From: Thermoplasmata archaeon
Lineage (GTDB): Archaea; Thermoplasmatota; SW-10-69-26; JACQPN01; JAJPHT01
Direction of reading: 5' to 3'
DNA length: 64,000 bases
Assembly: GCA_034667685.1 (NCBI GenBank)
Contig: JAXDQU010000106.1
Span: 32,001-96,000 of the forward strand
Shown here: piece by piece, positions 1 to 64,000 of the stretch
Numbering within the stretch: the first letter of the stretch is position 1
How the letters are laid out: each line of letters opens with the position of its first letter
Translations under genes and position numbers: made by a program
Notes under the pieces: generated by a model
What the model was told of the DNA's origin: nothing
Database searches by the model: none
Seen by the model: only the letters and a program-made list of their open reading frames with translations

Positions 1-889
1 CGGTGTTGAGCTGGTCGACGAGCTCCACGCACTCGTTGTAGTAGATCGTGCGGTTGTAGTCGTTGAGCGTGCGCTTGTCGACCGGGTCCTCGGTCTCCAG
101 CTCGTTGAAGCGGCACTTGATGCCCCAGACGTAGGCCCAGTGGGCGGTGCTGCTGGCGTCCTTGCCGAAGAGGTCGTAGGCGGTGGGGACCCAGTGGTTG
201 AAGTACTTCTGGAGCAGCGTCGTGGGGATCTTGCCCGCCTGGACGACGCGGCGCAGGCCCGTGTGGCCCGTGCCGAGGTGGAACGCCTCCTCCTTGAGCA
301 TCGGTCCCATGCTGCGCGCGAGCGGCGAGAAGGCGCTGCGGCTGAGCATCTTGAGCTGGTACTTGCCGTCGCGGTCGACGAACTCGGTGAAGACGAAGAA
401 GTCGAGCCAGTGGCGCACGGGCTCGTTGAACGAGCCGAGCAGGCGCTGGTTGTCCCAGCTGCGGCGCTCCAGGAGCTTCGCGGCCTCGGTCTTGCCCGTC
501 TCGCCGAAGTGGTTCACGAGCAGCGTCGCCATCTGCCAGCCGTGGCGCATCTCCTCCGAGTTGACGCGCACGAGGCTCTTCAGGTCGTAGTCGCTGGGCG
601 CGGTGTTGACGAGCGCGCGCTGCTGCTCGACGCTGGCGAACTCGGTGTCGCCCTGGTAGACGATCAGCGAGAGGAGCGCGTCCTTGACCTGCTGGTTGGG
701 GATCTGCGCGAAGGTCTGCCACTTGGGGCGGCCCTTGTAGTCGCCGAACTCGATGACGGGCGAGTCCTCCTCCGCGAACTTCGATTCGAACTGGAAGTCG
801 CCCAGCAGCGTGGTGTCGTAGCCGATGTCCTTCTGCCACTGGTGGAAGAGGTCGACCCAGTCGTCGAACGTGGACACGGACTTCGCCAT
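1..889 (-). CDS. BoxB-like ferritin-like diiron ring epoxidase subunit (PaaA/PaaC/BoxB family), 3' end outside window
   Basis: Manual translation from ATG 889: MAKSVSTFDDWVDLF...QGDTEFASVEQQR...VNSEEMRHGWQM...FTEFVDRDGKYQL...MLKEEAFH; two EExxH diiron motifs; absent from ORF track because it has no stop in the window. Confidence 0.8.
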   Translation of the reverse strand, partial: MAKSVSTFDDWVDLFHQWQKDIGYDTTLLGDFQFESKFAEEDSPVIEFGDYKGRPKWQTFAQIPNQQVKDALLSLIVYQGDTEFASVEQQRALVNTAPSDYDLKSLVRVNSEEMRHGWQMATLLVNHFGETGKTEAAKLLERRSWDNQRLLGSFNEPVRHWLDFFVFTEFVDRDGKYQLKMLSRSAFSPLARSMGPMLKEEAFHLGTGHTGLRRVVQAGKIPTTLLQKYFNHWVPTAYDLFGKDASSTAHWAYVWGIKCRFNELETEDPVDKRTLNDYNRTIYYNECVELVDQLNT

Positions 890-1066
890 GAGAATCCCTT
901 GCGCCGCGATTCCTTGGCCGAGGCTATAGGGGTTGCGGCCGCCCGGCCCGGAGTGTGTTGGTGGCAACACATTCATGGTCTGGCGTCTCGTGCGCACGAA
1001 CGCTGCGCGGCCGCTCCCGAGGCGCCCGTGGGACCAGCCCGCCGCAGGCGCCGGACGCGAGAACCC

Positions 1067-1294
1067 ATGCCATCCCGCACGCTGAACGTCACGCAGGAAG
1101 CCTACGACCTGTTATCAGCCCTGAAGGGCCCGAACGAGAGCTTCACCGACGTCATCAAGCGCCTCGCGGGCGAGCGCTCGCTCCTCGACGTCGTGGGCGC
1201 GCTGGACGAGGCGCAGGCCGCGAAGCTGGAGGCGCGCGTGGAGTCGGCCCGCGAGCGCGCGCGAAAGCGGCGGCAGAAGCAGCTGAGGGTGTGA
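1067..1294 (+). CDS. vapB: Antitoxin, archaeal VapB family
   Basis: MPSRTLNVTQEAYDLLSALKGPNESFTDVIKRL; lies 4 bp before a PIN gene. Confidence 0.85.
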   Translation: MPSRTLNVTQEAYDLLSALKGPNESFTDVIKRLAGERSLLDVVGALDEAQAAKLEARVESARERARKRRQKQLRV

Positions 1295-1298
1295 GACG

Positions 1299-1694
1299 AT
1301 GGCGCTGGCCGACACGCTCTTCCTGCTGGATCTCATGCGCGGGCGCGAGCGCGCCGTCGCGATGCTCGAGGCGCTGGAGGACGAGGGCGAGGCCATCCTG
1401 CTCGCGGCGCCCACGCTCGCCGAGTTCCACCGCGGCCTGGGCACGCTGGCGCTTCCCGCCGCGCAGCAGCGGCGGCTCGTCGAGGCGGTCCACGGCCGCG
1501 TCGTCCTGCCGCTGGACGCGGCGGCGGCGCGGCGCGCGGGCGAGGTGGACGCGCAGCTCTGGGCGCGCGGCGAGGCGATCGACCCCGAGGACGCGGCGCT
1601 GGCCGGCATCGCGCTGACGCGGGACCAGGTGCTCGTGACGCGCAAGGCGCGCGAGCTGGGCCGCGTCCCGGGGCTGAGGCTGCGGACCTACTAG
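1299..1694 (+). CDS. vapC: PIN-domain toxin, VapC family
   Basis: ADTLFLLDL...TLAEF...DAALAGIAL...VLVTR PIN pattern, 131 aa. Confidence 0.85.
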   Translation: MALADTLFLLDLMRGRERAVAMLEALEDEGEAILLAAPTLAEFHRGLGTLALPAAQQRRLVEAVHGRVVLPLDAAAARRAGEVDAQLWARGEAIDPEDAALAGIALTRDQVLVTRKARELGRVPGLRLRTY

Positions 1695-1738
1695 CTTCCG
1701 GCCACAAGCGGCATGGCGCCTCGCGCCGACCGCGCCGC

Positions 1739-2707
1739 GTGCCGCGCGTCCGCCCGTTGGACCTGCTCAAGCGCGCCCTGAAGGAGTGGGGCGAGGACAA
1801 GGCGCCCAAGCAGGCGGCCGCGCTCGCCTACTACAGCGTGTTCGCCCTGGGGCCCTTGCTGCTCGTGTGCGTGCTCGTCGCCGCGCTGGCGGTGGGCCGG
1901 GAGGCCGCGCAGCAGGCGATCCTCGCGCCCTTCGCCCGCCTCACGGGGGACGCGGGCGCGCAGGCGGCGGGCGACATCCTGCACGGCGCCGGTCCGCGCG
2001 GGTCGAGCCTCGTGGGCATCGCGACGGGGGCGGTCGCGCTCGTGCTGGGCGCGATGGGCGTCTTCACGCAGCTCAAGGAGGCCTTGAACACCGTCTTCGA
2101 GGTCGCGCGCAAGCCGCGACGCGGGCTGCGCGCCAAGATCCGCGGCGCCGTGCGCGACGACGCGCTCTCGTTCGCGGGCGTGATGACGGGCGCCTTCCTG
2201 CTCGCGGTGACGCTCGTGGTCTCCGCCGGCATCGCGGCCCTCGCCGGGTGGATCGACGCGCTCCTGCCCGGAGGCGCCGCGCTGGGGATCGCGCTGGAGG
2301 CCGTGCTCGCGCTCATCGTGCTCACGCTGCTCTTCGCGGCGCTCTTCAAGCTCGTCCCCGACGTGAGGATCGCCTGGCGCGACTCCTTCGTGGGCGGCGC
2401 CGCGACCGCCATCCTCTTCGTCGCGGGCCAGGCGCTCATCGGCGTCTACCTGGGCCGGAGCGGCTTCGCGGCGCGCTACGGGGGCGCCGGCGCCGCGCTG
2501 CTGATCCTGCTCTGGATCTACTACTCCTCGCTCATCCTCGTCTTCGGCGCGGAGCTCACCCAGGTGTACGCGAACCTCTACGGCCGGCGCGTCAAGCCCG
2601 CGCCCAACGCCCGCTCGCTCCAGGAGCAGGTGCTCGACGAGCACCGCGGGCCGGATCGCGAAGGCACCGAGGGACGGCCGGTGAGCCGCAGGCGCCCCGC
2701 TACTTGA
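1739..2707 (+). CDS. YihY/virulence factor BrkB family membrane protein
   Basis: AAALAYYSVFALGP, LKEALNTVF, YGGAGAALLILLWIYYSSLILVFGAE. Confidence 0.9.
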   Translation: MPRVRPLDLLKRALKEWGEDKAPKQAAALAYYSVFALGPLLLVCVLVAALAVGREAAQQAILAPFARLTGDAGAQAAGDILHGAGPRGSSLVGIATGAVALVLGAMGVFTQLKEALNTVFEVARKPRRGLRAKIRGAVRDDALSFAGVMTGAFLLAVTLVVSAGIAALAGWIDALLPGGAALGIALEAVLALIVLTLLFAALFKLVPDVRIAWRDSFVGGAATAILFVAGQALIGVYLGRSGFAARYGGAGAALLILLWIYYSSLILVFGAELTQVYANLYGRRVKPAPNARSLQEQVLDEHRGPDREGTEGRPVSRRRPAT

Positions 2708-3248
2708 TCAGCGCCTGCACGGCCTTGAACTGCGGATGCTCCTTGCCGCCCATGAGCTCGAAGAGCGCCATCTCGACGTTGCTCGGCTCCGCGCCGTGGC
2801 GGCGGGCGCGCGCGAGGCCGCTCTCGCGGTTGGCCGGGTCGCGCGACCCTACGGCGTCCTCGACCACGTGGACGGCGTAGCCCGCTTCGAGAAGGTCGAG
2901 CGTCGTCTGGAGGACGCAGATGTGCGCCTCGATGCCCGCGACGAGGACGTTGGGCCTCCCCGCGGCGCGGATGCGCGCCGCGATGCTCGGGTCGCCCGCG
3001 CACGAGAAGCTCGTCTTCTCCAGCACGCCGCCGGCCGCGTCCACCGCCGCGCGAAGCTCGGGGATCGTGTGGCCCAACCCCTTCGGGTACTGCTCGGTGA
3101 CCATGACCGGCACGCCCAGGAGACGCGCCCCCTCCGCGAGCGCGGCCGCCTTCTGACGCAGCGCCGCGTCGCCGTGGATCAGCGGCTGAAGGCGCTCCTG
3201 CATGTCGACGAGAAGCAGCAGCGTGTCGTCCGGATGGAGGCGGGACAT
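2700..3248 (-). CDS. Isochorismatase-family cysteine hydrolase
   Basis: LLLVDMQERL, TEQYPKGLGHT, EKTSFSC, GIEAHICVLQT; start trimmed to ATG 3248. Confidence 0.9.
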   Translation of the reverse strand: MSRLHPDDTLLLLVDMQERLQPLIHGDAALRQKAAALAEGARLLGVPVMVTEQYPKGLGHTIPELRAAVDAAGGVLEKTSFSCAGDPSIAARIRAAGRPNVLVAGIEAHICVLQTTLDLLEAGYAVHVVEDAVGSRDPANRESGLARARRHGAEPSNVEMALFELMGGKEHPQFKAVQALIK

Positions 3249-3305
3249 GGGTGCGGCAGGTCGTCCGCGCGGCATCATGGTTTGTCCTCGCGGCTCGGCC
3301 GGCTC

Positions 3306-3496
3306 CGCATGCGACGCGGCGACGGACGCGACGCGCGCGACGGCGGGCTTCGGTCGTCCATGCTGACCTCGGTGTGAACCCGACGGCCCGATGACCAGAC
3401 TTTCACCCCGGGTTCTCGGGTTCGCGGGTCCTCGGGTTCCGCCAAGGTCACCAGCCCCGCGTCGCGCGCGTCGCGCCCGTCGCCGCGTCGCATGCG
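3306..3496. repeat. Long inverted-repeat element (44-bp arms, MITE/REP-like or structured RNA)
   Basis: Arms 3306-3349 and 3453-3496 match at 41 of 44 positions; interior has four CGGGT(T/C)C(T/G/C) octamers at 3409-3440. Confidence 0.75.
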
Positions 3497-3546
3497 CAGC
3501 TGCGAAGCGTCGGCGCGGACCCGCCCCGACGAACAGCTTAAGGGAC

Positions 3547-5580
3547 ATGCGCATCGTGCCCGCTCTCGTGAAGGCAGGCGCCCAGCACGAGGAGCCCTGG
3601 ACGGTCGAGCGCGCGTTGCAGTTCTACAACGTCGAGGGGTGGGGCGCGTCGTTCTTCACCATCAACCCCAACGGGAACCTCTGCGTGACGCCCTACGGCC
3701 AGCCGGGGCCCGTCATCGAGATCATGGACGTGATCGAGGACGCGCAGGAGAAGGGGCTCGGCTTCCCGCTGGTCATCCGCTTCAACGACATCCTGCGCAC
3801 GCGCGTCGTGAAGCTCAACGACAAGTTCCGCGACGCCATCGCGTCGAACGGCTACAAGGGCGGCTACTTCGGCGTCTATCCCGTGAAGGTCAACCAGCTC
3901 CGCGAGGTCGTCGAGGAGATCCTGGACGCGGGCGCGCCCTACCACCACGGGCTGGAGGCGGGCAGCAAGCCCGAGCTCTTCGTCGCGCTCGCGCTGAACA
4001 CCGATCCCGACGCGCTCACCATCTGCAACGGCTACAAGGACGAGGACTACATGCGCCTCGCGCTCTCGGGCCGCAAGCTGGGCCGCAAGGTCATCGTCGT
4101 CATCGAGAAGCTCAGCGAGCTTCCGCTCCTGCTGCGCGTGGCGGCCGAGATGGGCGTCGAGCCGCTCATCGGCCTGCGCGCGAAGCTCACCACGAAGGGC
4201 GTGGGCAAGTGGGAGAAGAGCAGCGGCGACTTCGCCAAGTTCGGCCTCACCATCCCCGAGCTGATCGAGGCCGTCCGTCTCCTGAAGGAGGCGAACAAGC
4301 AGGACGCGTTGAAGCTGTTCCACTTCCACGTGGGCTCCCAGCTCACCGACATCCGCACCATCAAGGACGCCGTGAAGGAAGGCGCGCGCATCTACGCCAA
4401 GCTGCGCAAGATGGGGATGCCCGTCGAGTTCTTCGACATCGGCGGCGGCCTCGCCGTGGACTACATGGGGAGCCGCAACACCGACAACAGCAGCACCAAC
4501 TACACGCTCGACGAGTACTGCGGCGACGTCGTGTACAACGTGCAGCAGATCTGCGAGAGCGAGGAGGTCCCCGTCCCCAACCTCGTCTCGGAGAGCGGCC
4601 GCGCGCTCACGGCCTACCACTCCTGCATCATCATGAACGTCTTCGGCAACATCGAGATCGGCTCGCCCAAGGTGGCCATCCCGACCAACGCCGAGGAGTT
4701 CGGCGTCGAGATCGTCAAGCAGATGCGCGAGATCGTCGATGGCGTCACGCCCAAGAGCGCGCTGGAAAGCTATCACGACGCCACCGCCAAGAAGGACGAG
4801 GCGCTCGACGCCTTCCGCCTGGGCCTCATCGGGCTGGAGGAGCGCGCCGCCGTCGAGGCGATGTTCTGGGAATTGATGAAGAAGCTCGTCCCGCTCACCA
4901 AGAAGATGCGCCGCGTCCCCGAGGACCTCCAGGACATCGAGACGAAGCTCGCCGACCAGTATCTCGCGAACTTCTCGCTCTTCCAGAGCGCCCTCGACCA
5001 CTGGGCCTTCGACCAGCTCTTCCCCGTCATGCCCGTGCACCGCCTCGACGAGGCGCCCACGCACGAAGCCACGCTCGTGGACATCACGTGCGACTCCGAC
5101 GGCAAGATCGACGAGTTCGTCGGCCCCGAATCCAGCGCGCCCACCGTGAAGCTCCATGATATCAGAGGCAACGAGCCCTACTTCATCGGCATGTTCCTCA
5201 CCGGCGCCTACCAGGACATCATGGGCGACATGCACAACCTCTTCGGACGCACCAACGAAGTCCACGTCTTCGTCGACGACGAGGACCCCGAGGACTTCTA
5301 CCTCGAGACCGTCATCCCCGGCGACATCATCAGCGACGTCCTCGCCCGCGTCCAGTACGAGCCGCGCGAGATGCTCCGTCGGGTCAAGACCGCGATCGAC
5401 GCGCGCGTCAAGGACCCGCAGTTCCCGCTGAAGCCCAAGGACGGCGTCGCCATCATGGACTTCCTGGAGCAGACGCTGCGCAGCTACACGTACCTCCTGC
5501 CCATGAGCGCGGACGGCAGCGAGCGCATCACGCCCGCCGCGGTCAAGGCGCTCGAGGCGCCCAAGACCGAGCGCGCATGA
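3547..5580 (+). CDS. speA: Biosynthetic PLP-dependent arginine decarboxylase
   Basis: VYPVKVNQ, GLEAGSKPEL, CNGYKD, HFHVGSQ, DIGGGLAVDY, SESGRA, DITCDSDG, GAYQDIMGDMHNLFG. Confidence 0.95.
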   Translation: MRIVPALVKAGAQHEEPWTVERALQFYNVEGWGASFFTINPNGNLCVTPYGQPGPVIEIMDVIEDAQEKGLGFPLVIRFNDILRTRVVKLNDKFRDAIASNGYKGGYFGVYPVKVNQLREVVEEILDAGAPYHHGLEAGSKPELFVALALNTDPDALTICNGYKDEDYMRLALSGRKLGRKVIVVIEKLSELPLLLRVAAEMGVEPLIGLRAKLTTKGVGKWEKSSGDFAKFGLTIPELIEAVRLLKEANKQDALKLFHFHVGSQLTDIRTIKDAVKEGARIYAKLRKMGMPVEFFDIGGGLAVDYMGSRNTDNSSTNYTLDEYCGDVVYNVQQICESEEVPVPNLVSESGRALTAYHSCIIMNVFGNIEIGSPKVAIPTNAEEFGVEIVKQMREIVDGVTPKSALESYHDATAKKDEALDAFRLGLIGLEERAAVEAMFWELMKKLVPLTKKMRRVPEDLQDIETKLADQYLANFSLFQSALDHWAFDQLFPVMPVHRLDEAPTHEATLVDITCDSDGKIDEFVGPESSAPTVKLHDIRGNEPYFIGMFLTGAYQDIMGDMHNLFGRTNEVHVFVDDEDPEDFYLETVIPGDIISDVLARVQYEPREMLRRVKTAIDARVKDPQFPLKPKDGVAIMDFLEQTLRSYTYLLPMSADGSERITPAAVKALEAPKTERA

Positions 5581-6557
5581 TCCGGGAGCGCCTCGCCCGC
5601 GAAGCGCCCATCCGCGTGCGCGACGCGATGAAGATGTGTCTAGACGCCTACTAGGGCGGCGGCCGCCCCATTGGGGCGGCCGGAGATTTCTACACCGCCG
5701 CCAACGCCTCGCTCTTCAGCCACGCGATGGCGCGCTTCGCCCACGCGGCCGCGGAGCGCCTCGAAGGCGCGCGCATCGTCGAGCTGGGCGGCGGCACCGG
5801 CATCCTCGCCGCCACGCTGGACGCGCCCGTCACGATCGTCGAGCCCCATGCCGGCATGGCCGCGCAGCAGAAGGCGCGCGGGCTCCACGTCGTCGCCTCG
5901 CTGGACGACCTGCGCCCGGCCCCCACCATTTTCCTCGCCAACGAGGTGCTCGACGCGCTCCCCGTGCACCGCCTGCTCGGGACGGCCGAGGGCGTGCGCG
6001 AAGGCTACCTCGACGCGGACCTGCGCGAGGTGCCGGGCCCCCTCTCGCCCGAGCTGGCCGAGGCCGCCAAGCGCCTCGAGCATCTGCTTCCGGAAGGCGC
6101 GGCGGCGGAGGTGTGCCTCGACGCGCAGCCGCTCCTCGCGCAGATGGCCCGCGCCGCGCCGCGCGGCTACGCGCTCTTCCTCGACTACGGCGACGCGCCC
6201 GAGAAGCTCAACCCGGCCGGCACGCTGCGCGGCTTCCGTGAGCACCGCGTCGTCCCCCCCTTCGAGGCGCCCGGCGAGCATGATATCACGGCCGACGTCG
6301 ACTTTCCGTGGATCGCCACGCTCGCGCAGCGCGAAGGGTGGCGCCAGCACGCGACCACGCGCCAGCGCGACCTCCTCGCCGACCTCGGCCTCGTGGAGGA
6401 CATGATGGGCGCGATGTCGCGCGGCGACCACGCGGCCTACCTCGCGGGCAAGAACCTGCTCGTCGGCATGGGCGAGCGCTTCGGCGCGCTGCTCCTCGCC
6501 CGCGACGCGCCGCTCGATCCTCCGCTGCCCGGCTTCCGCGCGAGGGGCCTGCGATGA
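5577..6557 (+). pseudogene. MidA/NDUFAF7-family SAM methyltransferase with in-frame TAG at 5652-5654 (pseudogene, read-through or sequence error)
   Basis: ATG overlaps the speA stop (ATGA): MIRERLAREAPIRVRDAMKMCLDAY*GGGRPIGAAGDFYTA...VELGGGTG...ANEVLDALP...FLDYG...DITADVDF. Confidence 0.7.
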
Positions 6558-7558
6558 GCGCCGAGGCCGCGATCCGCGCGCGCATCGCCGCGGAGGGCCC
6601 GATCCCGTTCCACGACTTCATGGCGCTCGCCCTCGCGGAATACTACGGGCGCGGTCCCGCCATCGGCCCCGGCGGCGACTTCAGCACGAGCGTGCGCTTC
6701 CCCGCGTTCCGCCGCGCGATGGCCCGGCTCGTCGCGCACGCGCGCCAGGCCGTGCCGGACCTGCGCGTGGTCGAGCTGGGCGCCGGCACGGGGCAGCTCG
6801 CGCGCAGCATCCTCGCCGAGCACCCGGGCCTCGACTACGTCACCGTCGACCCCAGCGAAGCGCTGCGCGAGCGCCAGCGCGAGGCCGGCGCGCGGCCGGT
6901 CGCCTCGCCCGGGATGCTATCACCCGCGCCCTCGCTCGTCTTCGGGAACGAGGTGCTCGACGCGCTCCCCGTGCGCCGCGTGGTGGGCGCGCCCGATGGC
7001 GGCCTGCTGGAGATCGGCGTCGACGTGAAGGAGGGACGCTTCCGCGAGCGGCTGATCCCCATGCGCGACGCGCGCGTCGAGGCGCGCCTGAAGGCCGAGG
7101 GCGTCTGGCCCGCGCGGGGGCAGGTGTTCGACGTCGCGCCCATGCTGGAGGACGTCGTCCGCGCCGCCGCGCGCCTCGTCGATCCCGGCTTCCTCGTCTT
7201 CGTCGACTACGGCGACCCCGCGCCCGCGCTCTACGGCCCGCAACGGCTGCACGGCACGCTCGCGGCGTACAAGGCGGGCGGGCGCTTCCAGGAGCCGCTC
7301 GATGAGCCGGGCCGCCGCGACCTCACCGCCGACGTCGATTTCACCGCGGTCGAGCGCGCCGCGACGGAGGCGGGCCTGGAGCCGCTCGGCCTCGTCACGC
7401 AGGGCGCGTTCCTCGAAGCGCTGGGCATCGGCGACCTGGGCCTCCCCGACGAGGTGCGCGACGTCGCGGGCATGGCCGGCCTGGGCAGCGCGTTCCACGT
7501 CGCCGCGTTCCGGCGCGGGACGAGCGCCACGCTTCCCGGCTACGCGCCTTCGCGCTGA
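6554..7558 (+). CDS. MidA/NDUFAF7-family SAM-dependent methyltransferase
   Basis: GPIPFHDFMALAL..YY...GDFSTS, VELGAGTG, NEVLDALP, VDYG, DLTADVDF; ATGA overlap with upstream paralog. Confidence 0.9.
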   Translation: MSAEAAIRARIAAEGPIPFHDFMALALAEYYGRGPAIGPGGDFSTSVRFPAFRRAMARLVAHARQAVPDLRVVELGAGTGQLARSILAEHPGLDYVTVDPSEALRERQREAGARPVASPGMLSPAPSLVFGNEVLDALPVRRVVGAPDGGLLEIGVDVKEGRFRERLIPMRDARVEARLKAEGVWPARGQVFDVAPMLEDVVRAAARLVDPGFLVFVDYGDPAPALYGPQRLHGTLAAYKAGGRFQEPLDEPGRRDLTADVDFTAVERAATEAGLEPLGLVTQGAFLEALGIGDLGLPDEVRDVAGMAGLGSAFHVAAFRRGTSATLPGYAPSR

Positions 7559-7989
7559 GCGTCCCGAAGCTCCTCGGCGGCCTTGTGCAGCCTCGCGCGG
7601 CGCTCCAGCAGCGTCTCGACGTGCGCGCGCTGCTGCTCCGCGAGGTAGGAGGTCTCGTGCGCGGCCTCGACGCGCGGCGTGCCGGTCCCCTCGCGGCGCT
7701 CTGCCGCGATCTCGGCGTTGTGAACGTGCTCCGCGGCGCGGTTCGCGATCCGGCGCAGGCGCTCCGCGTCCGGGGGCGCGTCGCGATCCTCCAGCGCGCG
7801 CTGGGCCCGGTCCGTCAGGCGCCGCATCGCCTCCACCGCGAGGATGCGCCGCGACTCGGGCGCTCCCTCGGTCGTCGCCAGCAGGTCCATGAGCAGCGCG
7901 TCGTCCAGCGCCCGCGCCGCCTCGACGAGGGTCGCCGCGCGGCGCCGCGCCTCCTCCCAGCGGGGCCACGGGTCGTTGCGGATCGGCAT
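7540..7989 (-). CDS. Hypothetical helical protein
   Basis: 149-aa ORF with GC3-rich codons and a charged helical composition. Confidence 0.55.
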   Translation of the reverse strand: MPIRNDPWPRWEEARRRAATLVEAARALDDALLMDLLATTEGAPESRRILAVEAMRRLTDRAQRALEDRDAPPDAERLRRIANRAAEHVHNAEIAAERREGTGTPRVEAAHETSYLAEQQRAHVETLLERRARLHKAAEELRDAQREGA

Positions 7990-8078
7990 GCGTCCGGCTC
8001 GCCCTGCGAGGGAATGCCGGCTCTGGCCCGATCCTCGCTCAGAAGCGCTTATCCCGAATCGGCCCCGTCGCGCCGCGC

Positions 8079-9674
8079 GTGCAGCCGTTCCTCCTCGGGG
8101 AGCAGCCCCTCCGCGTGCCGGACGTCGTGGACGTCGCGCGCCGCCAGCGCCGGGTCGCCCTCGCGCCCGCCGCCCGCGCCCGCATCGAGGCCTCCCGCGC
8201 GCGCGTCGTGCGCATGCTCGGCCACGACGCCGACATGCACTACGGCGTCACCAGCGACGCGCGCCTCCCGATCTCGCGCATGCAGGTCGAACGCTACGAC
8301 GCCAAGAGCGGCGTCGCGTACGGCGTCACGACCGGCTTCGGCGAGCTCGCCCGCGTCCGCATCCCCGCCGAGGACCTCGAAGCGCTCCAGCGCAACCTCC
8401 TCCTCTCGCACGCCTGCGGCGTGGGCGACCCCCTCCCCGACGAGGTCGTCCGCGCCCTCCTCCTCCTGCGCGCCGCGAGCCTCGCCGTGGGCTTGTCGGG
8501 CGTGCGCGTCGAGACCGTCGAGGCGATCCTCGCCCTGCTGAACCATGATATCACGCCCGTCGTCCCCTCGCGCGGAAGCCTGGGCGCCTCGGGCGACCTC
8601 GTGCCCCTCGCGCACGCCTCGCTGGTCCTCATCGGCGAAGGCGAAGCGCGCCACCAGGGCAAGCTCATCTCCGGCCGCGAGGCGATGGCGGCCGCGGGCC
8701 TCGCGCCGCTCGTCCTCCAACCCAAGGAAGGCCTCGCGCTGATCAACGGCACGCAGATGATGAGCGCCCTGCTCGCGCTCGCGGTCCACGACGGCTGGGC
8801 GCTCGTCCGCACCGCCGAGGTCGCGGCCGCCATGAGCATCGAGGCGCTCCTGGGCAGCGTCGCCCCCTTCGACGCGCGCCTCCAGGCCGCGCGCCCGCAC
8901 CCCGGCCAGGCCGAGACGGCGGCGCACCTGCGCGCGCTCCTGGAAGGCTCGGGGATCGTGGCGTCGCACGCCGACTGCGACCGCGTCCAGGACGCCTACT
9001 CGCTGCGCTGCACGCCGCAGGTCCTCGGCCCCGTCCGCGACGCCCTCCGCCACGCCCAGGAGCGCCTGGAGGTCGAGCTCTCCAGCGTCACCGACAACCC
9101 CCTGATCCTGGAGGACGGCGCGCACAGCGGGGGCAACTTCCACGGCGAGAACCTGGGCCTCCTCTGCGCGTACCTGGCGCCCGCGCTCGCCGAGGTCGCC
9201 GCGCTGGCCGAGCGCCGCGTCGCGCGCCTCGTCGACCCGCGCCTCTCCGAGGGATTGCCCGCCTTCCTCGTGGAGAAGAGCGGCCTCAACAGCGGACTCA
9301 TGATCCCGCAGTACGTCGCCGCGGCGCTCGTGCTGGAGAACCAGGTCCTCGCGCACCCCGCCGTCGTGGGCAGCCTTCCCACGAGCGCGAACCAGGAGGA
9401 CCTCGTGAGCAACGGCGCCGTGGGCGCGCTGCTCCTGCGCCAGATCCTGGAGAACGCGCAGCGCGTCGTGGGCATCGAGCTCCTCTGCGCCGCGCAGGCG
9501 CTCGACCTGCGCAAGCCGCTGGAGCCGGGCGTCGGCACGCGCAAGGCGCTCGCGCGCGTGCGGCAGGAAATCGCGTTCCTCCACCACGACCGGGTGCTAT
9601 CAGGCGACCTCGCGAAGGCGCACGCCCTGGTCCGCGCCGGCGCCATCCTCGCGGCGACCGGAGGCGCGCCGTAG
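8079..9674 (+). CDS. hutH: Histidine ammonia-lyase
   Basis: YGVTTGFG, LLSHACG (His-type), GASGDL MIO motif, PKEGLALINGT, QDAYSLRC, GGNFHG, SANQED. Confidence 0.93.
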   Translation: MQPFLLGEQPLRVPDVVDVARRQRRVALAPAARARIEASRARVVRMLGHDADMHYGVTSDARLPISRMQVERYDAKSGVAYGVTTGFGELARVRIPAEDLEALQRNLLLSHACGVGDPLPDEVVRALLLLRAASLAVGLSGVRVETVEAILALLNHDITPVVPSRGSLGASGDLVPLAHASLVLIGEGEARHQGKLISGREAMAAAGLAPLVLQPKEGLALINGTQMMSALLALAVHDGWALVRTAEVAAAMSIEALLGSVAPFDARLQAARPHPGQAETAAHLRALLEGSGIVASHADCDRVQDAYSLRCTPQVLGPVRDALRHAQERLEVELSSVTDNPLILEDGAHSGGNFHGENLGLLCAYLAPALAEVAALAERRVARLVDPRLSEGLPAFLVEKSGLNSGLMIPQYVAAALVLENQVLAHPAVVGSLPTSANQEDLVSNGAVGALLLRQILENAQRVVGIELLCAAQALDLRKPLEPGVGTRKALARVRQEIAFLHHDRVLSGDLAKAHALVRAGAILAATGGAP

Positions 9675-10195
9675 TGCCCCCCGAGCTGCGCGGCGAGCGC
9701 GTCGTCCTGCGCGCGCCCACGGAGCGGGACGTCCCCTTCCTCCTGGCGTTCGCCAACGACCCCGACCTGCGCGGGTGGCTGCGCTTCACGATGCCCACGA
9801 CCGAGGAGCTGGAGCTGCGCTGGCTCGCCAGCCTCGACGACGCGCACGACCGCGTCTGGCTCATGCTCGACGGGACGCGCGCCGTGGGCTGCGTCGGCCT
9901 GCACGGCTGGGACCCGGTCGCGCGCCACGCCGAGCTGGGCCTGGGGATCCTGCTCCCCGCGGATCGAGGGCGCGGCCTGGGCCACGAGGCGTGCGCGCTC
10001 GCCCTGCGCCACGCCTTCGACGAGATGGGGCTCCAGCGCGTCTGGCTCCACGTGATCGAGGACAACCCGGCGCGCAAGCTCTACGAGCGCCTCGGCTTCC
10101 GCGAGGAGGGGCGCCTGCGCCGGCACGTCTACAAGCGCGGCGCGTGGCGCGACAGCATCGCGATGGGCCTGCTGCGCGAGGAGCGGCGCGGATGA
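9674..10195 (+). CDS. GNAT acetyltransferase, RimJ/RimL type
   Basis: GERVVLR, AELGLGI, RGRGLG, NPARKLYERLGFREEG. Confidence 0.9.
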   Translation: MPPELRGERVVLRAPTERDVPFLLAFANDPDLRGWLRFTMPTTEELELRWLASLDDAHDRVWLMLDGTRAVGCVGLHGWDPVARHAELGLGILLPADRGRGLGHEACALALRHAFDEMGLQRVWLHVIEDNPARKLYERLGFREEGRLRRHVYKRGAWRDSIAMGLLREERRG

Positions 10196-10644
10196 GCGTC
10201 TTCCTGCGCGGGCCGCGCGTCGACGTGCTCGCGAGCGACGCCGCCGACCCCGCCTTCGCCGCGGCGCGCGAGCCGTGGCTCCTTCCCGCCGGCGCGCCCG
10301 CGGTCGACGTGGACATGGACGGCGAGGTGAGCCTCGTCTGGGCGCCCGCGCGCGGCGGGAAGACGGGCGGCAGCCTCGCGCTGGCCGACGTCGACTGGAT
10401 CGCGCGCCGCGCCCTGCTCGTCGCGTACCTGGCCCCCGGCGCGCCGCGCGACCTGGCCCGCGAGGCGCTCGCGCTGGTGGTCCGCTACGCGCAGGACGAG
10501 CTCGCGCTCGAACGGCTCGACGCGCAGGTCCGCGCCGGGGACGCGGGGACGCTGGCGGCGCTCGCCGCGCTCGGCTTCGTCAAGGAAGCCGAACGGGTCG
10601 ACGTGGTCATTTGCTCGCGCCGCGTGCCCGTCCACCCGCGTTGA
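10192..10644 (+). CDS. Degenerate GNAT-like protein
   Basis: MSVFLRGPRV...VDWIARRA...ALALVVRYAQDELALERL...LGFVKE; ATGA overlap. Confidence 0.65.
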   Translation: MSVFLRGPRVDVLASDAADPAFAAAREPWLLPAGAPAVDVDMDGEVSLVWAPARGGKTGGSLALADVDWIARRALLVAYLAPGAPRDLAREALALVVRYAQDELALERLDAQVRAGDAGTLAALAALGFVKEAERVDVVICSRRVPVHPR

Positions 10645-10714
10645 CGGCGCGCGTCGAGAAGCCGCACCGAAGGGTTATGCGCCCCCGGTGGATTGCGCCT
10701 TGCGAGGCTGTGTC

Positions 10715-10873
10715 ATGGGCATCCGGAGCGAGACGGCGGCGTTCGCCGCGGGCGGCCTGGCGCTGATCGGCGCGTGCGTGCTCCCCTTCACCGCGGCGTG
10801 CCTCGCCGCCTGCGGCATCGCGCTCTCCGTGGGCGAGGTCCTCGTCGCGCGGCGCGCCCTCGTGGGCGCCTGA
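10715..10873 (+). CDS. Small hydrophobic membrane protein
   Basis: 52 aa with two hydrophobic stretches. Confidence 0.4.
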   Translation: MGIRSETAAFAAGGLALIGACVLPFTAACLAACGIALSVGEVLVARRALVGA

Positions 10874-10956
10874 GCCGGACCGCGGCAACCGTTCGGGTGC
10901 AGCGCGCGAACTTGCATCTTCGCAGGTTTGGGTCGCGGCAGCGAGGCACAACCCCC

Positions 10957-11973
10957 ATGCGCCGCTTCCTTGCCCTCAGCTTGCCTGCCATCCTGCTTCT
11001 CTCGGGCGTCACGCTCGTCGCGTCGAACGCCGCCGCGTCGGACCAGCTCTGGGACTGCCAGAGCCTCCTCAACGATGACGGCACCTGCGCGGGCTCCGTC
11101 TGCGCGGGCAACGGCGGCTGGGGCGAGTGCGCGCCGCAGACGACCGAGAAGGTCTGCACGCAGGGCCACGCGCCCTGCCAGGGGCTCGACGTCCTGTGCG
11201 TCTACGGCCCCAAGGTCAACGAGTGCCTGATGGGCTGCGCGTGCTACATCGGGGGCGCCGCCACCACGCCCCAGCCGTGCGTCGACTGCCCCACGTACCC
11301 CATCGTGTGCGTCTCCGGCGTCACGGCCGGCACGTGCGGCGACGGCGACGACGTGTGCGTCTCGATCGGCACGCTGCCGCGCCACTGCGAGGACCTGCCC
11401 GGCACGACGTGCAACGTGCCGTGCCAGCAGCACGTGGAGTGCGTCGTGTTCGTGGGCTCCGGCGCCGCGGCCGCGACGTGCTTCGTCGATGGCCGCGAGG
11501 TCGGCCCCGTGCAGACGTGCGACACGTGCGCCGTCCTCTTCGGCGTCACCTGCCAGGTCGGCACGGACGCGAACGCCTGCGACGGCGTGAGCCCGCCGCC
11601 CTGCGCGTGCATCCCGGCGAGCCAGCCCCAGCCGATCCCCGTCGCCCTCTGCGTGCGCAGCGTCAACGCGGCGCACTGCACCTGGGCCGGCCAGGACCAC
11701 CCCGCGTGCGTCACGATCAGCCAGCAGGTCCCGCAGTGCCTGCCCGACCCCGGCGTGGTCTTCACCTGTGGCGACCTCGCGCCCGCCTGCTCCGACCCGA
11801 CGAACCCGTGCGCGTGGGGCTGGATCGAGTGCGGGCCCAGCGGCCTGCCCCCGGTGCGCGCCGCGTCCCCGGTGGAGTGCATGGAGTACTACTGGTCGCA
11901 GGACTTCGGCCCCGTGAGCGTCACGATGCGCGACTCGTGTCACGTCTCGGTCGAGCAGCACGTGCTGGCCTAG
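10957..11973 (+). CDS. Secreted cysteine-rich protein
   Basis: Signal peptide MRRFLALSLPAILLLSGVTLVASNAAA; about 36 Cys in 338 aa. Confidence 0.8.
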   Translation: MRRFLALSLPAILLLSGVTLVASNAAASDQLWDCQSLLNDDGTCAGSVCAGNGGWGECAPQTTEKVCTQGHAPCQGLDVLCVYGPKVNECLMGCACYIGGAATTPQPCVDCPTYPIVCVSGVTAGTCGDGDDVCVSIGTLPRHCEDLPGTTCNVPCQQHVECVVFVGSGAAAATCFVDGREVGPVQTCDTCAVLFGVTCQVGTDANACDGVSPPPCACIPASQPQPIPVALCVRSVNAAHCTWAGQDHPACVTISQQVPQCLPDPGVVFTCGDLAPACSDPTNPCAWGWIECGPSGLPPVRAASPVECMEYYWSQDFGPVSVTMRDSCHVSVEQHVLA

Positions 11974-11996
11974 AGCGCGACCAGGCGGGAGCCATC

Positions 11997-12821
11997 CTAT
12001 CGGACCGCGACCGGCTGGCCGTCCTTCTCCCGCGGTGGCGCGCGCTGCGGGCGAACGACCTCCAGGTGAGCGCCCGGCGCGATCCCGACCTCGGAGAGGA
12101 GGCGCGTGTCGCGCTCCATGCCGTGCTCCTCGGCCCATCGTGTGCCCATCTCCGGCAGCGGGGCTCCGTTCGCGCGCAAGGCCCAGCGCCGGCCGTAGGT
12201 GAACGGCGGCAGCCGCGCGTGCGCCTTGCTCAGGCGCGCCCACAGGTCGTCCAGGAAGTCGGCGCACGTGGTCTCCTTGCTCCACGGCACGAGCCAGCCG
12301 CCCGCCTCCGGCCCCAGGAGCGGCGTGGCGTCCACCGCGAGGAAAGCGGTTTCGCGCACGTTCGCCGTGACCTGCTCGATGGCGTGCCGCATGACGGCGG
12401 AAGCGGCCGAGGCGTTGCCCGGTCCCGCGAGCGCTTCGAGCGTGTCGCTGGACGTGAGCGTCAACTCCAGGGAGCGGCGCATCTCGTCGAGGATCTCTCC
12501 TCCGTCGGCGGGCGAGCGCGCCATGGCTTGGGCGTAGGCGTTCACGTCGGTGTCCTTGAAATCGGCCGGCGTGTAGAACACCTTGTTGTTCTTCCAGAGG
12601 ATGAGGAAGAAGCACGCCGCCACGCCGGTCGCAAAGAACATCGCGAAGAGGAGCGAGGCCCATTGGACGGCGCCCGTGGTCGTCGTCAGCGCGTAGGCGA
12701 ACACGCCCTCCACCAGCGCGACGAACAGGCCGATGACCCAGAGCGGGCTGAGCTGATGGCTCGCAGAAGGAAATCCCGGCACGGCGCTCGCCGCCACGCC
12801 AGCAGGGCCGCGCCATTTCAA
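11997..12821 (-). CDS. Two-TM membrane protein with possible C-terminal beta-grasp (ubiquitin/YukD-like) domain
   Basis: SPLWVIGLFVALVE...FFLILW...YTPADF; C-terminus DTRLLSEVGIAPGAHLEVVR; start uncertain. Confidence 0.6.
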   Translation of the reverse strand: MKWRGPAGVAASAVPGFPSASHQLSPLWVIGLFVALVEGVFAYALTTTTGAVQWASLLFAMFFATGVAACFFLILWKNNKVFYTPADFKDTDVNAYAQAMARSPADGGEILDEMRRSLELTLTSSDTLEALAGPGNASAASAVMRHAIEQVTANVRETAFLAVDATPLLGPEAGGWLVPWSKETTCADFLDDLWARLSKAHARLPPFTYGRRWALRANGAPLPEMGTRWAEEHGMERDTRLLSEVGIAPGAHLEVVRPQRAPPREKDGQPVAVR

Positions 12822-12837
12822 GGCGGCAGGTGGACTG

Positions 12838-14010
12838 TTATCCGATCACGAGCGTCTCCTTCTCCGGCTGCCAGCCGGGCCCGAAGCGGTCGAGCCGGTA
12901 GGGCTTCGGGTCGACGGGCGGCTGGCGCCCCAGGATCAGGTCGGCGACGATGCGCGTCGTCATGGGGCTCACCATGAAGCCGTGGCCGGAGGCGCCGTTG
13001 AGCTGGAGCAGGTTGTCGACGCCGGGCGTCGGGCCGAGGATCGGCTTGTTGTCCGGCGTGACGTCGTACGCGCCGGCCCACTGGCGCATCACCTTGACCT
13101 CGCCCAGCGTGGGCAGGACGTCGAGGAGGGCGCGCGCGACGCGCTTGGTGAAGTCGAAGCTGCTCGCGAAGTTGACGCCGGGCTTCTCGCCGGGCGTGCC
13201 GATGCCGCAGACCAATTCGCCCCGCATGTCCTGGCTCGCGTAGAGGCCGTTGCGCAGGTCGACGACCATCGGGTCGAGGAACGGCTTCAACGCCTCGGTG
13301 ACGAGGATCTCGTGGCGCACCGGCGTGTTGGGAAGCTCCACGCCCGCGAGCGCGGCCACCTCGCGGCTCCAGCACCCCGCGGCGTTGACCACCGTCTCGC
13401 ACGCCACCCGTCCGCGCGTGGTCTCGACCGCCACGATGCGGCCCCCCGAGGTCTCGAAGCCGGTGGCGCCCGTGAAGGTGCGCACGTCGACGCCCAGCTC
13501 GACGCAGCGCTTGGCGAGCCCCTGCACGACGGCCCACGGGAAGATGATGCCGTCGCCCGGATGATAGCTCGCGGCGACGAGGCCCTCCAGGTTCAGCTCG
13601 GGCACCAGGACGTGCGCCTCGGTGGGCTCGACGTAGCGGCTGGGCACGCCGTTGGCGTTGTGGAACTTGACGACGTCGCGCAGCGCGCGCGCCTTCTCCT
13701 CGTCGTGCGCGAGGAAGAGGTAGCCGCCCTGCCGGAACCAGACGTTGAAGCCCAATTCCTGGCTCATGCTGCGGAACATCGGGATGCTCTCGCGCGCCAG
13801 GACGAGGTTGTCGCCCGTGCCCCACTGCGCGCGCACGCCGCCGCCGTTCCGGCCGCTGGCGCCGTGCAGGAGATAGCTTTTCTCCAGGACGAGGACGTCG
13901 GTGACGCCGGCCAACGCGAGGTGGCGCGCGAGCCCCAGGCCGTTGACGCCGCCCCCGACGATCACGACCTGATATCGTTCCCGCAGCGGGCCCTCGGTGG
14001 TGAACCTCAC
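12838..14010 (-). CDS. FAD-dependent amino acid oxidoreductase (sarcosine oxidase beta / dye-linked proline dehydrogenase type)
   Basis: VIVGGGVNG, GASGRNGGGVRAQW, RQWAGAYDVTPD, GHGFMVSP. Confidence 0.9.
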   Translation of the reverse strand: MRFTTEGPLRERYQVVIVGGGVNGLGLARHLALAGVTDVLVLEKSYLLHGASGRNGGGVRAQWGTGDNLVLARESIPMFRSMSQELGFNVWFRQGGYLFLAHDEEKARALRDVVKFHNANGVPSRYVEPTEAHVLVPELNLEGLVAASYHPGDGIIFPWAVVQGLAKRCVELGVDVRTFTGATGFETSGGRIVAVETTRGRVACETVVNAAGCWSREVAALAGVELPNTPVRHEILVTEALKPFLDPMVVDLRNGLYASQDMRGELVCGIGTPGEKPGVNFASSFDFTKRVARALLDVLPTLGEVKVMRQWAGAYDVTPDNKPILGPTPGVDNLLQLNGASGHGFMVSPMTTRIVADLILGRQPPVDPKPYRLDRFGPGWQPEKETLVIG

Positions 14011-14276
14011 TCCGCTTCCCCCGCGAGGTAGCGCAGCGGGATGGGCTGGACGGGCGCGCGGAAGGTGATCGCGCCCAGCGCCCCGGCGGGCTGGCCCGTC
14101 TCCTCGGCGAGCATCTGGCGCGCGAGCGTCAGGCACGTCTTCCCCTGGCAGGGGCCGGTGGCGAAGCCCGTGAGGCGCTTGAGGCTCTCCAGGTCCGTGC
14201 AGCCCGCGGCGATGGCCTCGCGAAGCTCGACGTCGTTGACGTCCTCGCACGCGCATACGATGCACTTGGGGGTCAA
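14007..14276 (-). CDS. BFD-like (2Fe-2S)-binding subunit
   Basis: VCACEDV...LKRLTGFATGPCQGKTC; TTG start overlapping upstream TGA. Confidence 0.85.
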   Translation of the reverse strand: MTPKCIVCACEDVNDVELREAIAAGCTDLESLKRLTGFATGPCQGKTCLTLARQMLAEETGQPAGALGAITFRAPVQPIPLRYLAGEAE

Positions 14277-15559
14277 GCGCGTGCCTCCTTCGCGGCGGCG
14301 CGCCCGGCCGCTTCGCCCTGGCGCAGGCGCTCGGCGAGGGGCGCGTCGCCCAGCACGCTGCCGCACGCGAAGACGCGCGGCGCCGGCGCGGGGCTTGCGG
14401 GCGCGAGGGCCCATCCCTTCGGCGTCAGCGCGCCGCCCGCCTGCTGCACCAATTCGACGCGCGGCGTGGCGTTGCCCGCGGCGAGCACGCAGTCGGCCTC
14501 CATGCGCTCGCCGCTTGATAGCACGACGGCCTTGACGTGGTCGGAGCCTTCGATGGCCGAGACGTCGGCGATCCGGGCCTCGGCGCCCGCCTTGCGCAGG
14601 TCGTCCGCGGCCTGCTGGCCCCAGCCCTCCGCCGAGGTGACGACGACGCGGCGCCCGGCGAGGACGCCGTGGCGGTGGAGGAGGATCAACGCGGCGCGCG
14701 CGCCCATCACACCAGGAAGGTCGTTGCCCGGGAGGAGCGGGGGGGTCTCGTGGGCGCCGGCGGCGACGACCACCGCGCGGGGGCGGCATTCGAGGATGCG
14801 TTCGGCGGTGAGGATCGCGGCGAGGCCCGGCGCGGGAAGGGCGTCTCCGTGGCCGTCCGTGGGGTAGAGGCCGAAGACGACGCTGCGCGTCAGGACGGGG
14901 CCCGCGATATCATTCAAGAGAGCGTCGGCCTGCGCGCGCTCGCCCAGGAGGAGCGAGCCCCCCGCGCGGTCGCCTTCGTCCACGAGGGCCACTCGGGCGC
15001 CTTCGCGGGTGGCGGCGCGCGCGGCGGCCAGGCCGCTGGGTCCCGCGCCCACGACGAGGACGTCGGCGTCGAGCTGGCCGATGGCGGGGCGGCGCGGGCC
15101 CATCGGCCGAAGGTCGGGCAGTTTGCCAAAGCCGGCCATGCGGCGCACGATCGCGTGGTGGATCGGGCGCAGCCACGGCGCGCGCGCGAACTGGCCGTGC
15201 ACGTCGAGCACGCGCGGGTAGGCGCGGTCGATCACCCCGAAGAAATCGCGCCGCGCGCTGGGGAACGCGTTCTGCGTCTCGACGACCATGCCATCATGGG
15301 CGGGCGTGACGCAGGCGCGCACGTTGGGCACGCCGTCCACGCGCATCAGGCAGCCCGCGCACTTGCCCGTGCAGCAGAAGAGCCCGCGCGGCCGGTGGTA
15401 CTTGATCGAGCGCATCAGGGTGCGCTCGCCGTGCGCGTGCAGCGCTGCGCCGACCGTCTCGCCCTCGAACGCCCGGATGGCGCGCCCGTCGAGGCGCAGC
15501 GTGATGGGCTTCCCGCGGAACGCCGAAGGGCCGGGCTCGACGCGGAGGTCGTGGGCCAT
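14273..15559 (-). CDS. 2Fe-2S plus FAD/NAD oxidoreductase, alpha-subunit type
   Basis: RSIKYHRPRGLFCCTGKCAGCLM...NVRAC; DVLVVGAGPSGLAAA; PGNDLPGVM. Confidence 0.9.
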   Translation of the reverse strand: MAHDLRVEPGPSAFRGKPITLRLDGRAIRAFEGETVGAALHAHGERTLMRSIKYHRPRGLFCCTGKCAGCLMRVDGVPNVRACVTPAHDGMVVETQNAFPSARRDFFGVIDRAYPRVLDVHGQFARAPWLRPIHHAIVRRMAGFGKLPDLRPMGPRRPAIGQLDADVLVVGAGPSGLAAARAATREGARVALVDEGDRAGGSLLLGERAQADALLNDIAGPVLTRSVVFGLYPTDGHGDALPAPGLAAILTAERILECRPRAVVVAAGAHETPPLLPGNDLPGVMGARAALILLHRHGVLAGRRVVVTSAEGWGQQAADDLRKAGAEARIADVSAIEGSDHVKAVVLSSGERMEADCVLAAGNATPRVELVQQAGGALTPKGWALAPASPAPAPRVFACGSVLGDAPLAERLRQGEAAGRAAAKEARA

Positions 15560-15579
15560 CTTGGGCGCCGCAGCCGGAG

Positions 15580-15601
15580 GGGGCTACTTGGGGGTTGCGG
15601 G
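15580..15601. repeat. 22-bp direct repeat, left copy
   Basis: GGGGCTACTTGGGGGTTGCGGG identical to 22388-22409. Confidence 0.85.
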
Positions 15602-15638
15602 ACGTTTGGCCGGGTGGGGGGATGGCCGTTCCGCTCGT

Positions 15639-16658
15639 TCAGGCATGGTCCGCGGCGCGCGGCGCATCGTACCTGGCCCGCATGCGGCTGCGCCAGACAA
15701 GCCACCCCAACATGGGCAGGCCGATGTCGCCCACCATGTAGAGCGTATAGAGGCCGGGCGTGACCGCGCCCTGGGTCACCAGGCCCGTCGCGACGAACGC
15801 GACCACGATCCCGCCCGCGACGACCGGCAGCGCGACGCACGCGACGATGCCGGCGAGCTTGTCACGCATGGGCACGCCGCGCGCCGCGAGGACGAGCGAT
15901 CCGAAGCCGATCATGGCGACGAGGAGGAGGCGGCCGCGGTCCAAGGCATTGAGCCGCTCGGGCGAGACGCGGCCCGTCCAGAACACGTGGGCCAGCGGCG
16001 CGGCGACGGCGAGGACGGCGCGCTCGAGCAGGACATCGGCGCCGACGCGCAGCGCAATCCATGTGATGGCCAGGAAGAGAGCGATGAAGGCGAGGACGGC
16101 CCCCAGACGCGCGGCGAGGGCGCGCAGGCCCATGTCGTGGGCGCTCTGGAGCGCGCCGAGGGAGAGCCAGAGGACGAACCCCGCCGCGCCGATGAGGATC
16201 ACGCCCGCCTGCCAGAGGACCACGTGCGCGTAATCGAACCACGCCGGCGCGTTCACGCCGACCCATCCCAGGGTGACCAGGCGCGCGACGTTCACCACGA
16301 GCACGAACGGGAGCGCGGCGAGGGTGCCGATGGCGCGCCAGCGGACCGGGGCGGGGTGAGCGACGATGGCCGCGACAAGCATGATGGCGACGGAGTAGGC
16401 GGTGCAGCCCAGGCTGATGAAGAAAGAGAAGGAGCCCGCGAACGTCACCTGGGGCCCGACGCTGCGCGCGGGCAAGCCCACCAGGCTCGCGCTCCAGGCG
16501 ACCAGCGCCGCCGTGCCGTCCTGGAACGGCGGGCCCTCGTCCGGGAAGAGGAGGTACACGACGAGCCCGACGATGCTGAAAGCGAGAAGATATCGTCCGG
16601 CCACGCGCGCCTGCTCGCCCTTCGCGGCGCGGCGCAGCGACGCGTGCAGCCTCGACAC
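15639..16658 (-). CDS. Exosortase/archaeosortase family protein, exosortase H-like, with C-terminal membrane extension
   Basis: Catalytic pattern ISLGCTA (Cys), VVNVARL (Arg), FDYAHVVLWQ (His); multiple TM helices; start uncertain (GTG 16658 chosen). Confidence 0.85.
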   Translation of the reverse strand: MSRLHASLRRAAKGEQARVAGRYLLAFSIVGLVVYLLFPDEGPPFQDGTAALVAWSASLVGLPARSVGPQVTFAGSFSFFISLGCTAYSVAIMLVAAIVAHPAPVRWRAIGTLAALPFVLVVNVARLVTLGWVGVNAPAWFDYAHVVLWQAGVILIGAAGFVLWLSLGALQSAHDMGLRALAARLGAVLAFIALFLAITWIALRVGADVLLERAVLAVAAPLAHVFWTGRVSPERLNALDRGRLLLVAMIGFGSLVLAARGVPMRDKLAGIVACVALPVVAGGIVVAFVATGLVTQGAVTPGLYTLYMVGDIGLPMLGWLVWRSRMRARYDAPRAADHA

Positions 16659-17006
16659 GCTGGGGAGCCCAAGGTAATCGAGCCAGCGCACCTCATTGGG
16701 TCGTCGTCGTCTCGTGCAGACACCCCTGCGCGACATGGGGTCACGCGGCCGCGCGTCCTTGGAGCTTGTGGAGCATTGCTTTCTTTCATCGAGAGGAACA
16801 GACAACCCCCCACGTGCTTTTGGAAACAATTCGTTATGTTAAGCTTCCTCGGTGAGCAGGTATCTAGCCTGCTCCCACGAGGCTGCATGGCACGATATAC
16901 TTCCGCAAGTCACAACGATGGTCTAGTCTGTTACTTGCATGATGATATCCTTCGTGCCCCGGGCGACAGCTCGCCCGAGTGTGGAGGAATCCAATTGGCC
17001 AAAGAC

Positions 17007-18782
17007 ATGCAATCTCCGATCCGAACGCGGCTTCGCGGCAACGGCGTCCGGACGCTGCTGCTCGCGCTCGTCCTCATCGCGCCGCTCTCTCTCGCGGTCG
17101 CCGCGACGCAGCCGCAGGACGTCACCGTGCCCGCTGGGACGACCCTCACCGTGGCGGCGCCCCTCTCCGTGGGCACGCTCACCGTGCTGGGCACGTTGAA
17201 GATGGACGCGCCCGGCGACTTGCGCATCGTCGCGCAGAGCATCCACGTCGGGCCCCACGGCGTAATCGCTGGCTTCGCCGGCGCGCCCGGGCGAGACGCG
17301 CACGGCCTGGGCGCGACGGGAGCGCCAGGCCTCGACGGCGGCTCCGTGTACCTGACCGCACAGTCGGTCGAGGTGGACGAGGGCGGCTTCATCCTGGCGG
17401 GCGCGGGCGGCCACGGCGGCAACGCCGAAGGGCTCGGCCTCGTGACCGCAGGCCCGGGCGGCCAGGGCGGCTCCGTCGTCGTCCAGGCCGTCACGAGCCG
17501 GCTCGACGGCGCGCTCGTGCCCGGGGACGGCGGCGACGGCGGCAACGCGGCCGAGGTCGTCCATGACCTCGTGCTCCAGGGCGCGACGGTGGCAGGTAAC
17601 GGTGGCGACGCGGGCTGGGCTCTCCTCAATGGGCGCCCGGTCGCGCCGAGCGCCGCGCCGCCCCCGATCGTCGCGGAAGTCATCGACCTCGTCTTCTACT
17701 GCGGAGTGCCGCTCCCCCTGACTCCCGTAGGGGCTCCCGGGGCGCCGGGCGTCGTTACGCGCGGCGGGCGTGGCGGCGACGCGTGCATGAGATCCTTCAG
17801 CGCCGATGGCCTGCCGTGCGTCGGTGATGCGGGCGATGGCGAAACCCCCCACCCCACCCACGCGTCGGCCACGGCGGGCAACGGCGGCGCCGGCGGCCCG
17901 ACCCAGCCCGGCGGCGCGGGCGGCACGGCCGTCGCTTGGGCCCGCTCGGGCAACGGGTCCGACGGATGCCCGGGCGCGACGACGGGCGGCGCGGCCGGCA
18001 ATGGCGCGGGCGCCACGGCCGACGCGCAAGGCGGCCGGGGCGGCCAGGGCGGCCACTCCGTCGGCCTCACCGCCGGCGGCAGCGGCGGTGGCGGCGGCAG
18101 CGCGTTCTCGGAAGCATACGGCGGCATCGCCGGCAACGGCGGCAGCATCACGACGGCGATCGGCACCGGCGGCGCCGCCGGCATCGGCGGGGGCGCCTCG
18201 GCCACCGCGGTGGCCGGCGATGGCGGCAGCGGCGGCGACAACAACTCGGGCATCGGCGGTGGCGGCGGTTCGGCGAACGCGACGGCGATCGCGGGTCACG
18301 GCGGCAACGGCGGCAACGCCGGGCCCGGCCTGACTGGCGGCACCGCGGGCCTCGGCGGCTCCGGCGGCAATCCCTCGTCCTCGGCCCGTGCGGGCAGCGG
18401 CGGTGCAGGCTCGATCGGCGGTGGCGGCGGCGACGCGAAGGCGACCACCGGCGGCCCGGGTCAGAGCCCGTACGGCGGCGACGCGGGCAACATCGGCACG
18501 GCTCAGCCCGGCGGCAGTGGCGGGAGTTGGAGCGCGGTCGCCATCGCAGGCGATGGTGGCGACGGCTGCTCGAGCCCGACCCACACGCCCGTCCCGGGCA
18601 ACGGCGGCCAGGGCGTGGCGTCCGGCCCCACGGGCGGTGCGCCCGGAGGCAACGGCACGCCCCACGGCCAGGCCGGCTCGAGCCTCCAGACATCCTCCGC
18701 CAACGGGAGCTCCGGCGGCATCGACGGACCCACGTGCGCGACGGGCATGCACGCCCCGCCGCCTTTCCAGGACGTCTTCTAG
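17007..18782 (+). CDS. Secreted glycine-rich repeat protein, paralog 1
   Basis: Signal peptide, beta-rich N domain, GGxGG repeats, ACM motif; 591 aa. Confidence 0.85.
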   Translation: MQSPIRTRLRGNGVRTLLLALVLIAPLSLAVAATQPQDVTVPAGTTLTVAAPLSVGTLTVLGTLKMDAPGDLRIVAQSIHVGPHGVIAGFAGAPGRDAHGLGATGAPGLDGGSVYLTAQSVEVDEGGFILAGAGGHGGNAEGLGLVTAGPGGQGGSVVVQAVTSRLDGALVPGDGGDGGNAAEVVHDLVLQGATVAGNGGDAGWALLNGRPVAPSAAPPPIVAEVIDLVFYCGVPLPLTPVGAPGAPGVVTRGGRGGDACMRSFSADGLPCVGDAGDGETPHPTHASATAGNGGAGGPTQPGGAGGTAVAWARSGNGSDGCPGATTGGAAGNGAGATADAQGGRGGQGGHSVGLTAGGSGGGGGSAFSEAYGGIAGNGGSITTAIGTGGAAGIGGGASATAVAGDGGSGGDNNSGIGGGGGSANATAIAGHGGNGGNAGPGLTGGTAGLGGSGGNPSSSARAGSGGAGSIGGGGGDAKATTGGPGQSPYGGDAGNIGTAQPGGSGGSWSAVAIAGDGGDGCSSPTHTPVPGNGGQGVASGPTGGAPGGNGTPHGQAGSSLQTSSANGSSGGIDGPTCATGMHAPPPFQDVF

Positions 18783-18868
18783 GAGGAGACGGCAAGAGCG
18801 TGACATCCGGAGCCGTGCGTTCCGCGCCGCACGGCTCCTCTTTTCCCTTTTCCCCAGGAGAACGACGC

Positions 18869-20518
18869 ATGGACCCCGGACGCAAGCCCCGTATCCCGCG
18901 TGCATTTGCCATCGCGTGCGCCGCGCTCGTCGCCCTGACGAGCCTCGGCGCCGCCTCGCTCGCGCAATCCGCGGGGCCCGACATTGTCGTCGCGCGGGGC
19001 GTGACGCTCACGCTCGATGCGCCCGCGCACCTGCGCCATCTCCTCGTCCAGGGCGAGCTGGTCCTCGACCTGCCGCCCCATGCGGTCCTCGCTGCCGATG
19101 ACGTCCGCGTCGCCTCGTCCGGCGCGATCCGCGGCGCCAACGGCGCGGACGCGCCCGCCGCGCGCGGCCTCGACGCGTCTGGCCTGCCAGGCGCGCCCGG
19201 CGCGAGCGTCGCGCTGCGCGTCGGCTCGCTGGTGGTCGAGCGCGGCGGCGCGATCGTTGCCGGCTCGGGCGGGCGCGGCGGCGACGCCCTCGGATCCGGC
19301 CTCCTCCGCGGCGGCCCCGGAGGCGCCGGCGGCTCGCTCCTCCTCGACGCGGCGCAGAGCAGTGTCGAGGGGCGCCTCGCGGCGGGCTCGGGTGGCGAAG
19401 GCGGCGACGCGATCGCGCTGCGCGCGCCGGCGACCGCGCAGGGCGGACGCGGCGGCGACACGGGCGTCGCGCTGCTCGACGGCGCGCCGATCCCCATGAC
19501 GAATGATATCATGCCGTCCCCGCGCTTCGCGGCCGGGTGCAGCTCGCCGCCTCTCGGCGCGCCCGGCGCGGCCGTCGTCGGCGGCGCGGGCGGATACGCC
19601 TGCATGCGCGTCGAGAGCGAGGCCGGCGCGCCCGGCCCCGCGTGCGGCCCCGGCACGGAAGGCGGGCCGGCCCTCGCCCTCGCCATCGGCGGCGACGGCG
19701 GCGACGGCCTCGCGCCTGGCGCCCCCGGAGGCGCCGGCGGCAGCGCGTTCGCGCAGGCCGACGCCGGGCAAGGCGGCGCGGGCGCGGACTGCATCACGGG
19801 CAGCGGCGGCGCCGGAGGCGTTGGCGGCCGGGCCCTCGCCCAGGCGCGCGCGGGCCAGGGCGGCCAGGGAGGCGTGGGCGCGGCGGGCGGCGCCGGCGGA
19901 CTCGCCTTCGCGCAGGCGCGCGGCGGACCCGGTGGCGCAGGCGGGTCGGGCGCGCTCGCGGGAGGCGCTGGCGGCGTCGGCGGCGCGGCGGACGCCTCGG
20001 CGCTTGGCGGCGCGGGCGGCGCGGGCGGAGCGCTCGGCGCGCCCGCAGGCGGAGGCGGCCCCGGCCGCGCGGACGCTTCGGGCGGCCACGGCGGCGCGGG
20101 AGGCCGCGGCCAGACGGCGGGCGGGAATGGCGGCGAAGGAGGCGCAACCTCCGCCAACGCCACCGGAGGCGGCGGCGGGGCCGGGGATTCCGGCGGAGGC
20201 GGCGGACCGGGAATCACCAGCATCGACGCGCGCGGCGGCGACGGCGGCGCGCCCGATGGCCTGGGCGGAGCGGGAGGCGCGTGGCGCTCCATCGCCACCG
20301 GAGGCGCGGGCGGCGACGGGTGCGACGGCGGCCAGGGCGCGAACGGCGGCTTCGCGGTGGCCGGCACGCCGGGCCCAGGCGTCTCGGGCGGATCGAACAC
20401 GGAAGGTGGCACGGCTCCCCCGGGCGCCGGCAGCGCCACCGCGACGCAAGGCCGGGCCGGAGCCGCGGGCGGGCCGGGCTGCATGTTGTTAGCGATCGAC
20501 TGGAGGACACCAAGATGA
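18869..20518 (+). CDS. Secreted glycine-rich repeat protein, paralog 2
   Basis: AGGAG SD, signal peptide, same architecture; 549 aa. Confidence 0.85.
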   Translation: MDPGRKPRIPRAFAIACAALVALTSLGAASLAQSAGPDIVVARGVTLTLDAPAHLRHLLVQGELVLDLPPHAVLAADDVRVASSGAIRGANGADAPAARGLDASGLPGAPGASVALRVGSLVVERGGAIVAGSGGRGGDALGSGLLRGGPGGAGGSLLLDAAQSSVEGRLAAGSGGEGGDAIALRAPATAQGGRGGDTGVALLDGAPIPMTNDIMPSPRFAAGCSSPPLGAPGAAVVGGAGGYACMRVESEAGAPGPACGPGTEGGPALALAIGGDGGDGLAPGAPGGAGGSAFAQADAGQGGAGADCITGSGGAGGVGGRALAQARAGQGGQGGVGAAGGAGGLAFAQARGGPGGAGGSGALAGGAGGVGGAADASALGGAGGAGGALGAPAGGGGPGRADASGGHGGAGGRGQTAGGNGGEGGATSANATGGGGGAGDSGGGGGPGITSIDARGGDGGAPDGLGGAGGAWRSIATGGAGGDGCDGGQGANGGFAVAGTPGPGVSGGSNTEGGTAPPGAGSATATQGRAGAAGGPGCMLLAIDWRTPR

Positions 20519-22332
20519 TATCAGGACACGGAGCCCGAAGGACAAACCGATCGACCCGGCTCGCTGCGACCTGCGCGGTCGCGTTGGGCCTCGTTCTCCT
20601 GACGCCGATCGTGGGCAGCTTCGGGACCAATGCGCCCGGGATGGACGCGAGCGTCCCTGAGGGCGCGGTGACGACGCTGCAAGGCGCGCGCTCGTTGCAC
20701 GACATCGACGTGCTGGGCACGCTCGTGCTCGACCTCGCCCCCGGCCAGACCCTCGACGCGGTCCATGTGCACGTGGGCGGCCACGGCGCGATCGTGGGTG
20801 CCGCAGGCGCGGCGGGCGCAGACGCGCAGGGACGCGACGCGCAGGGCGCCGCAGGCGCGGAGGGCGGCCGCGTGGTGATCCAGGCGGACTCCATCACGCT
20901 CGACGAAGGAAGCCTCGTGCAGGGCGGCCGTGGCGGTGAGGGCGGCGCGGCGACTGGCTACGGCGTCGTGGTCGGCGGCAACGGAGGCACGGGCGGCTTC
21001 GTGCGCGTGACCGCGCGGGAGCGCAGCGTGCACGGCCTCATCCTGCCCGGCTCGGGCGGCGACGGCGGCGCGGCCGTCGAGATCGTCAACGCGTCGCAGG
21101 TCGTCGGCATGAGCGTCAAGGCCGTCGGCGGGCGCGGGGGCGACACGGGCCGCGCGTGGCTCAATGGCGTCCTGGTCCCGGCCAAGCTGCCCGACCTGCC
21201 GAAGCCGCCGCTTGTCTCGATCAATCCGCCGCTCCAGTGCCCCGGCGGCGCGGCGCTCATCATCGGCTCGCCCGGGTTGCCCGAGGGCGGCCACGGCGGG
21301 ACCGCGTGCATGCTCAGCATCGGCGCCCCGGGCGCCAACGGGTCGGGCTGCGCTGGCTCGACGGGCGACGCGGGCTCGACGGGAGACGCGGCAGCGGCTG
21401 CGGCGGTCGGCGGACGCGGCGGCGACGCCGCGCTTCCGGGCGTGCCCGGCGGCGGGGGCGGCGACGCGTGGGCGATCGCGCGCGGCGGCAACGGCGGCGA
21501 CGGAAACAGCTGCCTGACCGGCGGCGCGGGTGGCAACGGTGGCGGCGCACAAGCGGAGGCCGTCGGAGGCGAGGGCGGCATGGGCGGGACGCTCGGCGCC
21601 CTGGGCGGCTTGGGCGGCTGCGGCTACGCAGAGGCCAAGGGAGGGCTCGGCGGCACGGGAGGCTCGGGCTCGACCACCGGAGGCGCTGGCGGCTCGGGCG
21701 GCAGCGCGTCCGCCACGACGGACGGCGGCGACGGCGGGCCCGGCGGCCTGCCCAACGGCCTGGCCGGCGACGGCGGCTGCACGTTCACCTTCGGGGCGGG
21801 CGGCAACGGAGGCCGCGGTGGGGCCTGCACCAGCATGTCCCTCTGCACGGCCGGCACGGGCGGCAGCGCGGGCCAGCCCACCGACGCCAAGTCGCGCGGC
21901 GGACGCGGTGGCGACGGCGGGCGCGGAGGGAATGGCGGCGCGGCGCACAGCGAGGTTGACCCGCGCGGCGGGGACGGCGGCGTGCCCAATGGCCTGGGCG
22001 GGCTGGGCGGCAGCGTGAGCGTCCTGGCGGCGGGCGGCGACGGCGGGAACAGCCTCACCTGGCCCGAAGGGGGACTGGGCGGCGAGGCGAGCACGCTGAT
22101 CCCCCAGGGGAGCCTCGATGGCGGCCTGGGCGGCGACGGCACCCCCGCGCTGGGCGGGGTGGTTCTCGCCGACCAATCCAAGCGGGGCGAGGATGGGGTC
22201 GGGACCGGTGGGCCTGGGCCCTCCGTTGGCGGCGCACCCACGCTCTCATCCTGGGGCGCGGCGCTCATGGCCGCCGCGCTGCTTGGCGTGGGCGTCGCCT
22301 TCACGCGGCCCCGAAGGCCCGATCAGCCCTGA
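20515..22332 (+). CDS. Secreted glycine-rich repeat protein, paralog 3, with IPTL-CTERM-like sorting signal
   Basis: ATGA overlap; ends APTLSSWGAALMAAALLGVGVAFTRPRRPDQP (motif, TM helix, basic tail); 605 aa. Confidence 0.85.
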   Translation: MISGHGARRTNRSTRLAATCAVALGLVLLTPIVGSFGTNAPGMDASVPEGAVTTLQGARSLHDIDVLGTLVLDLAPGQTLDAVHVHVGGHGAIVGAAGAAGADAQGRDAQGAAGAEGGRVVIQADSITLDEGSLVQGGRGGEGGAATGYGVVVGGNGGTGGFVRVTARERSVHGLILPGSGGDGGAAVEIVNASQVVGMSVKAVGGRGGDTGRAWLNGVLVPAKLPDLPKPPLVSINPPLQCPGGAALIIGSPGLPEGGHGGTACMLSIGAPGANGSGCAGSTGDAGSTGDAAAAAAVGGRGGDAALPGVPGGGGGDAWAIARGGNGGDGNSCLTGGAGGNGGGAQAEAVGGEGGMGGTLGALGGLGGCGYAEAKGGLGGTGGSGSTTGGAGGSGGSASATTDGGDGGPGGLPNGLAGDGGCTFTFGAGGNGGRGGACTSMSLCTAGTGGSAGQPTDAKSRGGRGGDGGRGGNGGAAHSEVDPRGGDGGVPNGLGGLGGSVSVLAAGGDGGNSLTWPEGGLGGEASTLIPQGSLDGGLGGDGTPALGGVVLADQSKRGEDGVGTGGPGPSVGGAPTLSSWGAALMAAALLGVGVAFTRPRRPDQP

Positions 22333-22387
22333 GCACCGCTCGGACGCATGGCCCGCGCCACGGCGGGATGCACCTCGGCTCGGCCGC

Positions 22388-22409
22388 GGGGCTACTTGGG
22401 GGTTGCGGG
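22388..22409. repeat. 22-bp direct repeat, right copy
   Basis: Identical to 15580-15601; contains the stop codon of the 22392-22751 gene. Confidence 0.85.
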
Positions 22410-22751
22410 TGCGGGCGTCTCCCGCTCGCGGTTGATGAGCCGCACGGCCGAGGCGCGCGTCTTGGCGCTGGGGGGCCACGCGATGTCGCGGCGCCCCTTC
22501 GCGTCGCGCTTGACGTCGTGGTCGGCGCGGGCGGGCGCGGGCGCGGCGACGGGGGCATCCCCGGCGCGGACCGCGCGCGGCGCGTGCATCGCGCGCATGA
22601 CGTCCGCGCTGCGCAGCCACGCCTTGCAGCCCACGCAGGCCATCCCTCCGGCGCGGCTGAGCGTCACGAGGTGGGCCGCGTTGGCCCCCGCGCAGACGGG
22701 GCACACGAACGGGATCAGGACGGGGGCGCGCGGAGGTGAGACGTTCAACAC
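22392..22751 (-). CDS. Small zinc-ribbon protein
   Basis: CPVC...CVGC, GC3-rich codons; start uncertain. Confidence 0.55.
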   Translation of the reverse strand: MLNVSPPRAPVLIPFVCPVCAGANAAHLVTLSRAGGMACVGCKAWLRSADVMRAMHAPRAVRAGDAPVAAPAPARADHDVKRDAKGRRDIAWPPSAKTRASAVRLINRERETPAPATPK

Positions 22752-22782
22752 AACCTAGGGGGCCGCCAGGGACACGCCCGCC

Positions 22783-24291
22783 TTATAAGGCAGACGGGTC
22801 CGCGAGGGGTGGGAGCGCCTCCAGCGCGCCGCGCAGCGCCGGCCCTTCCGCCAGCGTGCCCACCGTGAGCACGTTGCCCATCTTGTGGACGGTCGGGTCG
22901 GTGACGCATTTCTCGTTGCAGACGTCGACGAAGACGGCGTAGGGGCGGCCCTGGGGGTCGATGGCGGCGTCGATGAAGTCGTCCATCCCGCCGCAGCGCG
23001 TCTTGCCGCACACGCCGCGCGCGAGGGGGTTGGCCGGGTCGTTGGCGGTGACGGTGGTGGCGACGGGGTGCGCGTCCTTCGCGTCGGTCATGACGGTGAG
23101 GTAGCCGTTCCACGAGGCGTTGGCCCACTCGGGCGGGTCCTGCGCGGGGCTGGCGATGTCGGTGACCGTGCCCTCGGGGCCGGTCTGCTTGCCCGCGTAC
23201 CCGCCGGGGATCGTCGTGGCGACGTAGGCGAACACGAGGCGGCCGTCGGCGCCCGCGGCGAGGGCGGGGAACGCGGCGGCGGTGACCTCGGGGGGCGAGA
23301 CGACGAGGGCGGGCGCCCACGTGACACCGTGGTCCTTGCTCCAGGCGTAGGTGGGCAGGCCCTTGTCGCTGATCCATCCCGCGTACACGGTGCCGTTGTC
23401 GTCGACGGCGAGGTTCACGTCGTGCACGACGCCGCTGTTGATCACGGCGGAGCCCTTCGCGATGACGTGCGAGGTCCACGTGAGGCCGTCGTCCTCGGTG
23501 ACGCCGATCGTGGGGTTGCGGTTGCAGCCGCCGTGCGCGAGGAAGACGCGCCCGTCCTTGTCCGTGACCGGGTGGCCCAGCGAGTCGCCCGGGCAGTCGG
23601 TGGGGTCGGTCGTCTGCGGGAAGACCGTCACGACGGGGCCGAACGTGTAGCCGCCGTTGAGCGAGGTGGCGCACTCGGTCGTGACGCCGGTGTTCGTGCA
23701 CGAGTAGACGACATTGGGATAGAGCGGGCTCACGGGGAGCATGCGCGGCTTGGCGGCGACCATGCTCTGGTGGTCCGCGATGGGGACACCCGCGCCCACG
23801 CCGCAGCCCACGGGGCTCGTGGTCCACGTGGCGCCCGCGTCGTCCGTCCACGAGAGGATCGCGCACTCGGCGTCGTTCTCGTTCTTGTAGACGCGCCCCG
23901 TCGTCGGGTCGAGGTACATGTACGGGTCGAGCGTCTGCGGCGGCGCGTGCTGGCCCGTGGGCAGCGTGGGCCCCACGTCCTTCCACGTCAGGCCGTGGTC
24001 CTCGGAGCGCATGATGGTGGGCTCGCCAGCCTGGAACGCCTCGGCGAAGATGCGCCCCTTGCTATCAATGCCCAGCGTGGGCTCGCCGCCCGAGGCGCCG
24101 GTGGAGAGCTGCAGGCCGCGGGCGGGCAGGGGCGCGGCGGCCGGGATCGCGCCGCCGCCGAGGACGTGGACCTCGCCCGCGAGCGAGGCGGGGAGCGTCG
24201 AGGCGCTCTGGACGGGCTGGGGGACGGCGCCGGGCGCGGCGCAGCCGGCGAGCAGGACGGCCAAGGCGAGGAAGACGAGCGCGAGACGCAT
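22783..24291 (-). CDS. Lipoprotein with BNR/Asp-box beta-propeller (sialidase-like)
   Basis: Lipobox LLAGC; Asp boxes SEDHGLTW, TDDAGATW, SLNGGYTF, TEDDGLTW, SKDHGVTW. Confidence 0.85.
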   Translation of the reverse strand: MRLALVFLALAVLLAGCAAPGAVPQPVQSASTLPASLAGEVHVLGGGAIPAAAPLPARGLQLSTGASGGEPTLGIDSKGRIFAEAFQAGEPTIMRSEDHGLTWKDVGPTLPTGQHAPPQTLDPYMYLDPTTGRVYKNENDAECAILSWTDDAGATWTTSPVGCGVGAGVPIADHQSMVAAKPRMLPVSPLYPNVVYSCTNTGVTTECATSLNGGYTFGPVVTVFPQTTDPTDCPGDSLGHPVTDKDGRVFLAHGGCNRNPTIGVTEDDGLTWTSHVIAKGSAVINSGVVHDVNLAVDDNGTVYAGWISDKGLPTYAWSKDHGVTWAPALVVSPPEVTAAAFPALAAGADGRLVFAYVATTIPGGYAGKQTGPEGTVTDIASPAQDPPEWANASWNGYLTVMTDAKDAHPVATTVTANDPANPLARGVCGKTRCGGMDDFIDAAIDPQGRPYAVFVDVCNEKCVTDPTVHKMGNVLTVGTLAEGPALRGALEALPPLADPSAL

Positions 24292-24374
24292 GCGCGCGCA
24301 CGGCCGGCGGGCACACAAAGGCGTTGTGGTGCTGTCGCAACAATCCTCCACAACGATGATCGGCGCGCGCCCCG

Positions 24375-24740
24375 ATGTCCGAGGCGGTGTCGGTTGTGCG
24401 GACCCCTCTCTTCCTCGGCATGCTCCTCGTGACGTCCCTCGTCGCCCTCGCGCCCTCGGGCAACGCCGCCGCGAACGGCTGCGTCGACGCGGGCAGCGGC
24501 ATCACCGCGTGCGGCGCGGCCGTCGCGGTCGGGTGCGGCGTCAGCACGGGTGTGGGCGCGGCGACCGGCATCGTCGCGTGGACGCTCGTGAGCAGCACCG
24601 AATCGGGCTCGAAGTCGTTCAGCCTGCGCGCGCCCGCCTTCGCCGGCGCCGCCGACGCGCCGTGCACCACGGCCTCGTGCACGACGGGCTTCCTCTACGC
24701 CAACGGCGTGCTTGTCTCCGAGAGCCAGACCGTGTGCTGA
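24375..24740 (+). CDS. Small secreted Cys-containing hypothetical protein
   Basis: Signal-like LFLGMLLVTSLVALAP; 6 Cys. Confidence 0.6.
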   Translation: MSEAVSVVRTPLFLGMLLVTSLVALAPSGNAAANGCVDAGSGITACGAAVAVGCGVSTGVGAATGIVAWTLVSSTESGSKSFSLRAPAFAGAADAPCTTASCTTGFLYANGVLVSESQTVC

Positions 24741-24853
24741 GGCTCAGAGCCGCTTCTGAGCCGCGGAGAGAAGGCGAAGCGTCCTCGCACCCAGGGGCCG
24801 CGCCCCCTTGACAAGGTACGCGGGCGGTGTTCACGCGGCGGAGCCCCCTGACC

Positions 24854-25678
24854 TCACGCGATGGGGTGCGAACTGACGTCGTTGACGGCCTTCTTGAGCC
24901 GCTTCAGGTCGAGTCTCTTCCTTGCGTGCGCATCGCGCTGCCAGGCGTCCAACGAATCGATGACCGTGTGCGCCTCGACGAGGTAGCATTCCGCGGCCTT
25001 CCACGTCAGGAGCTGATCCCCCTCCCTCCACGTGTGGACGAGCCAGATGCCGTTCTCGTCGTAATCGCGCGCCCACATCGAGTGCCCGCCGCCCGAGTTG
25101 GGCAGCCAGTCGCCGATCGCGGGCTGCCCGACGGGAATGTCCCAGGCCTTTGGGGGCGAGATGGACTCGAACGCCTTCGGGAGCGCAAGGCACACCGCGA
25201 TCCCATGGGCGCCGCTCGAGGCGATCGCGCGGCGAACCTCCTGCTGGTCGAGGTGGTTGACCCTGACGTACGCGTCGATGGTCAGCGCGCGTCCGCTGGC
25301 GTCGCGGATCGACAGCTCGGGGCGGCGCCAACGGTCGAGCGCGTCGGTCTCGTACGCGCCCTCGTCGTTGCCCCCGTAGAGGTCCGCGCACATCTTCTCG
25401 AACACGCGAAGCGGCTCGTCCTCGGCAATCTGCGGGACGTGCCCCGTCTCGAGCCGCTCCATGCGCAGCATGGCGACGGCCTGCTTCGCGATCGTGCAAT
25501 CGTTGTGCTCTGTGTTGCCGTAGGCATGCCTGGCGAAAGGCGCCCTGCGGTTCCAGAAGCCCGTCGCCTTGGGAGGCTTCACGGTCCCCCGCGCGAAGGC
25601 TCCGAACATCAGGGCTTTCGCCGACGTCTTCGGGGGCAGGCATCCGGTTCTCCTGTTCGCGAGTGGTGTTCGCATCAT
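24854..25678 (-). CDS. Papain-like cysteine peptidase
   Basis: GNTEHNDCTIA (Cys), DEGAYETDALDRW, GGGHSMWARDYD (His), HTW...LLTW; ATGA overlap with upstream gene. Confidence 0.65.
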   Translation of the reverse strand: MMRTPLANRRTGCLPPKTSAKALMFGAFARGTVKPPKATGFWNRRAPFARHAYGNTEHNDCTIAKQAVAMLRMERLETGHVPQIAEDEPLRVFEKMCADLYGGNDEGAYETDALDRWRRPELSIRDASGRALTIDAYVRVNHLDQQEVRRAIASSGAHGIAVCLALPKAFESISPPKAWDIPVGQPAIGDWLPNSGGGHSMWARDYDENGIWLVHTWREGDQLLTWKAAECYLVEAHTVIDSLDAWQRDAHARKRLDLKRLKKAVNDVSSHPIA

Positions 25679-26400
25679 GGTTCTTCCTTCAGCGTGATCT
25701 CGGGTCGAGCGGGCGCGCGCGGTGGCGGCGCAACGGGCCCTGGGACGCGGAGCGCGCCGCGCGTGGCGTCTTGCCAAGAACGCAGCACGTCGGGCGCGAT
25801 GGGCTCGGGCAGGATGGGCGCGAGGTCCTTCGCGAGCCGCGCGGGATCCGCGGCGAGGAAACCGGCAGGGTCCTTGATCGCGGTCTTTGCGATCGCTTCC
25901 AGGAGCGCCGGAGGGATCGTCGGTAGCGCGAGGATCGCCGCCTTGTCGAGCGCGCGATCGAGGCTCGCGCCAAGCCTGAGGTTCGCGAGCGCTGCGCGCC
26001 CCGCGGCGGTCTGCGAGATGCGCATCAGGTCGTCCACCGAGAAGACGCGATGCGCGGCAAGCTTCTCAATCGCCTGATGCGGGAGCCCAAGCGTCGAGAG
26101 CGGCTGCGGCGCGCTCGGAAGCGGCGCGCGTGGCGCGTCTTGCGAGGGCCGCACGCGCAGGCGAAGCGTCGCGCCGCCCGGCGCCGCGTCGTTCGAGAGG
26201 CTCACGAGGACTTGGCCCAGCTCGTCGAGACGCGCGCGGACGGGCAGCGTCAACTCCAGGTCGTCCAGGATGTAACAGCCTGACGCTCTCGGATGCCGCG
26301 CCAGCTCCTCGTGGATGCCCATCGCGGCGGAGGCGACGGTTTCGCCCAGCTCGTGCAGGACGACCTCGGAAGGGAGCGACGAGAGAGGCTCAACCGGCAC
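25675..26400 (-). CDS. Protein with short alpha-beta-beta N domain and two helix-hairpin-helix (DUF4332-like) repeats
   Basis: GGAGGTGA SD before GTG 26400; PLSTLGLPHQAIEKLAAHRVFSVDDLMR and ILALPTIPPALLEAIAKTAI. Confidence 0.65.
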   Translation of the reverse strand: MPVEPLSSLPSEVVLHELGETVASAAMGIHEELARHPRASGCYILDDLELTLPVRARLDELGQVLVSLSNDAAPGGATLRLRVRPSQDAPRAPLPSAPQPLSTLGLPHQAIEKLAAHRVFSVDDLMRISQTAAGRAALANLRLGASLDRALDKAAILALPTIPPALLEAIAKTAIKDPAGFLAADPARLAKDLAPILPEPIAPDVLRSWQDATRGALRVPGPVAPPPRAPARPEITLKEEP

Positions 26401-26482
26401 GCCCGTCACCTCCCGACGCCAGAAAGGCAAGGCCGGAATGAGACGACCGCGGCTGCGCGAGAACCGCCGCCATCGTCGCGCC

Positions 26483-27625
26483 TCAGATGTTGATCCCGAC
26501 GTCGGCGTTCACGTAGCCGAAGGACGCGTGGACGACCGTCGCGGCGGGAGGCTTCGTCTTGTCGAATTGCGCTCCTTCGCGGGACACCGTGATGACCACC
26601 TTGCCCGCGCTGTCCGTCTTGTCGGTTGTGGACTTGTACGTCCAGCTCAGGAAGGGGTCGCTCAGCGTGATGTCGATGGACTTGCCCGCGAGCGCCGTGC
26701 TGTCCACCTTCAGGAGCGTGAGGGTGACGTCCACGGCGCGCCCCGTGGGGTCGGGGGGCGACCCTCCAGGGGGCGTAGCGGGGACCACGTCCACGCGGGG
26801 TCCCGCGGTCAGCTTCAGCGAGGGGCCCTTCTGCACGATGACCGGCTTAGGAATCTGCATGTCGGGGCGCGGCTCCAACGTCGCGTCGAGATGCATGGAG
26901 CCCGCGGCCTGATCCGTGGACGTGCTCGAATCGCCGGATGCCGCGTAGGAGCCGAAGCTGTAACCGATGCTCCCCGACGCGCCCACGCCGTGCAGGCGGC
27001 TGTACGTGGCGGCCGCGCCCACCGAGAAGCCTTGGCTTTTCCCTTGGACGTTGAACCCGTTGGCGGTGTTGAACTCCGAGACCTTCATGTCGGCCGAGAT
27101 GTGGACGGACTTCCACAAGTAGGCGGGCGGCGTGATGTAGTTGATCAGCGGGAGCTTCATCACAACGGGGTGTCCGTCCACCAGCTGGCCATCGTCGTCG
27201 AGCTTCTGCTCGAAGACCGCGATGACGTCGATCATCTGCTGCGAGAGCGCCGAGGCCGTGACGACGAGGCCTGCGTCGAGCTGGGCCTGCGCTTCCGCGA
27301 CGGCATCGCCAACCTTGCTCACGAGCAGACCGAACGCCGGTCCCCCTCGGGCGAGCTCGTCGGTGATGTCAGCATCCGGAGCGACCACGGGCGTCACGCC
27401 CATCTTCGCTTCGCCGACGTGCAATGCCGTGGGGTGCCCGGTCCCGCCTGCCGTGAGGGCCCCCTGCCGGAGATCGCGAGCGTCCTGCTGCGCGAGGCGG
27501 ATGGCCCGGAGCTGCGCGGCCTGGGCGGCGTCGATGGCTTCCTGAACGTCCTTGGAGATGGGCGCCTTTCGCTGGCTGGCGTTCGACGATTCGTGCTTGC
27601 TCTTCTTGACGTGCGTGAGTGCCAC
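26483..27625 (-). CDS. DUF2589-like protein with long beta-hairpin and C-terminal Ig-like domain
   Basis: GGAGGT SD before GTG 27625; PAFGLLVSKVGDAVAEAQAQLD...LPLINYITPP...VHISADMKV; C-terminal LAGKSIDIT...TDSAGKVVITV. Confidence 0.65.
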   Translation of the reverse strand: MALTHVKKSKHESSNASQRKAPISKDVQEAIDAAQAAQLRAIRLAQQDARDLRQGALTAGGTGHPTALHVGEAKMGVTPVVAPDADITDELARGGPAFGLLVSKVGDAVAEAQAQLDAGLVVTASALSQQMIDVIAVFEQKLDDDGQLVDGHPVVMKLPLINYITPPAYLWKSVHISADMKVSEFNTANGFNVQGKSQGFSVGAAATYSRLHGVGASGSIGYSFGSYAASGDSSTSTDQAAGSMHLDATLEPRPDMQIPKPVIVQKGPSLKLTAGPRVDVVPATPPGGSPPDPTGRAVDVTLTLLKVDSTALAGKSIDITLSDPFLSWTYKSTTDKTDSAGKVVITVSREGAQFDKTKPPAATVVHASFGYVNADVGINI

Positions 27626-27811
27626 GTGATCAGACCTCCGGGCTCGCGAGGAGAAAGGATGTGATACCATTCCTCGCCGCGAGTCCGGTATGCGTGGACC
27701 TATGGGCTCCTCGGGTTTACGCCTTGCAGCGTCCATACGGTTGCTATAGGCGTTCCGAGCGGCAACGCCGACCATGCAAGGCCGAAAGCAGGGTCTCCGC
27801 GCGAAGGCGCG

Positions 27812-28849
27812 TTACAAGCGCTTCTGCGCGACGAAAAGCTCCGCACCCAGCACGTTGGACCCGGCCGCGCCGCGGATCGTGTTGGACCCGCTCGCGATCC
27901 AGCGCAGGTCTAGCACGTTGTCGGGCCGGATGCGCCCCACGCTCACGGCCATGCCCTTCTCCGCATACACGTCCTTGCGCGGCTGCGGCCGGTCGGGCTC
28001 GCTGCGCACGTGGAGCGGGCGCAGCGGCGCGCTGGGCAGCTTGAGCTTCTGCGGCGCGCCCTGCCACGTCGCCATGACCTCCGCGGCTTCCTCGGGTGTG
28101 GGCTTGCTGCGGAACTGCGCGGTGATCGCGACGGTGTGCCCCTCCTGCACGGGGACGCGGACGCACGTCGCGCTCACGCCGATCTCGGCGAGCTTGACGC
28201 CCTCCGGCGCGACGGCGCCGAGGAACTTGCGCGTCTCCTTCTCCATCTTCTCTTCTTCGCCGCCGATGTGCGGGATCACGTTGTTCATGATCGCCAGCGA
28301 CGGAACGCCAGGATAACCGGCGCCGCTGACGGCCTGGTACGTCGCGAAGAAGACCTTCTCCAGGCCGAACACGTCGTGAAGCGGCTTGAGGCTCATCAGC
28401 GCGGTGATGGTGCTGCAGTTGCCGTTGGTGACGATCTTGCCGCGCGTCTTCTGGCGTTCGACCAGCGCGAGGTGGTCCGGGTTGACCTCGGGCAGGAGGA
28501 GCGGCACGTCGGCGTCCCAGCGGTGGTCGCGGGCGTTGCTGAAGACGTGGATCCCGCGCTCGGCGAGCGAGGTCTCGATCGGCCCTGCCTTGCCTCCGGG
28601 AATGGCGCTGAAGACGAGGTCGACGTCGAGGTCGTCCGCGGGCGTCTTGACGCGCATGTCGCGCACCGATGCCGGCATCGGATCGTCGACGACCCACGTG
28701 GCGGCGTCCTTGTAGAGCTTGCCGGCGCTCCGCTCGGAGGCGACGAGCTCGGTGACGCGGAACCAGGGGTGGTTGTCGAGGAGCATGGCGAATCGCTGGC
28801 CCACCATGCCGGTGGCGCCGAGGATGCCGACTTTCACGGTCTGGGTCAT
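27812..28849 (-). CDS. asd: Aspartate-semialdehyde dehydrogenase
   Basis: [53 protein letters not shown]. Confidence 0.95.
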
Positions 28850-30243
28850 GACGGATTCTCCTTGGGCGCCGGGCGTTCGAAGAGGAACTCGTGGTGGATG
28901 GCGCGCACGCAGGCGTCTCGGTCCTTGCGCTTGACGACGAAGTTGAGCGCGATGTCGGACGCGCCCACCGAGATCATCTCGATGTTGACGCCCGCCTTGC
29001 CCACGGCGGTGAAGATCTTGCCGGCGGTGCCCTGCGAGCTGCCGATGCCGCGGCCCACGACGCAGATCAGCGTCATGTCGGTGATGCCCTCGACGCTCTG
29101 GATGGTGCCCTCGCGGATCGACTCCAGCGCCTTGAGGCCGCGGTCGAGGTCCTGCTCCTCGATGAGCAGGGCGAAGCTGGCCTGGCTCGCGGCCATGTTG
29201 TAGACGTTGACCTTGGCCTTGGCGAGCGCGTCGAACACCTTCTGGCCGATGCCCGGCGTGTACGCCATGCCGGGGCCGTAGATCTTCAGGATCGCGAGGC
29301 TGTCCTTGGTGGCCGCGCTGCGCAGCGCGTCGCGGCGCATCGAGGCGACGCCGGTGATCAGGGTGCCCTGGACGTCGGGCTGCTGCGTGTTGCGCACGAG
29401 GATCGGGATGTGGTGGTCCTTGAGCGGCTCGACCGTGCGCGGGTGGAGGACCTTCGCGCCCACACCCGCAAGCTCCGCCGCCTCCTCGTAGGTCATCTCG
29501 GCGATGGGCTGCGCGTCCTTGAGGATGCGCGGGTCGGCGGTGAGGAAGCCGTCGACGTCCTTCCAGACCTCGAGGCGCTGCGCGCGCAGGGCGGCCGCGA
29601 CGATGGCGGCGGCGTAGTCGCTCCCGCCGCGGCCGAAGGTGGTGACGCGGCCCACGGCGTCGCAGCCGAAGAAGCCCGTGAGCACCGGCGTGACGCCTTC
29701 GCGCAGGCGGCCCACGAGCGAGCGTTCGAGGTTGCGCTCGATGGCGCTCATGATGGGCGTCGCGTTGCCGAAGACGCCGTCGGTGAGCATGCCCGCCTCG
29801 TCCGCGTCGAGCGCTTCGGCGGGGACGCCGCGGCTGCGCAGGACGCCCGCGAGCAGGCGCACGCTCATGCGCTCGCCGAACGAGACGGCGAGGTCCTTCG
29901 TCTTGGCCGTGAGCTCCTCGGTGTACGCGATGCCGTAGAGCAGGCGCTCGAAACGTTGCAGCAGCGCGTCCATCTCCTGCGTGACGCGGAGCGTCTCGGG
30001 CTCCGTGGCGCCGGCCTCCTGCAGCGCGCCCAGGTGCTTGCCGAGCATCTCGCGCAGGAAGGGCTCGATCGCCCCCTCGTCGCGCTGCACGCGCGGGAGG
30101 ACGTTGAGGATCGCGTCGGTGACGCCGGCCATCGCGGAGATGACGACGACGCGCTCGGGCGGCGCCTGGCCCACGATGTCGCTGACGCGGACGAGCATCT
30201 TGCCCGACCCGACGCTCGTGCCGCCGAACTTCATCACGATCAA
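28846..30243 (-). CDS. lysC: Aspartate kinase with two ACT domains
   Basis: [47 protein letters not shown]. Confidence 0.95.
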
Positions 30244-31322
30244 TCGTACCACTCCTGGACCTGCGCCATGTAGGCGCGGAACGCCTGGCGGTCGGGCACC
30301 GCGGCCTCCAACGCATCAAGGCTTCGCCGGAGCCGCGCGAGCACCTCCGCGGTGTGCGGATTGAGGCGCTGGATCTCGTGGTAGAGGTCCTTGTTCTCGT
30401 GGGCGACCTCGCGGCTCACGGCGACCTGCTTCTGGAACGTGGGGCCGCCCAGGCCCCGGACCTGCTCGAAGGAAATCGGCTGCGAGGCGAGCGCGTGGCC
30501 GAACGCGAGCGCGACGGCGTGCGGAAGCCCGAGCACGAGCCCCATGTAGCGGTCGTGCTCCTCCAGGCCCATCTCGACGACGTGCGCCGCGGTGTGCGCG
30601 AAGAGGTCGCGCGCCGCGCGCGCCGCCTCCGCGTTCCCGCAGTCGCACACGACGAGGTTGCGCCCCGCGAGCAGGTCGGCGCCCGGGCCCCACATGGGAT
30701 GGAGGCTCGCGACGCGCGTGCCGGAGGCGGCGAGCGCCCGCAGGGCGTCGGCGTGGGGCGCCTTGAGGCTCGCGATGTCCACGACGAGGCCGCGCGTCTT
30801 GCCCTGGAGCGCGCGCAGGGCGTCCGCGGTCGCGCTGGGCGGCGTGGCGAGGAGCACGAGGTCGTAGTCCTTCGCGGCGCTGGCGAAGTCCGGGACATGC
30901 TTGCGCCCGGGCGGCGCGCCGCGCGGGTCGGCGACGGCGACCTCGTGCCCCATGCTCTCGAGGAACTCGACGAACCAGCGCCCCATGTTGCCCGCGCCGC
31001 CCACCACGAGCGCCTTGCCCGCGTGGCCGTCGGCCTTGACGCGGCCGGCGCGGTCCTTCTCCTGCACGCGGAGGCTCTCGCGGATCTCCAGCTTGAGCAG
31101 CTCCTCGGCGACGTTGGGATCGACGCGCAGCGCGCTTGCGGCCTCGCGCACGAGGCGGATGGCCTCGGCCTCCACCACGTAGTTGCGCACGGGCTGGTGC
31201 GCCGCGGCCTTGATATCACCGACACGCCGCGCGAGGTCGAGCCGGCGGGCGGTCATCTCGACGAGGGCGCGGTCGATGGCGCGGATCTCGTCGCGCAGCT
31301 TCGCCAATTCCTCTTCGCTCAG
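30240..31322 (-). CDS. tyrA: Chorismate mutase - prephenate dehydrogenase fusion
   Basis: LRDEIRAID...RRLDLARRVGDIK; VVGGAGNMG, DIASLK, SLHPMWGP, EEHD; start probably CTG 31322 or TTG 31307. Confidence 0.9.
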   Translation of the reverse strand: MSEEELAKLRDEIRAIDRALVEMTARRLDLARRVGDIKAAAHQPVRNYVVEAEAIRLVREAASALRVDPNVAEELLKLEIRESLRVQEKDRAGRVKADGHAGKALVVGGAGNMGRWFVEFLESMGHEVAVADPRGAPPGRKHVPDFASAAKDYDLVLLATPPSATADALRALQGKTRGLVVDIASLKAPHADALRALAASGTRVASLHPMWGPGADLLAGRNLVVCDCGNAEAARAARDLFAHTAAHVVEMGLEEHDRYMGLVLGLPHAVALAFGHALASQPISFEQVRGLGGPTFQKQVAVSREVAHENKDLYHEIQRLNPHTAEVLARLRRSLDALEAAVPDRQAFRAYMAQVQEWYD

Positions 31323-32392
31323 GGGCGCGCCTCCAGGAGCAGGTCGAGGAGCACGCACGCGGCGAGGCTCTCGACCACGGGGACGGCGCGCGGCACGATG
31401 CAGGGATCGTGGCGCCCCTTCACCTTCAGGTCGGCGGGCTGGCCCGTGGCGAGGTCCACCGTGCGCTGGGTCAGCGGGATGCTGCTCGTGGGCTTGAACG
31501 CCGCGCGGAAGCGAAGCGGCATGCCCGTCGTCATGCCCCCGAGCGCCCCGCCGTTGTGGTTTGCCTTGGTCGCGACGCGGCCCTCGCGCATCTCCCATTC
31601 GTCGCGCGCCTCGCTGCCGCGCATGCTGGCGAGGCGGAAGCCGTCGCCGAACTCGACGCCTTTGACTGCGGGCACCGCAAAGAGGGCATGGGATAGCATC
31701 GACTCGACGCTGTCCATCAGCGGATCGCCGATCCCCGCGGGCAAGCCTTCGGCGACGCATTCGACGACGCCACCCACGGAATCGCCGGCCTTGCGCGCGG
31801 CCTCGACGGCGTCGACCATGTCCTGCGCGGTGCCGTAGACGGCGCAACGGGCGGGGGTGGCTTCGACGCCCTTGCGGATCTCGGCGACGTCGAGCTGCGC
31901 GTCGGTCCAGACGTGGCCGATTCGAACCGAGTGGGCCGCGATCTCGGCGCCGCGGGTCGATAGCACTTTGGCGGCGAGGCTGCCGGCCATCGTCCACGCG
32001 GCGGTGAGGCGCCCGCTGAAGATGCCGCTGCCGCGCGGGTCGTTGTGGTTTTGATAGCGCACGCCCGCGGGATAGTCGGCGTGGCCGGGGCGCGGCGTGC
32101 GGCGCAGGTCGGCGTAGTCCTGGCTTCGGGGGTCCTCGTTCGCGATCTCCATGAGGATCGGCGCGCCGGTGGTCTTGCCTTCGAAGACGCCGCTGCGGAT
32201 CTTCACGCGGTCCGCCTCCTGGCGCTGCGTGGTAAGGAGGCTCTGGCCGGGGCGGCGGCGGTCCATCTGGGGCTGGACGTCGGCCTCGCTGAACGGGACG
32301 CCGGGGGGCGCGCCGTCGACGACGACGCCCACCATCTCGCCGTGGCTCTCGCCGAGGACCGTGAGGCGGTAGCGGCGGCCGATCGTGTTCAT
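31319..32392 (-). CDS. aroC: Chorismate synthase
   Basis: GESHG, RRRPG, PRPGHAD, FKPTSSI, GRHDPCI. Confidence 0.95.
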   Translation of the reverse strand: MNTIGRRYRLTVLGESHGEMVGVVVDGAPPGVPFSEADVQPQMDRRRPGQSLLTTQRQEADRVKIRSGVFEGKTTGAPILMEIANEDPRSQDYADLRRTPRPGHADYPAGVRYQNHNDPRGSGIFSGRLTAAWTMAGSLAAKVLSTRGAEIAAHSVRIGHVWTDAQLDVAEIRKGVEATPARCAVYGTAQDMVDAVEAARKAGDSVGGVVECVAEGLPAGIGDPLMDSVESMLSHALFAVPAVKGVEFGDGFRLASMRGSEARDEWEMREGRVATKANHNGGALGGMTTGMPLRFRAAFKPTSSIPLTQRTVDLATGQPADLKVKGRHDPCIVPRAVPVVESLAACVLLDLLLEARP

Positions 32393-33639
32393 GATATCAC
32401 CTGGAGGCTGGCGCCGAGGCGCTGGAAGTCGGTCAGGAAGGCGGGATAGCTGACGGCGTGCGCCTCGTGGTCGTCCAGCACGAGCGGGCCCTGCGCGGCG
32501 AGGCCGCAGACGGCGAGCGCCATCTCGACGCGGTGGTCGCCTTCCGTGACGAGGCCGCCCGCGCCGTGGACCGGGCCGCCGCGGATGATGGCGCCATCCT
32601 CGCGCTCGCGGGCGTCGACGCCCAGGCGCTGCAGGTTCGTCACCATCGCGCGGATGCGGTCGCTCTCCTTGAAGCGCAGGTGCGCCGCGCCGGATAGCAC
32701 CGTCTCGCCCTGCGCATGGGCCGCGATCGCGCAGAGGATGGGGAAGAGGTCGGGCGTGTCGCTGAGATCGGCTTCGATCCCACGCAGCGGCGCCTTCGCG
32801 ACCGTGACGCTCCGGCCGCGCGCCGCGACCCTGGCGCCGAAGCGCCGCAGCAGCTCCACGATGGCCCGGTCGCCCTGCGCGGTGCGCTCGGGCAGGTTCT
32901 CCACCGTGACCTCGCCCGCAAGCGCGCCCGCCGCGAGCGGAAAGGCCGCGGTGCTGAAGTCGCCCGGCACCGGGTAGTCGCGCGCGCGGTAGCTCTGACC
33001 GCCGGGCACCGCGAGCCCATCCACGCGCGCCCCGAAGTCGCGCATCATCTCCCGGGTGATATCAACGTACGGCTCGCTCTTGAGCGCGCCCTCGATCTCC
33101 ACCGTGACGCCCTGCGGCGTCCGGGCGCCGGCGAGGAGCAACGCGCTCACGAACTGGCTCGACACATCGCCGGGAAGACGCGCGCGTCCCCCCTGGAGCG
33201 GCCCGCGGATGGCGAGCGGCGCATTGCCCTCGGCGCTCGTCGTCTTGGCGCCCAGCGACTCCAGCGCCGCGAGGAGCGGGCCCATCGGACGCTTGCGCAG
33301 CGAGGCGTCGCCCGTGAGCCGGACTTCCGCGCCCGAGAGCGCGACGATCGCGCTGAGCAGCCGCAGCGTCGTCCCGCTGTTGAGGCAATCGATCGTCTCG
33401 CGGGGCGCGCGCACGACGCCGTCGCTCGTGATCCGGATCGCCTCGCCGCGCTCGACCGTGGCGCCGAGCATCTCGACCGCCTGGAGCGTGGCGCGCGGGT
33501 CCTCCGAGAGGAGCGCGTCGCGCACCGTGGTCGTGCCCTCGGCGAGCAGGCCCAGGAGGAGCGCGCGGTGCGTGTAGGACTTGGAGGGCGCGGCCTTGAC
33601 CGTGCCGTGGACCGACGAGGGCGAGACGCGGAGGCTCAT
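32389..33639 (-). CDS. aroA: EPSP synthase
   Basis: PSKSYTHR, NSGTTLR, RPM, SSQFVS, KESDR, DHR. Confidence 0.95.
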   Translation of the reverse strand: MSLRVSPSSVHGTVKAAPSKSYTHRALLLGLLAEGTTTVRDALLSEDPRATLQAVEMLGATVERGEAIRITSDGVVRAPRETIDCLNSGTTLRLLSAIVALSGAEVRLTGDASLRKRPMGPLLAALESLGAKTTSAEGNAPLAIRGPLQGGRARLPGDVSSQFVSALLLAGARTPQGVTVEIEGALKSEPYVDITREMMRDFGARVDGLAVPGGQSYRARDYPVPGDFSTAAFPLAAGALAGEVTVENLPERTAQGDRAIVELLRRFGARVAARGRSVTVAKAPLRGIEADLSDTPDLFPILCAIAAHAQGETVLSGAAHLRFKESDRIRAMVTNLQRLGVDAREREDGAIIRGGPVHGAGGLVTEGDHRVEMALAVCGLAAQGPLVLDDHEAHAVSYPAFLTDFQRLGASLQVIS

Positions 33640-34523
33640 GATAGCACCTCGGCGCGCGCGTTGGTGGGGCGCGTCAGGAGGACCTGCGCGTTGGGGGCGA
33701 GGCTCCGCAGCGCGCTCTCGACGGCCTTGGTGTCGGCCTCGCGCGCGACCGCCGCGAACGCGGGGCCCTTGCCCGAGACGCCCGCGGCGAGCGCGCCCGA
33801 CGCAAGCGCGGCGCGGGTCCACCCGGGAGACGTGCCGTAGAGCGCGCCGCAGACGAGGCCGTTCATCGTCATCGCATCCGCCCAACGCCCGACCCGCGCG
33901 AGCGTGTGCGCCTCCAGCGCGAGCGGCGCGAAGGGCGCGTAAGGCAGGTCCTTGACCGAGAGAGTAGGAGTCTTGGTGGAGGGAACTAGGAGGATAACAC
34001 GGAGCGACTCGTCCACGTCCTCGCGGTGGAGCACCTTCCGCTGGCGGTTGTCCGTCACGACGAGGCCCCCCTGCATGGAAGCGCTCGCATCGTCGAACGC
34101 GCCCGTGATCGTGACGCCCGCGTCGAGCGCGGCCTCGATGGCGGCGTCGAGCAACGCCGCGCGATCCAGCGCGCGCCCCTCGTAGAGCTGGAAGGCGCGG
34201 TTCGCGGCCAACACGATGGCATTGGCCGCCGCGCTGCTGGATTTCAGCCCGCGGGTCGCGGGGATCGTGCTGGTCGTCTCGACGCGACCGCCCCAATCCG
34301 GCTCGCCCAGGCGCGCGACGACGGCCTTGAGCGCGAGACGCGCCAGCATCGGGTCCTCCGCCTCCTCCCCGTCGATCACGACCTCGACCTCGGGCACGTC
34401 CTCGAGCAGCGTCACCTTGGCCTCCGTGCGCAGGTCCACCGCGAACGCCGCCCCCGCGTGGCCCGTGACGATGGCGTTGACGACGCTCACCGCGCCCTGG
34501 GCGAACGCGCGCGCCACGCTCAT
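33636..34523 (-). CDS. aroK: Archaeal (GHMP-family) shikimate kinase
   Basis: GAVSVVNAI, GLKSSSAAANA, TITGAFDDA, GVSGKGP. Confidence 0.93.
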   Translation of the reverse strand: MSVARAFAQGAVSVVNAIVTGHAGAAFAVDLRTEAKVTLLEDVPEVEVVIDGEEAEDPMLARLALKAVVARLGEPDWGGRVETTSTIPATRGLKSSSAAANAIVLAANRAFQLYEGRALDRAALLDAAIEAALDAGVTITGAFDDASASMQGGLVVTDNRQRKVLHREDVDESLRVILLVPSTKTPTLSVKDLPYAPFAPLALEAHTLARVGRWADAMTMNGLVCGALYGTSPGWTRAALASGALAAGVSGKGPAFAAVAREADTKAVESALRSLAPNAQVLLTRPTNARAEVLS

Positions 34524-35977
34524 GATAGCACGCTCCGCATCGCGTCGAGGGGCGCCTCGCGGCCCGTCCAGAGCTTGAACGCGCGCGCCCCCTGGTGCAG
34601 GAGCATCGCCCGCCCGTCCACCGCCACGAGACCGCGCGCGCGGGCCTCGCGGACCAGACGCGTGCCGCCCGGCCGGTAAACCGCATCGAGCAACGCCGCC
34701 CCGGACCCGAGACGCGCGACGTCGATCGGGCTTTCGTCCTGGTGGAGCCCCACCGTCGTGCAGTTCACGACGAGCGCAAAAGGAGCAGGGTCCGCGCCCC
34801 ACGGCAGCACGGCAAAGCCCAACGCCGCCGCCTTCTCGGCCGTCCGGTTGCTGACCGTCACGCGCGCCCCGGCGCCCGCCAACGCATGCGCCACGCCACG
34901 CGCCGCGCCCCCCGCGCCCAAAACGAGCGCACCGAGCCCGCGGACCGCGACACCCGCCTCGGCCAGCGCATCGAGCGCCCCCGCGCCATCCGTGTTGTGC
35001 GCCTCCACCTTGCCGTCGCGGAACACGAGCGCGTTGGCCGCGCCCGCCGCCCGCGCCTCCGGCGAGACGACGTCCACCAGGTCCAACGCCGCGACCTTGT
35101 GCGGCACCGTCAGGCTGACGCCCAAGGGCGGCGCGGCCCGAAAGCCCGCGATCGCCGCATCCAGGTTCTGCGGCGCGACGTCCAACGCAAGATAGCACGC
35201 ATCGAGACCGAGCGCGCGGAACGCCGCGTTGTGCATCGCGGGCGAAAGCGAATGCGAGACGGGATGGCCCACGACGTAGGCCGCGCGCGTCGCCGCGCCG
35301 AAGCTAGATCTGCTGAGATCTAGCTGGACCCGGCGCAGCGCGTCGAGGGGCACCTGCCCCGCGGTCGCGGCTGGCGCGCCGGGCACGCTGCCATACGCGA
35401 GCGCGAGGCCCAGCGCGGGCGCAAGCAGGCGCAGGAACGGATCGTTGACCGCCATGATCGCGCACGGGATCTTCTCCTGGCGGGCGCGTTGGGCGGCTTC
35501 GACGAGCGCGGCGGCGTCCTGCGGGCCCTGGACGAACGTGGCGATCTTGGCGACGTCGGCGCCCAGCGCGCGCATCTGACGCAGCGTGGCGAGGAGCGCG
35601 TCGGCGCTGGGCGTGCCGGCGAGGTCGTGCTGCGAGACGATCGCCTGGGCGTCCATGGCGTGGGCTTCGGCGACGAGGGCGCGCGCTTCGTCGTTGGCGA
35701 GCTCGACGTCGATCGCCTTGGCGCCGGCCCGGAGCGCGCGGCGGAGGATATCGTTCCGGGTCTTGTCGTCAGCATGGCTACGGCCGCCGTCGTCCGCGTG
35801 GCGCATGGTGGCGATGCAGGGCTTGGCGAAGCTGAAGAACGCGCGCAGGTCCCAGGGCAGGCCGCTGGGCCCGTCGAGGCGGATCTCGATCCAGTCGGCG
35901 TGGGCCTCGGCGGCCCGGGCGCGGGCGTAGAGCTCGTCGGGCGTCTCGCCGATGGCCGTCGCGACGAGGAGCGTCAT
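34520..35977 (-). CDS. aroDE: Type I 3-dehydroquinate dehydratase - shikimate dehydrogenase fusion
   Basis: EIRLD, IVSQHD, VAKIA, TAGQ; then GHPVSHSLSPAMHN, TVPHK, HNTD, LGAGGAAR, MLLHQG. Confidence 0.93.
   Translation of the reverse strand: MTLLVATAIGETPDELYARARAAEAHADWIEIRLDGPSGLPWDLRAFFSFAKPCIATMRHADDGGRSHADDKTRNDILRRALRAGAKAIDVELANDEARALVAEAHAMDAQAIVSQHDLAGTPSADALLATLRQMRALGADVAKIATFVQGPQDAAALVEAAQRARQEKIPCAIMAVNDPFLRLLAPALGLALAYGSVPGAPAATAGQVPLDALRRVQLDLSRSSFGAATRAAYVVGHPVSHSLSPAMHNAAFRALGLDACYLALDVAPQNLDAAIAGFRAAPPLGVSLTVPHKVAALDLVDVVSPEARAAGAANALVFRDGKVEAHNTDGAGALDALAEAGVAVRGLGALVLGAGGAARGVAHALAGAGARVTVSNRTAEKAAALGFAVLPWGADPAPFALVVNCTTVGLHQDESPIDVARLGSGAALLDAVYRPGGTRLVREARARGLVAVDGRAMLLHQGARAFKLWTGREAPLDAMRSVLS
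35303..35324. repeat. Palindrome GCTAGATCT-N4-AGATCTAGC, copy 1 (inside the AroD-AroE linker)
   Basis: gctagatct gctg agatctagc; same arms as 38491-38512. Confidence 0.7.
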
Positions 35978-35978
35978 G

Positions 35979-36980
35979 CTATCGCTCCGTGACCGTCTCG
36001 TCGACGCTCATGCCGAAGTGGCGGCCGCCCCGGTCGAGGCGCACGAGGATGATATCGCCTGGCGCGAGCGCGACGACGCTCTTGGTGCCTTGGGGGCCCA
36101 CGAGGCGGATGGTCTCGGCGTTCTGGACGAGGGTGGCGACGTGCTTGCCCTCGGGCGTCTGCGCCTCGATGAGCAGGAGGGGGCGGCGCTCGATCTTCAC
36201 GCGGCCCAGCACGACCTTGCGGGCGTGGCCGTCGCGTCCCACCGCGAGGACCTCGTCGCCGGCGCGCAGCTCGGAAAGATATCGCGTCCCGCCGCCCGGG
36301 ACGAGGCAGTAGGCGTGGACGGCGCCCGCGTTCACCCGGAACGGCCGCGCGGCGACGTAGCCGCTCTCGCGCGCCTCGGACGCGACGAGGAAGAGCGCGC
36401 CGCTCGCGTTGCCGCACAGGACACCCTCGTCCTCGGCCAGGAGGCTGGCGGTATCGAGGCAGGCGCGGTCGCCGGCGCCCACGGGGTGGATGCGCGTGAC
36501 GCGGGCCTCCACGAGGCTCTCTTGGGCGGCGGCCTTGAGCGCGTCGGCGGCCGCGCGCGCGTGCTTGGCCGGGAGGAGGACGACGTCGACGCCGCTCTCG
36601 AGCGTCTCCAGGAGCACCTTGGCGTCGGCGGCGTCGGCGGCGGTGGCGATCAGGCGCGTGCCCTGCCGGCGGTAGGCGGCGATGAGGTTCTCGTGCGGGA
36701 TCACGCGCCAGTCGCGCGCGTCGACGTGCACGGCCTCGTGCCGGCCGGCCATCTGGAGCGCGCGGGCCTGGTCGTCGGGCGTGCGGATCTCGACGCGCGG
36801 CGCGAGGAGCGCATCGCCTTCGCGCAGCCCCTGCTCGTCGAGGCGCAGCACGCGGACGCGCGCGAGGCCTTGCGGAAGCTCGCCCTGCGCGACGAAGGTG
36901 GTGAAGCCCGCCTCCAGCGCCTCGGTCATTGCCGCTTGGGGCGACTTGGCGGGGAGGAGGATCCAGACGCGCTCGATCAC
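35979..36980 (-). CDS. aroB': 3-dehydroquinate synthase II
   Basis: DWRVIPHENLIA, GDRACLDT, RPFRVNAGAVH, GRVKIERRP, QNAETIRL, GRHFG. Confidence 0.95.
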   Translation of the reverse strand: MIERVWILLPAKSPQAAMTEALEAGFTTFVAQGELPQGLARVRVLRLDEQGLREGDALLAPRVEIRTPDDQARALQMAGRHEAVHVDARDWRVIPHENLIAAYRRQGTRLIATAADAADAKVLLETLESGVDVVLLPAKHARAAADALKAAAQESLVEARVTRIHPVGAGDRACLDTASLLAEDEGVLCGNASGALFLVASEARESGYVAARPFRVNAGAVHAYCLVPGGGTRYLSELRAGDEVLAVGRDGHARKVVLGRVKIERRPLLLIEAQTPEGKHVATLVQNAETIRLVGPQGTKSVVALAPGDIILVRLDRGGRHFGMSVDETVTER

Positions 36981-37765
36981 AGGTCGCGGACCACCTCGTC
37001 CAGCGTGGCCTTGCCGTGGACGAGGCGGCCCACGGCGCGCGTGATGCCGGCGACGTCCTTGTGCTGCCAGAGGTTGCGTCCGACCGAGACGCCCGCGCCG
37101 CCCGCGGCGAGCGAGCCGGCGACCATCTCCAGGAAGGCGCGGTCGGTGTCGGCCTTGGGGCCGCCGCTGATGACGACGGGCACGTCCACGGACCGCACGA
37201 CCTCGCGGAACGTGTCGGGCGAGCCCGTGTAGGGGACCTTGATGATATCAGCGCCCAGCTCGTAGCCTAGGCGCGCGACCTTCTTGACGAGCTTGAGGTC
37301 GTGCGGGTTGGTGATCTCGTGGCCGCGCGGGTACATCATGGCCAGGAGCGGGAGGCCGTAGCGGTCGCAGTCGTCCGAGAGACGGCCCACGTCCTCGATC
37401 ATGCGCGACTCCTCGGGGCTGCCGACGTTCACGTGGACCGAGAGCCCGTCCGCGCCCAGGCGGAGCGCCTCCTCGACCGACGCGACGACGCGCTTGTCGT
37501 TGGGGTCGGGGTTGAGGCCCGTGCTGGCGCTCACGTGGAGCCACACGCCCATCCCGCCGACGCTGCCCGCCAGCGAGCGCACGACGCCCTTGTGGACGAC
37601 GATGCTGTCGGCGCCGCCCCGCGCGACGGCGGCCGCGGTCTCGGCCGGCCGCTCCAGGCCGGGGAGGGGGCCGTCGCTGACGCCGTGGTCCATGGGGACG
37701 ATGACGCCCTTGCCTTCCGCACCGAGGAGGCGGCGGAGCCGGAGCCGCTTGCCAACGCTTGTCAT
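36977..37765 (-). CDS. aroA': 2-amino-3,7-dideoxy-D-threo-hept-6-ulosonate (ADH) synthase, DhnA-type aldolase
   Basis: GKRLRLRR, IVPMDHG, PLLAMMYPRG, ELGADIIK, GGPK, GRNLWQ; first gene of the aro operon. Confidence 0.93.
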   Translation of the reverse strand: MTSVGKRLRLRRLLGAEGKGVIVPMDHGVSDGPLPGLERPAETAAAVARGGADSIVVHKGVVRSLAGSVGGMGVWLHVSASTGLNPDPNDKRVVASVEEALRLGADGLSVHVNVGSPEESRMIEDVGRLSDDCDRYGLPLLAMMYPRGHEITNPHDLKLVKKVARLGYELGADIIKVPYTGSPDTFREVVRSVDVPVVISGGPKADTDRAFLEMVAGSLAAGGAGVSVGRNLWQHKDVAGITRAVGRLVHGKATLDEVVRDL

Positions 37766-37833
37766 GGTCTGTCGAGGGTGTATACGCGCGGGCATATCAA
37801 GACATTGCTCCGCAAGATTGGTCATCGCCACTG

Positions 37834-37854
37834 TCCAGAAGTCGCCATTCTGGA
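37834..37854. promoter_or_regulatory. Candidate operator in the divergent aro/regulator promoter
   Basis: TCCAGAA-N7-TTCTGGA inverted repeat next to a TATA-like ATTTATG at 37858-37864. Confidence 0.35.
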
Positions 37855-37893
37855 AGGATTTATGACTCCGCTGCGCATCCTCGATCATTGGCC

Positions 37894-38394
37894 ATGTGGG
37901 ACCTTCTCACGCGCTACTTCCAGCGCTTCCCCGCCCAGAGCCGCGTCGCCCAGACGCTCCTCACCCAGGGACTGAGCGTGCGCGACGACGGCGTCTACTC
38001 GGGAGAGGTCGCCATCAGCGACACGGCCCTCGCCCGCGCGTGCGGCGTCGACCGGCGCATCATCGCCGCCACGGTCGAGACCATCCGCCGCGAGCCGGAG
38101 CTCCAGAAGGTCTACTCGCGTCTCCAACCCACCGGCCTCCTCAAGGACGTCGCGCCGCAGCTGCGCTGGGGCGTCATCGAGATCGTCCCCAGCGACGCGC
38201 GCGAGCCCGGCATCCTCGCCCACGTCGCCACCGTCATCGCCAAGCGCGGGCTCTCCATCCGCCAGGCCATCGTCGACGACCCCGACCTCGTCGAGGAGCC
38301 GCGCCTCTACGTCATCACGGAAGCGCAGGTGCCCATGGACGTCATCAGCGAGATCCGCGAAGGGCACGGCATCAAGAGCGTCGTGATCTCGTAA
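37894..38394 (+). CDS. Archaeal regulator of amino acid metabolism with ACT domain (COG2150-like)
   Basis: ALARACGVDRR HTH-like; PGILAHVATVIAKRGLSIRQ ACT; divergent from the aro operon. Confidence 0.88.
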   Translation: MWDLLTRYFQRFPAQSRVAQTLLTQGLSVRDDGVYSGEVAISDTALARACGVDRRIIAATVETIRREPELQKVYSRLQPTGLLKDVAPQLRWGVIEIVPSDAREPGILAHVATVIAKRGLSIRQAIVDDPDLVEEPRLYVITEAQVPMDVISEIREGHGIKSVVIS

Positions 38395-38433
38395 CGGCGC
38401 GCGGACTTGTTTCCTGCAACGTGTTCCGTGCTT

Positions 38434-38575
38434 CCGTGCAACGTGAACGTGGAACGAACGCCGTGAACGAGAACGTGAACGACCGTCCCGGCTAGATCTG
38501 GCCAGATCTAGCCGAGCCGCGGCGCCGTCCTGCCGTTCACGTTCACGGCCAACGTTCACGTCGCACGTTGCACGG
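38434..38575. repeat. Nested palindromic intergenic element containing copy 2 of GCTAGATCT-N4-AGATCTAGC
   Basis: Outer arms CCGTGCAACGTG/CACGTTGCACGG, GTGAAC repeats left and GTTCAC right, perfect 26-bp core palindrome at 38489-38514. Confidence 0.75.
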
Positions 38576-38651
38576 GACGCGCCCAAGTCGCCTGCGCCTG
38601 GAGCAAGCCATCATGTGCTCGCCGCGGGTTGAGGACGGCGTGCGCCCCCGC

Positions 38652-39104
38652 ATGGTCTGGTACCGCTACCGGCGCGAGTTCCCGCACGGCGCGCAGGAAT
38701 GCTATCGGTGGCTCACGGACTACCAAGACCACGACCCCGACCTGGCCAACCGGAACATCCTCCAGGAGCGGCAGGTCGAGTCGCGCAGCCCGGAGCGCGT
38801 CGTGATGCGCGTGCGCAACGACGTCCTGGGGCGCAGCATGGCCGGGCGCGCGGAGGTGCGCCTGTTCCCCGAGGAATTGCGCTACGAGGCGCGCCCGCTC
38901 GAAGGCGATGGCGGCGGCCTTCTCTACACCTATCGGCTCACGCCCCTGGGGCCCGGCCGCGCGCGGCTGGAGGTCGCCTACGGGCACCGCGCGCGGAAGC
39001 TGAAGCGCTGGCTTCAGCTGCAGCTCGCGCGCCTGGCCGCGCTGCGCCGCATCGCGCGCATGTGGGACGGGTTCGCCGACGCGATGGCGAAGGACCTGGG
39101 CTGA
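38652..39104 (+). CDS. SRPBCC/START-like hypothetical protein
   Basis: ECYRWLTDY...YTYRLTPLGPGRARLEV, long C-terminal helix. Confidence 0.6.
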   Translation: MVWYRYRREFPHGAQECYRWLTDYQDHDPDLANRNILQERQVESRSPERVVMRVRNDVLGRSMAGRAEVRLFPEELRYEARPLEGDGGGLLYTYRLTPLGPGRARLEVAYGHRARKLKRWLQLQLARLAALRRIARMWDGFADAMAKDLG

Positions 39105-39170
39105 ACGCCTGGCGCGCCGAAGCGGATTCGGGGGCAGGTTCATCTGATCCGGCGGCCAAGCACAGGCCAC

Positions 39171-39356
39171 ATGCCTGGCCGCAAGAACCCGTCGAGCCAC
39201 GACAACGAGGACCTGCGCGACTTCCGCCGCTTCCAGGCGCGCCTGCGCGGCGAAGGCGTCGTGGGCGACCAGGCGCCCGGCATGGACATCCTCGCCTCGC
39301 CGCGGCCGGACGCTGAAGTCCGGCGGTCGAAGCACCGCGAGAATTTTAGGCGATAG
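39171..39356 (+). CDS. Small hypothetical protein
   Basis: 61-aa ORF with GC3-rich codons. Confidence 0.4.
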   Translation: MPGRKNPSSHDNEDLRDFRRFQARLRGEGVVGDQAPGMDILASPRPDAEVRRSKHRENFRR

Positions 39357-39392
39357 GGGGTTCGGGGGCGCAGCCCCAACGTCTGGACCTCG

Positions 39393-39411
39393 TCTCAACC
39401 TGGGGTTGAGA
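39393..39411. terminator. Hairpin between convergent genes
   Basis: TCTCAACC-TGG-GGTTGAGA. Confidence 0.3.
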
Positions 39412-39422
39412 TTCCGTTCGCG

Positions 39423-40193
39423 CTACGTGAAGCCCGCGCGACTCTCGATGACCACACTTTGGATGACCGTCTCAGGCACGAATCGCGCGTCCATGTCCGA
39501 CGCAGCCGGTCCGGTGAGGTCCCGGACGTAGAATCCGTCGGGCGTCTGAGCCACGAAGAAGAACGTCTGGTTGTCCAGGTCGGACGGGGCCGTCGTGTGG
39601 AGCGTGACTACCTTGTAGCTTGAGCGATGGGCAAGCGCGTCGTCGGCGGCGTTCCTGCCAAGCTCGGAGGCGCCGAACGTGACGAAAGCGACGACGAGGA
39701 ACACGCCGAGCGCGAGCATCCCAAGCGAGGACGCAGTCTCCGGGTCCTTCCGCTGCCACCTGCGGACGAGAAGAACGCCCACCACGCAAGCCACAATGAG
39801 CAGGAGCACCAGGCCGATGCCCCAATCCTGCGCGATGGGGCGCCCCGCAAGGGTCAGCGTGGTCACGGCGTGTGGCGTGAACGAGCTGAGCAGGAAGATG
39901 AACGCGACGATGATCGTCAACACAGCGATCTCGGCAGACGTTGCTTCACGAGGCAACCGTCGGAACTGGACGAAGAAGCGGCGGACCAGGATCGCGGCGC
40001 CGCCGAGGACCACCAACCACATCGACATGACGAAGCCTTGGATCACGAGGGTCTGCGGCGCACGGACGATGACGTTCTCGGGCACGCGCATTCGGACGTC
40101 GTAGGACGCGAACCAGAGCGTGCCCATGAACAGCCAAGCGCCCGTGACGAGGGCGACGAGGAATGCGCCATCGAGGGGGCGAGGCAACTTCAT
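39423..40193 (-). CDS. Multi-pass membrane hypothetical protein
   Basis: About five TM segments and a short soluble C domain; less GC3-biased than neighbours. Confidence 0.7.
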   Translation of the reverse strand: MKLPRPLDGAFLVALVTGAWLFMGTLWFASYDVRMRVPENVIVRAPQTLVIQGFVMSMWLVVLGGAAILVRRFFVQFRRLPREATSAEIAVLTIIVAFIFLLSSFTPHAVTTLTLAGRPIAQDWGIGLVLLLIVACVVGVLLVRRWQRKDPETASSLGMLALGVFLVVAFVTFGASELGRNAADDALAHRSSYKVVTLHTTAPSDLDNQTFFFVAQTPDGFYVRDLTGPAASDMDARFVPETVIQSVVIESRAGFT

Positions 40194-40251
40194 GCCCGCC
40201 CAAGCTCCGCCGGCAGGCAAGAACTGCGCGGAACGCGTCGGCTGTTACGCG

Positions 40252-41892
40252 TCACGTCTCCGCCGGCGTGTCGGCGCCGCTGGGCGTGATCTGCACGTTC
40301 AGCTCGGCCCACGCGGGTCCGGCGAAGTAGCGCACCTGGCGGCCGTCCTTGACGCGCTTGACGAGGCCGACGCCTTCGAGCTTCTCGACGTGCCAGCTGG
40401 CGAGCGAGGGCTGGATGCCCACGGCGGCGCACAATTCCTTCTGGCTGCTGCCGGGGTGCTCGACGATGAACTCGGCGACCTTCTTGGCCGTCTCGTTGCG
40501 CAGCGCGCCGTAGACGTCCTTCTTCTTGGTGTACTCGCCGGTGTTCACGAAGAAGCGCTTGTAGCGGCCGCTCTTCTTGGAGACGACGAGGCCGTGGCTC
40601 TCCAGGAGCTTGAGGTGGTAGACGGTCGTGCCCCAGCCGATGAGCGCCTTCTCGCCGATCTCGTGGGCGTGGATGCCGGGCGTGGCGCGGATCAGCTCGT
40701 AGATCTCGTCGCGCTTGCCGTGCTCCAGGACGTCCTGGCGCTCGATGCGGCTGTAGAGCGGGAGGAGGAGCGCGGTGGCGGCGAAGCGGAGGCGCGGCCA
40801 GAAGTAGACCAGCGCGGCGAGGAGGCCCGCGCCGCCCGCGCCGGCGGCGCCCGCGGCGACGAGCGCGGCGGTGCCGCTCTTGGCGTCGGGGTGCGCGGGC
40901 GGGATGACGCGGAGCGTGTCGCTCACGGTGAAGACGATGCGCGCGGGGTTGCCCGCCTTGGCGCTGACGAGCCCGAGCGAGATGGGGCCGGGGAGCGTGA
41001 CGTCCTGGTTGGAGTTGACGACGACGGGCTGGCCGTTGAGCGTCGTGTGGCCGCTGGCCTGCGCGAGCTGCGCGGAGCCGTGGACGTCCGCGATCGCGAT
41101 GCCATAGCCCACGAAGGGGGCGTCGGACTGCGCCGCGAGGTCGCCGCGCGTGACGTCGACCACGAGGAACGTCTCGTCGCCGCCGTTCGTCGCGAGCGTG
41201 GTGGGGAGGACGGTGTCGACGGCCTTGCCGGTGGCGGCGGACGTGCCGCGCAGGTGGACCTTGACGCCCTGGAGCAGCACGCGCATGCCCTGGTCCGCGC
41301 TGACGCTGCCGCCCCCGTTGGCGGAGAGCGAGAAGCCGTTCGCGTCGGCCTGGTAGAAGGGCTCGCCGGGTGCGCGCGCGGTGCTCGACGACCAGCCCGG
41401 CTCGTAGCCGGAGAGGTGCTGGGCCTGCGGGTTGGTGCCCAGCGAGGAGGCGGGGCCGGTCGTCGCGACGAGGCTGCCGGGCGCGCCGAAGCTCGGGCTG
41501 GGCGTCGCCTGCGTGCGGTTGTTGGTGACCGCGACCTGGTAGGCACCGGTCGCGCCCTCGACCGTCAGCGTCGCGTCGCGCAGCGTGTCGCCCTCGCTCT
41601 TGGGCGCAGCATCCGCGCAGCCCGACGGAAGGGGCGAGCCGCCGCTGCACGAGGCGGGGGAGTACGTGGTCGTGTTGTACGCGAGCTCCTGGGCGTTCAG
41701 CGTGAGCGCGAGGGGCTCGCTCCCCTTGGTCGAGACCCAGGAGACGACGCCACCGACGTAAGCCGAGTCCACCTTGCCGTTCAGGTAGATGGGGTCGTTG
41801 GCCTCGAACGTGCTTCCGCCGAAGTCGGCGGCCAGCGCGAAAGGGGCCAGGAGGGCGACGAGGGCCAAGGATGTGACCGCTGCGGCTCGCAT
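40252..41892 (-). CDS. Membrane-anchored transcription regulator: signal peptide, extracellular domain, TM, tandem winged HTH (COG3398-like)
   Basis: MRAAAVTSLALVALLAPFALA; PLYSRI..DVLEHGKRDEIYELIRATPGIH...GTTVYHLKLLE; second HTH PGSSQKEL...SWHVEKL. Confidence 0.85.
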   Translation of the reverse strand: MRAAAVTSLALVALLAPFALAADFGGSTFEANDPIYLNGKVDSAYVGGVVSWVSTKGSEPLALTLNAQELAYNTTTYSPASCSGGSPLPSGCADAAPKSEGDTLRDATLTVEGATGAYQVAVTNNRTQATPSPSFGAPGSLVATTGPASSLGTNPQAQHLSGYEPGWSSSTARAPGEPFYQADANGFSLSANGGGSVSADQGMRVLLQGVKVHLRGTSAATGKAVDTVLPTTLATNGGDETFLVVDVTRGDLAAQSDAPFVGYGIAIADVHGSAQLAQASGHTTLNGQPVVVNSNQDVTLPGPISLGLVSAKAGNPARIVFTVSDTLRVIPPAHPDAKSGTAALVAAGAAGAGGAGLLAALVYFWPRLRFAATALLLPLYSRIERQDVLEHGKRDEIYELIRATPGIHAHEIGEKALIGWGTTVYHLKLLESHGLVVSKKSGRYKRFFVNTGEYTKKKDVYGALRNETAKKVAEFIVEHPGSSQKELCAAVGIQPSLASWHVEKLEGVGLVKRVKDGRQVRYFAGPAWAELNVQITPSGADTPAET

Positions 41893-41914
41893 GCTCATCC
41901 ACCCGGAACCTCGA

Positions 41915-41922
41915 CATATAAG
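41915..41922 (-). promoter_or_regulatory. Probable TATA box, leaderless transcript
   Basis: CTTATATG on the minus strand 23-30 nt before ATG 41892. Confidence 0.5.
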
Positions 41923-41987
41923 GGTGCTGGGCTGGCCGTTGAAACGAGATTGAAACAACGCTTCAGGCCGCGATTTGACGATTGAAA

Positions 41988-42746
41988 TCAGGCGCGGCGC
42001 GCTTTCTGGACGGCGGCGATGACCTCGCCGAGCCGGTCGAAGTGGCCGTTCTCCGCGATGGTCCCGGTGACCAGGATGTCGGCTCCGGCGGCCAGGATCG
42101 CCTCGGCCTGGGCGCCGCTCCGGATGCCGCCCCCCACCACCAGGGGGATCTTGATCGCGGCGCGGACCGCGCGCACGATCTCGACGGGGCAGGGCTCGGG
42201 CGCGCCGGAGCCGCATTCGAGGTAGACGACACGCATGCCGAACATCTCGGCCGCCAGCGCCAGGCTCGCCGCCCGCGTGGCACCCGCCGCGTCCCGCGTG
42301 ATGAGATCCGCCTGGCTGACCTGGCCGACCTTCATGCCCGGCGCGACGATGAGATAGCCCATCGGGATCGCCTCGGTGCCCAAGGCGCGCAGGAGCGGGG
42401 CGCCGCGCGCCTGCTCGCCCACGATCATGCGCGGGTCGCGCGAGTTGAGCACGCTGAGGAACCAGATCGCGTCCACGTGCGGCGACATCGCGCTCGCCGT
42501 GCTCGGGAAGAGGATCACGGGCAGGTGCGTCTTCTCCCGGACGTGCAGGACGAGCTCGTCGAGGTTCTCGCTCGACACGTCGGTGCTCCCGCCCACCATG
42601 ATCGCGTCGGTGCCGGCCTCCGCCGCCAGCGTGGCGATGCGCTCGCCCGCCTTCCCGCTGGAGGTCGCCGGATCGAGCAGCGTCATGTGGACCGGGCCGC
42701 CGCGCAGGCGCTCCTCCACGTGGGCCCACACCCTCGCGCGCGTCAC
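41988..42746 (-). CDS. Geranylgeranylglyceryl phosphate synthase (group II)
   Basis: HMTLLDP, DAIMVGGS, PVILFP, SVLNS, YLECGSGA, VGGGIR, VTGT. Confidence 0.93.
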   Translation of the reverse strand: MTRARVWAHVEERLRGGPVHMTLLDPATSSGKAGERIATLAAEAGTDAIMVGGSTDVSSENLDELVLHVREKTHLPVILFPSTASAMSPHVDAIWFLSVLNSRDPRMIVGEQARGAPLLRALGTEAIPMGYLIVAPGMKVGQVSQADLITRDAAGATRAASLALAAEMFGMRVVYLECGSGAPEPCPVEIVRAVRAAIKIPLVVGGGIRSGAQAEAILAAGADILVTGTIAENGHFDRLGEVIAAVQKARRA

Positions 42747-43579
42747 CAACCCGCCACCACCTGCGCCCGCCCCGCCACGAGGGCCGCGAGCGCCAGCACC
42801 ATCCCGGCCTTCACGAGGCGCTGGGCCCGGTCCGGACGCGAGAAGCCCGTCGCCACCGCCGCCAAGAAAGCAGCATCGGCCAAGGCGACCGCGGGAACAT
42901 AGGCCCACCCTAAAACGTTTCCCCGCCACCACGGCCACGGCGAGAGCAGCACGGTGGCCACCAGGAACGCGCCCGCCACGAGCGCCGCGCCGCGCGCCCC
43001 GACGCGCATCGGCAACGTCCGCCGCGCGCCGCGATCCGCCTCGACGTCCTCCACGTCCTTGAGCACCTCGCGCCCCACCGTCGCCAACGCCGCGAGCGCC
43101 GCGACCACGAGGACGGGCCACGCGAGCCCGCCCGCCGCCAGGCCACCCACGAGGAACGGCGCGGCCGTCAACGCGCCGATGGCGAGGTTGCCCACGAGGC
43201 CCTGCGCCTTCAGCGCGCGCTCGTACCCTTCCATCAGCGGAAGCGCGACCAGCACGAGCAGGCCCACCCACGGCGCGATCAGGAAGCCCGCCGCGAGCGC
43301 GACCGCGTAGAGGGCGAGGGCCGCGACGTTCGCCGCGCGCGCCGAGACGAGCCCTCGGGGAAGCGGCCGCGACGGATGCGCCACGCGATCGACCTCGACG
43401 TCGAGCACGTCGTTGCGCAGGTTGCCCGCCGCCGCGAACGCGACCGACGCCAGGATCGCGAGCCCGACGCGCCACGCGGGAAGGAGCGCCGCGCCCGCCA
43501 GCAGCGAGCCGGCCCACGCCCCCGCGCCCGCGACGAGCACGTTGGCGGGGCGCGTCATGCGGACCAGCGGCGCGAGCAC
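42743..43579 (-). CDS. Digeranylgeranylglyceryl phosphate synthase, UbiA family
   Basis: RMTRPAN, GNLRNDVLDVEVDRVAHPSRPLPRG, REVLKDVEDVEAD; coupled to GGGPS by GTGA. Confidence 0.92.
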   Translation of the reverse strand: MLAPLVRMTRPANVLVAGAGAWAGSLLAGAALLPAWRVGLAILASVAFAAAGNLRNDVLDVEVDRVAHPSRPLPRGLVSARAANVAALALYAVALAAGFLIAPWVGLLVLVALPLMEGYERALKAQGLVGNLAIGALTAAPFLVGGLAAGGLAWPVLVVAALAALATVGREVLKDVEDVEADRGARRTLPMRVGARGAALVAGAFLVATVLLSPWPWWRGNVLGWAYVPAVALADAAFLAAVATGFSRPDRAQRLVKAGMVLALAALVAGRAQVVAGW

Positions 43580-43926
43580 GGGCGGCGAAGGCGCAGCGAG
43601 CGGATGAAGGCAGGGCAGGTGACCGGAGACGCCAGGAAGGCCCAAGCCTGAGCGACGACGACCGACGCCTTCAGCGAGGAAACCCCGCGGCTTGACGAAG
43701 GTCGATCGGCCCGCGAGCAGGGCGGGCGCCCGCGTCAAGGCCCTCCGCCCGGCGGGCCGCAGGGCGTGCACGGAGCGCGCGCGCTCGTGCCGGAGGCGGG
43801 TGGGGGCACGCGACCGCACAGCAGGCCGTCCACGCGTGGCGCGGTCCGGCCTGATCGTCACGGGCGCGGCCAACAGAAGCGCACGCAAGCCCGGCTGCCG
43901 CCCTTGCTCCGCCGAGCGACCCTGTG

Positions 43927-43944
43927 ATGTTAGGACCCTAACAT
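43927..43944. promoter_or_regulatory. Candidate operator upstream of the TrmB pair
   Basis: ATGTTAGG-AC-CCTAACAT inverted repeat 45 nt before the ATG. Confidence 0.45.
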
Positions 43945-43988
43945 GGTTGGGCTGACACAGATGGCCTCCCAGGGTGCCGGCTTGTAAC

Positions 43989-44762
43989 ATGACGGAGGCG
44001 ACGCTGCGGGCCGCGTTGGCCGTTCTGGGAATGGATGCCCGCGGCGCGAGCATCTACGAGCACCTCGGCGCGACGGGCTCCCAGGATGCCGCGAGCGTCG
44101 CGCTGGGCGTCGGCATCAGCAAGGGCCAAGCCTATCGCGCCCTCGATCAGCTCGTCCGCCGGGGGCAGGTCGCGGTGGAGGCGGCCGAGCCCGCGCGTTA
44201 TCGCGCGATCGACCTGACCCAGCAGGTGACGCTCGCTGCCGTGGACGAGGACTCCCGCGCGGCGGCATTGGCGGTCGCGCGGGTGGACTTCCGTGCCTTC
44301 ATCTCGACCGCGCAGGCGCCGCGCGCCCACGCGGCCGAGTGGAGGTTTCGGCCCGTCACGGGCCGGCACGCCTTCTACGTCGCCGCCCGGCGCCTCATCC
44401 TCAAAGCGAGGATCAGCGTCCTCGTCTCCCATGCGCGAGGCAGGCCGGGCCCTGACGACCGCGCGCGGAAGCTTCTCGATGCGGCCGCGGAGCAAAGGCG
44501 GAAGGAAGGCGTTCGCGTGAGCATCCTCACGCGGCCCTCCCCGACCGAGCTCGCGGGGAGTAACGCCAACGCGGTCCCAACCTTCTTCATCATCGACGCC
44601 CACGAGTGCTTGTTCCTCTCGCCCGCCGCGAACGCCGGCACGCGCGCGACGTGGACGAATGCGCTTCCCCTCGTCGCCATCGCCAAGATGCTCCACGACG
44701 AGCTACGGCAGGACGCGAGATCGCCAACGGCCGGTTCACAAGATGTTACGAGGAATCGCTAA
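43989..44762 (+). CDS. TrmB-family transcriptional regulator
   Basis: LAVLGM...IYEHL...GISKGQAYRALDQLVRRG...PARYRA; FFIIDAHE sensor-like domain. Confidence 0.85.
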   Translation: MTEATLRAALAVLGMDARGASIYEHLGATGSQDAASVALGVGISKGQAYRALDQLVRRGQVAVEAAEPARYRAIDLTQQVTLAAVDEDSRAAALAVARVDFRAFISTAQAPRAHAAEWRFRPVTGRHAFYVAARRLILKARISVLVSHARGRPGPDDRARKLLDAAAEQRRKEGVRVSILTRPSPTELAGSNANAVPTFFIIDAHECLFLSPAANAGTRATWTNALPLVAIAKMLHDELRQDARSPTAGSQDVTRNR

Positions 44763-44795
44763 GCCCCTGGCGACCATGCGCCTGCCGATGCGCTG

Positions 44796-45617
44796 TTGGT
44801 AGGTAACGCGCGCCCGAACGACGGTAACAACCGGAACGACCCCTCGGGGACGACGGGCGGACCCGGCGCGGCACGCGCGCTCGAAGCGCTTGGGCTCGAT
44901 CGTCGAAGCAGCGCCGTCTACGCGCATCTCTGCATCCACGGCGTCAGCAAGGCGGGCCCGATCGCGAGCGCCACGCGGCTTGGCCGCGGCGGCGTCTATC
45001 GCGCGCTGGAGGAGCTCACGAGGCGCGGTTTCGTCACCACAAGGCCGACGAGACCCAAGACGTACGAGGCCGTCGATCCGGAATCGATGTTCGCGCGCGC
45101 GATCGAGGAGAGCCAAGCGCGCAAGGCGACGATCATGGCGGCGGCCCCGGTCCTGGCCGCCTGGTGGGCGCAGGCTGCCGCTTCACGCGCATCCGACCAC
45201 GACGCGTTCCGTCTGGTCACGGGCGAGGCGAACGTCGACGCGACCGCGCGGAGGATGGCCCAGCGGGCGGAGCGCGTCCTCCGCATCTTCGACAAGAGGA
45301 CCCCGTCCGAGCGCGAGCCGGGCGCGCTGCGGGCCGATCGCATCCGCGACGCCGGGCCCCAGGCCGTCGAGCTCGACCTTGTGGACCACGCAGCGTCGGC
45401 CGCCCGCGAGGATCCCACGTCGCGGGGCGCCCACGATCCAGGCGCGCCCGCGTCATCCTGGTTCCTCGTCGCCGACGACAAGGAGGCCTTGTTCCTCGAA
45501 GACGCAGGATCGGCGCACGGCCCGATGCGGGCGACGTGGACGAACTCGCCCACGCTGGTGGCCATGGCCTCAGCCCTGCACGCGTCGCTTCGCGCCAAGA
45601 CCCGCCGACGCGCGTGA
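44796..45617 (+). CDS. TrmB-family transcriptional regulator, paralog
   Basis: LEALGL...VYAHL...GVYRALEELTRRGFV...PKTYEAVDP; FLVADDKE; ATWTN shared with paralog; start uncertain. Confidence 0.85.
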   Translation: MVGNARPNDGNNRNDPSGTTGGPGAARALEALGLDRRSSAVYAHLCIHGVSKAGPIASATRLGRGGVYRALEELTRRGFVTTRPTRPKTYEAVDPESMFARAIEESQARKATIMAAAPVLAAWWAQAAASRASDHDAFRLVTGEANVDATARRMAQRAERVLRIFDKRTPSEREPGALRADRIRDAGPQAVELDLVDHAASAAREDPTSRGAHDPGAPASSWFLVADDKEALFLEDAGSAHGPMRATWTNSPTLVAMASALHASLRAKTRRRA

Positions 45618-45633
45618 GCCGCAGGGGCCGGGG

Positions 45634-46515
45634 TCAGAGGCGGCGCGTCAACACGAAGACGAAGATCGCCGTCCAAGCGAGGAAGAACACCCAGCCCGCG
45701 TTTTGGTGGAACACCTCGAGCGCGTGGATGCCCCAGCGCGCGCCGACGAGCGAGATGCTCACGAGACGCAGCACGTTGACGACGTAGACGCCCGCAAGCC
45801 CGACCACGCACCAGACGAGCCCCTTCCAGAAGGGCGGGCGCTCGACGGCGAGCAAGACCCCGACGAGGCCCGCGAAGAGCGCCATCGCCTGGACGCCCGA
45901 GCACGCGACGCCGACCTCCAGGGCGATCGGACCGCGCGGCGTCCCGTAGGTGATCACGCTGCCCTGGAGGCTGGGCGCATGGCCCAAGATCGATAGCACG
46001 CCGGCCAGGGGCAGGAGGAGGGCGTAGTGCGTGAAGGATTCCAAGGGCGTCGTGCCCCAGGCGGTCTTCATCGCGCCTTGGGCGGCCCACACGACGAGCG
46101 GCCCCCAAGCCAGCGGGATGGACCACAGGATCCAGGACGCCACGGGCGCCGCGCCGAGGATGCGACGGTCGCCCAGGCAGGTGGCGAGCGCGGTGCCCAA
46201 CCCGAGCCCGATGATGACGAGCTTGGGCGCGTCGAGCGGAGACGCCTTCCAGACGTCGTACGCGAGAACGCCCAGCGCGATGCCGGCCCCGAGCGCCGCG
46301 ACGAGCGCTTTCGCCGGCAGCCGTTCGAGGCGCGGCATGTTCGCGCGCCAGAGAAGAAGGACCCCGCCGAGGGCCAGGATGCTCCCGACGAGGAAGGATT
46401 CGTGGGGAACGACGCGCGTGACGATGAGGAGCCCCTGGCCGAGCGTCGCAAGCCCGATGACCGCGCGTGCGCGCGAGGCCAGGAGCGTCTTCATCATCCC
46501 TTGGTCATGGCTCAT
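45634..46515 (-). CDS. Archaeosortase/exosortase family protein
   Basis: [10 protein letters not shown] (Cys), VVNVLRL (Arg), VFHQNAGW (His); multi-TM; directly downstream of its likely substrate. Confidence 0.88.
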
Positions 46516-46537
46516 CGTCGTTCCCCTCCTGCCTAAC

Positions 46538-48421
46538 TCACCCTTGCCGCTTCTTGCGCCAGACGACGACGCCGACCACCGCGATGGCGCCCAGGACGCC
46601 GATCGCGAGCGACGCGACGCTGGGGAAGAACGGCACTTGCGCCGTGGGCGGCGTAGACGTGCAGTTGTGCGTGCACGATCCCGGCGGGCCCTGCGGACCC
46701 GTCGGGCCCCTTTCGCCACGCGGACCCTGCGGCCCAGCGGGCCCGGTCGCGCCCGGCGGCCCGGGGGGACCCGCGGGGCCCGGCGGACCGGCAGGACCGA
46801 CCGCGCCATCTTGGCCGTTCGTGCCGTTCGTTCCGTTGACGCCGTTCTCGCCGGCAGGGCCAGGCGGACCGGCGGGGCCCATCGGACCCTGGGGGCCGGG
46901 CTGGCCGTCCGGGCCCGTGGAACCCTGGGGGCCGGGCGGGCCGGCGGGTCCAGGCGGACCCGCGGGGCCAGCAGGGCCGGCGGGACCGGCGGCGCCATCC
47001 GCGCCGTTCGTGCCGTTCATGCCGGCGGGTCCTGGGGGACCCGGAGGCCCGGCGGGACCGGTCTCACCCGGAGCGCCATTCGTACCGTTCGTGCCGGGCG
47101 GGCCAGCGGGGCCAGCAGGTCCAGCCGGGCCAGCGGGACCAGCAGGGCCGGTGGGTCCAGCAGGGCCGGTTTCACCAGGGGCACCGTTCGTGCCGTTTGT
47201 GCCCGCAGGACCAGCAGGACCAGCAGGACCAGCAGGACCAGCGGGTCCAGCCGGGCCAGCGGGACCAGTTTCACCAGGAGCGCCGTTCGTGCCATTCGTC
47301 CCGTTGGTGCCCGCGGGACCGGGGGGGCCGGCGGGTCCCGCAGGACCGGCCGGGCCTGCCGGGCCCGTGGCGCCGTCAGCTCCGTTCGTGCCGTTCGTGC
47401 CCGCCGGACCGGCCGGTCCCGGCGGACCTGCGGGACCCATGGGGCCCGTGGCGCCGTCGGTACCGTTGGTGCCGTTCGCGCCGGCGGGACCGGCCGGCCC
47501 GGGAGGACCTGCCGGGCCTTCGGGGCCCATCGGGCCCGTCGCGCCGTCCGTGCCGTTGGTCCCGTTGGTGCCTGCGGGGCCAGGCGGACCCATGGGACCC
47601 GCAGGGCCCGCAGGACCGGCCGGCCCGGGCGGGCCCTGCATGCATGAGCACGGGCAGTTGCATCCCTGGGGGAGGCTGACCGTGTTCGTGTCGAGCGTGA
47701 CCGCGCCCGTGCGCGCGAGGAGCCGTCCGTCGACGGTCGCGCCCGTGGTGGCCGTGATGCTGTCCTGGGCCATGACCGTGCCCACCATCGTGGAGGTCGT
47801 TCCCAGCGTGGCGGAGGACCCGACCTGCCAGAACACGTTGCACGCCGTGGCGTTCCCCACGAGCTGGACGACGCTCGCGCTCGCGGTCGTCAAGGCCGAG
47901 CCGACCTGGAAGATGAAGACGGCGTTGGGATCGCCGCCGCCATCGAGCGTGAGCGTGCCCGTGATGCCCAACGACGAGTTCGCCGTGTAGACGCCCGGCG
48001 TGAGCGTCTGGCCGCCGATGTCGCCCGAGACGTAGAAGTCCGTGGGCTGCGCGGCCGCGTCGAGGTACGCGTGCGTGAGGTCGGCTTGAGCTTGCGCGGC
48101 GACCGCGTCGCCGGCGAAGATCTTGCCGTTGACCACGACGCCGGGGCCGGCATCCACGGATTGGAATCCAGTGACGGCGGTGCCCGGACTCACGCCGAGG
48201 TTGCCGCTGACCACCGTGGGTCCCGTGTTCGTGACCGTGGATCCCCCGAGCACGGCGAAGGTGCGCGCGGTCCCGAGGTCCGGGGCCGTGCCGGAGGCTT
48301 GCGCGCCCGGCGAGGCCAGCACGAGAACGACCATGATGGTCGCGACCAACGCGAGGTTGAACGCGGCCCGCGTCCTGGCCGCGCGGTCTCCTGCTTCGCT
48401 TGATGCGTTCCTTGATATCAA
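46538..48421 (-). CDS. Ice-binding-like (DUF3494) domain, collagen-like stalk, C-terminal sorting signal
   Basis: [70 protein letters not shown]; Gly-X-Y run; VPFFPS-TM-RKKR tail. Confidence 0.92.
46679..47635 (-). repeat. Collagen-like Gly-X-Y coding repeat, about 106 triplets
   Basis: GPA/GPP runs punctuated by GTNGTNG blocks. Confidence 0.9.
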
Positions 48422-48593
48422 ATGTCTCGACGTCCTGGGGCCCGAGGCCCACGGTCGCGCCCTCGTCCAGCGCCGAAGGAGCGTTGTGGGACACGAAACG
48501 CACCGCGATTCTGTCCGGGCCGGACGAAATCAGGGAAGAGCATCCGCAGGCGTCAAGCACAAAGCCTCACGCGGGAACCCTCCCCGGATTCTC

Positions 48594-48836
48594 ATGAAGA
48601 ACGTCGAGGAAGCCCGGCGCGTGTCCGCGAGCGTCGGCGCCAGCATGGGGCCGATCGTGCCGTTGACCGCAGCCGTAAGCGATCTGCGTCTGCACGTCGC
48701 GCGCGTTTGGGAAGGATTCTCCAAGGAAACCGAGGAAGGCGTCCGTCGGCAGGCCCACGTTCACCTCACGCAGCTGGACGCCGCAAGCTCGGATCTCGAA
48801 AGGCTCCTCGCGCTCATGGAGCCCAAGAAGAGGTGA
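48594..48836 (+). CDS. Small helical hypothetical protein
   Basis: 80-aa ORF with amphipathic helices, followed by a hairpin. Confidence 0.4.
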   Translation: MKNVEEARRVSASVGASMGPIVPLTAAVSDLRLHVARVWEGFSKETEEGVRRQAHVHLTQLDAASSDLERLLALMEPKKR

Positions 48837-48850
48837 CCCGGGGCGCCGCC

Positions 48851-48880
48851 GGCGTCGAAGCGCAACGCGCCTTCGACGCC
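48851..48880. terminator. Hairpin between convergent genes
   Basis: GGCGTCGAAG-N10-CTTCGACGCC. Confidence 0.4.
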
Positions 48881-48895
48881 GCGCTTGGGAGCAGC

Positions 48896-49711
48896 TCAGC
48901 CCGAGTCCTTCACCAGGCTCGTGATCTCGCGCGCGGCGACGTCCACCTCGCGCAGGTCCTCGCGCGCGTGGGCCTCGCGGTCGAACACGACCACGAGCGA
49001 GCCCACGTCCGGGACGCGGCGGTAGACGAGCGAGCCGCCCTTGTAGCGGACGACGCCGGTCTCCTGCTCTTCGAGGGCGAGGTTGCCGCCCACCATGTCG
49101 AGGTTGCGCAGGACGCTGCCGGTGACCATGGCGGCGAGCGGGTCGATGTCGCGGCCGCCTTCGGCGCGCTTGCTCACGGCGAGGGGGAGGCCGTCGGTGC
49201 TCGTGAGGAACGTGCCGCGCGCCTCGGGGAGCGACTCGCGCAGCGTGCCCAGGACGTCCTCCATGCTGTGGCGCAGGTTGGGGCGCGAGCGGATGCGCTC
49301 CTCGATCTCCTTGGCGCGGCGCTGGGCGTTGCTCTGGCCGTAGAGGCGTTCGAGCGTGCGGGGGATCTCCTCGCGGAAGTGGGGCGCGTCCTTGTTGACG
49401 TAGCCGATGGCGCCGACCTGGAGGCCGCGGGCGGCGACGTACTCGCTGCCGAAGCCGCTGACGATGACGACGGGCGTGCCGGGGGCCTTCTCGACGAGCT
49501 GGAGGAGGACCTCGAGGCCCGTCATGTCGGGGAGCGCGTAGTCGAGGAGGATGATATCATAGGTGGCGTCGGCGAGCTTCTGGAGCCCCTGCTGGCCGGT
49601 GGTGGCCCAGGTGATCTCGACGCCCGGCTCGTCGCGGAACGCGCGCTTCACGATGTAAGCGTCCGTCTCGGAGTCTTCGATGTGGAGGATGCGCCGGAAC
49701 GAGGACGGCAC
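48896..49711 (-). CDS. Response regulator receiver fused to a Roadblock/LC7 domain
   Basis: ILHIEDS, DIILLDYALPDMTG, PVVIVSG, GAIGYVNK; then LTSTDGLPL...LAAM...roadblock pattern. Confidence 0.85.
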   Translation of the reverse strand: MPSSFRRILHIEDSETDAYIVKRAFRDEPGVEITWATTGQQGLQKLADATYDIILLDYALPDMTGLEVLLQLVEKAPGTPVVIVSGFGSEYVAARGLQVGAIGYVNKDAPHFREEIPRTLERLYGQSNAQRRAKEIEERIRSRPNLRHSMEDVLGTLRESLPEARGTFLTSTDGLPLAVSKRAEGGRDIDPLAAMVTGSVLRNLDMVGGNLALEEQETGVVRYKGGSLVYRRVPDVGSLVVVFDREAHAREDLREVDVAAREITSLVKDSG

Positions 49712-49773
49712 GAGGATCGAACGTTCACGGGCCCCGGAGACAGAGACGGTTTCTGGTACAAGTCCCGAAGGGC

Positions 49774-50082
49774 TCACCCGAAGGCGGGGTCCCGCTCGTC
49801 GCGCGGCTTGGCCGGCGCGGGGCGGCGCTCGCGCAGCCTGGCGACCTCCTTGGCCGGGAGGCCCACGTGGGTCGCGCCCGCGCCGCTCAACGCCACGTAG
49901 GTCTCCTCGCCGAGCCGCTCGGCGACGACGAGCCCCTGCGCGACGAGGCGCTTCGTCTCGCGCTCGACCTGGTCCTGCCGCGTGGCCAGCGCCAGCGCGA
50001 CTTGCCTGGTCGTGATGGGCCAGCGCTCGCCCAGGAGCAGCAGGATGCGCGAGGCCAGCGAGCCGCCCTTGACCTGCGCCAC
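49774..50082 (-). CDS. Small winged-HTH protein
   Basis: RILLLLGERWPITTRQVALAL...VERETKRLVAQGLV. Confidence 0.7.
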   Translation of the reverse strand: MAQVKGGSLASRILLLLGERWPITTRQVALALATRQDQVERETKRLVAQGLVVAERLGEETYVALSGAGATHVGLPAKEVARLRERRPAPAKPRDERDPAFG

Positions 50083-50088
50083 GCGCGC

Positions 50089-51135
50089 TCACCGTCCGGG
50101 CCGCAGCAGGAGCAGGTCGCCCTCGTGGCGGAGCACCTTGACGGTCTCGCCCACGGCGTCGGTCCCCTCGGGGCGCAGCACGGTGACGGTCTGGTAGGTG
50201 ACGGGGTCGAGGAGCTGGAGCTCGGCGCCCAGGTCCGCGACGACGATGGCGTCGAGCGCGTCCTCGGCCTTCAGCACGAGCGCCTTGTCGACGGCGTCGC
50301 GGTCGAGGTGCTTCATGCGCCCGGTGCGCAGGTCGAGCGCCTGGACCGTGCGCGTGCCCACGCTGGTGATCTGCGCGGGCTCCTCCTTGACCACGACGAC
50401 GTCGCCCGTCTTGTACTCGGGCAGGCGCACGGCGAAGGTGAGGCGCACGAGGTCGAGGCCGTCCTTCTGGCCGACCGTCTTGGCATGTTCCGTGATCTTT
50501 CCGCCCCACGTTTGGGCGATCTCGCGTGCGAGCATGCGGCCCGCGTTCGTGGTGCCCATGTAGACGTCGAGGCCGCGGTCGATCTCCTCGTCGCGCAGCA
50601 CGAAAGCGTTGCGGTCGCCGTCGCCCACGACGCGCTCGATGAAGCGCGAGGCGAGCGCCTTGAGCGCGCGCATCTCGGCGCCCACGATGGCGCGCTTGGT
50701 GGCGCGGATCTGCACGATGGCCTCGTAGTAGCCGCCCTGGATGCGGCTGCACCGGACGCACGTGCCGTTCTTGACGCGGCTGCGCGTCTTCAGCTCGGTC
50801 TCGAAGGAGACGCCCTCGGCGGTTCCACGAGCGATCACGCGCACGCTGAAGTTGCGCTCGTCCTCGGGGACGATGTCGATCTGCGTGCGGGGCGCCTCGA
50901 CGACCTTGGCCCACTGGATGCCCTCGCGCACGGCGTCCTCGACGATGGGCTCCATGCGCCCGTGCCCCTCGATCCAGACCTCGCCCTTCTTGCGCGCGTG
51001 GCAGTGGACGCACACCTCGAGGTCGACGTGGTCGCGGACGGACGCCAGCGTGGTCTTGGCGACGTAGCAGGAGGCGCAGACGCCGCCGCGCAGCTCCTCG
51101 AAGGGCTTCTCCTGGCCGCAGACAACGCAGAACAT
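50089..51135 (-). CDS. nmd3: Nmd3 ribosome biogenesis protein
   Basis: FCVVCG, CASC, CVHC, CVRCSR..GGYYEAIVQIR, GLDVYMG, QLLDPVTY. Confidence 0.93.
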   Translation of the reverse strand: MFCVVCGQEKPFEELRGGVCASCYVAKTTLASVRDHVDLEVCVHCHARKKGEVWIEGHGRMEPIVEDAVREGIQWAKVVEAPRTQIDIVPEDERNFSVRVIARGTAEGVSFETELKTRSRVKNGTCVRCSRIQGGYYEAIVQIRATKRAIVGAEMRALKALASRFIERVVGDGDRNAFVLRDEEIDRGLDVYMGTTNAGRMLAREIAQTWGGKITEHAKTVGQKDGLDLVRLTFAVRLPEYKTGDVVVVKEEPAQITSVGTRTVQALDLRTGRMKHLDRDAVDKALVLKAEDALDAIVVADLGAELQLLDPVTYQTVTVLRPEGTDAVGETVKVLRHEGDLLLLRPGR

Positions 51136-51172
51136 TGGGATTACCAACTCTTACTACCTTGGTATCAGATTG

Positions 51173-51484
51173 CTACGCCGTGCACATCTGGGCGTGGGGC
51201 ACGCCGTCGATGTCGAGCACGTTGTCGGGATCCACGTAGCCGTGCTGGATGGCGAGCGTGACGGCGCCGACACCCACGAGGTTCGCGATGGTGCACGAGG
51301 CCAGCCCGCGCAGCACGTCCTGCGCGTCGGCGTGGTCCGTGCCGTAGAAGTGCTCGCTCACGAGGAGGCGCATGTTGCCCTCCCGGAACTCCTTGCCCAC
51401 GAGGGTCGCGTCGCTCACGGCGACGAGGACCTCGCGGCCCTGCCGGTGGATGCGCATCCGGAAGGGGGGCGCCTCGGCCTGCAT
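51173..51484 (-). CDS. DUF424 family protein
   Basis: VLVAVSDATLVGKEFREG...FYG...IANLVG...IDGVPHAQ. Confidence 0.9.
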   Translation of the reverse strand: MQAEAPPFRMRIHRQGREVLVAVSDATLVGKEFREGNMRLLVSEHFYGTDHADAQDVLRGLASCTIANLVGVGAVTLAIQHGYVDPDNVLDIDGVPHAQMCTA

Positions 51485-51506
51485 GGGGGCGCGTAGGCCC
51501 TCCGCC

Positions 51507-51514
51507 TTTTAAAT
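51507..51514 (-). promoter_or_regulatory. Probable TATA box, leaderless transcript
   Basis: ATTTAAAA on the minus strand 23-30 nt before ATG 51484. Confidence 0.5.
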
Positions 51515-51546
51515 GTCGCTTGCGGCCTGGCGGGCGTCCGACAGCT

Positions 51547-53994
51547 TTAGTTCGAGGAGGGCCGAGCGCGTTTCGGCGCGACGTCCTGCGGCTGATTCTC
51601 AGCCTCCCCAAACCGCCGCAGGGCGCTCGTGCCTGTTCTCGCGTTCTCCTCCGCCTCGCGGATCCACGCGCGGCCTTCGTCGTCGTCCAGGCGCGAGAGG
51701 GCGCGGGCCGCCAGTGGGGAAGGGCCGTCTTCCCGCAGGGCGAGCCCTTCGTCGAGGATGCGCGCGCGGAGCGCCTCGGCGCCGGCGAGGTCGAGCGCGT
51801 CGTGGAGCACCTCCTTCCAGGCCTCCTCGAGCATCGGGTGGTCGGGGCGCTCGCGCTCGACGAGGTCCAGGAGTTGCTCCTCGCGCCGCTGGCGCGCGAC
51901 GCGCCGCATGGGACCGTGCTTCTCGACGAGGAAGCTGCGCACGGCGACGTGGCGGAAGCGGCGCGCCAGGAGCGGAGAGCCGGCGAGCGCGCGGCGCAGG
52001 TCCTCCTCGATGGGCAGCGCGAGATGCCTGGCGAGGCTGCGCGCGGTGGGATGCCACGAGCGCGGGCCGAGGATCGCGAAGCCCAGGTCGCCCGCGCGCG
52101 GCGTGCCGCCCAGGCGGTGCGCGAGCGCGCGGGCGAGCGGCTCGTGCGCGCGCCGGCCGGCGACGCCGTGCACCACGAGCGCGCGGCGGCCGTCGTGGTG
52201 AAGGAACGTCTCGGCCGGGACGCCGTCGAGGAAAGCCGGTAGGGAAGCCCGCCAACGCAAGAACGCATTCCAAGCCTCGGCTGTATCGGTACTGACGTAA
52301 CCCGGTGAGCCGAATAGCATCTGGCGCGTGGCGTCGGCCACGAGCGGCGTCATGCCGAGCCCCTCGCCGCTCCACTCCGGGACCGTGGCCTCCTTCCCGC
52401 GCGCGGGCGCCACGTGTAGCGCGCGCCCCACGCGGGCGAGGTACGTCCAGTTGCGCCCGCCGAGGCGGAAGACGTCGCCCTCGTCGAGGAACGCGGCGAA
52501 GTCAGCCTCGATCTCGCCCACGAACCGCTCGCCTTCGAGCACGCGGACCCGCGCGTCGTCGGGGATCGTCCCCGCCTGCACGTGGTACGTCATGCGCGCG
52601 TTGCCGCGGCGCGCGAAGGTGGCGCCCTCGCGCCGCACGTAGGGCTCGCTCGCGAGCGCCCGGTCGTGGGATGCCGCGTCGAGCGCGCGGTAGGGCCACG
52701 CGCGGCGCACGAGCGCGCGCTCGGCCTCGACGTCGCGCGGGCCCGCGAGCGCGGCGCCCACGGCGTCCTGCGCGAGCACGTCGAGCGGCGTGGGCGGGAT
52801 GCGCAGGGGCTCCAGCGCGCGCTGGGCGACGAGCCGCTGGAGCGCGAACGCCTCCGCGAGGTCGGCCGGGTCCTCCACGAGGAGCGTGCCCTCGGGGCGC
52901 TCGCCCACGGCGTGGCGGCTGCGGCCGAGGCGCTGCACCGCGCGGGCGCACGAGCGCGGGCTTCCGAGCAGCACGACGTGGTCCACGGACTTGATATCGA
53001 GGCCGAGCTCCAGGCTGCTGCTCGCGACGACGCAGCGCAGCTCGCCCCGCGCGAGGCGCGCCTCCACGCGTTGCCGCTCCTCGCGGCTCATGCTGCCGTG
53101 GTGCGTCTCGACCTGCCGGGGCTCGTCCTCCTGGCCCAATGCCATCGCGATCTCCTCGGCGCGGGCGCGCGTGTTGGTGAAGACGATGGTGGTCGCGTGC
53201 GCGGCGACGATCGCGCGGAGCTTCGCCAGCAGCGCGTCCCTGGTCTCGCCGTCCCGCGCGCGCACCGGGTCCGGGTGGGCCAGCGCGACGTGCAGGAGCG
53301 GCGCCTGCGCGGCCGGGACGTGGACGATCCGGCAGGGCCGGCCGCCCGTGAGGAACGCGGCCGCCTCCTCCAGCGGGGTGACGGTGGCGGAGAGGCCGAT
53401 GCGCACCGGCGGCGCGGGCGTCATGGCCTCCAGGCGCTCCAGCGAGAGGGCGAGCTGCGCGCCGCGCTTCTTGGGCGCGAGGTCGTGCACCTCGTCCACG
53501 AGGACCCAGCGCACGCCCGCGAGCAGGTCGCGCCAGCGCGGCGAGACCAGCAGCAGCGCGAGCGACTCCGGCGTCGTCACGAGGACGTGGGGCGGCGCGC
53601 GGAGCATGCGGGCGCGCTCGCGGGGCTCGGTGTCGCCGGTGCGGATCGCCACGCGGACCTCCGGCGCGGGGAGGCCGTGCGCGAGGGCGTGGGCGCGGAT
53701 GCCCGCGAGCGGCGCCTCCAGGTTGCGCGCCACGTCGTTGACGAGCGCTTTCAACGGAGAGACGTAGATCGCCTGCGGGCCCGCGGGGAGCGCGTCGCCC
53801 TGGCGTGATAGCTCCGAGAGGAGCCAGAGGAAGCCCGCGAGCGTCTTGCCGCTGCCGGTGGGGCTCGCGATGAGCAGGTGCTCGCCCGCCGCCAGCGCGG
53901 GGATGGCCTGCGCCTGCGCGGGGGTCGGCGTGCCGAACGTCGCGCGGAACCACGAGGCGACCGGCGCGTGCAGCCGCGCGAGCGGGTCCTCCAT
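51547..53994 (-). CDS. lhr: Lhr-like SF2 ATP-dependent helicase
   Basis: SPTGSGKT, YVSPLKAL, RTGDT, TTPESL, DEVH, GLSAT, HHGS, SLELGLD, QRLGRS, GTIP. Confidence 0.92.
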   Translation of the reverse strand: MEDPLARLHAPVASWFRATFGTPTPAQAQAIPALAAGEHLLIASPTGSGKTLAGFLWLLSELSRQGDALPAGPQAIYVSPLKALVNDVARNLEAPLAGIRAHALAHGLPAPEVRVAIRTGDTEPRERARMLRAPPHVLVTTPESLALLLVSPRWRDLLAGVRWVLVDEVHDLAPKKRGAQLALSLERLEAMTPAPPVRIGLSATVTPLEEAAAFLTGGRPCRIVHVPAAQAPLLHVALAHPDPVRARDGETRDALLAKLRAIVAAHATTIVFTNTRARAEEIAMALGQEDEPRQVETHHGSMSREERQRVEARLARGELRCVVASSSLELGLDIKSVDHVVLLGSPRSCARAVQRLGRSRHAVGERPEGTLLVEDPADLAEAFALQRLVAQRALEPLRIPPTPLDVLAQDAVGAALAGPRDVEAERALVRRAWPYRALDAASHDRALASEPYVRREGATFARRGNARMTYHVQAGTIPDDARVRVLEGERFVGEIEADFAAFLDEGDVFRLGGRNWTYLARVGRALHVAPARGKEATVPEWSGEGLGMTPLVADATRQMLFGSPGYVSTDTAEAWNAFLRWRASLPAFLDGVPAETFLHHDGRRALVVHGVAGRRAHEPLARALAHRLGGTPRAGDLGFAILGPRSWHPTARSLARHLALPIEEDLRRALAGSPLLARRFRHVAVRSFLVEKHGPMRRVARQRREEQLLDLVERERPDHPMLEEAWKEVLHDALDLAGAEALRARILDEGLALREDGPSPLAARALSRLDDDEGRAWIREAEENARTGTSALRRFGEAENQPQDVAPKRARPSSN

Positions 53995-54018
53995 GCGCCG
54001 ATCCAGAGCGCTTCCGGG

Positions 54019-57000
54019 CTAAAGCCTTCTCCGGAGGTCGCCGCGAGTGCCCAGCGCGGCCAGCGCGAGCGCGGCCAGCGGCGCGAGGACGGGCATCGGC
54101 GCGTCGTGCGGGCTGGCCGGGGGTGGCGTGCCGTCCGTGCCCCAGCCCGAGAAGCGCGAGTCGCCCAGCGGGCGCACGATGCGGACGCTCCAGCCGCGGG
54201 CTTCGCTCGCCGCGCCCTCGGGGCCCACGGCGCGCAGGGCGACGTCGTGGTGCCCGGCCGGCAGGTCGCGGGTGGTGGCGTCGAGGCGCCATTCGCCGCC
54301 GCTGGCGTTGAGCGGGGTCCACGTGCCCGCGTCGAGGCGCCATTCGACGGTGCCGTTGTCCGCGAGGCGCCCCGCGGCGTGGACGAGGCCGTACGCGATG
54401 GGCGCGGGGGGCTCGTCGACGACGAGCGCGGGCGGGGGGCGCGCGACCTGGATCTCGACGCGCGCCTCCTTCTTGGCGTCGATGCCGTGGTAGGCGTCGA
54501 CGAGCGCGACGTGGAGGCCGGGCGTCATGCCGCGCAGCGGGACGGTGAAGGCGATCGGCTGGCCCACGACGTCCTGCCAGGGTCCCGCGTCGAGGCGCCA
54601 GCGGACGGCGGTGACGTTCTGCGGGTGGTAGGCGCTGCCCTGGAGGTCGTAGTCGGCGCCGACGGGGTCGAGGGGCGCGTTGGCCACGGTCAGGACGAGC
54701 GCCTGGTCCTGCGCGCCGTTGGCGATGGTGATCGGGACGCTGGCGAGGCCTTCGGCGCCGGCTTCGTCGACGACGCGGGCGACGAGCCGGTAGTCGCCGT
54801 CGGGGAACGCGGTGCTATCAAGGAGGAGCCGCCAGTTGGCGAGGCCCTGCGCGGGCATCCAGGGGGAGGGGCCCAGCGCGTAGGTGCGCGTGCCGGAGCG
54901 GAGCTGGACCTCCACCCGGGTGAGGTTGCGGGGGCCTTCGGCGTGGCCCAGGAGGGCGACGGAGCCGCGGAGCGGGTCGCTGGGGAGGGGTTTCCCGATG
55001 GCGATCGTGGGGGGCGCGAGGCTGGGCGGGGCGGGGTCGACCTGGATGGCGAGCTGGGCGGTGGCGGTGGCGCCTTCGTCGTCGAGGACGGTGAGCTTGG
55101 CGGCGTAGACGCCCGGCGCGGGGTAGACGAACGTGCAGCGGGTGGCGGCGCCGTCGCAGTCGGGGAGGCCGTCGCCGTCGGCGTCGAATTGATAGCGCGC
55201 GAGGCGGCCGTCGGGGTCGCGGCTCGCGTCGGCGACGAGCGTGAGGGGCCAGCCGGAGACGCCGGTGGGCGCGGTGAGGTTGGCCTGCGGGGGGACGTTG
55301 GCGATGCGCAGCGTGGTGTTGGCCTCCGCGGTGGCGCCGGCGGCGTTGCGCGCGACGAGGGAGACGACGTAGTCGCCCGCCCTGGCGTAGGCGTGCGTGG
55401 GCTCCAGCCCGGTCGCGTTCGTTCCGTCGCCGAAGTCCCACGCGAGCGAGGCGATCCCGCCCATGGCGTCGTTGCCCACGGCGCGGAACGAGACGGGCTC
55501 CAGCGCGCGCGGGTCGGCGGGCGCCGCGAGGATGGCGCGCACCTGCGGCGCGGCGTCGCCCACGAGGATTTGGCGGGTCAGGTTGGCGCTCAGGCCCCAG
55601 TCGTCGGTGATCGTGAGCGTCACGTCGTACGCGCCGGGGGCGGGGAAGGCGTGCGCGACGTCGCGCCCCCAGGCGCCGAAGCTCCACGACCAGTTGACGA
55701 TATCACCGTCGGGCTTGCGCGAGAGGTCGAGGAAGCCCACGGGCTCGCCGGCGCGCGGGGCCAGGGGCGCCCAGGTGAACGCCGGCGTGGGCGCGACGTC
55801 CTGCACGTCGACGAGCTGTGTCGCGGTCGCGGTGGCGCCGGGCGCGTCCTGCACGGTGAGGGAGACGACGTGCGGCCCGCGCGCGACGAAGCGGTGCGTG
55901 GGGCTCGCGTCCGCGCTGGCGGCTCCGTCGCCGAAATCCCAGTGGCGCGCCACGAGCTGCCCCTCGGGGTCGAACGAGTCGTCCTCGAAGCTCACCTCAT
56001 CGAGCAGCGTGGGCGCGGCGGGCGCGAGGCGGAGGCGCGCGACGGGCGGCGCGTTGGCGATGGCGACGAGCGCGCTGGCGACGGGGCTCGCGGCGCCGCG
56101 GTCGTCGTAGACGGTGAGGTTCGCGCGGTAGAGCCCCTCCTGCGCGTAGCGGTGCGCCACGCTTGGCGAGGCGCCGCTCGCGGTCGCGCCGTCGCCGAAC
56201 TGCCAGGCGTAGCGGACCACGCGCCCGTCGGCGTCGGAGGCGTCGGCCCGGAACGAGGTGTCCGCGACCGCGAGCCCCGCGTCGACGTGGAGCGCGGCGA
56301 TGGGGGCCCGGTTGAGGGCGACGAGCGAGGCGTCGAGCGTGGCGGCGCGGCCGTGGTCGTCGTGCGCGAGGACGCGCAGCGCGTGGCCGCCAGGCGAGGC
56401 GAGCGCGACCTGCGCGGTGGCGCCCCGCGCGACGTCGACGCCATCGAGCGTCCAATGCGCGTCGGGATCGGCGGGCGCCAGGGAGAACGACAGCGGCGTC
56501 CCGGTGGGGCGCGGCGCCTCGTCGCCCGCGATGCCGGCGGAGCGGGGCGTCCGCACCGCGAAGGCGGACTCGCGCGGCGCGCCCTGCTGGCCGGCGCCGT
56601 CCACGGGCGTCGCGCGGACGACGTGCGTGCCCGAAAGGAGGCCGTCGACCTGCACCTGCCACGTCCACGCGCCGCCGTGCGCGGGTGCCGAGACGGGGGG
56701 CGCATCGTCGAGCGAGACGAGCACGCGCGCCGTGGAGGGGGAGACGACGCCGCGCGCGAGGATGCACGGCCCGGGGCACGAAGGATCGCCCGCGGAGCCG
56801 AACGCGTCGCCAGGTTGGGGCGCCTGGATCGCGAGCGTGGGCGGCGGGGTCGCGCCCGCGGCGACGTCGGACAGGGCCGGGAGGCTCGTCGCGTCGTCGC
56901 GGTGCGCGATCGCCACGAGGCGCGTGAGGCCCGCGGGGAGGTCGACGCTCGCGCGCCAGGCGGAGCCCACGAGCGTCGCGGGGATCGTCCGGTCGCCGAC

Positions 57001-57540
57001 GCGCACCTCCACGCTCGTGGCGTTGAGCGCGAGCCCGGCGACCTCGGTGGGGCCCGCGGGAAGCCCCGCGCCGTCGGGGGGCGCCGCGATGCGCGCGGTG
57101 GGGGGCGCGTCCGGCGCGGCGCGGACGAGGGCGCGCGCGGGCAGGGAGAACGAGTCGCCGTCCCAGGCACGGACCTCGAGAAGATGGTCGCCCGCGTCGA
57201 GGTCGAGCGGCGCGAGGAAGGGGACCTCGGGCGCGCCGCGGACGACGTCGGGCAGGCTCTCCCAGCGGCCGCCATCGACGCGCAGCTCGACGTCGTGCAC
57301 CGTCTGGCCCGGAGCGGCGCGCGCGTCCCCCGCGAGCGTCACGTGGAGCGCCACGCCCTCGCCGTCCGCGGGCGCGTCGAGGCGGAGCGTGGGCGGCGCC
57401 GGAAGCGCATTGGCCGCGAGCGGATCCACGAGGAACGCCGCGAGGCGCGAGCCCTGGCCGATCACCAGCGGGATCGACGCGGCGAGGAGGACGCCCAGGA
57501 CGAGGAGCGCAATCCACCCCGGCCGCTTCAGAGGAGGCAC
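54019..57540 (-). CDS. Large secreted PKD/Ig-repeat surface protein with C-terminal membrane anchor
   Basis: Repeated DxDG...WxFGDG...HxY...GxYxVxLTVxD PKD units; signal peptide; tail APMPVLAPLAALALAALGTRGDLRRRL. Confidence 0.9.
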   Translation of the reverse strand: MPPLKRPGWIALLVLGVLLAASIPLVIGQGSRLAAFLVDPLAANALPAPPTLRLDAPADGEGVALHVTLAGDARAAPGQTVHDVELRVDGGRWESLPDVVRGAPEVPFLAPLDLDAGDHLLEVRAWDGDSFSLPARALVRAAPDAPPTARIAAPPDGAGLPAGPTEVAGLALNATSVEVRVGDRTIPATLVGSAWRASVDLPAGLTRLVAIAHRDDATSLPALSDVAAGATPPPTLAIQAPQPGDAFGSAGDPSCPGPCILARGVVSPSTARVLVSLDDAPPVSAPAHGGAWTWQVQVDGLLSGTHVVRATPVDGAGQQGAPRESAFAVRTPRSAGIAGDEAPRPTGTPLSFSLAPADPDAHWTLDGVDVARGATAQVALASPGGHALRVLAHDDHGRAATLDASLVALNRAPIAALHVDAGLAVADTSFRADASDADGRVVRYAWQFGDGATASGASPSVAHRYAQEGLYRANLTVYDDRGAASPVASALVAIANAPPVARLRLAPAAPTLLDEVSFEDDSFDPEGQLVARHWDFGDGAASADASPTHRFVARGPHVVSLTVQDAPGATATATQLVDVQDVAPTPAFTWAPLAPRAGEPVGFLDLSRKPDGDIVNWSWSFGAWGRDVAHAFPAPGAYDVTLTITDDWGLSANLTRQILVGDAAPQVRAILAAPADPRALEPVSFRAVGNDAMGGIASLAWDFGDGTNATGLEPTHAYARAGDYVVSLVARNAAGATAEANTTLRIANVPPQANLTAPTGVSGWPLTLVADASRDPDGRLARYQFDADGDGLPDCDGAATRCTFVYPAPGVYAAKLTVLDDEGATATAQLAIQVDPAPPSLAPPTIAIGKPLPSDPLRGSVALLGHAEGPRNLTRVEVQLRSGTRTYALGPSPWMPAQGLANWRLLLDSTAFPDGDYRLVARVVDEAGAEGLASVPITIANGAQDQALVLTVANAPLDPVGADYDLQGSAYHPQNVTAVRWRLDAGPWQDVVGQPIAFTVPLRGMTPGLHVALVDAYHGIDAKKEARVEIQVARPPPALVVDEPPAPIAYGLVHAAGRLADNGTVEWRLDAGTWTPLNASGGEWRLDATTRDLPAGHHDVALRAVGPEGAASEARGWSVRIVRPLGDSRFSGWGTDGTPPPASPHDAPMPVLAPLAALALAALGTRGDLRRRL

Positions 57541-57971
57541 GCCCCGTCGCCGCAGCCCGAGGAGAGGTCGGTGATCGTGAACGCCGCGGGCTCCTGGCCG
57601 CAGTCGACCTGATGGCCCGCGAGGCGGACCGTGATATCAAAACGCGCGCCCGCGATCGGGTCGACGCTCAGCGTCCACGCCCCCTCGTCGAGGATCGCGC
57701 CCTGGCCCGGGAGCGGAAGCGGGGAGGAGATCGTGCGCTCGCCGTGGGTGGCGCGCATCGCGAAGAGCGCCGGGCCCGCCTCGGTGGCATCGACGCAGAC
57801 CACGACGCCCGCGGGGACCTCGACGCGCCACGACGCGGCGTCGAGCGGGGTGGGGTCGGCCACGAGACCCCGGACGTGGCGCGTGGCGACCGAGGCGATC
57901 TCGCCGCCCGCGAGCGGAACGAGGAGCGCCGCGGCGACCAGGATGGGGACAAGCCTCGCGCTGGCTCGCAT
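57528..57971 (-). CDS. Small secreted hypothetical protein
   Basis: Signal-like LVPILVAAALLVPLAGG; overlaps the PKD gene start. Confidence 0.6.
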   Translation of the reverse strand: MRASARLVPILVAAALLVPLAGGEIASVATRHVRGLVADPTPLDAASWRVEVPAGVVVCVDATEAGPALFAMRATHGERTISSPLPLPGQGAILDEGAWTLSVDPIAGARFDITVRLAGHQVDCGQEPAAFTITDLSSGCGDGACLL

Positions 57972-58266
57972 GCACGCCTCCACCCTGCCAGGCAGCCCGG
58001 ACGGGGATACGGTTTCGCGTGTCACGCCGAGGTGCACGCAGCTTGTACGTGACTTCGGTGACTCAGACCGGCAGAACCGGACTCGCTTAACTCAGGCTCA
58101 GGAATGCCCATTTCTTTTTCCTTTTCTCTGGAACCGCCCGAAGAATGCGCTTCAGGCACCGGCGATCTCGGCCCGGCATTCCTGGCTGGTCGGGGCGAGG
58201 GCCTCTGGGCCGCCGGAGGGGCGAAACGAGGCGTATTCTAGTGCGAAATCCAAACCGGCCAGATTT

Positions 58267-58308
58267 AACTAGGGAAGCAACTAGACGACCAACTAGGTGA
58301 GTCACTAG
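58267..58308 (+). promoter_or_regulatory. Phased (A/C)ACTAG direct repeats, four copies at 12-bp period
   Basis: ACTAG at 58268, 58280, 58292, 58304, ending next to ATG 58309; inverted copy CTAGT at 58238. Confidence 0.7.
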
Positions 58309-58626
58309 ATGGGGCTCGAAACGCGCGTCTGGCGCACCGGATTCGAATCCAACCTCCTCACGACCGTGCCGAAGGCCGTCCGCGTCCAGTTGAGCCTCGG
58401 GCCGGCGGACCGGCTGCGCTGGAACGTCGAGGGGGGTTACGCGCGGGTGACCAAGGCCGGGGCGGAGGAGGGGGAGGCCACCACCTACCGGCTCTACAAG
58501 CAGACGCGCGGGAACAGCCTCTACACCTCCCTCCCGGCCGCGGTCGCGGAGCAGCTCCGCATGAACGAGCGCTCCCGCGTCGAATGGGAGCTCCAGGGGA
58601 CGGCCGCCCATGTCCGCCGCGCTTGA
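58309..58626 (+). CDS. Tandem AbrB/SpoVT-like DNA-binding protein
   Basis: NLLTTVPKAVRVQLSLGPADRLRW and NSLYTSLPAAVAEQLRMNERSRVEW. Confidence 0.8.
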   Translation: MGLETRVWRTGFESNLLTTVPKAVRVQLSLGPADRLRWNVEGGYARVTKAGAEEGEATTYRLYKQTRGNSLYTSLPAAVAEQLRMNERSRVEWELQGTAAHVRRA

Positions 58627-59473
58627 CCGGCTCGGCAACGCCCCCGCCGTCCTCCTGGTCGAGGCGCCGCCCGACGCGAAGCGCTTCCGCGCGCTCACGC
58701 GCATCAGCGACGACAAGCTGCGCAGCATCCCGCAGCAGGCGCGCGAATGCGCCGCCTACGTCGAGGGCCTCGGCGCGCCCGCCGCGCTCGACGGCGTCTA
58801 CAACGTCGGCGAGCACAGCGGCTTCAGCATGACCCAGAGCCCCATCTACCAGCAGCTTCTCGCCGACGCGCGCAACGGCCGGTTCCACGCGCTGGTCGTC
58901 CGCGACAGCAGCCGCCTGGGGCGCGACTACTGGGAGAAGATGGGCACGCTGCGCGACCTGCGCGCCGCCAAGATCGAGTTCCACGTCATCGAGGACGGCG
59001 GCGCGTTCGACTTCGAGGACCGCCTCCACAAGGTCAAGAGCTGGGCGAGCACGTGGGCCGACGAGGAGAAGAAGCGCGAGGAGATCCGCAAGTCGCTGCG
59101 CGCCACGCAAGCCTTGCGTGACATGGGCCTTCCCACCGGCCGCCCGCCCTACGGCTACCGCAGCGCGAAGGACGCCAGGCTGGGCCGGCGCGTCTGGCGG
59201 GCGGAGCCGCGCGAGGCCGACGCCGTGCGCGCCCTCTACGCCGCGCTCCTGGCCGAGCCCGCCGCCAACCTCAGCGCGCTGGGCCGCGAGCACGACCTCA
59301 CGCCCAGCCAGGTCGACCGGATCCTCGGCAACCCGTGCTACCAGGGCGGTTTCCTCTGGGAGGGCGCATTCCGCGCCGCGGCGCCGGAGGTCGTGCCGGC
59401 GCTGGTGAGCCCGGAAGAGTTCGCGCGCGTCCAGGCCATCCGGGCCCAGCGTCGCCGCGCGCCGCGCGAGTGA
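58610..59473 (+). CDS. Serine recombinase (catalytic plus recombinase domain, no zinc ribbon)
   Basis: LTRIS catalytic Ser, SIPQQ, SG, LVVRDSSRLGRD, GRPPYGY, RILGNPCYQG. Confidence 0.88.
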   Translation: MSAALDRLGNAPAVLLVEAPPDAKRFRALTRISDDKLRSIPQQARECAAYVEGLGAPAALDGVYNVGEHSGFSMTQSPIYQQLLADARNGRFHALVVRDSSRLGRDYWEKMGTLRDLRAAKIEFHVIEDGGAFDFEDRLHKVKSWASTWADEEKKREEIRKSLRATQALRDMGLPTGRPPYGYRSAKDARLGRRVWRAEPREADAVRALYAALLAEPAANLSALGREHDLTPSQVDRILGNPCYQGGFLWEGAFRAAAPEVVPALVSPEEFARVQAIRAQRRRAPRE

Positions 59474-59485
59474 ACGGCCGCGCCC

Positions 59486-60493
59486 TCACGGCGAGGGCTT
59501 CTGCTGCTGGAAGCCCAGGAGGACGTTCATGAGGTCCGGCGAGCGGATGCGTTGCGTCATCTCGCGGCGCTCCAGGATCTTCTGCACGTTCTCGAAGAGC
59601 GTCTCGTCGATGACGGGCGGGATCACGTGCGGCTCGGCGCGGACGAACTCGCCCTTCCAGTTGAATCCGCCCGTGTAAGCGCGGTTGCGGAGGATCTTGC
59701 GCAGCAATTGCCGCGAGACGCCGAAGCGGCGGCTCAGGCTGCTGAACTCCTCGTAGGGCTCCTCGACGAGCGAGGCGAAGATGGCGCGCACCTTGGCGGC
59801 CTCGGGCGTCTGGCGCCACACCTTCCGCCGGGAGACGGGGTCGATGGCGGGCTCGTAGCCGTACGGGAGCGAGGTGGTGGGGAAGCGCGCGTCGCGGATC
59901 GCCTGGGTGGCGCGCATGCTCTTGCGGATCTCCTCGAGCTTCTTGCCCTCGTCGCCCCACGTGTTGGCGAACGAGCGCACCTTGCTCATGCTGTCCTCGT
60001 AGTCGAAGAAGCCGCCGTCCTCCAGGATGTGCAGCTCGACCTTGGCGCGGCGCAGGTCGCGGATGGTGCCCATCTTCTCCCAGTAGTCGCGGCCCAGGCG
60101 CGCGCCGTCGCGGGCCACGAGCGCGTCGAACTGCCCGGCCTCCGCGTCGTGGAGGACCTGGCTCATGATGGGGCTCTGGTCGATCTTGAAGCCGCTGTGC
60201 TCGCCGAGGCTGTAGACGCGGTCGATGATGCCGCCGATCTCCTCGGCGTCGGCGCGGCGCGCGCCCGCGACGGCGTCGCCCCAGGCGTAGCGGACGCACT
60301 CCTTGACCTGCTGGGGGATCGAGAGCAGCTTGTCGTCGCTGATGCGCACGAGGACGCGGAAGACCTTCGAGCCGCGGGCCTTGAGCGCGGCGGTCTCTTC
60401 GGGACGGAGGAGGTCGATCACGCGCGGCTCACGGTCGTCGGCGTCCTTCAGGCGCCGGTCGACCTCCGCAAGAAACGCGTCCAGGGTGTGCAT
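59486..60493 (-). CDS. Serine recombinase paralog, convergent
   Basis: LVRISDDKLLSIPQQ, DALVARDGARLGRD, LPYGY, ILRNRAYTG, PPVIDETLFENVQ. Confidence 0.88.
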   Translation of the reverse strand: MHTLDAFLAEVDRRLKDADDREPRVIDLLRPEETAALKARGSKVFRVLVRISDDKLLSIPQQVKECVRYAWGDAVAGARRADAEEIGGIIDRVYSLGEHSGFKIDQSPIMSQVLHDAEAGQFDALVARDGARLGRDYWEKMGTIRDLRRAKVELHILEDGGFFDYEDSMSKVRSFANTWGDEGKKLEEIRKSMRATQAIRDARFPTTSLPYGYEPAIDPVSRRKVWRQTPEAAKVRAIFASLVEEPYEEFSSLSRRFGVSRQLLRKILRNRAYTGGFNWKGEFVRAEPHVIPPVIDETLFENVQKILERREMTQRIRSPDLMNVLLGFQQQKPSP

Positions 60494-60541
60494 CCGAGGC
60501 TTAACACCCGGAGCGCGATGAAGAAGGTGCCGATGTTGAAA

Positions 60542-61060
60542 TCAGGCGACGCTCTCGGGCCGGCCCGCGAAGAGCGCGGCGAGCCCCCAGCCCAGCGGGA
60601 CGAGGACGTTGCCGAACATGAACGCGAAGACGCCTTCCTGCGCGTCGCCCACGAGCCAGAGGATGCCGGTGACGCAGGCGATGGCGAGGCCGGCGCGCGC
60701 CACGCTCAGCGTCGCCGCGCCGCGCCGGGCGCCGTAGGCCGCGATCGCGAGGCCGAGCGCGGAGCCGAGGGTGGCGAGGGTCACGGGCCCGACGTTGGTG
60801 AGGTGGCCCTGCGCGGCGTAGGCGACGATGTAGCCGACGTGCGCGGCGGCGGCGACGGCGAGGCCGACCGGGCTGGCGGCGTTCTGGCCCTCGGCGTCGG
60901 TGTAGAACCCGAACGCGGCGATGGCGAGGCCGATGCCCGCGACGAGGACCATCAACGCGGGAAAGAGGCCGTGGTCCACGCCCAGGAAGGCGATCGCCCA
61001 TTGGGCTTCGCCCACGCCGGCCAGCGCCAGCGCGATGGCCGTGAGAAGGCCCGTCCGCAT
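60542..61060 (-). CDS. Membrane hypothetical protein
   Basis: About six hydrophobic segments, 172 aa. Confidence 0.7.
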   Translation of the reverse strand: MRTGLLTAIALALAGVGEAQWAIAFLGVDHGLFPALMVLVAGIGLAIAAFGFYTDAEGQNAASPVGLAVAAAAHVGYIVAYAAQGHLTNVGPVTLATLGSALGLAIAAYGARRGAATLSVARAGLAIACVTGILWLVGDAQEGVFAFMFGNVLVPLGWGLAALFAGRPESVA

Positions 61061-61100
61061 GGGGGATATCCTTCTCCAGCCCCGCTTAAGCCAACCGGAA

Positions 61101-62420
61101 TTAGCCGAAGGCCGCGGCGGGGCTCTTCATCGCCTCGCGCAGCAGGCACGTGGCGTAGCTTCCCTTCAGCAGGAAGAAGCGGAGCAGGAGGCGCTCGCCG
61201 GCGTCGTCGGCGCCCGCGTCCCACGAGACGGGGCCCAGGGGAGCCAGAAGCTCGCGGCGGGTGCCGAAGCTGGCGACCTCCGGGAGGTGCGGGATGCGGA
61301 AGTCGCGCTGCCGATAGCCCGCCTCGGCGAGGACGTCGCGCTCGATCTCGCCCATGCGCCCTTCCGCCAGGCGCGAGCCGGTGCCCGCGATGGCGCCGGT
61401 GACGAGCGCCGCGCCCTTCGCGCACAGGCGCGCCACGCGCGCGTGGTTGAGCGGCGTGACGGCGTGCAGGCGCTCCTTGTCGGGACGCCCCTCCGCGTCG
61501 AGCCCCACGACGAGATCGCCGGGGCGCGGCTCGTTGAGGCCGATGCCTTCGCCCATGCGGCGGCTCACGATGCGGTTGAACAGGAGGCTCTGCGCGGCGT
61601 AGACGAACATGGTGCGCAGGTTGCTGGGCAGCGACAGGAGCGCGCCCTCGAAGTCGCGCGGGTGGCGCGCGAGGTGCTCCAGCATCGTGCGCTCGAAGCC
61701 CGCGTAGCGCGGGAAGCGCGCGAAGCTGGACTCGGCGTCGCGCGTGGCGTCGTAGTGCGCGCGCGCCTCGCGCAGCTCGTCGGACTCGGCCGGCTGCGGG
61801 TTGCCCACGTAGAGGCGCACGGCCTCCTCCAGGTCGCCCCGGACGATCTGCTCGCCCACGAGGTGCGTCACGGGGCGCACGACGCCGAAGCGCTGCACGC
61901 CGAAGTAGTTGGGGAAGCCCCCCTCGGCCTCGATGCGCGCGAGGATCGCGTGCAGGCTCTCCGCGGCCTCCTTGAGGGGGACGTCCGTCTCGCGCAGCGC
62001 GATGACGAAGCGGTTGCCCACCAGCTCGCCGATCTTGGGCGCGCGGTCCACGCGGCGCGTCTCCAGCACCTCGACGTCCTTGAGGTCCAGCGCGCGCACG
62101 CGCTCCTCGGGGGCGCGGAGGCTGACGTACTGCGTCGTGACGGCGCGCTTGTCCTTCGTTCCGGCGAAGAAGATCGTCTCGCGCGGCACGTTCAGGACGC
62201 GCGCCAGCTCGCCCATGAGGCGGTTGGTCTCCCAGTTGCGCACGCGCAGCGCGGCCACCGTGTACTTGCCCTCCGCCACGGGCGCGGGGAAGGCGAGCGG
62301 GACCTCCTCGACGACGAAGTCCTCGGGGCGGCTCTTCAGCCGGCCGCCGGTGCCGGGCAACGCCGCGGTGAGGTAGCGTTCGAGCCCGAGCGCCTTCTCA
62401 AAATCGCCGGGCTCGATCAT
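61101..62420 (-). CDS. truD: tRNA pseudouridine(13) synthase
   Basis: PEDFVVEE, AGTKDKRAVTTQ, GNRF, FPNYFGVQRFG, AQSLLFN, GSYATCLLRE. Confidence 0.95.
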   Translation of the reverse strand: MIEPGDFEKALGLERYLTAALPGTGGRLKSRPEDFVVEEVPLAFPAPVAEGKYTVAALRVRNWETNRLMGELARVLNVPRETIFFAGTKDKRAVTTQYVSLRAPEERVRALDLKDVEVLETRRVDRAPKIGELVGNRFVIALRETDVPLKEAAESLHAILARIEAEGGFPNYFGVQRFGVVRPVTHLVGEQIVRGDLEEAVRLYVGNPQPAESDELREARAHYDATRDAESSFARFPRYAGFERTMLEHLARHPRDFEGALLSLPSNLRTMFVYAAQSLLFNRIVSRRMGEGIGLNEPRPGDLVVGLDAEGRPDKERLHAVTPLNHARVARLCAKGAALVTGAIAGTGSRLAEGRMGEIERDVLAEAGYRQRDFRIPHLPEVASFGTRRELLAPLGPVSWDAGADDAGERLLLRFFLLKGSYATCLLREAMKSPAAAFG

Positions 62421-62429
62421 CGCATCGGC

Positions 62430-62708
62430 TCACTGGCCGGACGCGCGGACCAGCAGGGTCTCGAGCTCGTCGAACTGGGCGCGCAGCTCCTTGGCCGCGG
62501 TCTTGAGGGCCGCATCGGGCTTGCCGTTCTTGGTCTCGACGACGAAGAGCGGGTTGTCGAGGTACGGGTGGCCCATGACGTAGGTCGCGGTCTCGACGCT
62601 GGGGTCCTGGAGGAGCTTCTGCTTGAGGAGGTTCAGCAGCGTGTCGTTCTCGCCGATGACCTCGATCTCGAGCTTGTTGGCGGTCTTGTTGCGGAGGCGG
62701 AGTTCCAT
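62430..62708 (-). CDS. rpoL: RNA polymerase subunit L (Rpo11)
   Basis: GENDTLLNLL...ATY..GHP; downstream of csl4. Confidence 0.92.
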   Translation of the reverse strand: MELRLRNKTANKLEIEVIGENDTLLNLLKQKLLQDPSVETATYVMGHPYLDNPLFVVETKNGKPDAALKTAAKELRAQFDELETLLVRASGQ

Positions 62709-62717
62709 GAAGAGACC

Positions 62718-63287
62718 TCAGAGGATGGTGCCGACGCCGAAATCCTCGGCGAGCTTCTTGGTGTCCTTCCAGTCGCACTCGGGGCAGACGACGCCGCGGC
62801 CCTTCCGGGCCATGACGCTGCCGCAGCGCGGGCAGTAGGACTTCAGGACCCCGAGGTTCGGGGCCTTGGTGGTGAGCTGGATGGCGGGATCGGACTCGAT
62901 CACCTTGGCGCGGATGATATCACGGATGCGGAACGCGCTCTCCATGCTCTCGACGTACTGGTCGCTGCTCTTGGAGACGTGGAGCGTGCCGTTGGTGTCG
63001 CCGCCGATGCCGCGGTTGGGGTGGCTGGCCAGCGCCTTGACCTCGACGATCGCCATGCTGGGGCGCGTGGCGTGCACGACGCCGAGCACGATGTCGCCGG
63101 GCTTGACGACGGCGGGCTGCGCGACCAGCGGGTGGACGCGCGCCACGAAGTCCGAGGTGTCCAGCGTGAGCGTGCCGAACGTCGCGGCGTAGACCTCGCC
63201 GTTCTCCTCGTAGGTGCCGGGCCCGGGAACCCATTCCTCGGCGACGCCGACGGAATCCCCGGGGTAGACGAGACGCCGCTCCGCCAT
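62718..63287 (-). CDS. csl4: Exosome RNA-binding subunit Csl4
   Basis: VYPGD..G..EE..PGPGTYE, S1 domain, NLGV..CPRC...CPEC..KKLA. Confidence 0.93.
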   Translation of the reverse strand: MAERRLVYPGDSVGVAEEWVPGPGTYEENGEVYAATFGTLTLDTSDFVARVHPLVAQPAVVKPGDIVLGVVHATRPSMAIVEVKALASHPNRGIGGDTNGTLHVSKSSDQYVESMESAFRIRDIIRAKVIESDPAIQLTTKAPNLGVLKSYCPRCGSVMARKGRGVVCPECDWKDTKKLAEDFGVGTIL

Positions 63288-63316
63288 GAAAACCTGCGGC
63301 GAGCAAAGGGGCACCC

Positions 63317-63324
63317 CTATAAAG
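63317..63324 (-). promoter_or_regulatory. Probable TATA box of csl4-rpoL-truD
   Basis: CTTTATAG on the minus strand 30-37 nt before ATG 63287. Confidence 0.5.
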
Positions 63325-63361
63325 CCGCTCCGGGCCAAGACTTAGGAACGTGAGTACGGGA

Positions 63362-64000
63362 CTACGGTGACAGAGAACCGAAACGCTCGTCTACGGGCTG
63401 GACTCCCGTAAGCAAGGATTGGTTCTCCGTAGAAGGCATGACTGGCTTACGGGAGAGCCGAAGCGCCACGACGTCGACCTCGTGGACGGCCTTCTCGTGG
63501 TGCCGGTACTGATGCCGCAGCGCGAACCGGAGCGCCCAGGCGTGCGTGGGATGGAACCCCGCCGCCTCGGCGTAGGACTCCACGAAGGCGCGCGTCGCCG
63601 CGTTGTGCAGCGTGTAGACGACGGGCGCCGCGCGGAAGGCGGCGTTGAGGAAGACGCGATCCGCGCCCCGCTGCTGCGCGCCGAAAGGCGGGTTCATCAC
63701 GATCGTGTCGGCCGCGCCACGCCACGCCGCGACGTCGGCCTCCACCCACGCGACCCCGGCGCCCAAGCCTTGCGCAGCGCGCCGCGCGACGGCGAGCGCC
63801 TCCGGGTCCACGTCGACGCCCACCGTCTCCGCCGCGCCCAGGAGCGAGGCGCCGATCGCGAGGACGCCCGTGCCGCAGCCCAGATCCGCCACGCGGCGGC
63901 CCGTGATATCACCGAGCGCCAGCGCCTCGTGCAGCAGCGGCGCCGCCAGATCGGCGGGCGTCGCGTACTGCTCCAGGTGCAGCTTCGGCTTCGGATGCGG
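63362..64000 (-). CDS. METTL5-family RNA methyltransferase, 5' end outside window
   Basis: HLEQYATPADLAA, VADLGCGTG, TIVMNPPFG, VVYTLH. Confidence 0.9.
   Translation of the reverse strand, partial: PHPKPKLHLEQYATPADLAAPLLHEALALGDITGRRVADLGCGTGVLAIGASLLGAAETVGVDVDPEALAVARRAAQGLGAGVAWVEADVAAWRGAADTIVMNPPFGAQQRGADRVFLNAAFRAAPVVYTLHNAATRAFVESYAEAAGFHPTHAWALRFALRHQYRHHEKAVHEVDVVALRLSRKPVMPSTENQSLLTGVQPVDERFGSLSP

Follow-up and report, generated by a model that had tools for sequence, protein, structure and literature searches.

A three-gene cassette in a soil archaeon of the Thermoplasmata may well be a means, so far undescribed, of getting through the cell envelope, because its bacterial relatives almost always carry a wall-cutting enzyme without an export signal. 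The cassette, composed of genes A, B and C, belongs to a family that is widespread but unstudied, and it lies in the window, by which we mean the whole 64,000-nt stretch of DNA that was analysed. In the explanation that we favour, to which we give a little less than an even chance, A and B breach the membrane for leaderless envelope hydrolases and, in a host that presumably makes no murein, C occupies the place of the enzyme.

The three genes are intact, co-oriented open reading frames on the minus strand, each with the conserved residues of its own family. The sequence-only reading had correctly described this arrangement, including clear Shine-Dalgarno sequences on two genes (GGAGGT before A and before B) and the coupling of B and C by ATGA, in which the ATG of C at 25678 overlaps the TGA of B. 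The features of the locus are as follows.

24332-27798, no strand: insertion segment, nucleotide match absent in the closest relative (G003)
27634-27639, minus strand: Shine-Dalgarno-like GGAGGT of A, 8 nt upstream of its GTG
26483-27625, minus strand: gene A, 380 aa, GTG start at 27625, stop at 26485-26483
27377-27625, minus strand: A residues 1-83, variable polar extension; helix 25-61 predicted with low confidence
26756-27376, minus strand: A residues 84-290, conserved core (alignment A5)
26930-27040, minus strand: A residues 196-232, hairpin with hydrophobic residues alternating with Gly/Ser/Thr, pLDDT ~31
26486-26743, minus strand: A residues 295-380, Ig-like domain of invasin/intimin (Big_1) type
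26408-26413, minus strand: GGAGGT of B, 7 nt upstream of GTG 26400
25675-26400, minus strand: gene B, 241 aa, probable GTG start at 26400
26140-26373, minus strand: N-domain of B, a helix and then strands; aligns weakly with the small protein S found in related cassettes
25756-26109, minus strand: C-terminal region of B, DUF4332/helix-hairpin-helix (HhH) type, assigned by homology
24854-25678, minus strand: gene C, 274 aa, predicted leaderless papain-fold cysteine peptidase, ATG start
25496-25498, minus strand: Cys61 codon of C, invariant, at the start of helix 61-78; presumed catalytic nucleophile
25082-25084, minus strand: His199 codon of C, invariant, within GGH; presumed catalytic histidine

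The span described earlier leaves room for a TTG start of B at 26430 (251 aa); B nevertheless probably spans 25675-26400, since GTG 26400 is preceded by GGAGGT and matches the 241-aa form in the databases. The long start of C at ATG 25678 is supported by conserved residues upstream of the alternative Met24. As had been noted, no signal peptide is evident in A, B or C, nor is a transmembrane helix (maximum Kyte-Doolittle 19-residue means of 1.62, 1.40 and 1.26, respectively). A zinc-ribbon or small membrane protein was not seen at the window cassette.

Composition and distribution set the cassette apart from its surroundings, which are housekeeping genes. GC content is 0.66-0.70 over the three genes compared with 0.72-0.80 on the BNR side, and the weaker GC3 bias reported earlier was reproduced, the three genes having values of 0.83-0.89 and neighbouring host ORFs 0.95-0.96. 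In G003, 588 bp lie between the two flanking genes that bracket the ~3.5-kb segment here. Among 401 genomes of the phylum, A was found in one, plus two marginal matches at E 9.6e-4, and C in two. The cassette is best read from these comparisons as horizontally acquired, a cut-down form of a widespread cassette. Direct or inverted repeats bracketing the insertion amounted to short matches at chance level, a search for sigma-70-like promoters at the locus returned none, terminator-like sites were at chance level, and a plasmid search with A and C gave no match.

We then compared the locus with related cassettes. The usual bacterial order is A, a leaderless SLT lytic transglycosylase (M), often the small protein S, and then B. 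Thirteen metagenome loci extend for over 1.3 kb past the downstream end of A; in 12 of them B follows, and in the remaining one (L018) the sequence stops within a B-like ORF. The A-B pair is conserved, and B is best read as the obligate partner of A. An SLT gene (PF01464, E 1e-11 to 1e-16) lies directly after A in 21 of 28 loci; among the seven exceptions, L008 and L014 have S right after A, and in the other five the downstream sequence is no longer than 350 nt. The SLT proteins carry no signal peptide at their start. The commonest enzyme beside A is this transglycosylase and not a protease, which the window sequence alone could not reveal. The window cassette lacks both M and S, and its only candidate wall hydrolase is the peptidase C. 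S proteins, 106-124 aa long, begin with a helix that leads into strands, and had no Pfam match at E<=1.

Proteases of several families do adjoin A and B. L006 carries a Peptidase_C1 gene directly after B (PF00112, E 1.1e-15). The L009 group has a trypsin-like ORF with a GDSG motif in that position (Trypsin, S3 and S7 matches sub-threshold), a caspase gene divergent from A, and a BTAD-AAA_16 NTPase together with a kinase matching PD-T4-6 models. L026 contains a leaderless S8 peptidase, and P0179 and P0221 are fusions in which S8 precedes a complete A. A protease directly follows B in three of five informative lineages (the window, L006 and the L009 group), the other two, L004 and L008, having full flanks but no recognisable protease. 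The expected recurrence of a protease near A and B is supported for these families but not for the family of C itself, which is absent from all 28 A loci and unaccompanied by A or B in all eight other C loci. L008, whose DUF131 and DUF123 neighbours we take to be archaeal-looking, resembles the window in having no SLT gene; a match of its AAA ATPase to PADLOC IetA (E 1e-39) was not used, as the protein resembles an ordinary AAA+ ATPase. Related cassettes sit among ordinary chromosomal genes rather than in obvious defence islands.

The layout proposed for A (polar N-extension, helix, Gly/Ser/aromatic hairpin and Ig-like tail) is seen in the alignment, in the AlphaFold2 model and in a match to 1cwv. 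A has homologues in 20 other clusters at 39-52% identity, and the A-core profile gathers 252 representative clusters at 50% identity. The model shows a long helix (87-129), strands and a low-confidence hairpin (180-242), followed by a confidently modelled C-terminal domain that matches invasin/intimin 1cwv (Z 10.5, rmsd 2.5, 88 aligned residues); Big_1 matches in relatives of A are sub-threshold. Foldseek and VIA searches with the A model returned Ig-domain matches only, because confidence in the modelled core ranges from low to middling, and we therefore leave the core without a fold assignment rather than as a demonstrated new fold. A complex prediction with four copies of the core scored 0.01, which, the fold of the partners being uncertain, speaks neither for nor against oligomerisation. 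Profiles of A and B compared with PDB sequences gave nothing relevant. One relative, P0237, consists of the N-terminal half of the core followed by a glycine-zipper 2TM domain (PF05433, residues 196-236, E 1.7e-8). Because of this protein and the alternation in the hairpin, A looks membrane-active, and residues 196-232 are a candidate membrane-inserting element. A capsid or T7SS-substrate identity for A was rejected, the supporting matches being insignificant. Direct searches of A, B and C against Pfam, NCBIfam, PADLOC and PHROGs yielded nothing of use, and weak matches on A were set aside as chance.

A had been called DUF2589-like, which holds through intermediate sequences and not by direct HMM comparison, A itself having no match at E<=1. 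Nor was PF11655 matched anywhere in the host genome at E<=10, and DUF2589 occurred in none of 301 genomes of the phylum. Among 146 A-core relatives scanned, two exceeded the curated PF11655 cut-off of 23 bits (P0242 with 26.8 bits and P0259 with 26.6 bits), and P0135, P0139 and P0149 reached 18-20 bits over the same region. The A-core profile in turn matches P0242 (E 1.5e-25) and P0259 (E 4e-19), and ESM Atlas placed A with a DUF2589 cluster at 0.89 (198 of 256 features shared). By these transitive links A is a divergent protein of the DUF2589 superfamily. The likeness to DUF2589 (PF11655), itself uncharacterised, lies in the helix-then-strands core, with a few A-core relatives matching HMM positions 3-99 or carrying the Pfam domain. 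Window A differs in its Ig-like tail and long N-extension, and its partner in a DUF4332/HhH region. One partner of the window cassette bears a hairpin and the other does not. No paper in the literature searched discusses the A-core family.

Homologues of B fall into 24 clusters at 37-46% identity. The HhH region that had been proposed for B is supported through homologues (PF14229, HHH_5), while the window's own B has no HhH Pfam match. PF14229 is matched in L026 (8.8e-17), L008 (3.3e-5; 24.5 bits against a cut-off of 23.2) and L006 (1.6e-4), and is precomputed for P0112. The N-domains of A and B had been considered related; direct comparison gave an hhalign probability of 0.8%, and a weak likeness emerges only via S, to which the B N-domain aligns with a probability of 15%. 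ESM Atlas gave no usable match with the B N-domain. A BurrH repeat match on B in the PDB profile search (E 3e-5) was discarded as repeat or compositional, no single stretch passing.

The assignment of C is firmer. Its model (pLDDT 93.7), Foldseek and the invariance of Cys61 and His199 in 45 aligned sequences bear out the papain fold and the Cys and His motifs read earlier from the sequence, and on this model we confidently assign to C a papain (MEROPS C1) fold. Foldseek returned 238 matches at E<=0.001, among them xylellain 3ois (E 5e-9, TM 0.61-0.67) and cathepsin K and papain (E 1e-7), with TM values of 0.5-0.67 overall. C shares with xylellain and papain the fold, a Cys that opens a helix and the GGH histidine; it differs from papain in having Asn55 in what we take to be the place of the oxyanion Gln, and the residue at the place of Asn175 is not conserved. 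In Pfam C matched neither PF00112 nor any other family at E<=1, and in PHROGs it had no match at E<=1. Its homologues form 67 clusters at 43-63% identity. Four of six viral homologues match phrog_19005 (E 6e-10 to 5e-16), small ORFs of single-TM, lipoprotein-like or coiled-coil type adjoin the gene in four of six viral loci, and in a GenBank phage the gene for a homologue overlaps, at its end, one annotated as an N-acetylmuramoyl-L-alanine amidase. In BFVD, C has among its structural neighbours C1-like phage proteins that bear the names peptidoglycan-binding or N-acetylmuramidase. To judge from these neighbours, the C family is phage-borne and sits in lysis-type neighbourhoods. A GvpA match on the tail of C (E 0.008) was set aside as chance.

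Taken as an envelope-breaching device, the cassette may work as follows. A, with its long helix and Gly/Ser/aromatic beta-hairpin, would be the membrane-breaching component, and A and B together would open the cytoplasmic membrane from the inside, letting envelope-degrading enzymes without export signals reach their substrate. This would be holin-endolysin logic executed by unrelated parts. The archaeal cassette lacks the transglycosylase, and the enzyme slot would be filled by C, drawn from a phage lysis-type family; C would attack proteinaceous envelope components, or may merely have accompanied the cassette. We infer the membrane activity of A and B, the substrate of C and a role in programmed lysis or abortive infection.

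Several points weigh against envelope breaching. A and B have no transmembrane helix and the A core no fold match, C is placed after B and not in the position of the SLT gene, and it is not obvious what the HhH/DUF4332 region of B would do in a lysis device. Searches for A in viral contigs and GenBank phages, and for B in viral contigs, gave no match, so that the two are not demonstrably phage lysis genes. Because L006, L009-type loci and L026 carry both an SLT gene and a protease, the protease is not simply a substitute for the SLT protein. Subtilase, trypsin-like and caspase enzymes would be unusual wall hydrolases, for which a processing role fits better, and the S8-A fusions can be read either way.

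Known systems resemble the cassette in part. Holin-endolysin(-spanin) systems place a leaderless wall hydrolase beside a membrane-opening protein. Related cassettes likewise pair a leaderless SLT hydrolase with a possible membrane opener, the window having only the peptidase C beside A and B, and phage relatives of C occur in lysis cassettes. The window cassette differs in being chromosomal and stand-alone and in having no holin-like small protein with transmembrane helices. In work by Johnson et al. from 2022, bacterial gasdermin operons reportedly set a pore former beside caspase-like, subtilase and other proteases. The operon logic is similar, but A gave no gasdermin match in Pfam or PADLOC and none among its fold matches, bearing in mind how poorly its core is modelled. 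Pepco (Trypco1/Trypco2) and EACC1 are small helix-then-beta-strand proteins beside proteases of changing families, for which membrane permeabilisation has been proposed (10.1101/2025.11.14.688446; PMC7159879). Pepco itself is described as a protein of ~117 aa that has beta strands and an amphipathic N-helix, has a serine or cysteine protease for a neighbour, and forms a stable oligomeric beta-barrel that cleavage at the C-terminus activates (10.1101/2025.11.14.688446). Among related cassettes S has a similar layout; the window has no S but does have an adjacent protease. A differs from Pepco in being three times as large, the prevailing partner is a transglycosylase and the window protease has no fused sensor. 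The Trypco-type module suggested earlier was not recovered: Trypco2 (PF19631) occurs in the host genome only on contigs C28 and C50, outside the window, and across 301 genomes of the phylum only in that other part of the host assembly (G000).

The sequence-only reading had explained the locus by a protease-gated pore, in which A and/or B would be latent pore formers activated through cleavage by the neighbouring protease, here C, in abortive infection or conflict, after the logic of Pepco, EACC1 and bacterial gasdermins. This interpretation is partly supported and, though we consider it rather unlikely as a whole, it stays a serious alternative. The varied proteases of L006, L009 and L026, the S8-A fusions, the frequent position of a protease right after B and the NTPase and kinase of the L009 group are all in its favour, as are the size and layout of S, which are those given for Pepco (10.1101/2025.11.14.688446), and the variable polar N-extension of A, which could serve as a pro-piece. 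Yet the Trypco2 HMM is silent in the window and Pfam is silent for A, B and S, the family of C is unlinked to A and B elsewhere and lytic-enzyme-like in phages, L004 and L008 have no recognisable protease, and the leaderless SLT abutting A would be left unexplained. The defence system that had been suggested is not supported here: PADLOC models miss A, B and C, and the window's flanks are housekeeping. The joint occurrence of the genes might also be accidental, a bacterial A-B remnant and a phage-derived peptidase gene having ended up side by side and now serving no common purpose. The isolation of C from A and B everywhere else, the lack of M and S, the negative searches for the genes in close relatives and a host that we assume lacks the usual substrate would suit this; three intact frames with family-conserved residues, the ATGA overlap, the Shine-Dalgarno-like sites kept at A and B and the independent papain-family gene after B in L006 make it improbable.

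Domains of the Ig-like (Big_1-type) and CarboxypepD_reg kinds are typical of surface proteins. Such domains in A and certain B proteins, together with the SLT linkage and the ordinary chromosomal setting, would fit a non-lethal aid to envelope remodelling or export, in which A and B pass a wall hydrolase at a local site so that a surface structure or cargo can be inserted or released, as secretion systems use dedicated lytic transglycosylases. We hold this to be distinctly improbable, given that no candidate cargo or machine was conserved beside the cassette among the loci examined and no component has an export signal. We consider it very unlikely, finally, that A is a released beta-pore-forming toxin against other cells, processed by C and binding through its Ig-like domain: the Ser/Thr/Gly-rich amphipathic hairpin, the Ig-like domain and the protease neighbours agree with it, but A has no signal peptide, no aerolysin-type or other toxin fold appeared among the matches of its poorly modelled core, and B and the SLT gene would go unexplained.

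Returning to envelope breaching, a wider form of it is conceivable, if doubtful. A, B and S may represent a new class of membrane openers, in which a helix and amphipathic beta-hairpins replace transmembrane helices, and with which bacteria, archaea and, via the wider DUF2589 group, phages pass leaderless hydrolases. Hydrolases of different kinds (SLT, papain-type, subtilase, trypsin-like) would be swapped freely according to the envelope of the host, the archaeal protease copy being one case. If A and B do open membranes, they would be a second, structurally unrelated answer to the holin problem as well as kin to the recently described pores licensed by proteases, and the A-core family, sizeable as it is, would offer a testable function for DUF2589-type proteins. 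The archaeal copy would mean that the cassette crossed domains while changing its enzyme, and may thus serve as a natural experiment on how a lysis or cell-death module adapts to different envelopes.

The cassette comprises three genes, close-packed on the minus strand in our ORF reading of the window:

26483-27625, minus strand, gene A, GTG start with GGAGGT 8 nt upstream
25675-26400, minus strand, gene B, GTG start with GGAGGT 7 nt upstream
24854-25678, minus strand, gene C, ATG start overlapping the TGA of B

The arrangement described in the sequence-only reading was seen as claimed, i.e., three co-oriented genes with Shine-Dalgarno-like GGAGGT sequences ahead of A and B, ATGA coupling of C, and a lower GC3 than in the flanks (0.83-0.89 in A, B and C vs 0.95-0.96 in neighbouring host ORFs). 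A longer B starting with TTG at 26430 is less likely than the GTG start. The source genome is high-GC, and GC goes down to 0.66-0.70 across the three genes. No useful match was obtained for A, B or C in Pfam, NCBIfam, PADLOC or PHROGs; the other clusters related to them number 20, 24 and 67, respectively, and their alignments contain strongly conserved blocks. In the closest relative (genome G003), whose flanks share 85% nucleotide identity with the window, the stretch from the aspartate-semialdehyde dehydrogenase gene to the BNR-repeat gene measures 588 bp vs 3467 bp in the window (24332-27798). Nothing within 24332-27798 matched G003 in the nucleotide comparison, and the cassette segment is an insertion relative to that genome. 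A repeat search and the window's ORF list revealed no bracketing repeats, tRNA or integrase around it. Gene A was not found in 40 relatives searched, and profile searches of 401 genomes of the phylum found A in one, with two further marginal matches at E 9.6e-4, and C in two. Between the BNR gene and C lies a 121-aa ORF (24375-24740, plus strand) that is rich in Cys, begins like a signal peptide and has a GC3 of 0.95; the same spot in G003 holds a different, non-homologous small secreted-type ORF.

In the alignment, protein A has a variable polar N-terminal extension followed by a strongly conserved core. Its AlphaFold2 model (mean pLDDT 63.5) contains a long helix at 87-129, several long strands, a Gly/Ser/aromatic hairpin at 180-242 that is modelled with very low confidence and in whose sequence hydrophobic residues alternate with Gly/Ser/Thr, and a confidently modelled C-terminal Ig-like domain resembling invasin/intimin (Z 10.5, rmsd 2.5, 88 residues). 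All four elements noticed earlier (extension, helix, alternating hairpin and Ig-like tail) are recovered, the hairpin at very low confidence. Fold searches gave no match for the core, the model of which is of poor quality. A profile of the core, built from window A and 23 locus sequences, retrieved 252 representative clusters at E<=0.001. We scanned 146 among the 150 matches listed against Pfam, the remaining four being window A and three homologues identified previously. Two relatives, P0242 (26.8 bits) and P0259 (26.6 bits), passed the DUF2589 cut-off, and three more scored 18-20 bits to DUF2589 over the same helix-plus-first-strands region. In the ESM Atlas, a DUF2589 cluster is independently listed as the third neighbour of A (0.89, with 198 of 256 features in common). 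Window A itself falls below Pfam's own DUF2589 threshold. On the basis of the scores among its relatives and the ESM Atlas neighbour, A is placed by sequence within the DUF2589 superfamily, as one of its divergent branches, but does not qualify as a member by the Pfam threshold, so that its earlier DUF2589-like label holds at superfamily level only. The same scan found an S8 subtilase N-terminally fused to the A core in P0179 (1079 aa) and P0221 (truncated). In two other relatives, a different domain comes after the first half of the core, namely a glycine-zipper 2TM domain in P0237 and a tyrosinase central-domain match in P0249; either domain swapping or chimeric assembly could explain these two.

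We examined the gene neighbourhood in 28 A-bearing metagenome loci, mostly short contigs and several of them close kin, with genes called by a simple ORF picker. The gene directly after A is M in 21 of the 28; it encodes ~395 aa with an SLT lytic transglycosylase domain (PF01464) and without a signal peptide. In two of the seven loci without M (L008 and L014), the small protein S comes next after A, and the other five have at most 350 nt downstream. The C-terminal half of M (~190 aa) is conserved without a Pfam match, contains conserved His and Asp residues and has an invariant ending; it could represent another catalytic domain, of a peptidase-like kind. M genes with this conserved half are:

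L009, 8807-10090
L004, 4417-5604
L021, 1478-2659
L026, 8934-10130

Of the 13 loci that extend far enough downstream of A, 12 have B after A, and the 13th stops within a B-like ORF. S, a protein of 106-124 aa, is encoded ahead of B in seven loci. The helix-strand pattern proposed as common to A and B gave no direct A-B alignment in hhalign and is weakly supported through S, which aligned with the helix and following strand of A (probability 45%, E 2e-4) and, more weakly, with the N-terminal domain of B (probability 15%, E 1.7e-3). The proposed HhH region is found as DUF4332/HhH in the C-terminal half of B homologues, while window B itself lacks a useful Pfam match. Some B proteins begin with a CarboxypepD_reg domain.

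Various proteases occur near A and B. A Pfam-positive papain-family gene lies immediately after B in L006, and in the five near-identical loci of the L009 group this position is taken by a GDSG-motif trypsin-like ORF with only sub-threshold Pfam matches; these loci also have a caspase divergent from A. L026 has a leaderless S8 within the cassette and two additional A paralogues, and in L027 an S8 that is probably secreted lies upstream of A. No recognisable protease was found in L004 or L008, lineages with full flanks. The expanded cassette of L026 (7809-16708) runs from A and SLT through a leaderless subtilase of 856 aa and two diverged paralogues of A to S and a B with a clear DUF4332/HHH_5 match. 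PADLOC gave no match for A, B, M or S; among the cassette neighbours, its matches were confined to generic models for caspases, subtilases and kinases. Upstream of A, L009 (2-7685) and its sisters L011, L012, L016 and L022 carry the caspase (PF00656) together with a DUF4257 protein, a BTAD-AAA_16 NTPase and a Ser/Thr kinase that is hit by the PADLOC PD-T4-6 models; these genes may form a conflict system of their own next to the A/B cassette, or they may belong to it. Outside the window, Trypco2 (PF19631) matches twice within a 329-aa ORF on contig C28 of the same genome (8775-9155, locus L037/L038), once above the cut-off at 26.3 bits. A search of 301 genomes of the phylum gave no other such match, and the ORF may represent another protease-effector module that this genome has acquired.

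The model of C is confident (pLDDT 93.7), and the papain fold with Cys and His motifs recognized earlier was corroborated by Foldseek, with 238 matches at E<=0.001 and similarity to xylellain, cathepsin K and papain (E 5e-9 to 1e-7, TM 0.5-0.67). Cys61, at the start of helix 61-78 in the AlphaFold2 model, and His199, inside a GGH motif, are invariant in 45 sequences. The expectation that the protease is kept beside A/B homologues did not hold for the C family itself, which occurs in 0 of the 28 A-bearing loci; A or B occurs in 0 of eight other C-bearing loci (six viral contigs, an archaeal contig and a contig from an Eisenbacteria genome) within the fetched flanks. In the Eisenbacteria genome, the A core is missing altogether. 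The C family is not bound to A/B. Four of the six viral homologues match phrog_19005, an uncharacterised family, and are set among tail, terminase and portal genes; in four of the six loci, the small ORFs beside C resemble those of lysis cassettes, having a single hydrophobic segment, a lipoprotein-like start or a coiled coil. The sole GenBank phage match (29% identity, E 2e-5) is a gene that lies behind the baseplate genes and overlaps the end of a gene annotated as N-acetylmuramoyl-L-alanine amidase, and the BFVD structural neighbours of C include phage C1-like proteins named peptidoglycan-binding or N-acetylmuramidase. From these positions and names, we take C to belong to a family of lysis-type peptidases associated with phages. 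In L051 (GenBank MW202816.1, 23913-25132), a gene annotated as amidase and a distant C-like 'cysteine protease' gene overlap where the baseplate module of the phage ends, which suggests a two-enzyme lysin pair.

Any role for A and B has to account jointly for the leaderless murein-cutter adjoining A in most bacterial loci and for the changing protease families found next to A/B or in fusion with them. As the simplest single role, we tentatively put forward, as a real possibility, that A and B would open the cytoplasmic membrane from inside and that leaderless envelope hydrolases could then act. The archaeal window copy fits such membrane opening, since it lacks SLT and carries the lysis-type peptidase C, and so does L008, which lacks SLT and has archaeal-looking neighbours (DUF131 and DUF123, which we take to be archaeal types).

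The sequence-only reading had instead proposed a pore of A and B licensed by the neighbouring protease. This proposal accounts better than membrane opening for the neighbouring proteases and the S8 fusions, and mirrors the logic of the Pepco/EACC1 protease-effector modules as published in a preprint (10.1101/2025.11.14.688446). However, it leaves both the SLT linkage and the independent phage life of the C family unaccounted for, and we consider it unlikely. Membrane opening and protease gating could also be combined, with the protease licensing the pore and the pore then releasing the SLT enzyme.
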